From: Squalus acanthias
Lineage: Eukaryota
Assembly (NCBI GenBank): GCA_030390025.1
Contig: CM059432.1
Location: forward strand, 19,346,001 to 19,410,000
DNA: 64,000 nucleotides
Direction of reading: 5' to 3'
Part shown: piece by piece, positions 1 to 64,000 of the stretch
Numbering within the stretch: position 1 is the first letter of the stretch
How the letters are laid out: each line of letters starts with the position of its first letter
Position numbers and translations under genes: made by a program
Notes under the pieces: generated by a model
Told to the model about the DNA's origin: nothing
The model's database searches: none
Seen by the model: only the letters and a program-made list of their open reading frames with translations

Positions 1-1050
1 CTTTAGCCACCCTTTTACTTTTTATATAACTGTAGAAACTCTTGCTATCTGTTTTTATATTTTTTGCTAGTTTACTTTCATAATCTATCTTCCCTTTCTT
101 AATTAGTCTTTTAGTTATTCTTTGCTGGTTTTTAAATGCTTCCCAATCTTCTCTCCTCCCACTAGATTTGGCTACTTTATAAGCCCTTGTTTTTAGTCGG
201 ATACTATCCTTTATTACTTTACTTAGCCACGGATGGCTGTCTTTTCTTTTACGCCCCTTTTTCCTCAGTGGAATATATTTTTCTTGAAAGTTGTGAAATA
301 CCTCCTTGAATGTACACCACTGCTCCTGTACCGTCTTACACCTTAATTTATTTTCCCAGTCCACTTTAGTCAACTCTGCTCTCATACCTTCATACTCTCC
401 TTTATTTAGGCTTAGTACGCTGGTTTGAGATCCAACTCTCACCCTCCAACTGAATTTGGAATTCAACCATGTTATGGTCACTCATTCCAAGGGGATCCTT
501 TACTAGGACATTTTTTATTAATCCTGTCTCATTACACAGGACCAGATCTAAGATTGCCTGCCCCCTGGTTGGTTCAGTAACATACTGCTCAAGGAACCCG
601 TCCCTAATGCACTCTATGAACTCTTCCTCAAGGCTGCCCTGCCCAATTTGATTTGTCCAGTCAATATGAAAGTTAAAATCTCCCATGATTATAGCTGTTC
701 CCTTATTACAAGCCCCAACTATTTCCTGATTAATACTCCGACCAATTGAGTTGCAACTGTTAGGAGGCCTATAGACTATGCCCACTAGTGACTTTTTCCC
801 TTTATTATTCCTTATCTCCACCCAAACTGTTTCACTATCCTGGTCCTTTGACCCAATATCATTTCTCACTATTGCAGTGATTCCATCCTTTATTAACAAA
901 GCCACCCCACCTCCCTTTCCTTCCTGTCTGTCCTTCCTAATAGTCAAATACCCCTGGATGTTTAGTTCCCAGTCATGGTCACCTTGCAGCCATGTTTCTG
1001 TGATGGCCACCAGAGCATACCCATGTGTAGTTATTTGACCTGTCAACTCG
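1..1050 (-). mobile_element. CR1 LINE fragment, ORF2 AP-endonuclease region
   Basis: ORF 402-1046: VAITETWL, GGGVALL, GIVYRPP, IMGDFN, LDLVL, SDHNM motifs. Confidence 0.9.
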
Positions 1051-1059
1051 TTTATTTTG

Positions 1060-1432
1060 TGGTTTAAGTCCCACTCCAGAGACTACAGCACAAAAATCTC
1101 GGCTGACACTCCAGTGCAGTGCTGAGGGAGTGCTGCACTGTCGGAGGTGCCGTCCTTGGGATAAGATGTTAAACCGAGGTGTCTGCTCTCTCAGGTGGAC
1201 ATAAAGATCAGATAGCACCTATTTCGAAGAAGAGCAGTGGTGTCCTGGCCAATATTTATCCCTCAAAAAACAGATTATCTGGTCATTATCACATTGTTTG
1301 TTTGTGTGGAGCTTGCCAAATTTTCTACATTACAACAGTGAATACACTTCAAAAGTACTTAATTGCAAAGCGCTTTGGAATGTCCTGAGGTCATGAAAGG
1401 CGCTATATAAATGTAAGTCTTTCTTTCTTTTT
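1060..1432 (+). mobile_element. DeuSINE (SacSINE1-like) with L2-type 3' tail
   Basis: Deu-domain-like text (ctggccaatatttatccctcaa...ggtcattatcacattg) and tail aaaggcgctatataaatgtaagtctttc; a partial copy lies at about 46195-46380. Confidence 0.7.
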
Positions 1433-2117
1433 CCTATGTGTTGGCAACATTGCAAGCCAGCTGTCTACATTGGCATTATACACTCCTCATTAAAACATTT
1501 GGTTCATGTCCTCCCTTAATCTGCCTTGGTGGTGTTGACCTACATGATGGGCCGAGACCCTTTACTTGGATTTAAAAAATTTTAAATACCTGCAATTGCG
1601 CAGCCTGGCCTTGAAATACCATGGGGTTCTTCTGGTCTCACTTCATAACTCGAGTAGGAGACCATTGCAACCCCTAGGCAAATAGCATAAACAGCCAAAA
1701 CCAGTCTTTTATGCAATTTCCCTGGGGTTTCAGTGGTATTGCACTGAAGTTAAGGCAGGAGACAAGGAGAACCCTTGTGGAATGTCAGGGCCCCTCGTTC
1801 TTCTCTAACCGTGGCCTTGTCTGGCTTGGCAAAAGATCATCGAGTGATCATCTCTTTCTTCTGCTTCAGTCACCGATATTTCATTTCCCGTAATAACAAT
1901 TTGGCCTTCAGCAATACAAAAAAAGCCACCATTCACACCTGTAGTAAAAGAGCAAACCACCATCACAGTCCGCCCTTCTGAGCTTTCAGAATAAAATACA
2001 AAACACCACTACGCGGAATCAAGTTACTTCTCCAAGTTCTAGTGATGACTTGAAAGCTCATATTGTAATTTCATAATCAGAGACAGAAGTAAGAAGCAAG
2101 CAAGCACTTTATAGTAT

Positions 2118-2325
2118 AGCAAAATACTGCGGATGCTGGAAATCCGAAATAACAACAGAAAACGCTGGAAAAACTCAGCAGGCCAGGCAGCATCCGTGGA
2201 GAGAGAAACAGAGTTAACGTTTCAGGTCGAAACCCTTCGTCAGAACTGAAAGAACAGGAAATTAAACTGATAAAAATGCAAGGGGGAGGCTGGGGGGAGG
2301 AATAAAAGAACAAAACGGGGGGTCT
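2118..2325 (-). mobile_element. Penelope-derived short repeat with minimal hammerhead motif
   Basis: Reverse complement reads CTGACGAAGGGTTTCGACCTGAAACGTTAAC (2212-2243); near-identical to 48200-48360. Confidence 0.7.
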
Positions 2326-2829
2326 ATGGTAAGTAGAGACTTTATAGTGATGTATTTGCAGAATTTCACCCAGTTTTACTTTGTGAAACCAATAATGGTG
2401 GTGTTACAATTCAGACTTTCTCCCAACATCTTAAACTTGGGTTCACACCAAAAATCTTCTGCAAATTTGCCGCAGGCCTAACAATTACCTTTATGCCACA
2501 AGATTATGCGTCAGAGACCACGTGTGCTGCCCACCATGTGTTCCAATCTGAAAGGTAATAAATACAACACTGCCAGACTATTACATTCAGGCTAAACTAA
2601 TAGTCACATTTCTTTACAAGTAAGAGAATTACACAGAAGCAGAGAAGTACAGAAAGGAACCAGCAGTACAATACTTGACTTACACAATACATAAATTGTT
2701 TCAGAACATAGCAGATTATTTTGCGAAATTTTGAACTGAGTCTCTGGTGCACATGTGAAGTGAATATTCCACAGTACCCATGCCTAGTAAAAAAAAAATC
2801 ATATCTCATTAAGCTTGTATTCTATGCCC

Positions 2830-3190
2830 CTACTTATAAACCTTAAATGTTGTCAACCTTTTTGTGACTTTATGTACCTGTGCTTCTACTTTCAGGGAAT
2901 TATGTGTTTGAAACCTTAGGTGTCTGTTCCTCACAGTGTCTTTCCATTTAGTGTATACACCCATTTCTTGTTTTTGCAGCCATCGTATATTACCTGACAC
3001 TGACATTAAATAATATCTGCCATCTGCCAGCCCATTGCAGCAATATTTATATGTGTTCCTGAAGTCTTTTATCATCCACATTGCTGTTTTCCAAACTTCC
3101 TACTTTAGTGTCATCAGCAAATTTTGACATGCCATGTCCAGATCAAAATGTACAGAGAGAGAGAGAACAAAAATGGGCCTAGCACTAACC
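2830..3190 (-). mobile_element. Degenerate CR1 RT fragment
   Basis: Reverse strand reads tttgctgatgacactaaagtagg (FADDTK) and an HNSLKV-like segment. Confidence 0.6.
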
Positions 3191-3253
3191 CAGCACTTCC
3201 AACAACACCCATTAGCACTAACTCTTTCTTTCGTGTCCATTAATCAAGTTAAT

Positions 3254-3981
3254 GGGCCAGAAATTCGGCTCTCCACGGTGAGTACGCGCTGTGTACTCAC
3301 CCGTAAGGCCACCTGAAGTGTCGGTTTCCTGCATGCACTGAAGGAAGGGGTTCAGAAGTCGAAAGCGTGCGTGGGAGAGGCTGCGCGCATGCAGCGAACT
3401 TCAGGTTTTTTTTCAGGTTTCTCCGGGAGGGTAAGTATGGAGAAGCTGCGCTTTTAAAAAGGAGGCACAAGGCCTGTTTTTAACAAGGTAAGTGGTTAAT
3501 TAATTACAATTTAAACATTTTTTCAACAGGTTTATCTTTTTTAGATACTTTAAAGAAAGGTAAGTTTATTTTTAGCACCATTAAAAAGTATAATTAATTT
3601 TTCAAAAATTTAAATTTTTGTTTAAAGTAGTTAATTTATGTAACTTATAGTTATTTTAAAAATGTGATGTTTTTTTAAAAATTTCTTTGAAGTTTAAGTG
3701 TGGTTTTGGGGCCGATCTCTATTCATAGATTTGACAGGTCTTCCTGTCAAATCTATGAATGAAAATGCCCTGTTAGGATTGGCTCTCCATGGCTCACGTG
3801 ATCCCAGGGGACGCTTCGAACTAACTGCGCCCCTGGGATACGCAAGCACTGCGCGTCGGCAGCTGGAGGAGGCCCAGGAGCTGAAGTCCTCGTGGGCCCA
3901 AAGCACAACAGCAGGCGCGGTAGGCAAGTTCGCGCGTGATGCTTGCACCCGCAGGAAGCTGGAAAGCTGAATTTCTGGCCC
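3254..3981. mobile_element. Harbinger-type MITE
   Basis: TIRs GGGCCAGAAATTC / GAATTTCTGGCCC, 3-bp flanks AAT/TAT, internal 18-bp perfect hairpin at 3721-3760. Confidence 0.75.
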
Positions 3982-5299
3982 TATATCTATTATGCTACTT
4001 TTCTGCTGGATTTTTTTTTAAAGATTTTATGCTAAATGGATGGCGTGGTGTCCATTTTTTTCTAATAACGCTCCTGTGAAATGCCTTGGTACATTTTCCT
4101 GCATTAAAGGCGCTATATAAATGCAAGTTGTTGCTGCTGTTAGCTAGAATTACCCATGGCAATTTATTTTTCAACTGCATGTGTGAAGGAATAAGCCATA
4201 TTCAGAAAAATACACCATTCTATGAAAGAATTCTGGCCTTATTAAAACATGACAAACTGGGCTTGACAATCTAAAAACCTGACAATGGAGAAGTTGTATT
4301 GGTAACAGCATTCAGGCTATTGGGATAAGATAAGTTGTTGACACTGAATCAATAACCTTATTGAAACAGGAGGTTGGAGGCTCCTGAAGTCTGAAGCTTT
4401 GGAAATAAGACAATGGTACACCCTGTTAAGGTGTTCTAAATTACACTTCGGAAAGAAACACATAAAATTAAGAAACAGAAGACCTTGGTAAAACTGACAT
4501 CAAATAGATGCACCTGCTGTTACACTGTTTTTTGTGTTAAGCTTGAGACACCTACACAGGAGACATAATTCTGCATTGCTACCAGCTGAAGTAACTGTAA
4601 GAATAGCAGGGGTCAGCAGAAAAATGACTAGAGATAATTAGCTTACATCAGCAGAAAACTTCAAAGGAAATACCACTGAAAAAGGGTATAAATATTGAAC
4701 TTTCAAATGGGATGATAGTCTCGCTGTAAAGGGGCAAAGCGATTCTCGGCTTCAGAGGCAGGCTCTGTAAGTCTACAACTCTTTGTACCTCGGGGATTAA
4801 GGTACTGTACTGTATTTGATTTTGGTGGATATCCTGGAATAAAGACTAAGAACTGTAAAAATGTAGTGAAGTTAAGATCTGATAATAAGAATCTATATAT
4901 TTTTAGAATTATCTCACATAATACTTCTGTATCAAACTCGCAAACTCAATCTCTGTACGCTCTTTGGTGAGGAGTTGCAGAATTCTGGGGGAGTTTTCCG
5001 GACCCTCATAATATCCGGAACATTACAGTCTAGCTAAACTTATTAAAAGTGCTATCTGGAGGATGGCAACATCTTCAGGTTGTTCCTTTCCTTTCGGGAG
5101 AGATGGTCCAGACCTTTAGACCCAATTAAACGTCTTTAGGATTTGGCTACCTCAAACTTTAGTTGAAAGTGAACGTCTGGGGAATACGCCTGATCCAGGG
5201 TAGCCCTAAAGGGGCTAGGACTAGTAATTATCCCTTCACATGATTAGCTTCATCTCCCCATGAATTGCAGAAGTGGGGCAGAAAAGAAGAGGCTGAGGG

Positions 5300-5570
5300 G
5301 TGAACCGATAGGAGGTCGTTAAGATTATGAAAGGGTTTGATAGGGTGGACGTTGAGAAGATGTTTCCACTTGTGGGGGGAGACCATAAATAGCATAGATG
5401 CATTTAAGGGGAAGCTAGATAAACACATGAGGGAGAAAGGAATATAAGGATATGCTGATAGGGTGAGATGAAGCAGGATGGGAGGAGGTTCGTGTGGAGC
5501 ATAAACACTGGCATGGACCAGTTGGGCTGAATGGCCTGTTTCTGTGCTGTACATTCTATGTAATTCTATG
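5300..5570 (+). mobile_element. CR1 3' fragment
   Basis: gggctgaatggcctgtttctgtgctgt...ttctatg tail. Confidence 0.7.
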
Positions 5571-5867
5571 TCACGGCAGCAACAGATGAGAGTCACAATT
5601 ATACAGTTCACTCAGATGCAGAGATATTAATCTGCAGTCACAGCATGAATTTATTCTCGTGCTTGCTCATTCTGGATTCGCACAAAATGAATACTCTTCT
5701 GATCTAATGATTCAACTGTATATTTAAATGTAATGAAGTAAAATAAAACAGATAAATCTGGAGCTTTACTTTAACTCAATCATGACTGAAGAACAAGGGC
5801 ACCATGTGGTAAACGGCAAGTTCGGGACTGATGTCAGGAAGCACTTCTTTATACAAAGAGTGACCAA

Positions 5868-6700
5868 TACATGGAATTTAATCCGGAGAAGTGTGAGGTA
5901 ATGCATTTGGGGAGGGCTAACAAGGAAAGGGAATATACATTAAATGGTAGGACACTGAGTAGTGTAGAGGAACAAAGGGACCTTGGAGTGCATGTCCACA
6001 GATCCCTGAAGGTAGCAGGCCAAGTAGATAAGATGGTTAAGAAGGCATACGGAATGCTTGCCTTTATTAGCTATGGCATAGAATATAAGAGCAGGGGGCT
6101 TATGCTTCAACTGTATAAAGCACTAGTTAGGCCTCAGCTAGAGTACAGCATGCAGTTCTGGTCACCACATTACAGGAAAGATGTGATTGCACTAGAGAGG
6201 TTACAGAGGAGATTTACAAGGATATTGCCGGGAGTAGAGAATCTTAGCTACGAGGAAAGACTTGATAGGCTGGGTCTCTTTTCCTTGGAACAGAGGAGGC
6301 TGAGGGGAGACCTTATTGAGGTGTATAAAATTATGAGGGGCATGGATAAAGTGGATACAGAGGACCTATTTCTCTTAGCAGAGGGGTCAAAAACCAGGGG
6401 GCACAGATTTAAAGTAATTGGGGGAAGGTTTAGTGGGGATTTGAGGGGAAATTTCTTCACCCAGAGGGTTGTGGGGGTCTGGAACTCACTGCCTGAAAGG
6501 GTGGTAGAGGCAGGAACCCTAACCACATTTAAAAAGTACTTGGATGTGCACTTGGGATGCTCTAACCTGTAGGGCTATGGACCAAGAGCTGGGAAGTGGG
6601 ATTAGGCTGGATAGCTCTTTGTTGGCTGGCACGGACACGATGGGCTGAAATGGCCTCCTTCCGTGCTGTAACTTTCTATGATTCTATGATTCTATGATCT
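5868..6700 (+). mobile_element. 5'-truncated CR1 LINE (RT C-terminus, 3'UTR, (TTCTATGA)n tail)
   Basis: ORF 5871-6572 MEFNPEKCEVMHLG...FFTQRVVGVWNSLP; tail repeats at about 6673-6698. Confidence 0.9.
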
Positions 6701-8344
6701 TCTAGGTAGGGTAATGGAGGTAATCAAGAAGCAATGAGATGCTGTAATGGAGGGACTGTAGGTTTCTATGCAAGGTTAAGTTAATGGGCTGAATGGCCTC
6801 CCTCATCTACATTGATCTTTGTTTAACATCTGCGTCATAGCGATGAACTCCCAGGATTTGTGCCGCCATTTGACCCCAGGTTCAACCAGCGACAAATAGA
6901 ATGTGTTGAAAATAATGATGTTGTGTCCATTTGTATCATTTTTGGGTATTCAGGCTTCAAACTGCATGACTAAGTCACATGTGACTGTTCATGCTGGCTC
7001 CAGCATTGCCCTGGGTTACCAATGCTTGAACAGACAATTGAGCTTTTTATTAAGCACTCTGGTGTTTGTAATGGAATAATTTATTGCAGTAGATTTTACC
7101 TTTCAGTGCCGATTAAAGTCAACACCATCATGTTTTATTTGACTGAAGGGACAAATATGATTCTTCATAGAACCAATATTTACCTGGTCAAAATTATTAT
7201 TTATATGCTTTGAGGGCATCAACATATTCAGTACTTTAATAATGTTATCAAACTACCTTAACCTAGTCTTTTAGTACCAGTAATTTCCACTCTGTTGCTT
7301 ACCTCCTAACACCCTGCCGCTGCAAAGCTCAATTCCTTTCTTGCATTATCTTTTCCTCATTCACTCTGAATTTCCATTCCGCATTCAGCACTGGCTCCAT
7401 GATTATTTTCCTTGCTTCTGCTTTCTTTTGGTTCAACCTTCAAATCATCTATCAATAAACACAGAATTACACCGCACTCCACCAGAAATTGTTTGATATC
7501 AGAAAACCACAAGTCCAAAAATGGTAGGGACGCAGAAGCTAACCAGACTTTGCCAAACAATGCTGCCGCAAACGTTCAATATATATTCTGTGAACCCTGT
7601 AAATAATAGGTTAAAACTCAAAAAATGCACTTTTGCTAATTGAACGATGTAAGTTAATGTGCCGCAGCAGACCTAACTGGGAGCACCTGTATTGTTCCAG
7701 GTAATTAGCTATAATTCTGCTTTTTTTAAGATAACGATACCTGAAAGGCCAGGAGTTGGAATCGATTACCTATCAAACTAAGACCAGACCGAATAACAAT
7801 AGATTAAAAATATATCAAATAAAAGACAATTATCTTTAGTGCAGGGCCACAAATCAATACTGATTACACGATGGCATGGGGCAAAGGTATTTACGTCGCA
7901 AACACCAGTTTTTCTAAAATAAAACATTGCAGATGTAGCTTTGGTGAGCTAGAGACAAATCACATACTGAAGGATAAAACCCAGATTGATTATATTTAAT
8001 TATAAAAAAAATGGTTCCAGAACTTCAACCTAAACTGTGCTATCAATGGTTACTTTTACTCCGATCTGTTTCAAAATGCTGCTAACATTCAGCTTTCAAA
8101 ATGTCAACTCTAGTTATTCTGTTAGACTTGACACACTCTTCAGGAATAACACTATTAAACTGCTTAGTACAAGTGGCATCTTTAAGTATATCAGACCCTG
8201 CCTGATGATGGAAACAGCAATTTTGCTTTGTTTGGTATAGAGAAACAGTTTACAAGTAATGTTCAAATAGTCAGCGAACAGAACAATTGAAATGTTGCAA
8301 AATATAGTAAAGTTTGATCGTTAAATTGTAATCTCAGTATTATA

Positions 8345-8965
8345 ACATCTCCCATCATCGATATCTTAGCAGTCACAATTGATCAGAGGCTTAACTGGAC
8401 CAGCTGTATCAACAGCATGGCTACAAGAGCAGGTAAGAGGCTGGGTACTCTGAGATGAGTGGCTCACTCCTCAAAGCCTTGCCACCATATACAAGGCTTA
8501 AGTATGGAGTGAAATGGAATACTCACCACTTACCTGAATGGATGCAGCTGCAACAACAGTGAAGAAGCTTGACATCATCCAAAACAGAGCAGTTCACTTG
8601 ATTGGTGCTCCTGCCATTGGACTCAACATCCAACACCGACCACACTGCGGCGGCAGGATGTACGATCTACACAACGTATTGCAGCAACTCACCAAGGTTT
8701 GTTCAACATTACCTGCGACCTCTACCACCGAGAAGGACAAGAGCAGCAATATCAGGAGCACCATCACCTCCAACTAGCCTCCAAGTCACATACCATCCTG
8801 ACTTTGGCATATGTATTCCTTCAGCACCACTTTGTCAATATCCTGGAATTCCTTACCGAGCAGCATTGTGGGAGTACAGTCAGCATAAGGACAGCAGCAG
8901 TTCAAGAAGAGCAACTAGGGCTGCCTTGCCAGCGTCACCCACATCTCGAGAACGAATTTTTAAAA
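8345..8965 (+). mobile_element. 3' fragment of the LINE family at 53440-56450
   Basis: KKLDIIQNRAVHLIG matches KKLDTIQDKAARLIG; shared 3' end gccagcg...cccacatc. Confidence 0.8.
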
Positions 8966-9681
8966 ACATACATCCGTTTTCCATCTTCCTGGCTGCCACT
9001 CTCACAGGCTTCTAAGGATATATGCTAATTACTTTTTCCCCAAGATTAATCTCCACCTATTGATACAGAGAGACCTCAAGTGAAAGAATCATTTTTCTAA
9101 GGTTTAAGGATGATGGCTGCACTAGATCGTGGTGGAGTGAAGAATATTGGTGAATTGGTAATAAAGGGGCACAGACTTAGGGCTATCACTGGAAGAACAG
9201 AGAGGGATTTACAATATTTATTTTCATACAGAAGGTTATTAAAATGTGGAATGCTCTACTACAAGTGGCTCTGGAGGTTGCGACTGTAACATGAATTAAA
9301 CGGGAATTTCATAAATATTTGAAAGGGAAGATTATAAATGGATACAGGCAAAAAAATCAGGAAATGGGATTCGAGTAGACAGTTCCAGTGGAGGAACTAG
9401 CACTAGCACAGAGGCATTGGGCCAAATGGTCTTCTTTTGTTTGTAATTTCTATGATTATCACAAGCTGTTCCAGAAAGGAAGGGAAATGACAAATCAACA
9501 CAGGTTAAAAATGAAGAAGTTAGGAGTCAGAAGGAAAGTCAGCCAGAACCTTTACATCAAAAAGATGTTAGAGTTATGGAATAATTTACCAGACAAGGTC
9601 ATTGAAGCAGACATTATAAATGCATTAAAGAGGCAATTGGATATGTTTCTAGAGAGAGAAGGGGTTGAGGAACTCGATGAA

Positions 9682-10145
9682 TCATAGAATCATAGAATGA
9701 TACAGCATTCAGCCCGTCGTGCCTGTGCCAGTGCCTGGGCTCTTTGAAAGAGCTATCCAGTTAGACCCATTCATAAGAACATAAGAAATAGGAGCAGGAG
9801 TAGGCCAATCGGCCCTTCGAGCCTGCTCCGCCATTCAATAAGATCATGGCTGATCTGATCCTCACCTCAAATCTAAAGAACACAAGAAGTAGGAGCAGGA
9901 CCCGGCCACTCAGCCCTGGGCCCGCTACGCCACCCACAGGGCCTCGACCGATCCGAACTCAGCCTCATGTCCAATTTCCTGCCCGCTCCCCGTAACCCCT
10001 AATTCCCCTGCCCTTTCCCCACAGCCCTGCAAATGTTTCCCTTTCAAGTATTTATCCAATTGCCTTTTGAAAGTTACCATTGAATCTGCCTCCACCACCC
10101 TTTCAGGCAGTGCATTCCAGATCATAACAGCTCGCTGTGTGAAAT
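9682..10145 (-). mobile_element. CR1 3' ends, including a nested second CR1 tail
   Basis: (catagaat)n and (cataagaa)n tails; FTQRAVMIWNALPERVVEA. Confidence 0.75.
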
Positions 10146-11129
10146 GGCCTTTTCCAGTTTCCAATCCAAAAAATACTGATCTGTTCTAAAATTGTCAATT
10201 ACCCAGTATTCAGCTTTATAGCTAATCCATTTCCATCACGGGAGCTAGTATGCCTTGCTGAACTGTATCTCACATTGTAACGACTATAATAGGAAATACG
10301 TTTATCCTTGTGTCTCATGTGGGAAATGGTGAGTCTAATTCCTGAGGCGCTTACCCAGGTCTGATCTGAGACAATAGAAGTTATTAAAATTTATGAGCAG
10401 TGTTCAAATTTATGCAAGCAAATCTCTCAGTGCCTTTGATGTTAATATTTGTAGACTAAACACCAACTGTGTGGATACAGGAACAACTGCATGCTTAGCA
10501 AACTTCATTTAAATCACAATTAGTGTTAACAATGTGTTTCATTATCTTCCTTTATTGTAACAATCATTGCAAGAAGTTTAGAATAAAAGCTATTGTTATA
10601 ATAATTACATAACTACGACAAGTGTGCGCTACAAATTATGAAGAAAATTAGATGTCCAAACAGGTTTAGTTCTACAATTAATCTCTGACATCTGTGCCTT
10701 TTTGCAGGTACAAAATTACAGAGAATTGATTTGTGTTAACCGACCCCTTAAATCAGCTCGCAAGGAATGAGGAATCCACAGACGAGTGATCTGAAAGCCT
10801 AAAGTAGGTCAAATCTGGCCATTTTGGGTTTATTCGTTAACACCAAATTTGGTCTAAACACGAATGAGTTCAGCCTTGGTGACATAGAGGCGCAGATTTT
10901 TGTGTGTTGTATACATCGGGTCAGTGGAGCAATCGGGAGGCCCAAACTGTTTAGATGGTCAGGCCTCATTTCAATTTTATAGATCGAACTGCCCGCATGA
11001 TTGTCAGTTTGGAGGGCAGGATTTACAGTGGGCTTGACGACTATTTAAAGCCAGCTTCCATCTCTCAAAGCGAGATGTCCTTTAGATTGGAATGCATTTT
11101 TGGCATGATTTCTCAATTTTGAGTTAGAA

Positions 11130-12262
11130 ATAACAACAACAACTTGTATTTATATGGCGCCTTTAACGTAGTAAAACGTCCCAAGGCGCTTCACAGCGCA
11201 GATGAAAAGAGGTAGGTTTTAAGGAGCGTCTTAAAGGAGGAAAGAGCGGTAGAGAGACGGAGAGGTTTAGGGAGGGAATTCAGAGCTTAGGGCCTTGGCA
11301 GCTGAAGGCACGGCCACCAGTGGTGGAGTGATTAAAATCGGGGTTGCTCAAGAGGCCAGAATTGGAGGAGCACAGATATCTCAGAGGGTTGTAGGACTGG
11401 AAAAGATTACAGAGATAGGGTGGGGTGAGGATGAGAATTTTAAAATCGAGGCGATGCTTAACCGGGAGCCAATATAGGTCAGTGAGCACAGGGGCAATGG
11501 GTGAACAGGACTTGGTGTGAGTTAGGATATGGGCAGCAGAGTTTTGGACCACCTCAAGTTTACGAAAGGTAGAAAGTGGGAGACCGGCCAGAAGTGCGTT
11601 GGAATAATCAAGTCTAGAGGTAACAAATGCATGGATTAAGTTTTCAGCAGCAGATGAGCTGAGGCAGGGGCGGAGTTGGGTGATGTTATGGAGGTCGAAA
11701 TAGGCGGTCTTAGTGATGGCGCAGATAAGTGGTCGGAAGCTCAATTCAGGATCAAATATGACACCAAGGTTGCGAACAGGTGTGGTTCAGCCACAGACAG
11801 TTGCCAGGGAGAGGGATGGAGTTATTGGCTAGGGAACAGAGTTTGTGGCAGGGACTGAAGACAATGACTTTGGCCTTTGCAATATTTAGTTGGAGGAAAT
11901 TTCTTCTCATCCAGTACTGGAGTAGTCTGACAATTTAGAGACAGTGGAGGGGTCGAGAGAGGTGGAGGTGAGGTAGAGCTGGGTGTTGTCAGCGTCTATG
12001 TGGAAACTGATGCTGTGTTTTCTGATGATATCGCCGAGGGGCAGCAAGTAGATGAGAAATAGAAGGGGGCCAAGGATAGATCTTTGGGGGACACCAGAGG
12101 TAACGGTGCGGGAGCGGGAAGAGAAGCCATTGCAGGTGATTCTCTGGCTACAACTGGATAGATAAGAATGGAACCAGGCGAGTGCAGTCCCACCCAGCTG
12201 GATGACGGTGGAGAGGCGTTGGAGGAGGATGATGTGGACAACCATGTCAAATGCGGCGACTT
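11130..12262 (-). mobile_element. L2 LINE fragment (RT and 3' end)
   Basis: GVPQRSILGPLLFLIY, DADNTQLY, HAFVTSRLDYSNALL; (GTT)n tail. Confidence 0.9.
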
Positions 12263-12605
12263 TGATAAGAGCCAGTTCTCCTGCAGGGGTTCCTAGATTT
12301 AGTGAAGCAGTGCTGGAGGACCTAGTGGAGCAGGTGACAGCCCAGGGACAGATTCCTGTCAATATGGCAGAAGGGTGCTCAGGTAAAAGCTGCAACAGGG
12401 CTGGAAGGAGGTGGCAGAAAATGTGAATGACAAATGCATCAACCCAGGACATAGATGGAGTTCAATCACCTTACCCAGAAAGCAAAGGTGAGCACGATGT
12501 ATTGCTATCTCTTTTTCTCAGCATTGCCTCCGCACCCTCCAAGAGTGCTGTGCTTAAAGTTACTGAGTCTCCTGGAATGGGGCACAAATCTCCCAGGTAC
12601 TGCTT

Positions 12606-12820
12606 GGAGGGAGACTGGGACTCTGGGCGGTGGGTGGGAGATTGGGACTCTGGACTTGAGGGGCGAGAGATTGGGAGGAGGGAGATTGGGACTTGGGAGG
12701 GGGTTGATTGGGACTCTGGGCTGGAGGGGTGGGAGATTGGGAGGGGATTGATTGGGACTCTGGGCTGGAGGGCAGGAGATTGGGAGGAGGCAGATTGGGA
12801 CTTCGGAGGGGGGAGATTAG
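12606..12820 (+). repeat. G-rich GGGAGATTGGGA minisatellite, continuing at 16761-16840
   Basis: Repeated gggagattgggactctgggctggagg units on both sides of the Harbinger insertion. Confidence 0.8.
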
Positions 12821-13071
12821 GGGCTCAATTTTAATTGCCGAGGCGGGTTAGAGTCGGGTTGCATGGTGGACGGGATCAGCTGCTGATGTCCGATTTTGAT
12901 TCAATGAGCTTGTTGATTTCAATGAGGTGCGCTGGCCGGCCCAATGAGTGCGATCGGGTCACCTGGCCGCCTCTGATGACGTCATCATAGCTGCTGCTTT
13001 TAAAGCTGCCATTCAGCCTAAGCCTTTCTCTTGTGGATTCCTGGACTCATTGAAATTGATTTAGACACAAC

Positions 13072-13807
13072 GGGCTGGATTTTGTCTTGGGGTCGGGCTG
13101 GGGTCGTGTCCTCCACATTTCGTGTTTTCCCCCCCCGACTCCAGATTAATGTGGATGAATGATGCAATTTTAACTTAATTGGGCAATTGAGTTCCAGCAT
13201 GTGGGAACCCATGAACCAATTAGTGGTTTCAGCCTGAAACCCATCTCTGATGATGTCATCATTGCTGACTGCCTGCTCTCAGAGATTGTCTGGCTGCTGG
13301 TGAGAGAGGACCTGCCTGGCTTTTGATGTGATTGTACCAGGATGCAAAATTGATATATATGAGAGAGAGAGAGACAGAGAGGAGACAGTCTCTGAACACA
13401 TTCAATGGAGCAGCATCAGAGGCGACTTTCAGGCCTAATACTACTACTACCTTCATCACATCTCCGTTGTAATAGTGGACCTGCAGCTCATAGTCAGCTA
13501 TCCACTTGTGCTCCCACCAGGTTTCACTGGAGTGTTTCACACCAGGCGTACTTCACATCAGAAAAGGGTTAAACTAGCTACAACGATTCAAAATAGCATT
13601 ACAGACCCAATTTAGGGCTTGTTAAGGGCTGTAATGGCCTCTCCCGCCTCTTGGAGGCGGGAGATAGTTGGGAACCCCGTGACTGATTTTGTCAAAATTG
13701 CGTGGAGGCGGGATGGAGTCGGGATGGGGTCGGAAACCCCGTCCCCGCAAATTTAACCCCCCACACGCCTCCAAACCCGACTTCATGGGTCATTCAAAAT
13801 CCAGCCC
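13072..13807. mobile_element. Nested Harbinger MITE
   Basis: TIRs GGGCTGGATTTT / AAAATCCAGCCC, flanks AAC/AAT. Confidence 0.75.
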
Positions 13808-13808
13808 A

Positions 13809-15720
13809 ATGACTTCTTCCAGAGGCAAGGCAGCTCCTCGTTTTAATGATGACTTCCTCCAAGTTCTTGTGGATGCTGTCAGAGGGCGCAGGAAGATTCT
13901 CTTCCCTCCTGATGGCCGGAAGAAGCCTCCTCAGCAGACCAAGGCAGCCTGGCTGCGCATTGCTGAGGAGGTCAGCACAAGGTCCATATATGCACGCTCA
14001 TGGATCCAGTGCCGAAAAAGGTTTAATGATCTTGTGCGAACATCAAAAGTGAGTATCCCATCTCACTTGCCTTCAATCTGCTTCCCTTCTCTTCTCATCA
14101 CCAGCACTCTACGTTCTAAGCCTCCTCCTTCACATCCCACCTTCCTCTTACTTCTCTTGCACCCTTACCTATCCATCTCTATCTCTGCACTGAATCACTT
14201 CAGCATCCTGCCTATGCACCCCTTAGACTTGCTCTCACTGTCATGCAATGACAACAACTAACAACGCACAGGGAGCTTCCTCTTGGCACCTTACCCCATC
14301 TTCGTCTCCCTCAAAGCTTCTATGGTAGGGATTATTGACCCTCACTCCATCACTGTGGCTGAAACACCGCTTGTTTCCCTCCTTGCTGGAAAAGATAGCC
14401 CACAATAAGAGGGAGAGAGCAATGACTGGAGGAGGAACACCTACCCTAGCCACATTGACCAGTGCTGAGGAAGCTGCATATCAGATTGTTGGTGGTGGCG
14501 AGGACCTGGATGTGGGCGATGGAGAGACGGGCACACTAGAGGAAGCTGGTGACATAATCACGTTTCATCCCTCTCAGAATGCAATGGCATATGATGTTCA
14601 TAGAGAATCGTGTTGTATCATCTGCTCAAAAGGATGTGTCAGCTACATCAATATCAGATGTCTAAATCATGCCTTTACCCTCACACAGGACAATCGAGCG
14701 CTCCCCTCCCCACTGTCCAGGATGAAGAGCCGGACAACTCCTCAGAGGAACCTGAAGTCTCTGAGAGAGCAGCATCATCAGGACTCAGCGCACCCAGCAC
14801 CAGCGCAGCAACGCACACCTCGGTGGGGCCCTCGCGAGTTAGCGTAGTTGCCACCTGGTCTATCACAGCGCACAAGTGAGCATCAGCAGATGGTGGAAAC
14901 AGCGACAGCAGTGGAGAGTCCTCTGTGGAGGTCGCAGGACTCTCTTAGCTCTGTTGAGCTGCATGCAGACGCTGTGCCTCTGGGGCCATCCAGAAAAAGA
15001 GCGTCTCGGGAAATATAGGAACAACTGCAAGTGTCTCTAGAAGGCTTTGCCTCCAGGGTTAGTGTGAGTGTGGAGAGAATGGAGGAGTCCATCTCTAACA
15101 TCAGCACTGCCGTGGTGGAGGCAATGGTGCATGACCGCACCACCATGGAATAGGATGGCAACCTCCGTGGAAAAGGATGGCTACCGCCATGGAGGAAATA
15201 CGTCACCAGAGTCAGAAAAACATGGTGACTGTTCAAAATAGAATGTCATCTCTGGAGGAGTGATGGGCAGCTATTGAGCAGAGAGACCAGAGCTTCATGG
15301 ATGTCCTTTTGCTGAGGACTGCCAGTGCAGATGTAGGTCCTCATGGTCCTCCTGAAGTGCAGCAAGGTGCTCTCCAGCCACTTGCTAGCACTGAGGTGCG
15401 GCTGACCCATGAGAGGGATGTTGTTGGCAGGACAGAAGGAAGTGTGGGCTCCTCTCAAAGCGCTCACACGACCATGCCACTGCGGAGCCCTCGGTCAGAG
15501 ACCCACTTTGCAGAGACAACTGAGATGGCCGTTTCAGCCCCTGCACAGCCGTAGGAAGAGCAGACTGTTGAAGAGCCCTCCCAAGCTCTCAAGCCCAGAG
15601 GATGTCCGCCAAAGGCGTCTAAGCAGGTGCAGCATCCTAGTCAGCAAGGTGCCTCTACATCTGCTGAAGCTACAGGGGAAGCACCACGTAGAAGTACATG
15701 TAAGAGAAAGATTAAGCACC
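13809..15720 (+). pseudogene. Spliced Harbinger Myb/SANT-like DNA-binding protein (disrupted)
   Basis: Exon 1 MTSSRGKAAPRFND...W..IAEEV...RSWIQCRKRFNDL followed by GTGAGT at 14049; exon 2 KIAHNKRERAMTGGG; later exon has stops. Confidence 0.8.
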
Positions 15721-16019
15721 TATCGTCACAAAGGGAGTCACTTGGGTGATTTATCTTTTTTTTCTGACTAGTTGTTGGTTTATTATCCTTTTGTGATGTG
15801 TAAAAGAAAAATTATGGCAAACAGTTGATTGTGTGGTCTATGTGTTCTGGGAAATGGTAAAAGCGCATTGAGGGCTCAGGGCGACTTGCTTTTGTAATGC
15901 TGATGGTAAAAGTGATAGGAAATAAGAGGGTATAGCAGAGATGATGTATGATGTTGGACAAGTGTTGCCTGCAATTACAGAGCCATATGGTAGCCACCTA
16001 TGGCTGAAGAGTAAGCTTA

Positions 16020-16460
16020 TGCTTATGTGGCATGGCAGTGTGCATACCCTGGTTGATGAGCAGCAGTGAACTGGAGGGATGCTACATTGGTCACAACAGG
16101 GCATGCAAGGCTCCCTTCGTCCTCCTCTTCCTCCTCTTCCCAGGAAGATCTGCGCTGAGCCATGTGGCTGCTACTCCTCCGATTATGAGGACCAGGGTGA
16201 GAGGGCATAAATTTTTCCCATCCCCTTGCTATAGATTTCATTTGAGGCAACAAGCTTGCAAGCGCACAGTCGAAGTGGGCTGAAATTATTCCATTCATGT
16301 CACACTGCAGATGGGTGTCAGCTTGAACAGTCACAAGGTCAGTAGATGTGCAAAATGTTATCCCATACCTACAACAGCAAAGTTGTTGCATTTGAATGTC
16401 AGCCATGTTTCAGGGGCACTTTTAAAGCGCTCCACCAATGCATACAAATCATGTCCTCCA
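16020..16460 (-). pseudogene. HARBI1-like transposase C-terminal remnant
   Basis: Cys-rich segment followed by acidic EEEEEEDE tail; homologous to 41100-41660. Confidence 0.55.
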
Positions 16461-17244
16461 ACAACTCGTCTCCTTGAACCTGCTCTGTTTCTGACAAGTC
16501 GGGAAACAGGAGCCAGAAGCACGAAAATGGGAAACCACTATGAAAATAGGATTAGCAAGGCAGTTAACAGGCTGTTAAATGTCTTAACTACCTGTCCCAC
16601 CGGTTCCAGACGGGTCAGTTTGGGAGCGGCTGAACAGACACTCACGAAAATCGGGTGGGGGCGGGATGGAGGCGGGTTGGGTGTCCGAAGCCATTTTTTC
16701 TGATTTTCGCTCTCAACCTGCCTCCAAACCCGCCTCCTCAGGGCTATTAAAATCGAGCCCTAGGACTCAGGGCTGGAGGGGCGGGAGATTGGGAAGAGGG
16801 AGATTGGGACTCGGAGGTTTGGGAGATTGGAACTTGGGGGGATAGGGGTCAAGTTAACTCCCAATATCAAGGCGATGGCGTAAAATGGGCACTATCGGAT
16901 CGACCGCCTGTTATACACCCTTCCCAATTTTCTTTTCCACTGCTAACCCCAAAGTGTGGAAGGTTTCCCGCCCCCCCCAAAAAAAAATGGAGGGGAATAA
17001 TAAACATCTATAGCTTTGCTTTATTTTGTTGTTTTCTCACAGGGTCACACACCAGAACTGAAAAGTGTGGCAGGTATTTTGCTGCCAATACCAACAAATG
17101 AGATTGCCAGTTTAGAAGCAGTTTTGTGCTGTGGGTCCATGCCCAATAGCACTGAATTAACAGTCCTTTCCTACAGGACCCTTTCAGCCAGAGTAGACTT
17201 GAATCTGGTCCCAGAGCTAAAGGAACATGTCTAACCCACTAATA

Positions 17245-17560
17245 TAAAATAAAAACAGAAAATGTTAGGTCTCAGCAGGTCAGGCAGCATCAGTGGAGAG
17301 AGAAACAGAGTTAAAGTTTCAGGTCGATGACTGGAACTGGAAAAAGTTGGAGATGGAACAGGTTTTTAAGCAAGTGTAGGGGCAGGGAAAGGGGGGAGGG
17401 GAGGAAAGAACAAAAGGGAAGGTCTGTGATAGGATGGAAGGCAGGAGTGATTAAGAGACAAAAGGGATGATGGTGCAAGGCAAAAGGAGATGGTAATGGG
17501 ACATCCTGTTCCTGTTTTTATTTCAGATTTCCAGCATCTGCAGTATTTTGCTTTTGTTTT
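17245..17560 (-). mobile_element. Penelope-derived short repeat (degenerate hammerhead)
   Basis: Homologous to 2118-2325 with the core deleted. Confidence 0.6.
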
Positions 17561-18769
17561 AATGTCTAGCCCACTGCACCATTCAGTTCGTCCCTTGATC
17601 AAAGGTTGGAGATCAATGAACTTCTTAAGAAACTGAATTAACGATACATTGACACCATAGGCTAAAACAAGGCAGTAGGAACAACAAGCTTTTACTCTGT
17701 GCAAGTCTTGCTAGTTAAAACTGACTGCAGTATTTTCCAATGCACATTTGCTGTCCAAATTAATCAGCAGCAAGTAAGAGCATTCAATTTCCATACATCA
17801 GTGTAACAAGCCTGAAGAACAATTAACTATTCAAGAATTGCTGTTAAACTTACAGAATTGCCAAGCCTGAAAATCTTGTAGCATGACTTTTTTCTCCCTC
17901 TCTAATGGACCATCATTATTAAACTAAAATTTAATGGAAAATTCATTTGTCCCTTACATAAAGTCTCTTTTTCTTCATCTGTGCAGTGACGCACTGTGCT
18001 TCAGAGGATAATCAGTAACTCAGGATTTATTTAAATTTTATAAGGTAGGCCTGAAACTAGACTGGATTTGATCTTAACATTAAATGTGATATAAAGGAAC
18101 AACAATTTAGGAAAATAGCCTGAGGTTCCTATGCAAATTTTACATAATTTCTTTGTTAGTTTAATGAAAACAAACATTTTACCAATACGCACTGAATCTA
18201 AGACTGGCGTTATTAACATATTATCATTGCCTTATTACAGCTGTTTGAAATGGGTAATCACTGTATTAAAATGCATGAAATTGGTGCTCCCTTGATGTCT
18301 GATCAAGATTATCCAGTGATTAGTGGACACATAAAGGCCAAGAAGGGTCCGAGTTCAATCCCTGATCTTCAGTAGGCCTAATGTAGGCACACTGTAGATG
18401 CACTATAGTAGGCTTTAGTGCCACTATGTTAGAGAGGGGCAAATTCTCCAACATTGCCACACTATCTAGCAGACCCCTACCCACTGGAAGTGCATTTATG
18501 TGGATGTAGGGTGAAGATGGGATCAGGCTTGGATGTGATACCCTCTGTGGTATAATAACCTACTGACACTCTCAAGACTCACACATGCTTAACGGCCATG
18601 CAATGAGGGACTGGGGCCTGTGTAGCCATACCCAACAGAAAGTCAATACCTTGAAGAGAAGTGCGAGGGGCAGAAAACTGGTGAAGAGAAGTGACAGGAA
18701 AAAATAGAAATAAATGGATGATTCTTCAATCCTGCACTCCCTTTGAAGAGCTGCACTCACAACGGGTGT

Positions 18770-20168
18770 GGGTCAGAAATTGTAATCCTGACTGTCAATG
18801 GGTAAAGTCATAATTGAGATAAATTTGATGGCGAGCACAGAGGAAGAAGTGTGTGTTGAGAGCATCGGCAGCTTGTCATGCAAAGTGTGTGGAGTATGGG
18901 ACAAGTGAGAAGACAGAAGGAGGATTAGGTATGAAGAAACCATGCTAAGCATATCCTTCAGCATTACCAATGGCCACGACTTCTGCTCTGTCCCTTCCCA
19001 TTATTGCCAGCACCGTCTCCTCAATGAGGGAAAGGGTATGTAGATGTGCTGGTCCTCCACAGGTGGCAGTCTTCTGCCCCGTGTTATGCATCATCTTCTC
19101 CTGCAAGAAAGTGGGAAACGTTCAGTGTGGGTCTTGCACGATGTTTCGGCAATGTGGCTGCCACAGTTTAATAGCTGCCTCTGTGTGTGTGTGTGTGTGT
19201 GTGTGTGATGTGAGTAATGGGTGTGAAGTTTGTAATAGTGCTGAATGTGTGAGGATGAGGTGAAGAGTATTAATTGAAGTGTGCTGTAGTGATTGTACAG
19301 GTTATTGGGGGGTGGGAGTGCTGTGAATTCAGCATGATTGTAGCAGATTGCAGGTTGTTGAGGGGGGAGTGCTGAGAATTCAGCAGTGATTGTAGCAGAT
19401 TACAGGTTGTTGAGGGGTGAGTGCTGTGAATTCAACAATGATTGTAGCAGATTGCAGGTTGCTGATGGGGGAGTACTGTGAATTCAACAATGATTGTAGC
19501 AGATTGCAGGTTGTTGAGGGGGGAGTACTGTGAATTCAGCGTGATCGTAGCAGATTGCAGGTTGTTGGGGGGGTGGGGGAAGTGCTGTGAATTCAGCAGT
19601 TAATGAGGCTATGAGTGGTGCAGCTGCTACGAGGTGCCATTTTAATATTTTCCTTACCTTGACAACTTTTGTCAGATCATTAAACTTCTTCTGGCACTGC
19701 ATCCATATCCTAGGAGCCATGCTCCCCGCATTCAGTTATTTGAAACCTCCTCCCACTGCCTGAGCATAACATGCCTGAAGGCTTCCTGCCCCTCCACCCG
19801 GGGAATGAGAATATCCTTCCTCCTCTCTACCTCCTGCCCCGAGGCCTCCAGTGCAGCATCTGAAACCCTTGGTGCCCGCTCTCCCTCTCACAGCTTCGGC
19901 CATTTCAGCTCCTAAACGAATTGTAATGGTTGGTGCAGCCACAATGCCCCTCCCCTTTAAGAGCTACTGGGTGCCTTTAAGTAGCATCGTGCACTCCCGC
20001 TATCAGACCCGCCTCCTCATTTGTGCAGCCAATGAACTGTTCAGGTAGCGCTTGCTGCACGTTGCCATTATTTTAATGAGCAAGCAGCACGGGGTTTTAC
20101 GAGCTGCCTGCATCGCTATCAATGGCCGTTAATCGTGCCTGTTGCCCTGCACTAATCAATTCCCCCCC
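18770..20168 (-). mobile_element. Degenerate Harbinger with Myb/SANT exon
   Basis: APRIWMQCQKKFNDLTKVVK followed by GTAAGG donor; end aattccccccc. Confidence 0.6.
19285..19600. repeat. ~51-52-bp minisatellite, about 6 copies
   Basis: agtgctgtgaattcagcatgattgtagcagattgcaggttgttgagggg units at 19317, 19368, 19420 and onward. Confidence 0.85.
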
Positions 20169-20930
20169 CACCCATCGAATTTCCTTAGGTTGTGAAGTCG
20201 GTGATGAAAGGTCATCAATTTAATGAGAGGTTTGGAGAACCCTCTTTCCCCAGCGATTTACTGAAGCATGGAACGCTTTGCCATAGGGGGTAAATATTTG
20301 AAGCGTAGGAAGATACTGGGGTGTGGGGAGTGAATGAGGCAGGGGGTTTTGTTTTGGATTACTCTCGTAAAGAGCTGACACACAATGGGTAGAATGTCCT
20401 CCTCCTAAACTTCTCAGGTTCTGAATCGGCTTAGCTTCTTATTGAGGCGTAGAAAGATAATTGAGCTAATTGGCCGCACTTGCGTGGGATGGTGACTCAG
20501 CACTGTGTTAGAATGGTAGAAACTCTACTGCAGTTCCTGATGGAGCGGATTCTTGGGCTGGGGGGACGGTGCGGGAGAAGTTGGCAGAGGATTCCCACTT
20601 TTGCAATGGTGGGGGGGTGTGGGTGGGGAGGAAGAGCATTGAAAGACTAATTCAATTCCGTTGCTCTCATGCACCTATTAAAAACTGATTACAGAGCAAC
20701 AATGGAAGATGCTCAGAAGTACGAGAGCTAAAGGAAGGGGAGAATCAAAATGGTGGGAAAATAATGTTAAATTAGTATTTTTATTAAAATAGACAGAAAT
20801 ACCTTTCTGATTCAACAAATCTCTTTATGGTATAGGCATGTTTATGTGCATAAGCTGTCAGCCTTGAAAAATAAAGAAAATATTTGCATTTATATAGCAT
20901 CCTTATCTGATCAGTTAATGAAAAGTCTCA

Positions 20931-21688
20931 ATGTTTTTTCCAACATAGCAAGTTACAGGAGCATTCCCAACATACGTTGTGCCTGATCCTGGGGTTTCTT
21001 TAATTCAATTACTCAAATATCAAAAAGAAAATCACAGCTTTATTCATGAAAATGACAACAGTTATTCACACAATGACGTTTCTCTGGGGTCGCCTCGATC
21101 TTCCGCCAAAGTTAGAGCGGGAAATCGGGGAACCCCCCGTGGATCTTTAACCCAGATGTCTTTCGAAAGGGGGTGGTATTTTGATTTGAATAATGTCAGC
21201 TGTGAAATAGTTCATCATATTTCTCCAGTGCCATAGAAAGATGTCAACATCAATGCATTTAGCGTGTTGCACCTTTTTCAAAAATGCTTTCGGTCACCTC
21301 CCCGAACCTGCCCCCTGCATTTAGAGGCACAGGAACAGAAGATCTTCTGATTTAAGGCAGACTGGGCACTTTTGGTAGCTTTGTCCATTGATTTCCAGAA
21401 AAACATGTTACATTTTAATTGAAGGTGACCTTATTTGTTTATCGGTTCAGTTGGACTGTTACTTCAATGTCATTTTCATATTCCCAGTTCAATATGAACT
21501 GCGCCGTGACTACTAAAGGAGAACCTGTTGCACAGGTAACAAGAACATGGTAATGACTATTGTCATTTTTCATGAATAAAGCTGTGATTTTCTTTTGATA
21601 GTTGAGTAACTGAATTCAAGAAACCTCAGGATCAGGCCCAACGTATGTTGGGAATGCTCCTGTAATTTGCTATGTTGGGAAAAAACAT
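20931..21688. mobile_element. Non-autonomous DNA element with ~135-bp TIRs
   Basis: 20931-21066 is the reverse complement of about 21552-21688; no clear TSD. Confidence 0.75.
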
Positions 21689-22399
21689 AGATAATGTACA
21701 GTAGGCTAGAATTCTTGTAAAACTCATTAATAATCTGATCTCAATTATGCCTGTATATAATTCTCAACTGCTCAAAGTTTAATTATATACCCAGTTCATT
21801 TAAATATGGACATGGTTCATAAAGCATCTGTTGTATAATTACATGTAAAGGAACAAAAGATCAACACTGTAAGACAAGAATTGTCAGCGATTACCTCTAT
21901 ATTAGATCTTGTATAATCATGTAGATATCTCCCTATGAGACTGACTGCCTATATATGCCCCAGATCTGCATAGACACACATTGCAAGTTAATTTTCCTGC
22001 TCCACCTAAATGTTCTGCATATCATTGTGCCTTCCAGAGATAAGTGAAAGATTTATTCAAACTATTTCTGATGTTGGGCAACACAATTAAAAGATTATGA
22101 AAACCAAGGAAGGCAATTCACTTTATTGGGTCCTAAATTTCCAAAGGATTATGTTCAAGTCAGGATCTGTTCTGGGGCTGCCAGTGTTCACATTATTATT
22201 CACAATCAATATGGTAGATGGTGCTTCCACATTGTAAAATTCGCTTTGGGGCCATGTGCCTCGGGCATGGGAGAATGATGGGGTTCAAAGGGATCTAGAC
22301 AAATTAAACACATCATAGAAATGGAATCATAGAAATGTCTATACAGAAAGAGGCCATTGAGCTTATCAAACCTGCACTGGTTTTAGCTCCATATCATCG

Positions 22400-22910
22400 C
22401 TAGAGGCACCCTTCCTTACCTCTTCTCCAATACATTGATGCCTTTCTTGCTGCTGCTTCCTGCTCTTGCTTTGATTTTGTGCATTCCATTAACTATGCTT
22501 CCAATTTCCACCCAACCATTACCTCTACCTGGTCAATCTCTGGCTCTTCCCTTCCTGGGCCTCTCTTTGTATGATGAGGGTTTTCCACAGACATCTACTA
22601 TAGGTTCAACGACTCACGCAAATGTTCAGAATATGCTTCTTCCTAGCCTCATTCCCTTCTCTCGGTTTCTCATCTCCATCAAATCTGCTCTGATGACTCT
22701 ATCTTCTGCACCAGAGCTTCTGAAATGTGCTCTGTTTTTCCTCAGCTGAGGATTCTCAGTGGTTAACAGACCCCTTAACTGGGACCATCCCATTTCCTGT
22801 ACTACTGCTCTCACAACCATGACAGGACACATGTGATACAACTGTGACTCACCCCACCAGCTTTCACGTTTGCTAGATCATCTTCTGCCATTGTCGCCAT
22901 CTATAACATA
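22400..22910 (+). mobile_element. Degenerate Penelope RT fragment
   Basis: caatacattgatg (YID), tccaatttccaccca (NFHP). Confidence 0.5.
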
Positions 22911-25900
22911 GCGTCCGGCGGTAAGTCAGGGAGCACTCCCAAAGATCACGGCCGGGGTGCAAGCGGGGCGCTGCACACGGCGATGACGTCATTGCCGGCG
23001 GCGCAGCGCCGCGGGGTGCTACCGGTTACCACCACCGCTAACCTCCCGCTGAACTTTGCGGGAGCCGTTGGTGGCACTGCACTCGGGCGCTAGTTGCTTT
23101 GCGGCCCGTTAGCGGGCGCTACGGGAGGCGCAAAGCAACCAAATTTTTCTCCCCATTGGCTATTCCATTCTCCCCACGGATGTTGACTGTTTCTAATATT
23201 CTACTGATTTGCTTCTCACTAAAATTTATCAGCATTCATCAACTGGAGTATTTGCAATTTGAGTTTACTTTTACGCAAAGTATAATACTGTTGTTTGCCT
23301 ATTAATGCCCTACTTAAATTGAATGGATCCATTTCTTAACAACTGGCTCAAACAAACCTTATGTTAATTTCTGCCTCTATAATACTTCAGTTGACTTTCA
23401 TATAATTTCTCTGTGTCTCGCTATTGGTTCCTCTCATACTTCTTGTGGTTTCAGTTTGTGCATGTCTCTCTGCTGGCATATTTTGCCTCTATTTTGTGGT
23501 TTCTCTGTATTTCTATGCAATTTATTTCGTAATTTCTTATGGTTTCTCTCCGTTTCTGTTTGCCTATTTCACGCGTCTTTGTGCTGTCCCCTCATTTCTC
23601 CCATGCTTTCTGACCTCAGAAATCTCTTGAGATTTTCCTTTAATTATTTGTCACAAAAGAACATCAGTTCTCTATCATTGGAGAAAAGCTCAAGAAACTA
23701 TAACGCGCTGGATATTTGAATGGTTCGGAAATTCACGCTTGATATATTTTTTTTGACCTGCTGCACTCAATTAGCATTTTTATTATGGGAAGCAGGCTAG
23801 GAAGAAACGTATTCTGAGCATTTATCAAGAACAAATGCAAAGAGGACATGCCAGGGCCAGTGCTTTGACAAACCAGACTCCTAGATGGCACAGTTTTAAA
23901 ATGTGATCTGCATAGTGTCAACTTGCTTCTCCCCGCAACCCCCTTTCCATGTACATACACACACAGATCACCAAGCCAGTGAGTCCTGTGTCATCTCGGA
24001 GTGATTCCAGCGTCCAGTGTTCACAGCAGGAATCTCAATGGATTGAATATTATAGCCTGCACACCTGTGATTTGCTGAGTTGCGCTCCCTGTGAGCAGTG
24101 TTCCCCACTGGAAGCGTTACATTGCAGATTCAGTCCCTACTGCGTCAACTCAGGATCAATAAAGGATCACATTTACTTTAATAAAAAGCGAATTATTGCA
24201 AGCTGTAAAACGGATTGTATATTTTTTTAAGTAAAATAACGCTATAATTACAATGCTTTCATACTTGCATAGGCTGTATTTGGTTTATTTTGTTTAAATG
24301 TAACTTCCGTATCTGGTTTTTTTCAGTCTACACATGAGTGATGCATTAACCCACCAAACCAACAAGGGGGCATTTTGGTACAAGAGAATTGAGAGCTCTG
24401 GGATAAAGAGTTCCGCTTGTCATGCTGACTGGATCACTCAGAGGTGACAAAGTCAACTGGGAGCAAATGGTCAGGTGCCACCCCCACTCTGAGTGGAAGT
24501 ATGTGACTGTTTTGTGATGCGACTATTTTTGATGCCGTTTTGCTACTGTGGTGCAAGATCCTTTCTGGGTTAGTTATTTCCAGTGACAGTATAAATGTGT
24601 TCTAAAACGACTTGTCTGTGTTTTTGTTAGAAATAACAATTAGAGAAAGCCGTGCCACTGTGTTTATCATGTTGTTAACATAAAGTCTTGCCTCCCCTCA
24701 TAGTGCCACGTTAATGTTTATTGAAGAGGGAGTTTTGTTTGAACTCATTTGCCACACATCTGCTGCTCCTGTTTGCATTATCTTGTTGGCGGAGTCCTCT
24801 GGAGAGCTAAAGGTAACTCTTGATTTCAATGGATAGAACATTTTCCGATATATGCTGGCTGCATGTGAGGCAGTGCTGGCAGGACAAAACCACATAAAAT
24901 TTACCCTCCAGCATGTGCTACTCACCATCTTGAACAATGGGCGTACTAGTGGGATATGGTAGTAGGTGCGCCAAGTGCAGTGTTATGGCTCTGCACCGCT
25001 CAAGAGGGAATCTTGAAAATATTGCATTGAAGATTCAAGGGGTATTTGTTCCAATTTTTTTTAATATCAGTATCTGGGGGACCTGATGGATGCCAACTTC
25101 AGCCTGGACACAGTCCACGCCCTGATGAAGGGTGAAGGGCACTTTCTTGTATTTCTTCAATGTCAGCAAAGTCCCAATACAGGTTAAGTTCGAGGTGTTT
25201 AAGACAGATATGCAAACAGTTCTCCTTCATAGTACAGAGCTCCTAAACATAGAATGGAAGGATTGGCCCGTGGGTGAGATCCAGGACAAAGCTGTAAGGT
25301 GGATTTGTGGAAGAAAAGGGGAATTGGTTTCACCAGTCCACACCATCTGCCATTGAGTTTTGAGGTGCCTGAAGGGAGAGTCTGCCTCCTGACGAGCAGG
25401 CTGAAAGATGATAAGGAAACTTTGCAACTAGGAGCAACAGCTGTTGGGAGGCATTACCTGGAGGCTGGATAGAAGAACATATGCTCATATATTCATATAT
25501 CTAGGCCTTAGTGCCTATCATGATTGGATTGTAGAGAGACAATCAACTGCTGCTGAATCTGCGACTTCAACTGGTGGAAACTGCATTCAATGGGATGTGG
25601 CGTGTGTACATGTTGTAGTCAGGAGGATGATTGCAATCTACTCGTACACTTCATGGTATCATCATAGCACTTGTGAGGAGCTCCTGATATCTGCTGTCCA
25701 TCAAGTGAGAACTCAAACCCAGACTTTTCAGTTGCCTAATGACTATTGTCCTTAGGTGGGAGGTAGACTGGGCCTCATTGGAATCATGGCACCAAGATGA
25801 TATGTCTTTCAATAGAAGTTTAGAACTAAATTAACCCTGTGTGATATACTTCGTAAGCCAATACTTGAGCCAGACAGGTCCACAATACTCCTTAGCACTA

Positions 25901-26225
25901 TTGATGATCACCCAGCCATTCATGGAATCTGGAGAAGCATATTTGTCACTGACAGATGGGAATCTTCTTGCTTGGCCCCAGGCTATCTCAAGGGCCAAAA
26001 TCCTAATGGTTAGGGTAATAGTCATACTAGTAGGGCAAACTATCCAGGATGCGTAACAGTGATCAATTTTGGTAATATGGTTTTGGTTGCTTAAACACCA
26101 GTACTATTCCTTTGCAAAGTTGAAGTAGTGACTCCCAACCTTCACCTCAACTCAGGTAAGTGCTATGTCTCCTTTCAGGCAGATAGTATGCAGTCTATAT
26201 TGGCCAAGCAAAAACACTATAGTTG

Positions 26226-26535
26226 GGTAACACGGTGGCATAGTGGTTAGCACTGTTGCCTCACAGCGCCAGGGTCCCGGGTTCGAATCCGACCTTGGGT
26301 GACTGTCTGTGTGGAGTTTGCACATTCTCCCCGTGTCTGCGTGGGTTTTCTCCGGGTGCTCCGGTTTCCTCCCACAGTCCAAAGATGTGCGGGTTAGGTT
26401 GATTTGGCTATGATAAATTGACCCTTAGTGTTAGGGGGGATTAAATACGTGGGGTTACGGGGATAGGGTGGGATATGTGTCAGTGCAGGCTCGATGGGCC
26501 GAAATGGCCTCTATCTGCACTGTGGGGATTCTGTG
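26226..26535 (+). mobile_element. HE1-like V-SINE (tRNA-derived)
   Basis: Pol III A box (tggcatagtggttag) and B box (ggttcgaatcc), V-domain (ggtgctccggtttcctcccacagtccaaagatgtg), CR1-like tail. Confidence 0.9.
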
Positions 26536-27575
26536 GGTGCAGGTCTCCATGTAGCTTGAATTGGAGATTTTTGGGTTTACTCATGCTAGATTTGTTGCTG
26601 ACCTCCCAAAAAAGTTATCTCTGGTTGGGGAGGGGAAAGATGGCCTGGTATTGTTTCTGCCTTTATAATGTATGCTCCAGCAATAATGTTGGCTGATAGC
26701 CTTGGTGTGGAGTGAAGGAAGGCAGAGCTGTGCCTCATGTTCACTGAAACACATGTTTCTTTTCAACACTCAGACTCCATGCTCAATCTTCAAATAAAGT
26801 CCATACCTGCACAGGGATGCTGAAAACGGACACTGAAAATTTGAAAAATATTCCAATATTATTGAACTTTGTAAAGCATAAAATTCAGCAGAAACCATGT
26901 CTGTAGGTCTGAAATACTCTATGGCCTTTTAAGTTAAATAACATAAATATGAGAGTGGAAATTCTACAATAAAAATAACATAATTTCAGTCTAATTCCAG
27001 TGGGGGAGGGTGCAGGGGGGGGGGGCGGGGGCAGGGTGGGGCGGAGAAGGAATGAATTTTGGGGCAAAATTTGATCATCTGCATTTAACCCCAGTAAAAA
27101 CCCAAGAAAATAGCATCATGGTATGCTGGGTGCGTAATTTCCTATCATCATTACATTGTGAAAACATTCGGGGTGGAAGGGGGGGCATGTCTGGAGAGTG
27201 TTCCTAGGCTACCTTGGGAATTCTGCTGAAAGTGCATTTGATAATCCCAGCAGAAGGTACATCTACTGAGAACAAGCATAAGTCCTAAGAAGGACTAAGA
27301 CTGTAGGAAAAAAAAATAATAATGGGATGATACATTACCGTAGAAGAGCAGCCCTGATGTTCAGGGGTGAAATATTAAAATATTGCTGTAGACCTTTATC
27401 TTCAGTCCTATCCAAGCCTCTAAAATGCCTTTTAGAGCAGCAAGGTGCCATTTTGAGATCAGCTGCCTCCATGGGTTGGCCTGCCACCCGCACAATTACC
27501 CATCCCGATTATTTAAATTACCTGGCACGGACTCGATGGGCCGAATGACCTCCTACTGTGCTGTAATGATTCTAT

Positions 27576-28208
27576 GGGGAAAAAATTGGGTTGGTTTGCG
27601 CCTAGCGCCCAGGTGCGGCGTCGCTAACGCCTCCTGCGAAATTCAGCGGAGGTTAGCGGAGGTGGCAGCTGGTAGCGCCCCGCGCCGGTGCGCCACCAGC
27701 GATGACGTCATCGTCGCGCGCAATACATCGCTTGCACCCCGGCCGCAAACTTCCCTTGCGCCCCCTGACCTATCGCCGCACGATACGTGCGACAGGATCA
27801 GGGGCATTTTTGCTGCGGCTGTGGCGCAATTTAAAGGGCAGGTGTCGGGCGGCCATTTTTATTTTGGGTGACTGCCAGCATCTGCCCCCTTTCGCCTTTG
27901 TATGCGGGGTGCTGGCCGCGATCGCTCAGCCCAGCGCTCCTCTTGAGTGCCGGGCTATTTTCACGGCACCGCGCTCCCCGGTGGTCCAGCAGGGGAGGAG
28001 GCCTGCATGGCGCGGCAGCACGTAGCACTATGAAATTCAGTAGTAGCACCCCAAGCAAGAGGTGGAGCGCTTTCCAGTAGCACCCCACATTCTGCTTGGG
28101 GCGCAAGCACTGAATTTACGGCGGGGTGGGGGAGGGGTGCGCTAACTTTTTCGGGGCGTTAATGGCGACGTTAACGCCCCAAAATGGGCACCACCCAATT
28201 TTTCCCCC
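27576..28208. mobile_element. GC-rich Harbinger-type MITE inserted in a CR1 tail
   Basis: TIRs GGGGAAAAAATTGGGT / ACCCAATTTTTCCCCC, TAT TSD. Confidence 0.8.
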
Positions 28209-28941
28209 TATGATTCTAACTCTGTTCACGGGATACGGGACAGGATCAATGGCAGGTCAAAGTGACAGGCAGAGGTCATCTGGCAGTATCATTCCACCGC
28301 CAGAATTTCTAAGCTTATTAGATTTTACACCTCCACTGCAGCCCTTAAACTGCAGTGTTCAATGTCCTACTTATAAATCTGACGAGAATGAAATATCAAA
28401 ATCTTTTACAACATACATAGCTTGTTCATTAAGGAGGAATCCTCAAGGGGCCAGTGTTTCCATGCCTTCTATCCCTACCTTTATATTCTTTGTTCTGTTG
28501 TGTTTGTTGATGGGATTCTATTAGCTTTAGAAATTTTTGTTACCCTATGGCACAAAGCGTTGAACAATTTGAATGAAAAATACAACTCAATTCAGTCATA
28601 GAAAGAGTGTTCAAGGTGACGGTGACAAAGCTGGATAGAAAAGACACTAAAGTTGAAGCCGAGATCGTTCGGGAGTAATGCTACTTTGCGGGTAGCCACC
28701 ACCAATCCACATTTTTCATTTTTAATTACATTATTGCACAATGACTAAAACATCAATTGAGCCAATTATTAGGGATAGAATCGATTAAATAACCCAAGGT
28801 ACCACTCTCTGTAATAGTATGAGCCATAAGTAGATGTGCTTTGTTGCATTTGAAGCATTTTTAAATCTCTCCTGCCCTGAGTGACTAATCATTTACAATA
28901 ACTCTTCCGTGCATTTTCAGCTCAGTGTGAAACGGTTGGGC

Positions 28942-30615
28942 TGTAAAGTTTCGCAATTATCGCGATTCGAAATAACGAGATAGAAGCAGATTCGTTTGAT
29001 CAGTTTATTTAAACAAAATGCTGTCATGATTAAACAGGACACAGAAGCCTGTAAAATGGCCGCCGCGCATCGTGGCAGAAGTTTCCAGAAGTACAGTGGG
29101 CAGACAAGATGGCGTTCGAATAAACATTTTCGATAAGCACTGATAAAGACAGGATGCAACCTGTTTGCAATTATGACAATAACAAAAGATATGAGTGCTG
29201 GAATCGTTTTCCATGCACAAGTAAGGACCATTGTACTGGGCAATCGAAGGCCCATCCAGACACATCAATACGCAAATACCCTCACGGCTCTACAATGAGA
29301 GAGCCATTCTCGGGTGATTAAACAAGTATTCGGGGGCCCCCAAAACCCAGCCAGGGAGGCTCCTAGCCGGTTCGACAATGGGAAAAACATTAACGGGTAG
29401 TTGGCCAGTCTCAGGTGCTACCGAAACCCGTTAAAGACAAGAATCACCCCATGCTGGGAGTTTTGAGCGCCAATATTTCACAAAGGACAAACATTAAGAT
29501 TTGGGCGGGAGATAAGGGAACACAGCACTATAACTATAGACAACAAATGTCCATCGCTCTCTTACTCCCTTGATTCGATTCTTATTCGCTTGATTCGTGC
29601 TCTTGTTTCTCTGGACTGTTGACTCTGGACTTTTAGCCGCACTGGACGGTTATTCGAATGTTGGGTGGAGCTCAAACGGAACGAGCCGCCTCAACGAAGG
29701 CCGGTAACCGGGTGCACCATCCCGAGTGTCGGTAAACGGTGTTCTGGACCCGAAGGCCCGAAGAGACGAGACGAGACGAGATGAGAAGAGAAGAAGAAGA
29801 ATCCACGTGCCGCCGCGGTCAGTAAACCCCGACCGCGCCGAATTTATACGAACTCTATCAGTTACTGCACGAACTGGTCATAGACTCTTCCTCGAATTTT
29901 ATCGACAACCGGTGTCGATACAGGAAGACTCTTCTTTGAATTCTACCGGTAACTGGTGTCGGTCCAGGAAGACTCTTCTTTGAGTTCTACAGCCGGGCCC
30001 GAGCACTGTCGAGTTCTTCATGACAACGGGGAGCCCAGCCTGCTTGCAGCAGCAGCGAAAGTAAACAAGTGGGGTACAGAGACCCCTCAAAACACGTGAC
30101 AGTCAGGCGCCGCAGCGAAACGAGCCGAGCGCCTCACTTTAAAATTCTCCGAAGTATCATGAGTGGTGAGCATGTTTCACTATCCTACAAATCTAGATGT
30201 AGTGTAGGTATTGATAGGGGAGGGTGGTTTTATTAAGGATAAAGTATAATGTGTTCCCCTTTTTACGATGTGCCGTGCGTTCTTCATTACCATAGACCAA
30301 GCTTTATGAATATATGTATACTTGTACTCTCGTTAATTTGTGCCTATGACATGTACTTCATGATTTTAGACACTATGCAATAAAGATTTCCATTTCGTAC
30401 TATTCAACCGGGTCTATTTGAGTTTTTCTCTGCATTATTGCTCTCGCACCTAAGTCCAGTGTTAGAACCGTAAGGGCGAGTGGGTCGAACCACTCACAGG
30501 TGCTTATTGCAACAAGGCTGGCCGGAGACCAGAGCAAGCAATAGTATTGGGCAACGAAGGCCTAACCCCGCACCAGCATCGTCTGCGATACAAGCATGAC
30601 ACAGAACCCCTTACA
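28942..30615 (+). repeat. 5' LTR
   Basis: Direct repeat of 37947-39620; AATAAA at 30379-30384. Confidence 0.95.
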
Positions 30616-30619
30616 GGAA

Positions 30620-32420
30620 ATGGCGACCACGAAGGGACACTGGCAGCGAGAGAGTAATGTTTTAGACCCTGGTGTGAATAGGCGAAATGTGATGGATGAG
30701 AGGGTAGCCGACTATGTGTTTGGGAAGGTTAACTTAACCAAAAGGTGGATAAGTGACCTACTGATGGATAAGCGTCCGCTAGACGCAGCCATCAAATGGA
30801 CAGGCAGTAAAGAGCATAAGAAGTCGGTGGAGAAAGCGGTCTGGCTGATGTGCTACAAGAAGCAGGTCCAACTTTCTGACCAGGTCATTGTAGCACAGGC
30901 AGCTCAGATCAGGGAATTGGAAGTTGAGATGGAGGAAAAGGTCACGGGAGGACAGAAACTCATTGCATCCTTGAATGCATTACATCAGGAACGCCAGATA
31001 GTAGCCAACCACCATGAGGCTAAAATTGATTACCTAGAGTGTCAGGTCACGGAAGCAAAGTTAAACGAGGGTAGGATTAGAGAACAGTGTGCCCGACTAT
31101 GCTAACCAGATAAAAGCCCAGGAAGAAAGCTTGAAGGGAGTTAGGGCGGCATATAAGATGGCCCTCGAGGATAGGCATGAGGGAGCCGACCACAGTGTTT
31201 GCCAGAAGGAGATAGGGAACCTAAGAGAGGCCCTGAATAAGGCAAACGGCATGGTGTGCCTCATCAGCCCGTCAGCAAACCAGCTACAGGTGGGTGGGGA
31301 ATTCCCAAAATCCCTACCAGACAAAGCAGAGGAGGTATTTGCCACTGCGCCCTCCACGCCACCCAGCTATACGGCAACCTGGGTAAGGGAGGAAGTGGTG
31401 GAAATAGAGAAGGAGGTTCCCGAGGTAGGACAATCCCCAGAGGTAGAGTCGAAACCGGGACCGATGTGTCCGCTCCGAGGTCACAAGAGAGGCCCGAATG
31501 GGGAAAATGGGGAGGACGGGGATGTCCTGAACCAGCTTGTATTGCCTCACAGCTCACACCAGCTGAGAGCAATGATTAGCCATGTACGGAAGCTGTCCGA
31601 ATCAGACGACCCTTCCGTACACTTTAGGGAGGTAGAACAGACCGCAGCAATTAATGGCTGCGACGATGTGGAAAAGACCAAAATGTTGCTGTTCTCGTTA
31701 GATAGCTCGATCCTTCAGTGTCTCTCAGACGAGAGCAAGAGGGGAAATAAAACCTATGAGGAGTTAAGGGACGAGGTCCTAGAAGTGTTAGGGGCGGATG
31801 ACGAAGGTCCGTTCGTCAGATTGAGTCAAACCCTGCAGATGGAGGGAGAACCCCTGAAGGTTTTCGCCGACAGGCTGTGGCCAGTATACCAGCGTAGCTG
31901 CCCAGGTGCGCCAGCGCGCCACCACCTGGACGGTGCCGGTTTAACTCATTGGCTTAGGTGTTTAGTAGCCAACAGTTTGCCAGCCGTCAGGGAGCAGGCC
32001 AAAGCGTGGTTTGATCCCACTAACCCCGCCACAACAGAGGAGTCGGTCCTAAATCGACTCACGATAGGGTATCGGAACACTAGGAGCACGGGAGCGTGTC
32101 CCCTTAAGGGAAAGGTGCGTGAGGCACGGCCCGCAGCCCCGGCTCAAAAGGAGTGGCATCAGGAGGGAAACCGCGCCCCACAAGCCAGTGGTGCTTGTTA
32201 CGGGTGCGGGAAGACAGGTCACTGGCGTAAGAACTGTAGGAACCCCTGGAATGACTCCAGGGATAAAAATCCCGCAGCCCGAACCCAAGCGCCTGTCTCT
32301 GAGAGAAGAGCTGGTGTGCCTATCCATCCCGACGCGATCGAATCAATGTTAGGAGCCATGCGGTCTCTTATGATTTTGCACGGGGAGGTAGCAACAGCCC
32401 CATACAACCCAGACTTCTGA
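30620..32420 (+). CDS. gag: Gag polyprotein with a 1-nt frameshift near 31100
   Basis: ORFs 30596-31105 and 31089-32420; coiled coil, PPSY (31359-70), capsid-like QMEGEPLKVFADRL, CX2CX4HX4C knuckle (32196-32237). Confidence 0.85.
30621..30638 (+). promoter_or_regulatory. Primer binding site, tRNA-Arg(TCG)
   Basis: TGGCGACCACGAAGGGAC is complementary to ...GTCCCTTCGTGGTCG-CCA, the 3' end of a vertebrate tRNA-Arg(TCG) as recalled. Confidence 0.85.
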
Positions 32421-33500
32421 CTGGAACCGGTGCAGCCTGCCTACCTGTGTCCCCTTGAAAGACACGCACAGGAGGGGGTCTCCTGTAAGGAGGCCAGGTT
32501 AAAAGAGCAGGCCTTACGGGAGGAGAACGCCCGCTTAATGGGGAAAATAGATGGGCTAGAAGGGCAGCTTAGAGACATAAAGGCAGCCTACAGGGTAGCC
32601 AGGAGCAGGGAGTATGAGGATTTAAACCATGGGAGAAATCTGCAGCCTCCAGCAGGCGAGATTTCACAGAAGGCACAAGCAGGGGCGGTGGCCTGTCATA
32701 GGGGAGGGGCCAAACCTGCGAGTGGGGACTCTCAGCCCCGGGTAGGACCGCAGGGCACACAGACCGGTAAAGCAGCCTGCGTGAGGGGAGAGGACATTCT
32801 ATAAAAGTGTAGGATCTTTTCTTGGTGTTGGGATTCAGATGAGGAAGAGCTCGAGGAGCTCGACCAAGGTAGTGACCCGATCGGAGAGGTGCTGGGGTCG
32901 GAGGACGGAAGTTTCGTCCTCGACTCAAGCTCAGGGGAGATAGGGGCTGCGAGTGGAAATCCACACAGGGTGGAATCAGAAACTGCAGATCCCGAGCCCA
33001 GGGGGGCGGAGCTAGGGGAGACGGAGCCAGCGACTGTGGTAGGACCACAGGTCGTGACGGTGGAAGTCTCGATACCCGGTCCGTCGGCCCTGGAAGTCTT
33101 GCCCTTGGGGGAGGTAGGGATTGCGAGTGGAGGACCACATACTGGGCCAAGTAGGGTGGAACCAGAAGCTGCAAATCCCGAGTTCAGGGAGGCGGAGCCA
33201 GGGGAGACGGAGCCAGCGGCTGTGGTGGGACCACAGGCTGTGACGGTGGAAGTCTTGGTCCCTGGTCCGTCGGCCCTGGAAATCTTGCCCAATGTAGCCC
33301 TCCGTAGGTCAAGTCGGACACCCCAGCCCAGGAAGCCGTGGTCAAGTCCCCCGTACGCCCCCAGGCGTAAGTTCAAGGTCAAGGCAGCCCAGGGAGATCC
33401 CAGTCCCAGCGCAGCAGCGACAGGCTGCGGCAGATCAAAGGAAGGGGTCAGTGCCCTCCCACCACTGGGAAAAGCTCGTGGCAGCCTTCACAGAATTTAG
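32421..33500 (+). CDS. ORF-X, in frame with gag after TGA; one internal TAA (32802-04); non-enzymatic
   Basis: ORFs 32430-32804 and 32889-33500 share a frame and the gap between them is open; no D(T/S)G, YxDD or DDE motifs. Confidence 0.6.
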
Positions 33501-33767
33501 GTAGGCCGCCCTGGGAACGGGCGGCGCTGTACAGTATAAGTTTATAAGTTTATAAGTTTAAGTTTGTAAGTTTTGTAAGTTTGTAGTTTAATTTTAAAAG
33601 TAAATGGTAAAGTGATGGGAGTTTTAGTGATAGGAATTGAAAGTCTATCCAGCATACATGTCTTTTTACGTGAGACGAGGTCAAGGGACCCGCTCACCCT
33701 TCACAAAAGCCAGAGACTCTTGGGAGGCTGGCTATATCATTTTATCTGATCACAGGAACCAGGAAAG

Positions 33768-34913
33768 ATGGAAAGGATTCTGATAGTGCTCGCAACGATC
33801 GGATATGGATTGGCCTATCGGGGCCTCACCAAGGATGTCGTTGTGTTTGGTTGCTCCGGGGACACGGCCCCCATCGCGACGGATGGGACCGGGGAGCGAA
33901 AGGCTGAGGAGACCGCCACTTATTTCCACAAGGGAAGGTGGCCGGGATGGCTGGGAACAAATTCAACGGAATACTCCAGCGCATCCGGATTTGCTTACAA
34001 AGAGACTTCTTTACTGTGCCCCAGAGTGAGGATCATTGCACCCAGAATCAGCGTCACCGTCGGCAAAAGGATTTGTTTGACATGCAATGGGAAGGTCCCA
34101 ATGAGCCGATGGTGGTGGTTACGGAAGTTAAGCAAGACTATGAGAAATTCCTCGGTTGAGTGGGAGCGATTGGGTAACAATACCCATCGGACAATTACGG
34201 GGACTAACGGACAATTGAAAGTCTGTTGGGACAAATGGTGGGAACTGGATGAGGGAATATATGTTTGTATGTGGGGGTCGAAGTACGTTTGCCCCAAGGG
34301 TATATCCATATTTTTCGTACACCAGTGGCAGGATAACGGGAAAGGGATGAGGTGGGATGTCAGCACAAAGGGGTGCGGAGCTCCATTCACCCCGATCCCG
34401 GTAAACGCCACTGAACTCATCACACGCCCACGCAAGTCTCCGCCCACGATTCCGGTGGTTTTGGCTCAGGAGGAAGGGTGCCCTAAAACCACTAAGGGGC
34501 CCGGGAATGGTTTGGTACTGGTCCCAACAGACCAGATACTATTTCAAGGGGTACATTACGCGGTGGCTTCGGTGATTCTAAATCTCACCAAGATGCATTT
34601 ACCAGAGTGGTGTCCCAAAGAGACGGAACAATTGTACCAGGTCCTGTTGACAAACATGTTCAGACAATTCTACGAGTTTGATTTTGCAGAGATTGACAAA
34701 ACAAGCTTGTACACCACACCACACGAAGTTTTGGGTCAGGTGGGGAGACAGAGAAGGGGCATTGTGAACGATATGTTCACCGCCTTTAATACAGGAACAT
34801 CTGTGGTCAACGCTCTAGACAACGTGGAGCTGCAGACCCAGATCAATGTTTTAAAAACACAATTAAAAAGCATCCTCACAAGCGAAAACAAGGTAGTAGG
34901 GTCTGAGTTACAT
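33768..34913 (+). CDS. env: Env 5' part: signal peptide, Ig-like domain, furin site, fusion peptide, start of heptad repeat
   Basis: MERILIVLATIGYGLA; C...W...DEGIYVC; RQRR|GIVNDMFTAFNTGTSVVN; acceptor ttttatctgatcacag at 33740-55. Confidence 0.85.
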
Positions 34914-36349
34914 GAAACATAGAAACATAGAAACATAGAAAATAGGTACAGGAGTAGACCATTCGGTCCTTCGAGCCTGCACCGCCATTCAATGCGTTCA
35001 TGGCTGAACATGCTACCTCAGTACCCCATTCCTGCTTTCTCGCCATACCCCTTGATCCCCCTAGTTGTGAGTGTTATATCTAACTCCCTTTTGAATATAT
35101 TTAGCGAACTGGCCTCAACAACCTTCTGTGGAAGAGAATTCCATAGATTCACCACTCTCTGGGTGAAGAAGTTCCTCCTCAGTTCAGTCTTAAATGGCTT
35201 CCCCTTAATCCTTAGACTGTGACCCCTGGTTCTAGTTTTCCCTAACATTGGGAACATTCTGCCCACATCTAATTTGTCTAAACCAGTCAGGATTTTAAAT
35301 GTCTCTATAAGATCCCCCCTCATTCTTCTGAACTCCAGAGGATACAAGTTCAGTTGACCCAATCTTTCTTGATATGTCAGTCCGGCCATCCCAGGAATCA
35401 ATCTAGTGAACCTTCGCTGCACTCCCTCAATAGCAAGAATGTCCTTCCTTAAGTTAGGAGACCAAAACTGCGCACAATACTCCAGGTGTGGCCTCACCAA
35501 GGCCCTGTACAACTGCAGCATCACCTCCCTACTCCTGTACTCAAATCCCCTTGCTATGAAGGCCATCATTCCGTTTGCTTTCTTGACTGCCTGCTGCACT
35601 TGCATTCCCACCTTCAGTGACTGATGTACCATGACGCCCAGGTCTCGTTGCACCTCCCCTTTCCCTAATCTGCTACCATTCAGGTAATAGTCCGCCTCTC
35701 TATTTTTACCACCAAAGTGGATAACCTCACATTTATCCACATTGTACTTCATCTGCCATACATTTGCCCATTCACCCAACCTGTCCAAGTCACTCTGTAG
35801 CCTCCTAGCATCCTCCTCATTGTTCACACTGCCTCCCAATTTAGTGTCATCCGCAAATTTGGAGATATTACATTTAATCCCTTCGTCCAAATCATTAATA
35901 TATAATGTAAACAGCTGGGGTCCCAGCACCGAACCCTGCGGTACCCCGCTGGTCACTGCCTGCCATTCTGAAAAGTACCCATTTACTCCTACTCTTTGTT
36001 TCCTGTGTGCCAACCAGTTCTCAATCCACGTCAACACATTACCCCCAATCCCATGTGCTTTAACTTTGCTCACCAATCTCTTGTGTGGGACCTTGTCGAA
36101 GGCCTTCTGAAAGTCCAAATACACCACATCTACTGGTTCCCCCCTGTCCACCCTATTGGAAACATCCTCAAAAAATTCCAGAAGATTTGTCAAGCATGAT
36201 TTCCCTTTCACAAATCCATGCTGACTTGGACCTATCATGTCGCCACTTTCCAAATGGTCTGTTATGACATCTTTAATAATTGCTTCCATCATTTTACCCA
36301 CGACCGATGTCAGGCTGACCGGTCTATAATTCCCTGCTTTCTCCCTCCG
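34914..36349 (-). mobile_element. 5'-truncated CR1 LINE inserted antisense in env
   Basis: Intact 427-aa RT ORF (35018-36301; YLDFQKAFD, GVPQGSVLGP, KFADD); (TTTCTATG)n tail at 34914-34940. Confidence 0.95.
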
Positions 36350-37552
36350 GACCAGGCCATGACACTACACTTAAAAGAAATTATAGCAGAGCTGGAAAAG
36401 CATGCGAGAATGGTAAATGCCCTGATTAGGGAAGATCGGAATGCATCCGATCAAGCTGCGCAGAACAAGGTGTGCGTACTATACGGGGCGTGGTTACTGG
36501 GTGAGGGCCGCAGTAATTTGGAGGATTTAAAACAAGGTTTGGTCCCGTCCTGGATAAGTAACAAACACCTGCAGGCGCTCCACCCTTTTCAGAACGCATT
36601 AAGCCCGTGCCAGCTCAGGCTAGCCTCAGAGGCATACCCAGTCCCCGTGGACTGCGGACGGTCAAACCATACCATCATGGGTATAGTACTACGTATGCCG
36701 GTTTTGGGCGACACAGCAAAGCCCGCCCCGGTGTATCGGGTAGAGAACATTGGTGTCATTCAGGGGGGAGCCCACATTCGCTACGCAGCAGTCCCACCTT
36801 ACGTCATCCGCTGGGAGCAAACGATGACAGGTACCGACCTATCGGGTTGTCGTGGCCGGGGAGCACACATCATCCTGTGTCCCCAGCACTTGAATGCCTT
36901 TTTAACACCACAATGCGGGTTCAGAACGGCTGGCGCGAAGCCCATGAATTGCACCATGGAGGCAATGACCCAAGATCATGTGCCTCCGCAGGTGGCATAC
37001 ATAGGGGGTGGAACATATTGCGTTACCACTGCAGCGCAACACTACCAGCATGGAAACCACAGCCGGTGTCCGGTGAGTGACAGCAGTTTCTGTTTTAAAC
37101 CCAGGGCTGAAGTTCCAGTGGCACAACAGCGAATTGTCCCGATCCCTGAACCATCCACTGTTCACCTTACAGTAAAAGAGAATTTCACCGACTTGCAGCG
37201 ATTCATCGCGCATTTCAGATACATCATTCCCCCTCTCCCTGAACACCTCACCAAGCTTTTGAAAGCCATCATGGTATCACAGAAACATTTTTACACCCTG
37301 GAACAAAAGACTGTAGAAATAGGGACAGAAATTTTGGACATAGTAGTCCCACCGTGGTGGGACCTGTTCACCAATATTGAAGTTCCTTCATGGATCAGGA
37401 TAGCCTCCCACATTTTGGTTGTGTGCCAAGTAGTGATTGTAGTGTACCTACTGGTCGTACACTGCAAAAGAGGCAAACGCCTCACAAAGCAGGAGAACAC
37501 AGGAGAGTGGAGAGAACGTTACATGCGCGTGAACGAGGAAAGTACCGCGTAA
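36350..37552 (+). CDS. env: Env 3' part: heptad repeat, Cys-rich domain, TM anchor, cytoplasmic tail
   Basis: DQAMTLHLKEIIAEL...; many Cys; TM IASHILVVCQVVIVVYLLVV followed by a basic tail; rejoins the 5' part in frame. Confidence 0.85.
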   Translation, partial: DQAMTLHLKEIIAELEKHARMVNALIREDRNASDQAAQNKVCVLYGAWLLGEGRSNLEDLKQGLVPSWISNKHLQALHPFQNALSPCQLRLASEAYPVPVDCGRSNHTIMGIVLRMPVLGDTAKPAPVYRVENIGVIQGGAHIRYAAVPPYVIRWEQTMTGTDLSGCRGRGAHIILCPQHLNAFLTPQCGFRTAGAKPMNCTMEAMTQDHVPPQVAYIGGGTYCVTTAAQHYQHGNHSRCPVSDSSFCFKPRAEVPVAQQRIVPIPEPSTVHLTVKENFTDLQRFIAHFRYIIPPLPEHLTKLLKAIMVSQKHFYTLEQKTVEIGTEILDIVVPPWWDLFTNIEVPSWIRIASHILVVCQVVIVVYLLVVHCKRGKRLTKQENTGEWRERYMRVNEESTA

Positions 37553-37934
37553 ACGGCCAGGATGACACCGCTCCATTTTACCATGTGTGTTTTTGTAATT
37601 GATTGTTAGTTATGAAGATGTGTAACTAAGTTTGGAACTTTGTATTTTTAAAATGGTTGTTTGATTATTTTTCCTTGTATAATAAAAACGTGCATATACA
37701 GGTGGTGCGAGAGGCATCGGCCTGTTGCACCTGGAAGACGTATACGCAATGTAAGTTTAAAGGCAATACTGCCTACGTTTTGTCCAAGGCCAAGCAATGT
37801 AATTTCCCTGGGAAATGAGGACGGCATGGAGGCCATAGATAGTTTAAGTTAAGGGAGTGTTTGGATGTGGAGAATCGGGATAATTTTGCTCACCACCACA
37901 TTTAATTGATACGATAAGCGGAGTTATTCGCATC

Positions 37935-37946
37935 AACAGGAGGGAC
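37935..37946 (+). promoter_or_regulatory. Polypurine tract
   Basis: AACAGGAGGGAC immediately before the 3' LTR. Confidence 0.75.
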
Positions 37947-39620
37947 TGTAAAGTTTCGCAATTATCGCGATTCGAAATAATGAGATAGAAGCAGATTCGT
38001 TTGATCAGTTTATTTAAACGAAATGCTGTCATGATTAAACAGGACACAGAAGCCTGTAAAATGGCCGCCGCGCATCGTGGCAGAAGTTTCCAGAAGTACA
38101 GTGGGCAGACAAGATGGCGTTCGAATAAACATTTTCGATAAGCACTGATAAAGACAGGATGCAACCTGTTTGCATTTGTGACAATAACAAAAGATATGAG
38201 TGCTGGAATCGTTTTCCATGCACAAGTAAAGACCATTGTACTGGGCAATCGAAGACCCATCCAGACACATCAATACGCAAATACCCTCACGGCTCTACAA
38301 TGAGAGAGCCATTCTCGGGTGATTAAACAAGTATTCGGGGGCCCCCAAAACCCAGCCAGGGAGGCTCCGAGCCGGTTCGACAATGGGAAAAACATTAACG
38401 GGTAGTTGGCCAGTCTCAGGTGCTACCGAAACCCGTTAAAGACAAGAATCACCCCATGCTGGGAGTTTTGAGCGCCAATATTTCACAAAGGACAAACATT
38501 AAGATTTGGGCGGGAGATAAGGGAACACAGCACTATAACTATAGACAACAGATGTCCATCGCTCTCTTACTCCCTTGATTCGATTCTTATTCGCTTGATT
38601 CGTGCTCTTGTTTCTCTGGACTGTTGACTCTGGACTTTTAGCCGCACTGGACGGTTATTCGAATGTTGGGTGGAGCTCAAACGGAACGAGCCGCCTCGAC
38701 GAAGGCCGGTAACCGGGTGCACCATCCCGAGTGTCGGTAAACGGTGTTCTGGACCCGAAGGCCCGAAGAGACGAGACGAGACGAGATGAGAAGCGAAGAA
38801 GAAGAATCCACGTGCCGCCGCGGTCAGTAAACCCCGACCGCGCCGAATTTATACGAACTCTATCAGTTACTGCACGAACTGGTCATAGACTCTTCCTTGA
38901 ATTTTATCGACAACCGGTGTCGATACAGGAAGACTCTTCTTTGAATTCTACCGGTAACTGGTGTCGGTCCAGGAAGACTCTTCTTTGAGTTCTACAGCCG
39001 GGCCCGAGCACTGGCGAGTTCTTCATGACAACGGGGAGCCCAGCCTGCTTGCAGCAGCAGCGAAAGTAAACAAGTGGGGTACAGAGACCCCTCAAAACAC
39101 ATGACAGTCAGGCGCCGCAGCGAAACGAGCCGAGCGCCTCACTTTAAAATTCTCCGAAGTATCACGACTGGTGAGCATGTTTCCCGATCCTACAAATCTA
39201 GATGTAGTGTAGGTATTGATAGGGGAGGGTGGTTTTATTAAGGATAAAGTATAATGTGTTCCCCTTTTTACGATGTGCCGTGCGTTCTTCATTACCATAG
39301 ACCAAGCTTTATGAATATATGTATACTTGTACTCTCGTTAATTTGTGCCTATGACATGTACTTCATGATTTTAGACACTATGCAATAAAGATTTCCATTT
39401 CGTACTATTCAACCAGGTCTATTTGAGTTTTTCTCTGCATTATTGCTCTCGCACCTAAGTCCAGTGTTAGAACCGTAAGGGCGAGTGGGTCGAACCACTC
39501 ACAGGTGCTTATTGCAACAAGGCTGGCCGGAGACCAGAGCAAGCAATAGTATTGGGCAACGAAGGCCTAACCCCGCACCAGCACCGTCTGTGATACAAGC
39601 ACGACACAGAACCCCTTACA
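37947..39620 (+). repeat. 3' LTR
   Basis: About 21 substitutions relative to the 5' LTR by eye, with no indels. Confidence 0.95.
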
Positions 39621-40260
39621 GGGCTATGCACAACTATAAGGAGTCATTAACATTTACTGTGAATGCAATCTAAGAGAGACTTCAGGATTTGAAAGCAATA
39701 TGCGATTTTTAAAATCTAACTGCAGTGATTATGTCACAGAGTTGACTTAAAAGAAAAAAGAAAAATATTCAGAAATGGAAATTGCCCTCTTCATTCAATT
39801 GCATGCTAGAAGGGAAAACAGGTATTACACGTGTCTATTAAGGGATAATGGGGATTATTTTGGTCTATTTTTCGCTGGGACCTCTTAATCTCACATTTGA
39901 ACCGCTCCAATCAGGTTTCCACCCCTGCCACAGCACTGAAACGGCGTTATCAAAGTCACAAATGATGTTAAATTATCCCTCCTCATTCTTCTCGACCTGC
40001 CTGTAGCCTTTGACAGCGTTGACCATGCCATCCTCCTCCAAGGCTTTTCCTCCGTTGTCCAGCCGAGTGGGAGTGCCCTCGCCTGGTTCCATTCTTATCT
40101 TTCCAGTCGCAGCCAAAGAAACTTCCGCAATGGCTTCTCCTCCCGTTCCCGCACCATTACGTTTGGAGTCCACCGAGGATCTATCCTTGTCCCCCTCCTA
40201 TATCTTGTCTGCATGCTGCCCCTTGGCGACATCATCCGAAAACAAAGCATCAGATTCCAT

Positions 40261-41941
40261 GGGCTCGATTTCAATAATGGATGCGGGTTGAGGACGGGAC
40301 CGCTGCTCAGCAGCTTTCGGACCCACACCCGGCTACCACCTCCCAGCACTTCATTGGCCTCGTTACGGCCGACGTGCGGGTCCCTCCAGGCAATTGCTTG
40401 CAGGATGTCAGTTTCTCGCGTCTGATGACGCATTGTTTGTTTGAAAATTTAAAGAGGCCATGTCCCCTTCGCATACAAATGACATTGGGATGGATTGGTG
40501 CTTTATTATCTTGAAAGGGGAGTTGACAGCGTCTGTTCTGAGCAAAATTTAACGAATGATATTGCTGGTCATATTATTCCAGAAAGAGATTCATGATTTT
40601 TTGATATATGACTTTATTATCTGACTATGAAATGAAAAAGATGCCAGATGTGTTCCAATCATTTGCTTAGTAATATTAATGCTTTTTTCTCTTAAAGGTG
40701 CTGGCTGCTGCAGGAATGGCAGCCCCAAAAACTAAGGCTGCACCCAGGTTCAATGAGGGCTCCCTCCATGCTCTTGTTAAGGGAGTTAGAGGACGTCAGG
40801 AGCTCCTCTTCCCTGGAAACGGAAGGAGGAGGCCTCCTCAGCAAACCAAGGCAGCTTGGCTGCAAATTGCTGAGGAGGTGAGCTCGAGGTCTGTGTGCAG
40901 ACGCACATGGGTTTAGTGTCGAAAAAGGTTTAATGATCTGCTGAGATCATCTAACGTGTGGCCTCTGTGTTCTGGGACATGGAAGTTCAAGATTGAGGGC
41001 TCAGGGCGATTTCCATGTAGAATGTTGGTGGTGACACTGAGCACAAACCACCATTTATTGGACAGATGATGCCTGGGGTTTGAGACTGTCGGACTTATAT
41101 TCATCTCCATGTGCCAGCCACCTGTGGTTGAAGCGTTAGCTTACGCGAATCAGGCATGGGTGAGTGCATCCCTTGCCTGACGGCCATCAATGTGGTCGCC
41201 TGCTGCTGGATTGGCCACATCCGGCCCCGCAAGGCGTCGCTCCCCGTCCTCCTACTCATCCTCCTCGTCGTCCTCTTCCTCGTCCTCTTCATCTTCATCT
41301 TCCTCCAAGGGGGCTGTATGCTGAGCCACTTGTTCATCCAGCAGCACTAAGCCGCGCTGCTCTTCCTCCGAATCTGACGACCAGGATGAGAGGAAGTAAA
41401 TGGTTCCCATCCCATTGTTATAGATTTCAGTTGAGGCAAGAAGCTTGCAAGCGCACACTCAAATGGCCTGAAATTATTTCAATCAGTTCAAACAGCAGAC
41501 GTGTGTCAGCTTGACCAGTCACAAGGTCAGTAGATTTGCAAAATCTTATCCTAAAACTCCAACAACAAAGTTGTTGCATATGAATGCCAGCCATGTTACA
41601 GGAGTGCTTTTAAAGTTCTGCACCAATAATGTCTACAGATCATGTCCTCCACCAACTCGTCTCCTTGCAGCTGGACTGTTTCTGTCAAGACGGGAAACAG
41701 GAGCCAGAAGTGTGAAAATGGGAAACCTCTATCAAAATAGGATTATCAAGGCAGTTAACAGGCTCTTAACTGCCTTACCTACCTGCCCCACCGGTAGGAG
41801 TCGGGTCAGTTTGGGAGCAGCTGACCCAACACTCACGAAAATCGCGTGGGGGGCGGGTTGGGTGTCTGAAGCTATTTTTTCCGATTTTCGCAGTTGACCC
41901 GCCTCCAAACCCGCCTCCTCAGGGCTATTAAAATCGAGGCC
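40261..41941. mobile_element. Internally deleted Harbinger, same family as 12821-16760
   Basis: TIR GGGCTCGATTTCAATA / TATTAAAATCGAGGCC; Myb exon 40717-40955 with a TAG; transposase remnant on -. Confidence 0.8.
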
Positions 41942-42104
41942 GACATGTACGCTGACGATACCCAGCTCTATTTCACCACCATCTCTCTCAAACCCTCCTT
42001 TTACTATGATCTGCCACTCTATTTTTTCAACATCCAGTATTGGATGAGCAGAAATTTCCTCCAATTAAATATCTGAAAGACCGAACTCATTGTCTTCAGC
42101 CCCT

Positions 42105-44625
42105 TGTAAGATTTGGATCACAGGTCACACACAGATTACCCAAAGGGTCTTAGGAGTTGTAAGGCATTTTATTAAGGAGCGGCAGTTTAAGTTAAGTACA
42201 TCACGCAATCAAGATAAACATAGTAGGGAGGAAATGGCCGAGTGAGAGAACCATGGTTCACAAAAGAGGTTGAATGTCTAGTCAAGAGGAAAAAGGAAGC
42301 GTATGTAAGGATGAGAAAACAAGGTTCAGTTGGGTCGATTGAGGGGTACAAGGTAGCAAGGAATGAGCTAAAAAAAGAGCTTAGGAGAGCTAGGAGGGGG
42401 CATGAGAAGTCCTTGGCGGGTCGGATCAAGAAAAACCCCAAGGCTTTTTACTCTTATGTGAGAAATAAAAGAATGACCAGGGTGAAGGTAGGGCCGGTCA
42501 AGGACAGTAGTGGGAACTTGTGCATGGAGTCAGAAGAGATAGGAGAGGTGATGAATGAATACTTTTCGTCAGTGTTCACCGAGGAGAGGGGCCATGTTCT
42601 TGAGGATGAGAGTGTGATAAAGGTGGATAGGCTGGAGGTGGTAGATGTTCTGAGGGAAGATGTTTTAGCAATTTTGAAGAACCTGAGGGTCGATAAGTCC
42701 CCTGGGCCAGATGGGATATATCCTAGGATTCTTTGGGAGGCAAGGGAGGAGATTGCAGAGCCTCTGGCTTTGATCTTTGGGTCCTCACTGTCCACGGGGA
42801 TGTTGCCAGAGGACTGGAGAGTGGCGAATGTTGTTCCTCTCTTCAAGAAAGGAAATAGGAATGACCCTGGTAATTATAGGCCGGTTAGTCTTACTTCGGT
42901 GGTTGGTAAGATAATGGAAAAGGTCCTGAGGGATAGGATTTATGACCATTTGGAAAGGGGCAACTTAATCAGGGATAGTCAACACGGATTCGTGAAGGGT
43001 AAGTCTTGCCTAACAAATTTGATTGAATTCTTTGAGGAGGTAACTAAGTGTGTAGATGAAGGTAGAGCAGTTGATGTTGTATACATGGATTTTAGTAAGG
43101 CGTTTGATAAGGTTCCCCATGGTCGGCTCATGAAGAAAGTAAGGAGTTGTGGGATAGAGGGAAATTTGGCCGATTGGATAAGTAACTGGCTATCTCATAG
43201 AAGGCAGAGGGTGGTGGTGGATGGAACATTTTCGGACTGGAGACCAGTTACCAGCGGTGTGCCACAGGGGTCGGTGCTGGGTCCTCTGCTGTTTGTGATT
43301 TTTATCAATGACTTGGAGGAGGGGACTGAAGGGTGGATCAGTAAATTTGCTGATGACACCAAGATTGGTGGAGTAGTGGATGAGGTGGAGGGCAGTTGTA
43401 GGCTGCAAAGAGACATTGATAGGATGCAGAGCTGGGCCGAAAAATGGCAGATGGAATTTAACCCTGATAAGTGCGAGGTGATTCATTTTGGTAGGGCAAA
43501 TGTGAATAAGGATTACAGGGTCAACGGCAGGGTTCTGAGGAACGTGGAGGAGCAGAGGGATCTGGGGGTTCATATCCACAGATCTCTGAAGGTTGCCACT
43601 CAAGTGGATAGAGCAGTAAAGAAGGCCTATGGTGTGTTGGCGTTTATTAACAGAGGGTTTGAGTTTAAGAACCGTGAGGTTATGCTGCAACTGTACAGGA
43701 CCTTGGTGAGACCACATTTGGAATATTGTGTGCAGTTCTGGTCACCTCACTATAGGAAGGACGTGGAAGCATTGGAAAGAGTGCAAAGGAGATTTACCAG
43801 GATGCTGCCTGGTTTGGGGGGGAGGTCTTATGAGGAAAGATTGAGGGAGTTGGGGCTTTTCTCTTTAGAGCGGAGGAGGATGAGAGGCGACTTAATAGAG
43901 GTTTATAAGATGATGAGGGGGATAGATAGAGTGGATGTTCAGAGACTATTTCCTCGGGTAGAGACAGCTGTTACAAGGGGGCATAACTATAAGGTGCATG
44001 GGGGGAGATATAGAAGGGATGTCCGAGGTAGATTCTTTACTCAGAGAGTGGTTGGGGTGTGGAATGGACTGCCTGCTGTGATAGTGGAGTCGGACACTTT
44101 AGGAACTTTCAAGCGGTTATTGGATAAGCACATGGAGCACACCAGAGTGATAGGGAGTGTGATAGCTTGATCTTGGTCTCGGACAATGCTCGGCACAACA
44201 TCGAGGGCCGAAGGGCCTGTACTGTGCTGTACTGTTCTATGTTCTATGTTCTATGTTCTATAGTAGACATACGACCGTGACAAGCAGCTGGTATCGGTCC
44301 CGATCGGACAAATGGCTGACATGCGTGAACAGCTCTTCCCTTCCCTTCACCGTCTGTGCTAAAAGCTCTTTTGATATCTCTTTTACTCTCTTTTTAGGGG
44401 TGGGCCTAGGGTAGATTATCAAAGATACAGTCAACAACCTCTCTAGCACACAAACAGCAGACAGCTATTCTGGAAACAAGATCACCGCCACGGTGCAGAA
44501 TGTTATAACATCCGCAGGGAACCAAGAACATCAGCAAATTCTAAGCGTCCATCCAGTTATTCTAACACCAGTCTGAAGAGACTTTTTTGTCTCAAGTTAT
44601 TTCTTCCAATTCACGATTTCTTACA
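42105..44625 (-). mobile_element. Solo LTR (about 480 bp net) interrupted by CR1
   Basis: TGTAAGA...TCTTACA ends, CCCT/TCCT flanks, minus-strand AATAAA near 42170. Confidence 0.7.
42227..44259 (+). mobile_element. Young 5'-truncated CR1 LINE with open 642-aa RT ORF
   Basis: ORF 42242-44170; (TTCTATG)n tail; TSD ATAGTAG (42220-26, 44260-66). Confidence 0.95.
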
Positions 44626-46586
44626 TCCTGCCACAAACTCTGAACCCTAGCTACTGACTCCACCCCTCTCCCTGGCCACTGTCTGAGGCTGAACCAGACT
44701 GTTTGCAAAATTGGCATCCTATTTGACCCTGAGCTGAGAATCCAACCCCGTAGCCTCTCCCATAATCCAATACTGCCTACTTCGCCTGTCCCTGCCCCTG
44801 CCCTGCCTCAGCACATCTGCTGCTGAAACCCTAATCCATAGCTTTGTTACCTCCAGACTTGACTATTCCCATGCTCTCCTGGCTCTCCACCCTCTGTAAA
44901 CATGAACTCATCCAAAACTCTGCTGCCCGTATCCTAACTTGCATCATCACCCCTGTGCTCGCTAACCTATATTGGCTCACAGTCCAGCAACACCTCAAAT
45001 TTGATTTGCTGCCAAAAGACTGCTGCGGCTGTAGCTGGTCTGCAGCCAGTCCACAACTAGACACCAGTAACCACTTTGCAACCAGTCTGCAGCCCGTCAC
45101 CAGCAATCAGCCATCAGCAGTCAGCCCTCAGCCACCAGCCTACAACCAGCTATGAGCAGACAACCAACAACCAATCTGCAGGGTTTTGAACTGGAAGCTG
45201 GATAATTGCCAACTGAAAAGTAGACACAGTCTGAAAGTGCCTAAGTGCTCCATTAGACCTCTTAACCATGAGCAGCAAGAAGCAGAACAAAATATTGCGA
45301 CATCCCCAAAAACAATATGAATGTTTGGAACCACTTACCTCCGCACCAAGAGATTGCTATAGAATAAACTGAAATGACGGGACAGGAGGAGGCCGTGTGG
45401 CCAGCATGCTTGTGCCAATGCAAGCTCTCTAACTGGAGCTATCTAACCTTATCCCTTTCCCCTTCTTGAGAATTCCTTTGCACAATCTACACCCAATCTC
45501 CTGCTATAATTGGATTGCGTTGACTTTCGCTCTCCATCAAAAGAAATTAGATTTAATTCTTTTTTAACATGACTAAAATGAAAACAGCAATTGCTGGAAA
45601 TGTGGAGCAGGTCAGTCAGCACCTGAAAGTGAAAGATAGGTTAATATTTCAATTGGGTCCTTTTGTCAGAAGGGTTAATCTACCTTTTCTTTTGCAGAAT
45701 GCTGACTGATCTGTTGGGCATGTCCAGCATTTTCGGTTTTTATTTCTAATTTCCACCACTTCTTTACACAGCAAACATAGTTAAATACATTTGTTGCACA
45801 AATAAGACAGCCCACGATGAATTTGTCATTTGTTTGCTTGGTAAGTTCACTGAATATGAAAACACAACATCATCATTAGTTACGCTTGATAAAATTAGCA
45901 TTTAGCCGTATTCCAGTCCTCACTTTAAACCATTTAGTACGATAATTGGAAGTTTGCAATAATTAGAGCTCTTTAAGGGTAAATTCACTGATCCTGCACT
46001 CTCCACAGGGAACTGCCCTCAAATTGAATGCAGGTTGGACAGAGAGCTGAAACACTGCAGCACCAATTCGTTGACTTCATTCCCTTCAAATACAGCATCC
46101 CTGCTGAGAGAGCCGATTTACTCCTATAGTTTGAACAGTTTTAGTGAACAATCATTAAACAGGATACAGGGTCCTCACCTCATTAAAAAAAAAAGATTTT
46201 CTGGCCATTATCACATTGCTGTTTGTGGGACCTTGCTGTGCGCAAATTGTCTGCCACATTTCCTACATTACAACAGTGACTACACTTCAGAAAAAAAGTA
46301 CTTAATTGGCTGTAAAGCGCTTTTGGATGTCCTGAGGTTGTGAAAGGCTATATATAAATGCAAGTCTTTCTTCTTTCTTTCTCATGCTAACTATCATTAG
46401 TGTAATGACCTTACCTCACCCTTCATAGCTCATACTTTCTGACAACACCGATAACTACAGTCCTATATTCTTACTGCATAAAATTAATTGCGACATATCG
46501 ATCACATTATACTATTATCTTGGCTCCAGAGCAAACTGATCGAATTGCATTGCTTTCAATCAATATGATTCTGAAGCGGAATCATT

Positions 46587-47214
46587 GGGCCCAAAATGGT
46601 CAGCGCACTCGCAGCCTGCCAGAAGCCAGAAGCTGGAGGCCTGAGGTTCATCTGAAATTGGGCCTTGGACCTCATCCGAATAATTCTGGTGAGCAGCACC
46701 TCTTGAGCCAGCATGCCCGTTTTGTCTGGAACAATTTGGGCCAGCTACAATGCCAGCAGCCACCCTCGGGTAGGTCCGGGTGGAGTGAGGTGGGGAGCGG
46801 GAATGGGAATGGGAACAGGAACGGGAGTGGGGGGGGGGGGGGGGGAGTGATCATGTGCCGGCAGCAGCCTGCAGTAGTGCTGTGGCTCTGGGAAGAGTAC
46901 TCTTTCTTTTTGTGGCTCCACATTAAGTTAAGTTAGCAAGAAAATAATGTACCTTTCTTTTGGTGGCCCCCAGCGATCCCTTTAAGGTCTGCTGGTTAGG
47001 TCGCAGAAGCGACGGGAATAATTTCAGAACGGGGTCCTTAGACAGGCCTAAGGCCCCTCATTAGCATATACAAGGGGCCTCACTCCTGTTTAAGGTGGCC
47101 GCCAAGGACGCCTGAATATCACCTGAGATAACATGGCATTGGCCATTTATCAGGCGCGAAATTGGACCTTTTTGCACCCGTGTAATGGGTGAAACATGGT
47201 CCAATTTTGTCCCC
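46587..47214. mobile_element. Harbinger-type MITE (diverged)
   Basis: Imperfect TIRs GGGCCCAAAATGG / CCAATTTTGTCCCC. Confidence 0.45.
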
Positions 47215-47924
47215 ATTCTCTCAATTTCCATTATGAATTTAGAGCAGTTGTTTCAACATTTCTCGAGCCTTTGATAGTGTATGGCATCCCAGCTTAGATG
47301 GAAAGCTGCCTTCTTCAGTGTAACTAGTGAGCAACACATGAGGACACAAACATCAGGTCACGATAAATGGGTGCTCATTTTCTTTATGAACAAGTCCCAA
47401 GAAGAATGATTCGTAAGCTAACCCAATCCTTATCAATGACCAAGTGAATGTCATCGAAAGAAATGTCCTCCTCACTGATGACATCACTGTCTACGTCATG
47501 TTCAAGTCAGAAAAACAGCCGCAAATCATTGCAGACAGTTATAAACAGAATTGGGCATTTGGTCGATAAATGGTGTGTTTTCTTCAGCAGTGAAAGAAAT
47601 CAAGTCAGTAACTTTTGAGAATAATTGTTTGGTAGCCCTTCCAGTTCTATAAGGACTGATAACTCTCTCAGTGATAAATATTTGGATTGCTAGTTTGGGT
47701 GCTTGGACAACTTTGCAAGGCTTTGCTTTGGGAAGCTATTAGGTTTGTGAAGCCCTGCTGCAAGATTGTCTGCATTTCTGAATTGCTCATAGACTCCTGC
47801 ATACTTCTCCCAGACTTTACAGCATTTATCTCATGACTCACATAGATGATTCTATCCAGACAGCAATCTTCCTTTGTAAAGAGGCCTGTGAGGTCTGAGT
47901 TAATAAACAGTGCAGTTGAGACGG

Positions 47925-48366
47925 CACTTTACAGCCTTCCAGACTCAATATCGAGTTCAACAATTTCAGATCATAACCTCGGCCCCCACCATATTTATAT
48001 ATTTTTTTATCCACACTTTTGGTTTGTGCCTTTTCTTTTTTTTTCTCTCTCCCACATGGCAGCTGTCTTTCATTCTGCCAGCGCATTTCACACTTCATCT
48101 AGAGCCATCTTTTGTTTCTTAATCTGTCCCATTACCATCTCGTCTCGCCTTGAATATCTCTCAATGTCTCTTTACTTCTCACTAACCTTCCCTTTTGTTC
48201 TTTTATTCCCTCCCCCAGCCCCCAAACTTGCATTTTCATCTGTTTCATTTCCTGCTTTTTTCTCAGTTCTGACGAAGGGTCTTCGACCTGAAACGTTAAC
48301 TCTGTTTCTCTCTCCACGGATGTTGCCTGGCCTGCTGAGTTTTTCCAGCGCTTTCTGTTGTCATTT
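47925..48366 (+). mobile_element. Penelope 3' fragment with hammerhead motif and 12-bp TSD
   Basis: Encodes GTLQPSRLNIEFNNFRS*; CTGACGA..GAAACGTTAAC at 48269-48300; flanked by CAGTTGAGACGG (47913-24, 48367-78). Confidence 0.75.
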
Positions 48367-49834
48367 CAGTTGAGACGGGAACTGTTCTGTGCCCCCTGAC
48401 CAACAGGAGCCGCGCCTAAAACAGCCAATACCATTTGCTCCTCCCCTAGCTGCTCTGTCTTGACCACAATCACCTACTCCACCCACCGCCCCCCAACCCC
48501 ACCCACCCCCCGCCCACCACCGACCTCTCTGCCGTGAACTGCTCCCACGCGTCCCTGGCCGCGACCTCATGCCACTCTCACCCAACTCTGGGCTGATGTC
48601 ATTGACATCGGGTTCAGGTGGGAGTTGGGCCTGGCCTATTTAAAGGATGCCCAGGAGTCCAAACGGCCTGGTGAGTCACCTTGGTGAGACGACGTAAGGG
48701 CCAGGCTCATCCCGCTGGAACCCCATGCACGCCTTATGCCCTCAGTTAAAATTGGTGCTAAAGAATCTATGCATGATCATTTTATGTAAGGAATATCAAA
48801 TTTATAGTAACAATTTTAAATAATTGCAGAGAAAGTAACCTCTGGGCCCAACAAAGATCATTCCAATCTTATCTTTGCTGGGCCTCTTCGGCTCCATCGC
48901 CCATGGAACTGAACGGAACCTGCACAGCGCACGCTCCAACCAGTTCCAACTTAAAATGGCAATCGGGGTCTTATTTACGCCATAGGCACCCCGATTTTCA
49001 CATTAAAAGAGGCCTACCTCCTGAAACAGGCAGGTGCTTGGACACCCAGTGTTAAGCCCCTTTCAATATGGAGCCAGCCGCAGCATCAGTGTTAACGGGG
49101 TGGTAACGTTACCAATCTCACTTTGAGGCTGCTACTGCCCCATTAAGACCTGGCGTAAATCAACCCTGTTGTGTGTAGGTGGAGGTACGATAATGTGGAT
49201 AGCTAAGCACTAGGACTATCCCAAATACGTCCCCAACCAATACAGGAGGAGGTAGTGCCCTCTGTTGTAGGTCACCTTCCTCAGCCGTGTACAGTCATAG
49301 TCAATGTACTCATTGTGTAATGATAAAATACTCTAGTAGTTTTGTTCAGATTTACTCTCACACTTTATGATTTTATCTGAACCCTTTGGTCGCTTTACAG
49401 CCTTGTAACTCCCTCTTCCGTGAACAACTTTATTATTGCACCTCAATGACATCTCAGTAAATGATAAGAAAACGCACGACAGCACATTTAACCAGATGCA
49501 GTGAACTGTCAGATTTGACCTGGTATTTTAAGGGTCATGTCCTCTGTTTTCCTGACTGTTCACTGCATTCATTTTCTTCTAAATAGGAGTAGGATTGTTT
49601 TTGCTGAAGTCACACAATTTTCCAATGTTCTTGACATTTTTCTTCCTTTCTGTATAGGGTGGCTTCATAATTTTGTCCTAATAATTATTTAACGGAAGCA
49701 CATTGTATAGTTCTGTTTATTGAAAGTAGCGCTAGTTATTTTTTTCAATCGAGAAGGGATCCTTTAAGGAAGAGGAACAGGGCTTAGGATAGGAAAACAA
49801 TCTAAAATATGCTCATATTTGGTTCTTGCAAACT

Positions 49835-51835
49835 ACTGCCCTATGTCCAACCTCCATTTCCTCTGGAATGTATTGTCGCCTCCCAAATCCATACCCATTT
49901 TTCCTGCAAATCCATGTTTTAATCTCTCCAATTAGGTTACTGTCCCTGCCACAGCATCAAAACAGCCCCAGCCAAAGTCACAAATGGGATCCTTGGTGAC
50001 TGTGACCATGGTGCATTTTCGCTCCTTGACCTCACTACAGCATTTGACAGGGTCAACCACACCATTCTCCTCCAATTCTTTTCATCCATTGACCGTTCAG
50101 TGAAATTACCCTCCCTTGGTTCCACTCTTGCCTATCTGATCATAGCCAGAGCATCTCTAACAATTGCCCCCTCCTCTTCCTTATCTACATGCTGTCCTTT
50201 GGCAACAGCATCCACAGACATGGTGGCAGCTTTCACATGTACACTGAAAAACCCAGGTCTACCTCTCCACCACCTCTTGATCCCTCTACTGCCTCTGTGT
50301 TATAAGCCTGCTTGTCCAATATTCAGTCTTGGATGAGCCACAATTTTCTCCACTGAAGCGGAACTTCTGACCCCATATCCTCTGCAACACAAAGTCCGCC
50401 AACTTCCGTGTCTAAGTCATTGCCTGCCTCTGCTACTGCCTCAGCTCATCCGCTACTGAAACCCTTATCCTATCCCACACCAGGTCCTGCTCACCTGACA
50501 CCCCTGTCCAAGCTGACCTACAATGATTCCGCTTCCCCTAACACCTCCATTTAAAAATTCTTACAGGGAAAAATTCAGTTGGTTGCGCCTCCCTTTAGCG
50601 CCTTAAGAGGGCGCTAATGGGGCGCAAAGCAACTAGCGCCCGGGCGCGGCGATGTTTGCGCCGCTCGCAAAATTAACTAGACATTTTGCAGCAGCGCTAA
50701 ACAGTACTGCCACGATCTCCTGCCCCTCAGATCGTGACGTCAGTCGAGTGCGCAACACCCCGGTAGCGCCCTGGAGCGGATATTGAGTGGCGCCCCCTGC
50801 CTTACCGCCTGCCAATAGCAACGACAGGTTGAAGGGAGCGTTTTGCAGTCAGGAAGGGACTGGTGGAGCGCTATTTAAAGGCGACCGCTTCCTACCTTTT
50901 TTTGTGGGCGACATTTTTGAACCACGCATTCTGAGAGACAGAGAGAGAGACTTCTGGAGAGATTCAACGCTGTGTGAAGGAGTTTTGGGTACTGAGCAGC
51001 ACTTTGCAGGTTCATTTTGATTTGCCCTTCCTTGTATCGATTTAGAAGAGATTGTGGGGGCTGCACTCTGAGCTCTTTCCCTGGGCCTCTCCATTGTGCT
51101 TTCCAGCAGATTTGATGTACAGGTCTCTCCAGGCCGAGATTCAAGGCTGCAATGAGCAGGATGTGGATGGAAAGCAAGATCAACCCTCCCCTTTAAGAAC
51201 TGGCTGGGCTCATTGCGTCTGTGTTCCATTGCTGACTGACATCACATGAGCTTCGCCAGCGCTCTGAGTTAGCGCCTCGCTCCTCGGCATTTGCGCCTTA
51301 AGACAGGTGTGCAGCGCCTGATTTAGCGCTCCACTCACCTCCAGGGGCGATAAAAGTCAAGTTTGCAGTCAGAGGCGATAATTAGCACCAGGCGCTAATC
51401 TTTGCGCCCGGCCGATAATTGCGCCCCAAACGGGGCGATACTGAATTTTTCCCCCTTATTGTCATGTTTAAATTCCTTCATGGTTTCGCCAATGTCTATC
51501 TTTGTAACATCTTCCAGCCCTATAATACACTCAAACTCTCCATTCTCTGACTATGGCCTTTTGTGCATCACTCCTCCCTTTGCCCCACCATTGGCAAAGT
51601 GCCTTCAGCTGCTACGGCCCCATACACAGATATTTCCTCCCTAAGCCTCTCCACCTCCCTTTCCTCCTTTAAGGCCCTTCTTGAAACCCATCTCTTTGGC
51701 CAAGCTTTTGGTTACCCCTCCTAATATCTTCTTCTTTGTCTCGGTATTCATTTATGTCTGATTGTGCCTCTTTGAAGTGCCTTGGGATGTTTTTCCACAT
51801 TAAAGGCTCTATATAAATGCAATTTGTTCTTGTTG
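49835..51835 (+). mobile_element. Degenerate L2 split by a MITE
   Basis: cttgacctcactacagcatttgac; L2 3' end aaaggctctatataaatgcaa. Confidence 0.65.
50564..51455. mobile_element. Harbinger-type MITE
   Basis: TIR GGGAAAAATTCAGT / ACTGAATTTTTCCC, canonical TTA TSD (50561-63, 51456-58). Confidence 0.8.
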
Positions 51836-51940
51836 AAAAATGGTTTGCAGATTGAGCTGGCTGTGCTGAATGGCTTTTTTCTCATTACTGGCTTCTTATA
51901 TTCTTTGACCAGCAGATACCGTCCTTCAGTTATTTATTAT

Positions 51941-54900
51941 GGGGGGGAAAATTAGGTACCATAATGCCTCCTGTTAGCACCAGCAGATGGCGCTAATGGG
52001 GCGCGAGAGCATTATCGCGGGGTGAGGCTAATCCAGCAGCGCACGGCAAATCCTGCACCCCGCAGTGCCACCGGTAACCGTTATCGCGAGGAGCATCAAT
52101 GCCAGGTGGATCTTGATGTCAGTGAGCGTGCAAAGCTCACCGACCGCCCGATCTGCGAAATTGATTGTCGCCACCTACCTTAGTGCCTGGAGTAAACAGC
52201 GACAGGGAGAGCTGGCGTGAAGCACCAGGAAGCTGGCTCCAGGGACATTATTTAAAAGGATCATCAGTAATCACTTGCAGCTGTCAGATTAGTAGAGTTT
52301 CAGTGATTTCTTGTCAGTTTCACATAGTTCAACAGTTTCATTAGTATTTTCAAGGTTATTTTGCATCAGAAGTGTTGTGGCAACTAAAAAGTAGTTACAT
52401 TTGGTAACATTAATGGGGGCTCTACTGGCATGCCACCTCGCCCTCCAGGATCTACAGCAGAGAGAGCAGCGAGAATGACTGGAACATATGGGCAGAGAGA
52501 TGAGGAGGGACATCAGGGCTCTCAGCAGGAGGCCTTACCCTCCGATGGTATTCCAAAAGCACTTCTCCTACCTTCAATGAAGCGAGGAGCAGTGTATTAG
52601 ACAGCTCCGCTTCACCAAGGAGGTGGTCAAAGAACTCTGCCACCTCCTCCAAATGGACCTCCAGCCTCACACCAGGATGACTTAAAGCCCACATCCCCTT
52701 TGTTCACCACACCCCCATCATTTCATCCCTCTTGCAGGCCATTTCACACGGCAAAGCTGAAATGACAGACACCACAAAAGAATGGTAAGTGAATTAACAC
52801 ATATTTACAACAAAAATATTAACTATTCACCCTTGTGCAATCATTTAGTGTCTCTCGTTACTGTGCCTTTGCCTACTCTAGTGCTCCTACAAAGTGTTGG
52901 CCCAGTGGCTGCAGCAGGCCTGGTGAAAGGCTGCTGAGTGTCCATGCTGGAGACTTTAGATGGCCTTGCAGCTCTGGGCTTGAAAGGCCCGGCTGTAGAC
53001 TGCACCACCTCAGCATGGGCGGCAGCAGTCTGGGCTGGCTGGATGACAGGCAGCGACAAGGGCAAGTGGAGTGGCAGTGGTGGGAGCAGGAATGCTGTCA
53101 TCCTGAGAAAGGACAGCAGATTTCTGCTCCACTGACCCACTGCCACTCCCCCAGGGCAGCACCTCAGCATCCCTAGCAATCTGTTGCAGCACAGATTGCT
53201 GGCCTGCTGCGACAGCATGAAAGCCCGGTCGATGATTGTAGACACAGCTACGATGGCAGCAGTCAGAGCTTGCGTGGCATCAAGCTGAGACTGCATGAGA
53301 GCAGTTTGAGATTGGATGCCACCAAGCATAGACTGCATTACAGCACTAAGACATTGCGTCGCTTCCACTTGTGCTGCAATGGAAGCTGCCACATCCCCCA
53401 TCACACGCGGCATCAAGTCTGGGTCGCCACGGTCTCTCTAGAAGTCTACCATCCTTTCCAGACCCACAGATTTGTGGTTGACTCTTAACTGCCCTCTGAA
53501 ATGGCCTAACAAGCCACTCAGTTGTAACAAACTGCTACGAAACACAATAATAAGAATTAAACCAGACAGGACCACCCGACATCGACCTCGGCACCGGCTG
53601 CGAACAAAGCAACAGCACACCCAGCCCAGTCGACCCTGCAAAGTCCTCCTCACCAACATCTGGGGACTTGTGCCAAAATTGGGAGAGCTGTCCCACAGAC
53701 TAGTCAAGCAACAGCCTGACATAGTCATACTCATAGAATCATACCTTTCAGTCAATGTCCCAAACTCCTCCATCACCATCCCTGGGTATGTCCTGTCCCA
53801 CCGGAAGGACAGAACCACCAGGGGTGGCGGCACAGTGGTATACAGTCGGGAAGGCGTGGTCCTGGGAATCCTCAACATTGACAATGGACCCCATGAAGTC
53901 TCATGGCTTCAGGTCAAGCATGGGCAAGGAAACCTCCGGCTGATTACCACCTACCGCCCTCCCTCAGCTGATGAATCAGTACTCTTCCATGTTGAACACC
54001 ACTTGGAAGAAGCACTGAGAGTAGCAAGGGCACAGAATGTACTCTGGGTGGGGGACTTCAATGTCCATCACCAAGAGTGGCTTGGTAGCACAACTACTGA
54101 CCGAGCTGGCCGAGTCCTGAAGGACATAGCTGCCAGTCTGGGCCTGCGACAGGTGGTGAGAGAACCAACACGAGGGAAAAACCTACTTGACCTCGTCCTC
54201 ACCAATCTACCTGTCGCAGATGCATTTGTCCATGTCTTCACACTGAGGACACCCTCCATCGTGCTGTGTGGCACTACCACCGTGCTAAATGGGATAGATT
54301 CAGAGCAGATCTAGCAGCTCAAAACTGGGCATCCATCAGGCGCTGTGGGCCATCAACAGCAGCAGAATTGTATTCCACCACAATCTGTAACCTCATGGCC
54401 CAGCATATCCCTCACGCTACCATTACCATCAAGTCAGGGGACCAACCCTGGTTTAATAAGGAGTGTAGAAGAGCATGCCAGGAACAGCACCAGGCGTACC
54501 TAAAAATGAGGTGCCAACCTGGGGAAGCTGCAAATCAGGACTACATGCATGCTAAAAAGCGGAAGCAGCATGCTATAGACAGAGCTAAGTGATCCCACAA
54601 TCAACAGATCAGATCAAAGCTCTGCAGTCCAGCCACATTCAGTCGTGAATGGTGGTGGACCATTAAACAACTAATGGGGAGGAGGAGGCTTCATGAATAT
54701 CCCCATCCTCAATGATGGTGGAGCCCAGCACGTGAGTGCAAAAGACAAAGCTGAAGCGTTTGCAACCATCTTCAGTCAGAAGTGCCGAGTGGATGATCCA
54801 TATCGGCCTACTCCTGAGGACCCCAGCATCACAGAAGCCAGTCTTCAACCAATTCGATTCACTCCACGTGATATCAAGAAACGGCTGAGCGCACTGGATA

Positions 54901-56915
54901 CAGCAAAGGCTGTGGGCCCTGACAAAATCCCGGCTATCGTGCTGAAGACTTGTGCTCCAGAACTAGCCGTGCCTCTAGCCAAGCTGTTCCAGTACAGCTA
55001 CAACACTGGCATCTATCCGACAATGTGGAAAACTGCCCAGATATGTCCTGTCCACAAAAAGCAGGACAAATTCAATCCGCCCAATTACCGCCCCATCAGT
55101 CGACTCTCAATCATCAGCAAAGTGATGGAAGGGGTCATCAACTGCGCTATCAAGCAGCACTTACTCACCAATAACCTGCTCACTGATGCCCAGTTTGGGT
55201 TCCGCCAAGATCACTCGGCTCCCGACCTCATTCCATCCTTGGTCCAAACATGGGCAAAGGAGCTGAATTCCAGAGGTGAGGTGAGAGTGACTGCCCTTGA
55301 CATCAAGGCAGCATTTGACCGAGTCTGGCATCGAGGAGCCCTGGTAAAACTGAAGTCAATGGGAATTGGGGGGAAAACTCTCCACTGGCTGGAGTCATAC
55401 CTAGCACAAAGGAAGATGGTTGTGGTGGTTGAAGGTCAATCATCACAGTCCCAGGACATCACTGCAGGAGTTCCTCAGGGCAGTGTCCTAGGCCCAACCA
55501 TCTTCAGCTGCTTCATCAATGACCTTCCCTCCAACATAAGGTCAGAAGTGGGGATGTTCGCTGATGACTGCACAGTGTTCAGTGCCATTCACAACTCCTC
55601 AGATAATGAAGCAGTCCATGCCCGCATGCAACAAGACCTGGACGACGTTCAGGCTTGGGCTGATAAGTGGCAGGTAACATTCGCACCATAAAAGTGCCAG
55701 GCAATGACTATCTCCAACAAGCAAGAATCTAACCAACGCCCCTTGCCATTCAACGGCATTACCATCGCTGAATCCCCCACCATCAACATCCTGGGGGTCA
55801 CCATTGACCAGAAGCTTAACTGGACCAGCCACATAAATACTGTGGCAACAAGAGCAGGTCAGAGGCTAGGTATTCTGCGGCGAGTGTCTCACCTCCTGAC
55901 TCCCCAAAGCCTTTCCACCATCTACAAGGCACAAGTAAGGAGTGTGATGGAATACTCTCCAGTTGCCTGGATGAGTGCAGCTCCAACAACACTGAAGAAG
56001 CTCGACACCATCCAGGACAAAGCAGCCCGCTTGATTGGCACCCCATCCACCACCTTAAACATTCACTCCCTCCACCACCGGCGTACCGTGGCTGCAGTGT
56101 GTACCATCTACAAGATGCACTGCAGCAACTCGCCAAGGTTTCTTCGGCAGTACCTCCCAAATCCGCGACCTCTTCCACCTGGAAGGACAAGGGCAGCAGG
56201 CGCATGGGAACACCATCACCTCCAAGTTCCCCTCCAAGTCACACACCATCCTGACATAGAAGTATATCGCTGATCCTTCATCATCGCTAGGTCAAAATCC
56301 TGGAACTCCCTCCCTAATAGCACTGTGGGAGTACCTTCACCACAAGGACAGCAGCGGTTGAAGAAGGCGGCTCACCACCACCTTCTCAAGGGCAATTAGG
56401 GATGGGCAATAAATGCTGGAATTGCCACATCCCATAAAAACGAATAATTGTTTTTTATAAGACTGGAAATGATGGGCTCCATGATGTGCACAGAGCCTTG
56501 TGCAATGTTGGAGGCAGACTCCTCCACGCTCCTTATCATTGCCTGAAAGTTTCTCAGCCACCCTTGCCAATGCACCTATCTCCGTGTGCATGCCCATCAC
56601 CCTTCTTCTAAACGCATCCCCATCAAGGTCCGCATCTGAGTCCTGTGCAGCAGAACTCGCACACTTACTCGCCCTCTGGGGAGCTGGCCCCCGAGCTACC
56701 CTTTCCCCCTGGCCTCACTGCAGCCCACTCGTCCCCGATGCCTCACCCTGTGCAGCTCTCGCTACTACACTAGCCTCTAAAGAACGCGTAGTGCCAGTAT
56801 CTGAGCTGGTGCCTGCGGGTGAGACATGCAGTGACGTGCTGTGTTCTTCCTCCTCCTCTTCTCCCACCTCGCTCTCTGCGGTGCCCTCAGGGACAGGCTG
56901 CTCAGGTGCTTGCTG
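51941..56915. mobile_element. Defective Harbinger (transposase N-terminus on +, partner-gene C-terminus on -) interrupted by a LINE
   Basis: 52412-52680 reads RRPYPP..F..HFSYL..SEEQCIRQLRFTKEVV.ELCHLL; low-complexity coiled segments on - at 52840-53430 and 56460-56910. Confidence 0.65.
53440..56450 (+). mobile_element. Near full-length APE-RT LINE (CR1/Jockey group), disrupted
   Basis: APE 53472-54314 (GDFNVHH); RT 54693-55691 (LDIKAAFD, GVPQGSVLGP, MFADD); frameshift near 54235, stops at 54590 and 55689; AATAAA near 56408. Confidence 0.9.
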
Positions 56916-56924
56916 ATTGTCTGA

Positions 56925-57073
56925 TTTTTGGATATTAAGGGAATCAAGGGATATGGGGATAGTGCAGGAAAGTGGAGTTGAGGTAGAAGATCAGCCATGA
57001 TCTTATTGAATGGCGGAGCAGGCTCGAGGGGCTAAATGGCATACTCCTGCTCCAATTTCTTATGTTCTTATGT
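56925..57073 (+). mobile_element. CR1 3' end
   Basis: (ttcttatg)n tail. Confidence 0.75.
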
Positions 57074-57089
57074 ACACACATTAACATTG

Positions 57090-59502
57090 TTTTTGTTATT
57101 AAAATTTGATGAATATGAAAGAAAGAATTCCCATAAAAGTGAAGGATCCAGCTTGTTCCCAAAGAATTCTGGGATACTTGACTATGTTAACTGAAAAGGT
57201 TCAGCTTGTTTCCAATGAATTCTGGGATACTTGACTATGCAGGTTTAGCTGACTGAAACACATTTGCAGACAGCAAGGGGCCTCTTCTCTTACCAAACTT
57301 CGGAATGTGTATATTCACAGCCTCAGTAGAGCCATTGTCGAAACACAGCCTGGCCTCCCAAGAGATAAGGGGGCAATTAACGACCAACACTGTTCCAGTC
57401 ACTGAACGCAAAAGCCATTACGGCCTTGAGCCATCTCGCTTGTTTGACTGTTAGGGATGAAATATGTTTTCTCAAACTATAAATTATGCCTACAAAGGGG
57501 AAGAGATAACAGCAAGAATTTGGGGAGTAGGATGAGACAACCAACATCTGTGGCTGGCATGGTCAGCAGGTATCCAAGTTCAAGGGGAGGGCCTGACAGT
57601 TGAGTGACTAACCATAGTATTCAACACCAACAACAGCCAATCTCCAGACACCATCCTACAACTCATCCGCTTCATCCTTGACCACAATGTCTTCACCTTC
57701 GACAACCAGTTTTTTACCCAAACACACGGAACAGCCATGGGAACCAAATTCGCACCCCAATACACCAACATCTTCATGCACAAGTTCGAGCAAGACTTCT
57801 TCGCTGCACAGGACCTCCAACCAACGCTGTACACCAGATACATCGACGACATCTTCTTCCTTTGGACCCACGGCGAAGGATCACTGAAAGGACTACACGA
57901 TAATATCAACAGGTTCCATCCCACCATCAAACTCACCATGGACTACTCCTCAGAATCGGTTTCATTCTTGGACACACGAATCTCCATCAAAGACGGACAC
58001 CTCAGCACTTCACTCTACCGCAAGCCCACGGACAACCTCACGATGCTCCACTTCTCCAGCTTCCACCCTAACCACGTTAAAGAAGCCATCCCCTATGGAC
58101 AAGCCCTGCGAACACACAGGATCTGCTCAGACGAGGAGGAACGTGATGGACACCTACGGACGCTGAAAGACGCCCTCGTAAGAACGGGATATGACGCTCA
58201 ACTCATCGATCGACAGTTCCGACGGGCCACAGCGAAAAACCGCATAGACCTCCTCAGAAGGCGAACACGGGACACAACCAACACAGTACCCTACGTCGTC
58301 CAGTACTTCCCTGGAGCAGAGAAACTACGCCATGTTCTTCGCAGCCTTCAACATGTCATCGATGACGACGAACACCTTGCTAAGGCCATCCCCACGCCTC
58401 CACTACTCGCCTTCAAGCAGCTGCCTAACCTCAAAAGTACCATCGTTCGCAGCAAATTACCCAGCTGTCAGGAGAACAGCGACCACGACACCACACAACC
58501 CTGCCATGGCAACCTCTGCAAGACATGCCAGATCATCAACACAGATACCATCATCACACGTGAGGACACTACCCACCAGGTACATGGTACATACTCATGT
58601 GACTCGGCCAACGTTGTCTACCTCATACGTTGCAGGAAAGAATGCACCGCGGCATGGTACATCGGCGAGACCATGCAGACACTGAGACAACGTATGAACG
58701 GACACCGTGCAACAATCGCCAGGCAGGATTGTTACCTCCCAGTCGGGGAACACTTCAGCAGTCAAGGACATTCAGCCTCGGATCTGCGGGTTAGCGTTCT
58801 CCAAGGCGGCCTTCAAGACACACGACAACGCAAAATCATCGAGCAGAAACGGATAGCCAAGTTCCGCACCCATGAGGACGAACTCAATAGGGATCTCGGG
58901 TTCATGTCACGCTACAGAACGTGACTCGACATCGTTGTCTGTCTTTCCAGTTTAAAAAAAAAACACAAAAAAAGTTAGTTAAAAGCTTAACTGCAGACGG
59001 CAGCATTTGACACATTGGACCCCCTGTGACCCACCTCATTGTCTTAGCTGTACTGTGATGTGTCTTTGATGTAATGCCTCCCTAACAGATTGTATCTCTG
59101 CAGACAAATTGTTCTCTGTGTATATATATACTATGTAATAGATTCCCTCACTGTACCTTTACCTGAAGAAGGAGCGGAGCTCCAAAAGCTCGTAATTTTA
59201 AATAAAACTGTTGGACTATAACCTGGTGTTGTGCGACTTCTCATTTTTAACCATATAACCAATAGAGAGTAACTGTAGTGACACTGTTTGTACATGTACG
59301 CCCCATTCTGTAGTAAGTGGGCGGTGCTTATAGAAATGTATAACTTGAATGAACCGTTACTTGTCCCTCAGAGAGTGCATCCCTAGCTTGAGGAAGCGGA
59401 GTGGCTCTCCCTTGTGCACAAGTCTTTTGTTTGTTTTAATAAATTCTGAACTTGTCCTCAATTCCGTCTCCGTCTGAGGTTTCTCCAAATTCGAATCTAA
59501 CA
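57090..59502 (+). mobile_element. Probable solo LTR remnant hosting a Penelope insertion
   Basis: Duplicated ~37-bp unit at 57150 and 57202; AATAAA near 59438; ends TAACA; 5' boundary and TSD unresolved. Confidence 0.4.
57620..59245 (+). mobile_element. Penelope-like element (RT C-half and GIY-YIG endonuclease)
   Basis: GTAMGTKFAP, RYIDD, FLD, YRKPT, VVYLIRC...WYIGET...R...H; open to 58924. Confidence 0.92.
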
Positions 59503-59977
59503 AAAGGATTTCAAGTTTGGTGCATATTATGAAATTATATAATGGGGGGTTATTTCTTTGAATTGTTCCTTATATTTGTAACAGTTCAGAATTGCCTGTT
59601 GCCAGGCTAAAGCAACTTACTTCAGCCATATGGCTGCAGAAAGACAAGACATTGGAAGAAAGTAAAAGTGTCAAAGAGGGTAGTTGTTACAGAGGTTAAT
59701 TGATGTACAGTTGATGACCCATCACATTAAATGGAGATATTTTTTAGCAATTAACCAATCATGGAATTGCCCTTCTGAGGAAGTGCACAGAATCATAAAT
59801 TGAAATGAGCGTTTCTGTTTTATTTCAAGTTTTATGTCTTGTGTAACAACAATATAAACATTAATATTTCATTCACTAGCTTTTAGCATATAATTAATAC
59901 TTAATAGCATGACACTCTAAAATACATAAATTATTTCATACAATGTAAACAGAAGAAAGTGAGAAAGAGGAAAGAAT

Positions 59978-60345
59978 AATAACAATTTGTATTTATAAAG
60001 CTCCTTTAACATTGTAAAACATTCCAAGGCACTTCACAGGAGCAATATGAAACAAAATTTGACACCGAGCCACATAAGGAGATAGTAGGGATGGTAGTCA
60101 AAGAGATAGGTTTTAAGGAACTTCTTCAAGGAGGAAAGAGAAGTAGAGAGGCAGAGAGGTTTAGGGAGTGAATTCCAGAACTTAAGGCCTTGGCAGCTGA
60201 AGGCACAGCCACCAATGGTGGAACAATTAAAATTGGGAATGCTCAAGAGGCCAGAATTAGAGGAGCGCAGATATCTCAGAGGGCTGTGGAGCTGGAGGAG
60301 ATTACAGAGATAGGAAGGAGCGAGGCCATGGAGGGATTTAAGCCT
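59978..60345 (-). mobile_element. L2 3' end
   Basis: LHGLAPSYLCNLLQ...GGCAFS...FWNSLP. Confidence 0.8.
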
Positions 60346-60426
60346 CTTCAATTTGGCTTGTCGCTTAGGTCTATGTTTATCTTCTGGCCTCAGTACACAG
60401 GGCATATCCCTCCAGTTCTTGGTGAA

Positions 60427-63400
60427 TATAGGGGGTGGTGTGGTAGGGTCAGCTTCACCTCTGACTCAGTGAGCGGTTTGAATCGCTCCCACGCCCCTGG
60501 TTCTAGACCTTGGACTTATTTGGGGGTCGTGAACAAAGGTGCAGTAGACAACAGGTTTTGATGAAAGAATTTTGACTTTTATTCAAGAAAGTAAAACACA
60601 ACACAAACACTCTTATCACTCTAAAGGTGGGGAACACTTCGGTACAAGCGAGGGAAATAACATTAGAAGAATACTTCACCCCTCCCAATCCCACTTCACT
60701 AGCTAGGTTGGACTCTGGAGAACCAGGGATAATGCTCACCAAACGAATCCTTGACAGTTGAGAGTTAGGGTTTAGAGTCTTTTGAGTAAAAGGTTTCGTA
60801 AGGCCCTTGTTGCCGCGAGGTGTCCGATGGTCACTGAGGCAGTCGTTCTGGTTTCTTCTTGCGTGTCGGCCTACTTCTGGAGCTGTTGGCTTTCTTTGTT
60901 GAACTGCTTTCTGTTTAAACTGTCTTCTTCCGAGCTGTGGAACTGCCTTCTGCCTGCTTGTTGAACTTGAACTGTTTTTCTGGAGAACTGGAGAACTCTC
61001 TTCTTACTGAACTGTCTCTTTAACTGCCCAACTTGCTTCTCCTGAACTCTGAAATTCCAGCACTGACTTCTGCTGAAAAACAGGCTTTTCAAATTGAACT
61101 GCAGAACTGCCTCCTGTTGAACTTGAACTGTTGTACTGCTTTTTTTTCGAACTTGTAACTGTTGAAAAAAACTGCTGAACTGCTTGATGGGCCTTCAATT
61201 ATACTAAATTGAAGTGGCCTTATCAAACCAAATCAAATCATTGTAAGACCTCGTTAACAGTAACGACTTTACTAGCATGTTAACTGGTTTTGTAAATGTG
61301 TGAAGTGGTTCAGGATAGCTCCATCCTGTCGATCTGTTGTTTAATCGGAGTTTGAATTGTCCTCATGTTTTGGGTTTCTTGACTGGGCCTAGGACTTCGA
61401 TCGAATATTTGCTTTATGCATGTCTTTAATGGGTTCTGTAGTCGGTTTGATGGGACCTGTTGTTTTGGGTGGGGCTGTCTCCTCCTAGGGTCTATTGTCA
61501 AAATGTTAATGCTTGCTGGGGCTTGAGTGAGGTCATCCCGATTCCCCAGACAATGCAATTTAACTACAATACCCAAAACTCCTTTTGCAGAGGTCGAACC
61601 CAACTTCCTTCACAGCCTTTTCCCCCTTCACAGGCCCAGACATGCTTTTAAAATGCCAAAACTTGGTTTTTGGTCTTGCAGTCTCTTAGGTTAGGCCCAA
61701 AAGCATTTTTATCACTGAGGTAGTTCCAAAGTCCTTTTTCCTTAGGTTTTGGGGATCTGCAAATTTTGGAAACCTTGGTCATGATACTAATTCAGGTTTA
61801 GTATCACAGGGGGGAGTGTAGGCTTCGCAAAATCCCCCAGAAACTCGTATAGAACCCTAAAAAGGGTGATTTTTGATTTTTATACGAATTTGGGATGATG
61901 GGACTAAATGAAGTGATCTGAGGTCAAAACCTCAGTTTGGAATATTTTTATGGATCAGGGAAGAAAAACCCTGAGGAAAATGACTTTGGATGTTACTATT
62001 GGGAAAAACCTCACAGTCACAGAGACAAGACAGGCTGCAGAGGGATGTGGCGAGGCAGTGGACAGCTTTTGGGTATTGGGGCCCGTCAAGCTGTCTGGGA
62101 AATGTTTGCACTGCAATCCAACCAGGGTGGAAGAGCCTCACCCAAAACCTCACATACACATCCAAAAATGAATAATCCAAGACCACTTTTGAAATCCCCA
62201 GGCCTCGACAGGATGCTAGAAGCCTGAAAACAATAAAACATCCAGTACACCCATTACCCCATCAAAAAACAATTAGCCAAGTATCTACAGGGACAGATTA
62301 ACAAGCCCGCCAAAAACCTAAGACAAAAGGGGCGAGATTTGGCGCGTAGATAAAGGTCCTGCCTTCATGGGAGACATCGGAAGCCATCAGGACAAGTAAA
62401 CATAAAATTAAACCCATCAAACTTAACGAGCCCGTCAAAACCTAAGACAAAAGAATGAACAGGCCTCAACTGAAACCTAAATCACTTCAACACGAAACCA
62501 ATTTAATAAAGCGGTTTTGGCGCGGAAAATACAATGGGCCTGAACGGTATAATTGAGGGCCTATTCCCCCAGCAAGACACAGCAAGTTACTCACTGCTAC
62601 AGGAGCAAGAGGAGGAGAGAAGCAGCAAGGCCACGAGGCAGACCCGGGGCGAGATCGGAAGCAGGGACAGACAAGGCAGGCAAGGGCTAGAGCTGAGGCC
62701 ACTGGGAGCGAGTCGGCATTGCTCAGTACACGGTCCAGCCCCAGGAGGTACCGCCCCGACAGGCTTCCAATGCAACAAATAGACGACCAGTGCCACCAAG
62801 GGCTCCACGAGGTAGACCGCCACTCAAAAGTACCGCGGGGACCAAGGCCCCGCGCAACGACCAATCACCAGGCAACCACGACCTAAACCAGCCAACCAGG
62901 GGAAACCCGAAGAAACGCCAACCCTACAACTACTCCTGGCTTACCCCTGGGTAAGACTTGCATGCAAAGACTCTAAACCTACAGCTAGAAGCAAAGAAAT
63001 CGGGTACTTACCTGATAAATCCACAACCACACCTTACCGCATCTGCGGACTCCACCCGACTGAGGAGCCTTCACAGATTCCACAGACCGGTACCACGTGG
63101 GGACGGCAGGCCCCAAAAAACATAAAGAGAGTACCCCAAAAACGCAATCAACTTACCTGGCTGGATTTCGAACTGTCAAAACCCCTGTTTGGTGAGCATT
63201 ATCCCTGATCTCCTGAAATCAAAACTTAGCTAGACAGTGGGATTGGGAGGGTAAGGTTTTTTTTGTATATTGTCCTTTCTCCCTCGCCTGTACCTGTGTG
63301 TTCCCAACCTGTTTAAGTGTTAAGTGTGTTTTAAGTTTGTTACCTTTTCTTTTAATAAAAGTCAAAATTCTTTCATCCAAACCTGTTGTCTACTGCACCT

Positions 63401-63510
63401 TTGTTCACAACTCCCAAATAAGTCCAAGGTCTAGAACCAGGGACGTGGGAGCGATTCGAACCGCTCACTGAGTCAGAGGTGAAGCTGACCCTACCACACC
63501 ATCCCCTACA
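60427..63510. mobile_element. Non-coding element with long terminal inverted repeats and a 5-bp TSD
   Basis: TSD GTGAA (60422-26, 63511-15); ends T(A/G)TAGGGG..CCCCTACA; about 170 bp near-identical, homology extending to about 335 bp. Confidence 0.85.
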
Positions 63511-63685
63511 GTGAATAACAAATTACTCTATTTTAATTTTGAATGTGTCAGTTGAACTCGCACTCACAGTGCTTACTGACTGATTATTCCATACCTTACA
63601 GTGCTAAGTGTGAGAAGCTTGCTCCTTGAAAAGGAAGGAACAGCTAGACGAAGTACATTTTGTTCAACCCCATGAAATCAGACTG

Positions 63686-64000
63686 GCCTAGAAATTGATC
63701 CACGCAGTGTCCAATTCTCGGGCACTACTCGGACTACTAAGGCCCCAGAATGGCGGGCAGGATGTATGCGCACATTTCCATCTGGAATTGCACTGCCCGC
63801 CATATTGGACAAGGACAAAAAATATGCGTCCTTTACTCACGCCTAAAACAGGCATTAGATGCATTGCATATGCAAATAAGGTGCCTAATACCTGTTTGAA
63901 GCCCTCCCTCCAATATTAGTTTGCCTTGAGACGCATGCAACATTCAGTGAAACCAGGCCTGGGGATCACCTGCTCGGCCTAACCAAGAAGGCAAATAACC
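63686..64000. mobile_element. Start of a Harbinger-type MITE, truncated by the window end
   Basis: GGCCTAGAAATT start resembles the other MITE TIRs. Confidence 0.4.

Follow-up and report, generated by a model that had tools for sequence, protein, structure and literature searches.

Known defective endogenous retroviruses (ERVs) have usually lost env or carry decaying genes. In the excerpted text of PMC6466679, the mouse IAP IΔ1 (1Δ1) form is non-autonomous and internally deleted, and its gag and pol are fused in frame into one ORF; full-length siblings mobilise it in trans, and the fusion is said to promote retrotransposition in cis. The ERV form described here resembles it in this respect. 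According to the same excerpts, however, IAP has no env, and some of gag is missing from IΔ1, whereas our pol-less form has a whole, constrained gag and env, zero enzymes and a gap filled by a foreign Gag fragment. The D-type of bovine ERVK[2-1-LTR], koala recKoRV and mouse ETn/MusD are also comparable, since in the parts of PMC10924933 that treat them the centre has given way to part of a different retroelement, the flanking gag/env is retained, and competent siblings trans-complement and recombine. The bovine D-type is described there as devoid of intact ORFs, while many of the pol-less copies studied here are open in gag, ORF X (the reading frame between gag and env) and env. Zebrafish BHIKHARI (Bik-1/2) and chicken ENS-1 are pol-less ERVs too, young and present in many copies; their coiled-coil Gag is intact, and for pol they require a partner (excerpts of PMC12067270). 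They differ in that Bik-2 lacks both pol and env and Bik-1 encodes one ORF, and in that no helper of BHIKHARI, which is classed as a lokiretrovirus, was found in the zebrafish reference (same excerpts). Lokiretroviruses in turn share with our pol-bearing siblings, hereafter helpers, the gag-pol-env order, a dual RNase H and an Env with an RXXR site unlike gamma-type Env (supplement and excerpts of PMC7947760).

For cartilaginous fish, a search that left Repbase and subscription journals outside its scope found no paper on a pol-less ERV family keeping gag and env. An enzyme-free form with constrained gag and env beside its helpers in one genome is a ready data set. It bears on a standing question: do non-autonomous retroviruses supply proteins or live purely as parasites, and in what way does recombination with helpers keep them going?

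Structure of the provirus

The window, a stretch of 64,000 nt from Squalus acanthias, contains a provirus with all of its cis signals in place (Table 1), as the first-pass annotation had reported. The PBS follows the 5′ LTR after a 5-nt spacer and overlaps the gag-opening ATG at 30620. CpG o/e is 0.98 in the 5′ LTR against 0.44-0.47 in the flanks.

Table 1. Features of the pol-less provirus, numbered from the first letter of the window
Feature	Position	Strand	Remarks
Target-site duplication (TSD), left copy, GGGC	28938..28941	+	
5′ LTR, 1674 bp, TGT..ACA	28942..30615	+	
Primer-binding site (PBS), 18 nt	30621..30638	+	Complementary to host tRNA-Arg(TCG)
gag, TGA stop	30620..32420	+	Capsid region, a coiled coil at the N terminus and a single CCHC knuckle
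ORF X part 1, first 11-12 pol codons	32421..32454	+	In frame behind gag stop
ORF X part 2, filler in place of PR-RT-RNase H-IN	32455..32705	+	Homologous to Gag coiled coil
ORF X part 3, low-complexity C-terminal Pol tail	32706..33500	+	186-bp internal repeat
env 5′ part	33768..34915	+	Features read off translation
CR1-type LINE, 5′-truncated, 1,433 bp, inside env	34916..36348	-	RVT_1 E=2e-34
env 3′ part	36349..37552	+	Cysteine-rich ectodomain, transmembrane segment, short tail
Polypurine tract (PPT), short, before 3′ LTR	37935..37946	+	Identical in pol-bearing siblings
3′ LTR, 1674 bp, TGT..ACA	37947..39620	+	
Target-site duplication, right copy, GGGC	39621..39624	+	

The ~21 differences counted by eye between the LTRs proved to be exactly 21, with 0 gaps (K2P 0.0127): 14 transitions, 9 of them at CpG, and 7 transversions. 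Five of the 21 are clustered within 22 bases (30160-30181), so that some differences may not be clock-like. The low divergence bears out the earlier description of the provirus as young, but the ages that it yields do not: ~29 My with the rate that PMC4422223 assumes for sharks, or ~9 million generations with that of PMC10587355 for the epaulette shark.

The provirus at 28942-39620 is dead. In gag the reading frame breaks near 31,100, codon 128 of X (32802-32804) is a stop, and env is split by a CR1-type LINE, which the earlier reading of gag and env as essentially complete had omitted. The LINE, bounded by comparison with 3/4 uninterrupted env copies, has an open RT frame of 448 aa and a microsatellite 3′ tail without a target duplication, and it entered env after the provirus had integrated. 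From the translation, the 5′ part of env is predicted to encode a signal peptide, a weak Ig-like segment, an RQRR cleavage site and a fusion-peptide-like stretch; in uninterrupted copies env has 783 codons. In 36/73 sampled copies gag is a single open frame of about 600 codons. All three frames are open in only 5/38 sampled pol-less copies.

None of the four enzyme families (protease, RT, RNase H and integrase) turns up in either frame piece of the gag-env interval in a family scan that detects all of them on sibling pol, in agreement with the first-pass annotation.

Copies, insertions and helpers

A 20-mer of the filler, used as the pol-less marker, has 1,174 exact matches in the genome, dispersed and on both strands, and an RT 20-mer has 2,087, while control 20-mers have 0; the markers are present in 65/73 and 23/23 sampled copies, respectively. 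About 1,200 or more copies at separate sites, roughly one third of the family's more than three thousand proviruses, have the cassette in frame following the gag stop. The cassette is carried by the best DNA matches (35/35) and by evenly picked junction matches (20/20), as well as by 10/20 of the sibling-type junction matches. A 4-bp TSD is found at 11 of the 16 pol-less loci measured with both LTRs, and ten different TSDs occur. As had been proposed, the layout is thus that of a multi-copy replicating form and not a one-off deletion. Some copies are in tandem or share a TSD (L013/L015; units on C3 and C1). We left out L015, a duplicate of L013, everywhere, L020 from the gag codon sets, the tandem L024 from the LTR-age tally, and three loci with no detected junction. 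No sampled locus had the cassette without env or without gag, and X in the sampled copies contained no PR, RT, RH or IN domain.

The pol-bearing element with matching LTR termini and PBS that the first-pass annotation had suggested looking for exists. Full-length pol spacing is seen at 13/40 env matches, and PR, RT, tether, RNase H and IN are all called in sibling pol by a domain scan. The two forms have matching LTR ends, PBS types and PPT, with an LTR identity of 76-89%, and for each of the two main PBS types the host has matching tRNA-Arg(TCG) genes. Median LTR-LTR divergence is similar, 0.009 (n=15) for pol-less and 0.012 (n=6) for pol-bearing copies. Judged by sequence, the pol-less form thus combines absence of enzymes, many independent insertions and a contemporary partner with matching cis signals.

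Origin of ORF X

The pol slot had been thought to hold an organised ORF, and we considered a novel or captured host gene; this was rejected, X consisting of the Pol start, a Gag fragment and the Pol tail. A homolog search with the filler, limited to lengths of 222-709, gave 0/159 candidates at E<=1. It maps solely to sibling Pol 1-12 and 1233-1496, the tail, which makes up three quarters of X, being 76% identical in amino acids over these 264 residues. The filler is 39% identical to a Gag coiled coil in amino acids, without a DNA match to the family's own gag, and scores 54.7-57.8 bits against it, compared to a maximum of 25.4 among 200 shuffles. We did not find its donor: four members of another family in this genome show 37-40% amino acid identity without a DNA match, no closer to the filler than the family's own Gag.

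The filler is common to all pol-less copies sampled. It is 93-95% identical between subfamilies whose gag genes are only ~78% identical, as would be expected of a moving cassette. Its length variants (69, 75 and 138 nt) preserve the reading frame. An indel tally against one reference put 18/47 shared classes in frame, a figure without a clear meaning, as many classes are alignment splits of compound junctions. X is closed in 21/73 copies.

Selection and phylogeny

The gag and env genes of pol-less copies are under purifying selection, X not clearly so; the proposed dN/dS check thus came out as anticipated for the two flanking genes and failed to reveal clear amino-acid constraint in X. In a small and partly similarity-biased sample limited to naturally open frames (gag 35/73, env 25, X 52/73), dN/dS in two pol-less subfamilies is 0.22 and 0.13 for env (pol-bearing copies, 0.14) and 0.33 and 0.27 for gag (pol-bearing, 0.25), against a neutral expectation of 0.66-0.69. 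The pN/pS of env variants is 0.07-0.10 for shared ones compared to 0.24-0.48 for singletons. Pairwise dN/dS of the filler is 0.40 (neutral, 0.88), whereas its shared variants, at 0.65, do not differ from singletons or from neutrality (p=0.15 vs neutral).

Pol-less copies do not form one clade. In the gag tree (20+20 rows) there are 6 label changes and pol-less monophyly is rejected by the AU test (p=3e-43), as it is in the env tree (20+13 rows; p=3e-33), which speaks against the idea of a stable lineage that lacks pol. The gag tree contains subclades made up of pol-less copies alone, with support for their inner branches; an eight-copy pol-less env clade has no pol-bearing relatives of its own, which we attribute to sampling. 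One pol-deleted cassette thus travels among gag/env backgrounds, most likely by recombination with helpers. Part of the interleaving could come from gene conversion between proviruses, not template switching.

Affinity of the helper family

Lokiretrovirus membership, our initial working guess, is rejected on the basis of the RT motif and the RT tree. The helper RT lacks the Loki motif given in the supplement of PMC7947760 and lies inside the Retroviridae clade (100/99), apart from two Loki-motif proteins, the only Loki references in the tree and labelled by motif. The dual RNase H (PF17919/PF17917 at 470-602, PF00075 at 650-792) is not diagnostic of a lokiretrovirus because all retroviruses share it. 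As for Env, for which similarity to Mononegavirales F (PF00523) would mark a lokiretrovirus, PF00523 matched in 0/35 aligned members, a PDB search with the 3′ half of env alone gave 0 matches and an Atlas search for the fold only leads under 0.9; the Env profile has weak matches to foamy Env (E=0.008) and F0 (E=1.4), and an assignment to the fusion-protein class would be a weak one.

The helper's only match among viral contigs is a genome of 10,688 nt, the length given for the snakehead retrovirus (SnRV) in PMC12193657, and is likely this virus. Pol is 32% identical over 786 aa, the Env profile gives E=8e-8 and Gag a weak E=0.007. In layout and Env the helper appears to resemble SnRV: both have gag, stop and pol in one frame, with a different stop codon and a much longer LTR in the helper. 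ERV kin of SnRV are known as clade Huo (PMC6001957) and shark lineage I (PMC4422223). A large, well-preserved SnRV-like family is thereby gained from a poorly sampled vertebrate class.

The nearest RT rows to the helper are frog proteins (80/82). It shares an unresolved polytomy with the likely SnRV contig, outside the foamy clade and the clades that we take, partly from length, to be gamma-like and delta-like.

A model for propagation without pol

We consider it probable that the provirus, itself a dead copy, belongs to an abundant pol-less ERV form that kept gag and env and is likely to have replicated with the protease, reverse transcriptase and integrase of its siblings while recombining with them. 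The pol-less RNA would enter particles together with helper Gag-Pol, tRNA-Arg(UCG) would prime it and the helper integrase would insert it into the genome; such trans-complementation has precedents (PMC10924933, PMC6466679 and PMC12067270, in the excerpted text of each). Template switching in mixed particles would carry the cassette onto new gag/env backgrounds, and read-through of the gag stop would yield a fusion of Gag and X, the counterpart of the helper's Gag-Pol. The function of gag and env is likely upheld in two ways, by helper replenishment and by a degree of selection on what pol-less genomes themselves encode, and in X it is likely the open frame that is retained and not the residues. 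This explanation may underrate X, given the pairwise dN/dS of the filler.

Could the pol-less form instead be a pure RNA parasite that needs only its cis signals, with gag and env conserved solely via import from helpers, and gag, env and X unused? This we regard as doubtful, though with a real chance of being right. The mixing of both forms in the gag and env trees would agree with it, as would the Pol tail, which evolves alike in X (dN/dS 0.74) and in helpers (0.82), and the bovine D-type elements, which thrive despite broken genes in the excerpts of PMC10924933. The gag variants private to pol-less copies (shared among them and absent from 20 pol-bearing ones) point both ways: in subfamily B they show no extra constraint (pN/pS shared 0.47 vs singletons 0.40, p=0.71), while in subfamily A they are constrained (0.37 vs 0.75, p=0.002). 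Mere parasitism is also at odds with the in-frame length variants of the filler, with the first stops of closed X copies, which fall mostly at differing codons, and with the lack of env-less or gag-less cassettes among our samples.

It is very unlikely that the pol-less copies are a long-lived virus in their own right, with gag, env and a functional new X of their own and with helpers used for enzymes only. The one filler in all pol-less copies, which also occurs in runs labelled as other organisms, its pairwise dN/dS and the supported pol-less-only gag subclades are what such a satellite would leave, but the AU tests largely refute it. Moreover, the closest env neighbour of the window's copy by identity is pol-bearing (97%), X is mostly Pol tail, and the filler is far more uniform than the gag genes beside it. 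We give practically no credence to a single post-integration deletion multiplied by segmental duplication or tandem amplification. The tandem arrays and the shared TSD would fit this, whereas the ten different TSDs across 11 loci, every locus having an LTR pair to itself, the scatter of more than a thousand copies over both strands and the foreign filler at the junction do not.

Going beyond the preferred model of a recombining, helper-dependent form, one may imagine a division of labour, in our view rather unlikely, in which enzyme-less genomes would be selected to supply Gag, Env and read-through Gag-X, and enzyme-bearing ones Pol. The captured coiled coil would act in cis on assembly or packaging, and the cassette would be a recombining 'allele' at ~1/3 of copies, in several host species and possibly over tens of My.

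Also within this reading, a sister family's independent in-frame pol deletion means that the enzyme-less state may recur.

Structure and distribution of the pol-less provirus

The provirus in the window retains its cis signals. Its two LTRs, 1674 bp each, start with TGT and end with ACA, and exactly 21 sites distinguish them (K2P 0.0127); GGGC is found at both flanks, an 18-nt PBS lies 5 nt downstream of the 5′ LTR, overlapping the gag ATG, and a short purine tract just upstream of the 3′ LTR. The first-pass annotation had described all these elements, including about 21 LTR differences, and its report that PR, RT, RNase H and IN are absent agrees with Pfam, which detects no enzyme domain in the gag-env interval. 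The near-complete gag and env that it also claimed did not hold up. The window copy is not intact: gag is broken into two frames, ORF X (the frame in the pol slot behind the gag stop) is cut short by a stop at codon 128, and a 1,433-bp CR1-type LINE interrupts env at a site where the 35 best-matching copies all lack it. The LTR sequence is not CpG-depleted, another interspersed repeat occurs in the distant flanks as two copies ~25-27 kb apart (74-89% identity), and N-terminal Env gives a weak immunoglobulin-domain match, stronger in one relative (E=0.0085).

Positions of the provirus, its parts and other loci mentioned in the text
Feature	Position	Detail
Provirus	window 28942-39620	
LTR examined for CpG	window 28942-30615	CpG o/e 0.98; 0.44-0.47 in flanks
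PBS and gag ATG, variable among copies	window 30616-30640; L001-L035, L076-L088, L129-L148	
Break in gag frame	window, near 31,100	
Ig-domain match in Env	window 34044-34270	env residues ~92-167; Ig_3 E=0.13
CR1-type LINE in env	window 34916-36348	
Other interspersed repeat	window 13715-16760, 40734-41941	
Head-to-tail proviral arrays	G000:C3:64.28-64.32 Mb; C3234:241-266 kb; C1:143.65-143.68 Mb	
Nested diverged family member	L019:6866-8420; L064	solo-LTR-like or inverted partial copy
tRNA-Arg(TCG) arrays	G000:C26:38.99-41.88 Mb (L171-L174)	1,623-bp unit
Second family, pol-deleted	L213, G000:C2:89189400-89192900; L216, C3853:6400-9900	

The pol-less form is real and multi-copy, and very probably helper-dependent. 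With the internal region as DNA query and 36 of 7,304 candidates scored, 39 matches in at least 35 places were obtained (92-97% identical). The gag/X junction and the filler, the segment replacing PR-RT-RNase H-IN, are the same at all 35 places fetched, and env follows wherever the fetched stretch extends that far. Both LTRs could be measured at 16 loci; eleven of these have a 4-bp TSD, with 10 different sequences, three continue into a tandem unit and two lack matching flanks. Copies with common junctions and distinct TSDs, which the first-pass annotation had proposed to count, are thus present. The window-type junction 20-mer has 214 matches in the genome (filler present in all 20 of a sample spread over them), and the junction type of the pol-bearing siblings has 1,678, of which 20 picked along chromosome C1 comprised ten with full pol and ten with the same filler. 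Direct 20-mer markers were found 1,174 times for the filler, 2,087 times for RT and never for controls, these counts being lower bounds that include tandem units and duplications; from them, about one third of the family is pol-less. Some proviruses form head-to-tail arrays with shared LTRs (six 6.4-kb pol-less, three 11-kb and three 7.7-kb units), a diverged family member is nested in other family copies, and LTR length varies among copies from ~1.35 to 1.75 kb with fixed ends.

Gag, full-length pol and env occur together in 13 of the 40 env matches examined upstream. The Pol of these helpers, in frame behind the gag TGA as is X, contains protease, RT (YVDD), tether, RNase H and integrase. 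The helpers are the pol-bearing elements with matching LTR termini and PBS that had been sought: LTR ends, the 5-nt spacer, PBS types and PPT are common to both forms, with helper LTRs 76-89% identical to that of the window and similar LTR-LTR divergence (medians 0.009, n=15, pol-less; 0.012, n=6, pol-bearing). The two main PBS types are complementary to host tRNA-Arg(TCG) genes, a pattern with 437 matches, confirmed as tRNA-Arg at all three loci tested. Several PBS variants, found in both forms, change Gag residues 4-6; two match different tRNA-Arg(TCG) genes, and a third common one has no counterpart among the tRNA-Arg matches listed. Some tRNA-Arg(TCG) genes lie in long tandem arrays, with an adjoining tRNA-Ser at L171.

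Selection and the origin of ORF X

For pol-less copies whose frames are naturally open, pairwise dN/dS was 0.22 (n=8) and 0.13 (n=6) for env and 0.33 (n=19) and 0.27 (n=7) for gag, with 0.14 and 0.25, respectively, in pol-bearing copies; the LTR mutation spectrum gives a neutral expectation of 0.63-0.88. Constraint is strong on env variants that are shared (0.07-0.10 versus 0.24-0.48 for singletons). Gag variants that pol-less copies share and that 20 helpers lack show constraint in subfamily A (0.37 versus 0.75, p=0.002), with none seen in subfamily B (0.47 versus 0.40). It is about as likely as not that the Gag and Env seen by selection are those made by the pol-less genomes themselves. Within X, the filler core gives 0.40 and the tail 0.74; in helpers (n=7) RT-IN gives 0.12 and the tail 0.82. 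Purifying selection, for which the first-pass annotation had proposed a test in gag, ORF X and env, is found in gag and env; X shows no clear constraint, and its shared filler variants (0.65) do not depart detectably from neutral.

X is open in 52 of 73 sampled copies and, in the window's type, has 359 codons. What had been taken for an organised ORF is a composite: residues 1 to 11-12 are the Pol start, the last 264 correspond, at 76% identity, to the Pol tail that follows integrase, and the filler between them is a homologue of the Gag coiled coil (39% identity over 69 residues; 54.7-57.8 bits, where 200 shuffles reached 25.4 at most), its longest version also having a capsid-start-like motif. 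Since no DNA match links the filler to the gag of the family itself, it probably derives from another, related retrovirus; no donor was found by homolog search or in a second family of the same genome. In two contigs from other sequencing runs (records 13, 19) the filler stands behind unrelated sequence.

A lineage stable without pol, as first proposed, would place the pol-less copies together. In a gag tree of 20 pol-less and 20 pol-bearing copies there are six changes of label and the AU test rejects monophyly (p=3e-43), as it does in a 3′ env tree of 20 and 13 rows (p=3e-33), which speaks strongly against a separate lineage. The label is nevertheless clustered in the gag tree (none of 500 shuffles gave so low a value), and pol-less sub-lineages therefore last for some time. 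Between subfamilies with ~78% identity in gag, the filler retains 93-95%. As a single cassette (Pol start, filler and Pol tail) occurs on many backgrounds, recombination in mixed particles is the best explanation; gene conversion may also play a part. Contigs spanning its junctions were found in sequencing runs that carry the labels of other organisms (stub-filler in X9, X11 and X12, filler-tail in X9 and X11; four studies, coded labels), and the cassette is therefore probably not restricted to this species.

Relatives and a model for propagation

Reverse transcription of pol-less RNA, packaged with helper Gag-Pol, would be primed by tRNA-Arg and the copy integrated by helper integrase, if general retroviral biology applies here. 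The gag stop is UGA-CUG or UGA-CUA, a leaky context, and read-through could yield a Gag-X product; Env would be translated from spliced RNA. Pol is required in small amounts only, and for this reason a shorter genome still making Gag and Env could favour its own packaging and spread. We consider helper dependence with a recombining cassette very probable, and rather unlikely that selection has divided the labour between genomes with and without the enzymes.

The nearest named Gag is from skate (59%), in line with a host that is probably a cartilaginous fish. Dual RNase H also marks the best full-length relatives of helper Pol, which are frog, bird and unnamed proteins. The sole viral-contig match, a genome we take to be snakehead retrovirus (SnRV), has the gag-stop-pol layout too; its Pol is 32% identical to that of the helper, and its Env is matched by profile. 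A 44-row RT tree places the helper within Retroviridae (100/99) in an unresolved basal group; from these likenesses and this placement, an SnRV-like grade is likely. Membership of the lokiretroviruses was rejected, the helper RT lying apart from two proteins with the Loki motif given in the PMC7947760 supplement. IAP IΔ1 (PMC6466679), bovine ERVK D-type and recKoRV (PMC10924933) and BHIKHARI/ENS-1 (PMC12067270) have a similar mode of action; whole, constrained gag and env distinguish the present family, of which no published description was found in the literature searched. Deletion of pol, without involvement of the filler cassette, is also seen in a second, related family that differs in Gag and has a 76-86% identical Pol: in two of four fetched copies Pol residues 1-90 are fused to ~779, leaving an open frame of 311-364 codons behind the gag stop.

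Follow-up and report, generated by a model that had tools for sequence, protein, structure and literature searches.

In a 64,000-nucleotide stretch of the Squalus acanthias genome (the window), the gag gene of an LTR element is followed, beyond its stop, by a long open frame designated here as ORF-X. The element is best read as one of a pol-less, lokiretrovirus-like family of high copy number, whose readthrough tail would be translated yet is probably vestigial. At a probability of roughly 0.6, we consider ORF-X to be the pol remnant of this non-autonomous, env-carrying, lokiretrovirus-like element, its frame having been kept largely independently of its sequence.

The element and the state of its window copy

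ORF-X sits in a 10.7-kb LTR element composed of gag, ORF-X and a putative F-type env and lacking pol enzymes:

28942..30615, plus strand: 5′ LTR of 1674 nt, TG...CA, paired with the 3′ LTR
30620..32420, plus strand: gag, coding for a coiled coil at the N-terminus, a capsid-like core and a CCHC knuckle, frameshifted near 31100, ending in TGA
30621..30638, plus strand: primer-binding site (PBS), overlapping the gag ATG at 30620
33768..37552, plus strand: env, putatively of class I F type, with signal peptide, RQRR site, heptads and TM, interrupted by a LINE
34910..36364 (edges approximate), minus strand: CR1-type LINE inside env, 5′-truncated (RVT_1 E 2e-34), with similar copies elsewhere in the window
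37947..39620, plus strand: 3′ LTR, with a short purine-rich tract just upstream

A 4-bp target duplication flanks the element (GGGC, 28938-28941 and 39621-39624), and its LTR pair differs by 21 substitutions (14 transitions, 7 transversions) with no gaps, which at the rate implied by PMC4422223 translates, with large uncertainty, into roughly 28 million years. The LTR is unusually long (1674 nt; 28942-30615) and contains internal tandem arrays of 44-nt and 5-nt units. The PBS, presumably of tRNA-Arg type (the window contains no tRNA gene for comparison), overlaps the start codon of gag and thus encodes the first Gag residues; skate Gag P0001 begins at the same residue as the window Gag, identically. 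Named relatives of this Gag come from skate (58%), catshark and whale shark. The Foldseek matches listed for the Gag model (mean pLDDT 48) were all retroviral capsids, the best of them MLV (E 0.007), and the modelled protein may be described as an N-terminal coiled coil joined to an MLV-like capsid, the capsid match being weak but consistent.

For env, no sequence match was obtained in Pfam or PDB; its Atlas features point, at low recognition, to Baculo_F clusters (0.93-0.94) and Fusion_gly (0.87), and a single-sequence model made with no alignment reached a pLDDT of 36. Since the CR1-type LINE is inserted in env, it is younger than the provirus; it holds an unbroken 448-codon RT frame. Other retroelement frames of the window, at 402-1082, 5832-6572, 42227-44170, 53442-55691 and 57608-58924, are represented by CR1/L2-type LINE pieces and an RT/GIY-YIG-like frame, by eye of Penelope type.

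Once the LINE is set aside, neither motif search nor tblastn revealed protease, RT, RNase H or integrase motifs in any of the element's six reading frames, in agreement with the earlier suggestion that the enzymes are gone. Copies are numerous, with 4112, 1737, 436 and 244 family contigs in four sequencing runs. Having an LTR pair, target duplication, PBS, PPT, no enzymes and many copies, the element is a non-autonomous LTR retroelement. Its window copy is broken three times (the gag frameshift near 31100, the TAA in ORF-X and the LINE in env), and owing to the frameshift and the LINE it cannot make Gag-X, the readthrough product of gag and ORF-X. The LTR divergence predicts 0.21 nonsense changes in ORF-X with 1 observed, and this single change is compatible with decay after insertion.

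Composition of the frame behind gag

Direct reading of the window places the gag terminator TGA at 32418-32420, followed by CTG, and in the same frame only two further stops occur, TAA at 32802-32804 and TAG at 33498-33500. This confirms the initial description of a frame open to 33500 save for one TAA and gives ORF-X a length of 359 codons plus the stop. The remaining five frames over 32421-33497 carry from 5 to 16 stops each, and one stop or fewer was encountered in 1 of 2000 second-order Markov simulations and in none of 2000 base shuffles, by which a chance open frame was ruled out. A separately initiated gene is considered improbable, the first ATG being located at aa 40 and no splice joint being present among the joints listed. 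All the features that the sequence-only reading had ascribed to ORF-X were recovered: it begins with LEPVQPAYLCPL, displays a coiled-coil pattern at aa 22-71 and an acidic patch at aa 138-148, harbors LRRSSRTPQP at aa 294-303 within a basic end (aa 291-359, 15 K/R vs 2 D/E), and contains a tandem repeat of two 138-nt copies, 88% alike, with an in-frame spacing of 186 nt (62 codons). Its parts are:

32418..32424, plus strand: candidate readthrough site UGA-CUG-G, read from the window sequence (UGA-CUA in relatives)
32421..32483, plus strand: aa 1-21, presumed N-terminal stub of pol, from position and one sister contig
32490..32633, plus strand: aa 24-71, homologue of the last part of the coiled coil at the Gag N-terminus, from alignment and shuffles
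32634..32705, plus strand: aa 72-95, linker with the coil/tail junction, without match, bridged by a run-X7 contig
32706..33500, plus strand: aa 96-359 with the stop codon, C-terminal tail of the pol integrase, from homology to P0008
32802..32804, plus strand: internal TAA, a break in the window copy, P0008 being open and collinear on either side
32967..33290, plus strand: in-frame internal duplication with unit spacing of 186 nt; one unit in P0008, 1-3 in family contigs

Directly 3′ of the ORF-X stop there is a GC-rich hairpin (33505-33525; z -1.55), kept in a diverged run-X10 contig, and an AT-rich array of TAAGTT type (33535-33595) lies between this hairpin and env.

The largest part of ORF-X was assigned by means of a HMMER search over cluster representatives with gag plus ORF-X as a query (X at stops), which yielded 25 proteins, two of them touching ORF-X meaningfully. 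Residues 59-265 of P0008 align to ORF-X aa 96-358 at identities of 47% (117 residues) and 42% (132 residues). The two sequences are collinear to the last residue with coinciding stop positions; P0008 has no stop at the position aligned to TAA 32802, possesses a single copy of the repeat unit, and shares with ORF-X, at ~45% identity, blocks that include the acidic patch, LRRS..PQPRK.W and the 30 C-terminal residues. The first 50 residues of P0008 represent the end of an integrase with GPY/F-SH3 (E 0.002 to SH3_Tf2-1 of Pfam), so that the end of pol appears to be kept, as had been supposed, with the ORF-X tail matching that which follows the SH3 motif. This integrase end is 78% identical to that of sevengill-shark P0032, a protein that combines an RNase H domain, a zinc finger and an integrase core, starts inside RNase H and carries this domain directly upstream of integrase; P0032 is NYNRIN-like according to its source name and has a foamy integrase as best PDB match. 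P0032 gave no match to ORF-X itself.

Judged by homology to a single protein, P0008, on which the assignment depends, 263 of the 359 codons (acidic patch, repeat unit, LRRS and basic tail included) are the integrase tail of pol itself, implying that pol was gutted and not replaced by a new gene. The proposal that a 360-codon ORF replaces pol consequently stands with regard to the loss of enzymes and goes too far with regard to the replacement, only ~50 codons being demonstrably foreign; the match to the integrase tail also sets ORF-X apart from a captured accessory gene, that is, an ORF unrelated to pol. P0019, P0024 and P0025 were dropped as relatives, their matches being of repeat or zinc-knuckle type. 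A word-indexed search with the whole ORF-X gave no match, and scans of metagenome and viral contigs with Gag and P0032 gave no confirmed locus; these searches yielded neither an autonomous gag-pol junction of the family nor a relative with RT.

The front part is of different composition. The first 21 codons, which match none of the Gag targets, are inferred from their position to be the start of pol. Residues 24-71 are identical to the own Gag at 17 of 47 positions (X at the break), to the whale-shark prediction P0022 at 22 of 42 and to P0004 at 20 of 47, and for 9 of 12 Gag-like targets none of 300 shuffles reached the score, which supports the Gag origin claimed for this coil. At the DNA level it has no match to the own gag, and this, together with the 36% identity, indicates that the coil is old or derives from a sister family. 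A 23-codon (69-nt) tandem duplication within it, at 32504-32572, is present in contigs of all four runs. An Atlas search with aa 1-127 retrieved nothing beyond unnamed clusters at low recognition. In the predicted protein P0020 a Gag coiled-coil piece is fused directly to the env N-terminus; it may come from a related family, either as a further deletion derivative or as the outcome of splicing.

The gag stop and the frame in other copies

The stop of the window gag, UGA-CUG, differs by one base from the type II readthrough context (UGA-CUA or UGA-CGG), which a 3′ stem-loop often accompanies. Alphaviruses have UGA-CUA as their type II context, and mammalian readthrough genes have UGA-CUAG (PMC13517186, bioRxiv 10.1101/2021.04.18.440353). 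One diverged family contig has TGA at the same position followed by CUA-G, its first three codons being changed silently. Six lokiretrovirus gag ends were searched in the supplement of PMC7947760: all four readable ones display TGA-CTA and, by manual count, the frame continues into pol at these four junctions, while the other two gave no match in the genome text, probably because of line breaks. A stop context of readthrough type, assumed initially from UGA-CU, is supported by the sister contig and the lokiretrovirus junctions, which make readthrough plausible by inheritance, and there are good grounds to infer UGA readthrough at the gag stop in this lineage. The stem starting at +13 after the stop has z from -1.7 to -2.1, with 3 of 22 other windows folding better. 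The CUG of the window copy in place of type II CUA and the unremarkable fold count against an explanation based on readthrough. The type II TGA-CTA junction of lokiretroviruses is apparently unremarked: the main text of PMC7947760 is silent on it, lokiretrovirus readthrough has 0 mentions in the main texts examined, and the two terms occur together in none of the 40 literature matches listed out of 1326.

The window stretch is partly present in 20 of the 22 sequencing runs listed, and contigs were compared for 4 runs from three organisms. Family contigs cover ORF-X in all four, and a run-X7 contig crosses from coil to tail, reaching 50 letters into one flank and 44 into the other, which demonstrates the existence of the pol-less form in a second organism. 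Contig counts refer to those rows that were listed (40 differences out of 570, 12 indels out of 17 and 24 loose ends out of 408), among which position 32802 does not occur. On this basis net length changes inside ORF-X, counted by hand, amount to 3, 6, 39, 69 and 186 nt; all five are multiples of three, as is one of the four changes of the non-coding spacer (small sample; binomial p 0.004 and Fisher p 0.048). The count leaves out a joint whose net size is unknown and a deletion that extends past the ORF end. If the 6-nt event, a possible alignment artefact, is omitted, four of four remain (binomial p 0.012, Fisher p 0.14). The listed length changes are in keeping with a frame retained among copies, and the ORF-X stop remains a stop in variant contigs. 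Among the 32 listed of 6567 pieces, a listing that favours long gap-free ones, eight fall in ORF-X and contain 149 substitutions in 1306 letters with one 3-nt gap; autonomous copies could be the source of short contigs located on the tail.

Between the two repeat units 4 silent changes were counted over ~38 sites and 12 replacement changes over ~100 sites, and with this ratio of ~1.1 the internal repeat shows no sign of protein-level constraint. Silent differences make up 4 of 10 of those listed for ORF-X, 11 of 22 for gag and 2 of 8 for env, numbers too small to judge.

Related systems, alternative explanations and meaning

Pol that is internally deleted or replaced, with amplification in trans, is known from avian EAV-HP, recKoRV and maize Bs1, none of which, to our knowledge, keeps a readthrough junction into a frame of Gag coil and integrase tail. 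The family is similar to lokiretroviruses in the layout of Gag and in the junction and, as far as the matches suggest, in the types of env and integrase, the element itself having no RT for placement. Lokiretroviruses are distinguished by an RT that is sister to sampled retroviruses, a dual RNase H (tether plus RH), an integrase close to CGIN1/NYNRIN and an Env related to paramyxo/pneumovirus F. Traits in common with those of PMC7947760 are a coiled-coil ('smc') Gag with MLV-like capsid, long LTRs and a gag end of TGA-CT, to which a putative F-type env and a possibly CGIN1/NYNRIN-like integrase, seen here in a relative, may be added; in contrast, the window element lacks pol enzymes and has a CCHC Gag knuckle, and the integrase tail of its family is long, whereas the published lokiretrovirus pol genes examined end shortly past the SH3-like motif. 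The supplement of the same work identifies smc as the N-terminal coil of Gag itself, and ORF-X was therefore rejected as an 'smc' gene. That survey includes no cartilaginous fish, the five shark and chimaera assemblies looked up in it being unmarked (PMC7947760). The GPY/F-SH3 motif of P0008 and P0032 is a Ty3/Gypsy marker but is common to retroviruses and Odin, and the element is without RT.

Among non-autonomous ERV derivatives the closest is zebrafish BHIKHARI (Bik-1, Bik-2), relatives of lokiretroviruses with coiled-coil Gag that were amplified without their own pol; BHIKHARI is Gag only, whereas the window family retains env and an in-frame pol remnant (bioRxiv 10.1101/2024.03.25.586437). 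An in-frame gag/pol stop is also described for gamma-, epsilon- and unclassified fish and frog retroviruses, with UGA in SSSV, ZFERV and XtERV-S (PMC13517186, PMC8278194). The window element differs from these retroviruses in a stop context (UGA-CU) that resembles the type II of alphaviruses and in a product without enzyme behind the stop. A literature search for pol-less gag-env ERVs in sharks and for in-frame pol deletions returned nothing relevant.

Under the pol-remnant reading, the parent would have expressed pol by UGA readthrough and would then have lost protease, RT, RNase H, integrase core and SH3 in phase. The frame would be closed by ~20 codons of pol start, as their position suggests, and, as homology shows, by ~50 codons of Gag coil, probably a template-switch product, and a 263-codon low-complexity integrase tail. 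Active members may make Gag, Env and a few percent of Gag-X, borrowing enzymes in trans from a helper and spreading thereby. The frame would have stayed open mostly through inheritance and selection against frameshifts, the amino-acid sequence not being the reason, and its maintenance with no visible residue constraint fits selection on translation itself. Readthrough shields RNAs from NMD, depending on the length of the downstream ORF (PMC5360307), and ribosomes running past the gag stop could plausibly protect the long genomic RNA in this way; an argument against such a role is that ~4 kb or more of the RNA would lie untranslated 3′ of the ORF-X stop. The window copy would have decayed since its insertion.

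The same open frame might belong to a selected accessory protein, Gag-X, with readthrough delivering a second Gag-type coil and the integrase tail to the particle in cis; in its detailed version the coil binds the Gag lattice, the LRRS and basic end tethers the own cDNA to nucleus or chromatin, and catalysis is provided by a helper. Two junctions in phase, the frame-keeping length changes with the coil duplication of all four runs, the almost gapless ORF-X pieces, the motifs and last 30 residues held in common with P0008 and the preserved stop speak in its favour, but replacement sites of the repeat differ as often as silent ones, the listed ORF-X differences are too few to show constraint, and the conservation with P0008 may predate enzyme loss. 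The tether is conceived by analogy with LANA and foamy Gag, the models of chromatin or nuclear tethering, and a literature search for chromatin tethering by retroelement integrases found no paper. With this balance a selected accessory role appears unlikely, and we regard as similarly doubtful the broader statement that a widespread shark pol-less, env-carrying family packages a selected, enzyme-free Gag-X via programmed UGA readthrough for assembly or tethering in cis. If true, selected Gag-X would isolate a non-catalytic job of the retroviral integrase tail.

It is quite improbable, in turn, that ORF-X is a passive relic, i.e., an in-phase deletion product amplified fast, with no selection on it and with readthrough absent or irrelevant: the dN/dS of ~1.1, the weaker CUG context and ordinary fold of the window copy and the potential origin of tail contigs from autonomous copies agree with such a course, but contigs diverged by 8-14% stay in frame, coil and junction included, the pol-less form is common to at least two organisms, and coil plus junction distinguish this form, except if the coil was part of pol from the start. 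This last condition, by which the coil would belong to the pre-protease pol spacer of the parent as an old gag duplication and ORF-X would result from one in-frame deletion, we consider very improbable. It would accommodate the low identity of the coil to the own Gag, the lack of a DNA-level match and the long variable leaders that precede protease in lokiretrovirus pol ORFs published in PMC7947760, but the coil scores highest against P0022 and P0004, which are Gag-type proteins from other subfamilies, and no loose end leading from coil to other sequence is present among those listed.

Pol-less derivatives are common, and the gross structure of the element is therefore ordinary. The family appears lokiretrovirus-like and occurs in cartilaginous fish, where the survey marked 0 of 5 assemblies looked up, and the UGA-CUA junction present in the lokiretrovirus sequences of the same source brings an alphavirus-type signal into a retrovirus lineage (PMC7947760). 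In a family found in several organisms, 1 kb of readthrough frame has stayed open in spite of the deletion, and this makes testable the old question of whether readthrough serves retroelements beyond the supply of enzymes, be it RNA stability or a non-catalytic tail.

Follow-up and report, generated by a model that had tools for sequence, protein, structure and literature searches.

An endogenous retrovirus family in the genome of Squalus acanthias was found to be young and is likely related to snakehead retrovirus (SnRV), and its env gene is predicted to encode an F-type fusogen with an immunoglobulin (Ig) module at the N-terminus, likely a receptor-binding head. The probability of this reading is put at about 65%. 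The N-terminal slot is best read as holding a swappable attachment module carried by an F-type fusogen, with function and host origin both inferred. All coordinates are positions within the window, the whole 64,000-nt stretch analysed (GCA_030390025.1, CM059432.1:19,346,001-19,410,000, forward strand).

The window contains one copy of this LTR retrovirus family, a broken provirus with a LINE inside env and with pol missing. It lies on the plus strand between identical 4-bp target-site duplications (28938..28941 and 39621-39624), which were exact in seven of eight further copies having both ends read. The 5' LTR (28942..30615, TG...CA, approximately 1674 bp) and the 3' LTR (37947..39620, with a purine tract before it) differ by 1.25%. 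The primer-binding site (30621..30638) is complementary to the 3' end of host tRNA-Arg(TCG), and its variant in other family copies matches a second tRNA-Arg(TCG). The gag gene (30620..32420), frameshifted near 31065-31105, encodes an N-terminal coiled coil, a capsid-like region and a CCHC knuckle (zf-CCHC, E 0.0015; PNMA, E 0.18). In the pol remnant (32421..33500), a duplicated gag coiled-coil piece is fused to Pol's acidic C-terminal tail, and the protease, RT, RNase H and integrase are all missing from this copy; the same layout was seen in 3 of 16 copies read. At least 108 copies of the family are present in the genome, with LTR pairs 0.5-2.3% apart, and an open Env of 783 aa was found in 24 of the 39 copies retrieved.

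The env pieces of the window copy are open, one in the frame 33750-34922 (env from 33768) and one in the frame ending at 37552. Between them lies a 5'-truncated LINE on the minus strand (34916..36348, ends approximate), which we take to be of CR1 type and which was absent from 19 other copies compared; its minus-strand RT frame (35018-36364) matched RVT_1 with E 2e-34. The first piece matches residues 1-382 (97.6%) and the second residues 384-783 (96.8%) of the uninterrupted copy L002, a natural intact Env of 783 aa. The earlier note had described a 782-aa open reading frame after removal of the LINE; the open pieces are where it placed them, while the length needs correction by the natural copy. 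Upstream of env, a putative splice acceptor (33738..33755) is suggested by a pyrimidine run followed by CACAG, the latter kept in 31 of 31 copies located by script. Contigs from four runs, presumed to be RNA although this is a guess, covered env and lacked the env splice joint, which counts neither for nor against the acceptor.

Env begins with a putative signal peptide (33768..33818; hydropathy peak at aa 4-22), and the Ig-like domain (34017..34322, aa 84-185) is followed by a Pro/Thr-rich linker (34380..34478) similar to those before the core in relatives. An F2-like segment (34479..34757) starts at a conserved CP..GP..G motif and ends with the furin site RQRR at 34746-34757, the sole R-x-K/R-R site in Env. 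The putative fusion peptide and the start of heptad repeat A (34758..34915) were assigned by position after the furin site, and published lokiretrovirus (Loki) Envs look similar by eye. The remaining F1-like subunit (36350..37552) comprises a Cys-rich ectodomain, heptad repeat B, a transmembrane segment (TM) at aa 734-752 (approximately 37400-37456) and a short tail of about 30 aa. Hydropathy and sequence agree with the signal peptide, linker, Cys-rich part, TM and tail described in the earlier note, and its furin site was found in place with no second one. Its fusion peptide and heptad repeat were recovered in part: the position after RQRR stood, but the putative fusion peptide is weakly hydrophobic, hydropathy exceeding 1.2 at the signal and the TM only, and the heptad register is modest, with hydrophobic residues at 11 of 24-25 a/d positions. 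The class Ib order of furin site, weakly hydrophobic fusion peptide, heptad repeat A, Cys-rich domains, heptad repeat B and TM is kept.

A gamma-type Env was ruled out by a post-cleavage part of 453 aa and by the lack of an ISD-type motif and of CX6CC, an absence already claimed from the first inspection and borne out by the motif check of Env; the lone CXXC is CLTC, within the Ig domain.

The core of Env (aa 238-783) is predicted to be an F-type (class Ib) fusion protein, as had been proposed. In the Atlas feature comparison, the top match of aa 232-760 was Fusion_gly F0 (0.93, 202 of 256 features), followed by Baculo_F and then Gypsy env. Paramyxo- and pneumovirus F (PF00523) and baculovirus F with errantivirus Env (PF12259, PF07253) are thus the top Atlas matches, and Pfam gave no sequence match to them, Fusion_gly included. 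When a 54-row family profile was compared with 177,635 PDB sequences, the best match was foamy virus Env (8RM1/8RM0, E 0.0027, 160 positions), with the cysteines in register. A 22-row profile gave fusion-protein matches no better than E of approximately 1, and Pfam and PDB searches with the single env pieces returned nothing significant. Genome scans with the Baculo_F and Fusion_gly family profiles gave zero matches, but their positive controls were also silent, and the one structural model, made from the sequence of the 3' env piece by itself, was too poor to use (pLDDT 37).

Foamy viruses have a Gag without CCHC and a Pol separate from Gag. A foamy virus proper was ruled out for the shark element by the single TM, the CCHC in Gag and the in-frame gag-UGA-pol arrangement. 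According to the accessible text of PMC11468914, the solved structure of foamy virus Env (8RM0/8RM1) shows an F-like class Ib fusogen to which a receptor-binding module has been added, and the shark Env, for whose family profile it is the best solved-structure match, resembles it in combining an F-like core with an extra module. In contrast to the shark Env, the foamy receptor-binding domain (RBD) is inserted upstream of a furin site and has a non-Ig fold, and foamy Env has two TMs (PMC11468914, same portion). The shark module lies N-terminal to the F2-like part, with one TM, a CCHC-bearing Gag and pol in frame after one UGA.

In pol-bearing copies of the family, the gag-UGA-pol frame was continuous in each of the 7 compared, and Pol includes a tether and a second RNase H. 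The RT carries PTVA, LPQGFHNSP and QYVDD, and the RNase H carries SAQ.AEL and KVKAH; judged by eye against the alignments of Wang & Han, these match the SnRV rows and not the Loki rows. The RT is without WP and PFGY, motifs of most Loki rows, and by eye the Loki-type SSQ.AE and WKKV.GH are missing from the RNase H, to which the SnRV row is closer. A hand count of RT identities over 258 columns of the published block, covering three rows, gave approximately 113 for SnRV, 89 for feline foamy virus and 85 for Loki-Lch; ERV-L and gamma/epsilon rows were compared by motif alone. The Pols of this group fall together in a single clade (SH-aLRT 100), separate from the Gypsy-type RTs, and a Ty3/Gypsy element was ruled out by this separation and by the second RNase H. 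A scan of viral contigs with the RT found no relative. SnRV is primed by tRNA-Arg. The shark element shares this primer with SnRV. It also shares RT and RNase H motifs with the SnRV alignment rows in the accessible part of PMC7947760. From these comparisons with published alignments by eye, the element is likely an endogenous retrovirus related to SnRV (class III, clade Huo).

The lokiretrovirus label of the earlier note was not supported, the motifs being of SnRV type and the hand count favouring SnRV (about 113 vs 85). That the element is nevertheless a shark lokiretrovirus which gained an Ig domain is quite improbable. The tether and second RNase H would agree with it, but a dual RNase H is non-specific, being common to all retroviruses. 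Judged by eye, the Env core is similar to Loki Env (GP.xG start, R-x-K/R-R, G.IP.W, nvG), and the tether and integrase are similar to those of Loki-Xtr. NYNRIN-like is the label of the nearest named relative of the Pol, and the integrase of Loki lies near CGIN1, presumably the same gene as NYNRIN. Against this reading stand the SnRV-like RT and RNase H, and 0 of 6 chondrichthyan genomes were positive for lokiretroviruses in the part of Wang & Han (2020, PMC7947760) that was available. In the same source, as far as accessible, Loki Env shares with the shark Env an F-like build with signal peptide, R-x-K/R-R, fusion peptide, coiled coil and TM, and the viruses share the tether and RNase H; the shark element differs by its N-terminal module and its SnRV-type RT and RNase H. 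Among 15 of the 23 published Loki Env entries (PMC7947760), 14 start with a signal peptide followed directly by the core, and one is a fragment; in these, no annotated Loki Env already bearing an Ig domain was found.

Clade Huo and class III ERVs occur throughout vertebrate lineages, and other SnRV-related ERVs have a gamma-type Env, according to the accessible parts of PMC6001957 and PMC12193657. These parts also give SnRV an Env tail of 136 residues and accessory ORFs, unlike the shark Env with its tail of about 30 aa. In a literature search made mostly among papers outside subscription, no account was found of an F-type retroviral Env bearing an Ig domain, or of SnRV-like ERVs with an Env of F type.

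The segment at aa 84-185, described earlier as V/I-set-like, is probably an Ig domain, as predicted from several sequence comparisons. It contains the pattern [LIV]xC-x9-17-W-x30-55-DxGxYxC, with the B-strand Cys106, Trp117-119 and DEGIYVC ending at Cys167, and the 61-residue distance between the cysteines is normal Ig spacing. When the N-terminal 235 aa were shuffled 200,000 times, this pattern, composed after inspection of the sequence, appeared 5 times. Each of the Ig-domain cysteines is kept in 23-24 of the 24 open copies. Atlas matches reached 0.88-0.90, every named one belonging to the Ig clan, with 141-157 shared features, under the 170 typical for true family members. One relative is labelled 'Ig-like domain-containing protein' in UniRef.

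Individual searches gave lower scores. Pfam Ig_3 scored 16.5 bits, below the cut-off of 30, and Pfam found zero Ig matches in seven other excised modules. Single-sequence PDB matches had E 0.11-0.18, the best being adhesion and immune members of the Ig superfamily (IgSF; JAM-A, CRTAM), and a single-family profile reached E 0.11. With a 9-row profile of shark env modules alone, all 60 matches listed were Ig-superfamily chains, spread across many IgSF families, with single-domain matches to pIgR D1 (E 9e-4) and shark VNAR (E 0.0015). The strong result of this profile depends on pooling: the module of the window was combined with another group of shark modules, with which it aligns only weakly (HHalign E 0.004, probability 8%, though better than all of 100 shuffles). 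It is very unlikely that the segment is not Ig and that the motif is a chance match within a Cys/Trp-rich viral surface domain. The Pfam score under the cut-off, Atlas values of only 0.90 and the lack of signal against host V exons would fit such a chance match; the shuffle test, the agreeing Pfam, PDB and Atlas matches, the pooled profile and the UniRef-labelled relative argue against it.

Within the family, Env including the Ig-like domain is under purifying selection. Among the 24 open copies, which were chosen for being open and form non-independent pairs, pN/pS was 0.21 in the Ig domain and 0.09-0.18 in the core, and 0.08-0.24 for variants common to at least two copies.

Env would trimerise and be cleaved at RQRR, and the Ig module would therefore stay on the surface subunit. 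There it may bind a cell-surface protein, tethering the particle and helping to trigger refolding of F1. Foamy Env and coronavirus spike offer an analogy, both having receptor-binding modules added to the F core in the accessible text of PMC11468914. In paramyxoviruses attachment resides on a separate protein (PMC11468914, same part), unlike the predicted attachment module here, which sits on the fusogen itself. A second analogy is Env-Dbi, in which a SIRP-derived canonical IgV lies at the N-terminus of an avian/alpharetrovirus-like gamma-type Env (Hotzel 2024, bioRxiv 10.1101/2024.03.17.585361, in the portion available). An Ig domain at the N-terminus of Env, predicted in the shark case, and RBD exchange among retroviruses are common ground; Env-Dbi, in contrast, is gamma-type, occurs in mammals and has a clear donor gene, whereas the shark Env is F-type with no recognisable donor. 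The accessible preprint provides one precedent for host IgV capture by a retroviral Env. Counting against the overall reading of an F-type fusogen with an Ig head are the weak single-sequence Ig signal, the pooling needed for the strong profile and the silence of Pfam Fusion_gly.

The absence of a module from the published Loki Envs and three relatives, from which the F core appears viable without one, also weighs against a receptor-binding head. It suits instead a domain that is not an entry RBD and shields the fusion core, or acts as an immune-receptor decoy or 'self' mimic, with attachment in the F core. This alternative, which we regard as unlikely, would also fit swappable surface domains as antigenic variation, the JAM-A and CRTAM matches, and the retention in Env-Dbi of SIRP residues contacting CD47 (10.1101/2024.03.17.585361, available portion). 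Selection on the domain is, however, purifying and not diversifying within the family, and its position is that of the receptor-binding modules on gamma-type SU and class Ib fusogens in the accessible parts of 10.1101/2024.03.17.585361 and PMC11468914.

In relatives, the N-terminal slot was occupied by different Ig-like domains or Cys-rich domains, or was empty. It was empty in eel, coelacanth and one further relative, and elsewhere the modules were non-alignable. Proviruses L060 and L061 show 93% identity flanking an unmatched segment, about 445 nt long, where env begins. In the relative P0034 the slot holds a module of another kind, V-type, which weakly matched CEACAM, SLAM and TIGIT (E 0.25-1.5). 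In AU tests, with groups defined after inspection of an earlier tree and with long branches in the tree, a single clade of Envs with Ig-like modules was rejected (p-AU 3e-44), and two frog Envs with related modules were not sisters (p-AU 0.01). Recombination in the linker region may swap modules and thereby, in all likelihood, change the receptor used.

A host IgSF gene is the probable source of the Ig module, acquired long ago. A close donor was not found among 30 V-set exons of the host, almost exclusively from antibody or TCR V genes, against which HHalign of the window module scored 16.4 with a shuffle maximum of 19.0; with all modules, too, the scores stayed within the range of shuffles. 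It is a somewhat doubtful, though less remote, alternative that the Ig-like fold is an old viral module with no host capture, spread by recombination like the modified-IgV RBD of gammaretroviruses. The missing donor and the spread of profile matches across many IgSF families would agree with this, as would the unusual signature W-x-x-[FW]W-x-x-x-x-G, whose presence in two distant groups of shark Envs suggests that the module has long been part of Env; the origin of RBD-C is left open in the available part of Hotzel (10.1101/2024.03.17.585361). On the other side, the module here retains the canonical cysteine pair of strands B and F together with DxGxYxC, while viral RBD-C is without that disulfide (10.1101/2024.03.17.585361, same part), and the differing P0034 module fits separate captures. 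The old-module alternative concerns origin alone and is compatible with a receptor-binding role.

The combination of an F-type Env with an SnRV-type Pol, its nearest structure being foamy Env, points to one of two histories: descent of these deep lineages from a common ancestor with an F-type Env, or exchange of env among them. Since the predicted F-type fusogen would be common to SnRV-related retroviruses (sharks, frogs, eel, coelacanth), lokiretroviruses and foamy viruses, an F-like Env may, quite tentatively, be ancestral. As part of the same tentative picture, host Ig and other modules would have been captured repeatedly into one N-terminal slot and swapped between proviruses, a system that the recent shark family would keep in dozens of open copies. 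Wang & Han, by contrast, favour independent origins for lokiretrovirus Env and canonical retrovirus Env in the accessible text of PMC9040795. RBD capture has so far been described on gamma-type Env; an exchangeable slot would add a second class of fusogen and would parallel the modular foamy Env and coronavirus spike. With many recent open copies at hand, the structure of the domain and its binding partner are directly testable.

The env feature was housed in an LTR element spanning 28942–39620, with the gene order gag, pol remnant, env. Its LTRs, about 1674 bp each, were 1.25% apart, both flanks carried a 4-bp duplication, and the primer site paired with host tRNA-Arg(TCG). A 5'-truncated LINE on the minus strand (~34916–36348) split env. 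The earlier note had proposed a single Env interrupted by this LINE, and this was confirmed: the two window pieces corresponded to residues 1–382 and 384–783 of one natural, uninterrupted 783-codon copy. The feature is real: one Env combines a predicted Ig-like domain with a predicted F-type fusion core.

When the 5' env piece was compared with the 3.7-Gb genome, at least 108 env copies, each 95–100% identical, were scored among 8131 candidates. The 783-codon env was open in 24 of the 39 other copies fetched, and a full-length env frame was listed for 25 of them. Domain order and conservation were evident. Among 16 upstream regions, picked partly for differing upstream DNA, 13 retained pol at least partly and three were pol-less, as in the window. 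In the eight copies with both ends read, LTR divergence was 0.5–2.3%, and seven carried an exact 4-bp duplication.

Within the 24 open copies, pN/pS was 0.21 in the Ig-like domain and 0.09–0.18 in the core, values that the choice of open copies pushes downward. Variants common to at least two copies yielded 0.08–0.24, compared with 0.19–0.67 for singletons. This pattern would be expected if Env, including the Ig-like domain, was needed while the element spread.

In the pol-less subfamily (window 32421–33500 and proviral copies L026, L027 and L036; 3/16 copies), env was retained, and a duplicated piece of the gag coiled coil, joined to the C-terminal tail of Pol, stood in place of pol. This tail in copy L021 (9169–9960, aa 1233–1496) comprised 260 aa, was acidic and Pro/Gly-rich, contained an internal repeat, turned basic at its end and gave zero Pfam matches. 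In all seven of seven copies (L021, L023, L025, L028, L030, L033 and L034), pol followed gag in frame past a single UGA and then CUAG, presumably a readthrough context. The apparent gag ATG overlapped the primer-binding site (window 30620–30638), so that the PBS itself forms the opening codons of gag. The PBS occurred in two variants, which corresponded to two host tRNA-Arg(TCG) types.

The predicted N-terminal domain (aa 84–185) contained LTC106, WWW117–119 and DEGIYVC167, and the Ig core pattern arose in 5 of 200,000 shuffles. The best PDB matches of the module alone were JAM-A and CRTAM (E 0.11–0.18). Atlas matches scored 0.88–0.90, every named one being an Ig family, and one shark relative bore the UniRef name 'Ig-like domain-containing protein'. 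The module of a second shark Env group (L040, L043, L047, L049 and the database protein P0012) was weakly alignable to that of the window (E 0.004), and this alignment beat 100 of 100 shuffles.

A profile pooled from both shark module groups, host sequences excluded, gave Ig-superfamily chains in all of the best 60 of 131 rows. Against single domains, E-values were 9e-4 for pIgR D1 and 0.0015 for shark VNAR; the lower values for multi-domain chains are sums across repeats. The Ig V/I-set-like segment of the earlier note was borne out by motif shuffles and the pooled profile; the single module, at E 0.013 for Ig_3, did not reach the Pfam cut-off. From these sequence comparisons, an Ig fold in aa 84–185 was assigned a probability of roughly 0.9. 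Compared with 30 V-set exons of the host, the module scored no better than shuffles, so no donor was identified. Capture from a host stands at about even odds, its main rival being that the domain is an old viral module.

The core (aa 238–783) had a single furin site, RQRR, a transmembrane segment at aa 734–752 and a fusion peptide of weak hydrophobicity. CX6CC and an ISD-type motif were absent from it, as previously noted, and Pfam gave no match for the core. The top ESM Atlas match was Fusion glycoprotein F0 (0.93; 202/256 features), with Baculo_F and Gypsy env clusters ranking next. Among 1.84 billion representatives, 51 matches were found, including Envs or Env pieces of sharks, frogs, eel and coelacanth. 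The nearest named Env relatives were from a skate and a sawshark, and the host was accordingly taken as a cartilaginous fish. With a 54-row profile, the best PDB matches were foamy virus Env 8RM1 (E 0.0027) and 8RM0 (E 0.018) over 160 positions, a match absent with the smaller 22-row profile; the accessible text of PMC11468914 assigns these structures an F-like class Ib fold. By eye, motifs were common to the core and published lokiretrovirus (Loki) Env in the same order. Judged by sequence, the core is very probably F-type, as the suggested paramyxovirus-like layout had implied.

The assignment to lokiretroviruses was not supported. An intact Pol (1496 aa: protease, RT, tether, RNase H and integrase) was compared by eye with published alignments in the available part of the PMC7947760 supplement (Wang & Han). 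Its RT carried PTVA, LDISN.FWSI, LPQGFHNSP and QYVDD, matching the snakehead retrovirus (SnRV) row; in that material, WP and PFGY occur in the majority of Loki rows. Hand-counted RT identities over 258 columns were ~113 with SnRV, 89 with feline foamy virus and 85 with Loki-Lch, and SAQ.AEL, CT.YLA.W.RRG and KVKAH in RNase H were common with SnRV. The tether and integrase looked by eye like Loki-Xtr, those of SnRV lying outside the comparison. Other F-type Env families in the genome had the same RT motif wherever readable, and the Pols of three such families grouped with frog and coelacanth Pols in one clade separate from Gypsy-type RTs. The accessible texts report lokiretroviruses in none of six chondrichthyan genomes (Wang & Han) and clade Huo, defined by SnRV, across all vertebrate lineages (PMC6001957). 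On the motifs, identity counts and these distributions, the provirus was filed as SnRV-related, which is the probable placement rather than Loki. Its Env probably works like a Loki or foamy Env without belonging to either group.

Eighteen Envs were split at the conserved motif opening the core, and their N-terminal parts were compared by BLAST. In eel, coelacanth and one further relative this part was 19–22 aa, without a module. Module-bearing Envs formed several groups that BLAST could not align with one another: that of the window, the second shark group, a pair from frogs, the V-type P0034, a Cys-rich pair from sharks and a number of singletons. The P0034 module, weakly matching CEACAM, SLAM and TIGIT, belongs to an Env that was sister to the module-less P0038 (support 100/98). 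A single clade of all Ig-like-module Envs was rejected (p-AU 3e-44), as was uniting the frog pair (p-AU 0.01), in a long-branched tree with groups named after the earlier Env split was seen; the former result would also fit a single early module gain with later losses and replacements. Module exchange was observed: the related loci L060 and L061 had a ~445-nt non-matching stretch spanning the module and the start of env, with identities of 92.6% and 93.6% in the two flanks.

A second F-type Env family (L052–L063 and L074) carried Cys-rich, non-Ig N-terminal modules. L052 was 90–92% identical to L060/L061 in the core and just 70–72% in integrase, which suggests a recombinant. At least 12 full-length 677-aa related Envs with their own Ig-like module (the P0049 cluster) occurred in Mantella aurantiaca, which suggests that a frog, too, has had a recent burst. 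The annotated shark gene models P0037 (Heterodontus, fbxo15 isoform X3), P0002 and P0003 fuse Env pieces to F-box, Niban and zinc finger host proteins, and may be exonisation or annotation artefacts.

The Env would be a trimeric, furin-cleaved F-type fusogen, its Ig module staying on the surface subunit as an attachment head. Added modules serve as attachment heads in foamy Env and coronavirus spike, and by this analogy an attachment role appears reasonably likely, ahead of the main functional rival, a decoy or shield.

Module exchange has a parallel in the accessible text of Hotzel (bioRxiv 2024.03.17.585361), which reports that gamma-type Envs exchange RBDs and that one IgV derives from a host, and in which fish, sharks and paramyxoviruses are unmentioned. 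The earlier note had considered that annotated Loki Envs might already carry the Ig domain; the module was absent from 14 of 15 entries examined of the 23 in the available part of PMC7947760, the fifteenth being a fragment. The portions available of Chen et al. report gamma-type Env in anamniotes and SnRV-related ERVs bearing it, and those of Henzy & Johnson a structurally distinct epsilonretrovirus Env. An Ig-like domain on an F-type retroviral Env was not found described in the literature search.

Outside the provirus, the window contained a separate LINE RT-like frame of 647 codons (42227–44170, minus strand) and a 52-bp tandem repeat (19334–19590). Elsewhere in the genome, long tandem arrays with tRNA-Arg (G000 C26, ~39.0–42.2 Mb) had a period of ~1623 bp, and exact pattern matches numbered 424 genome-wide.
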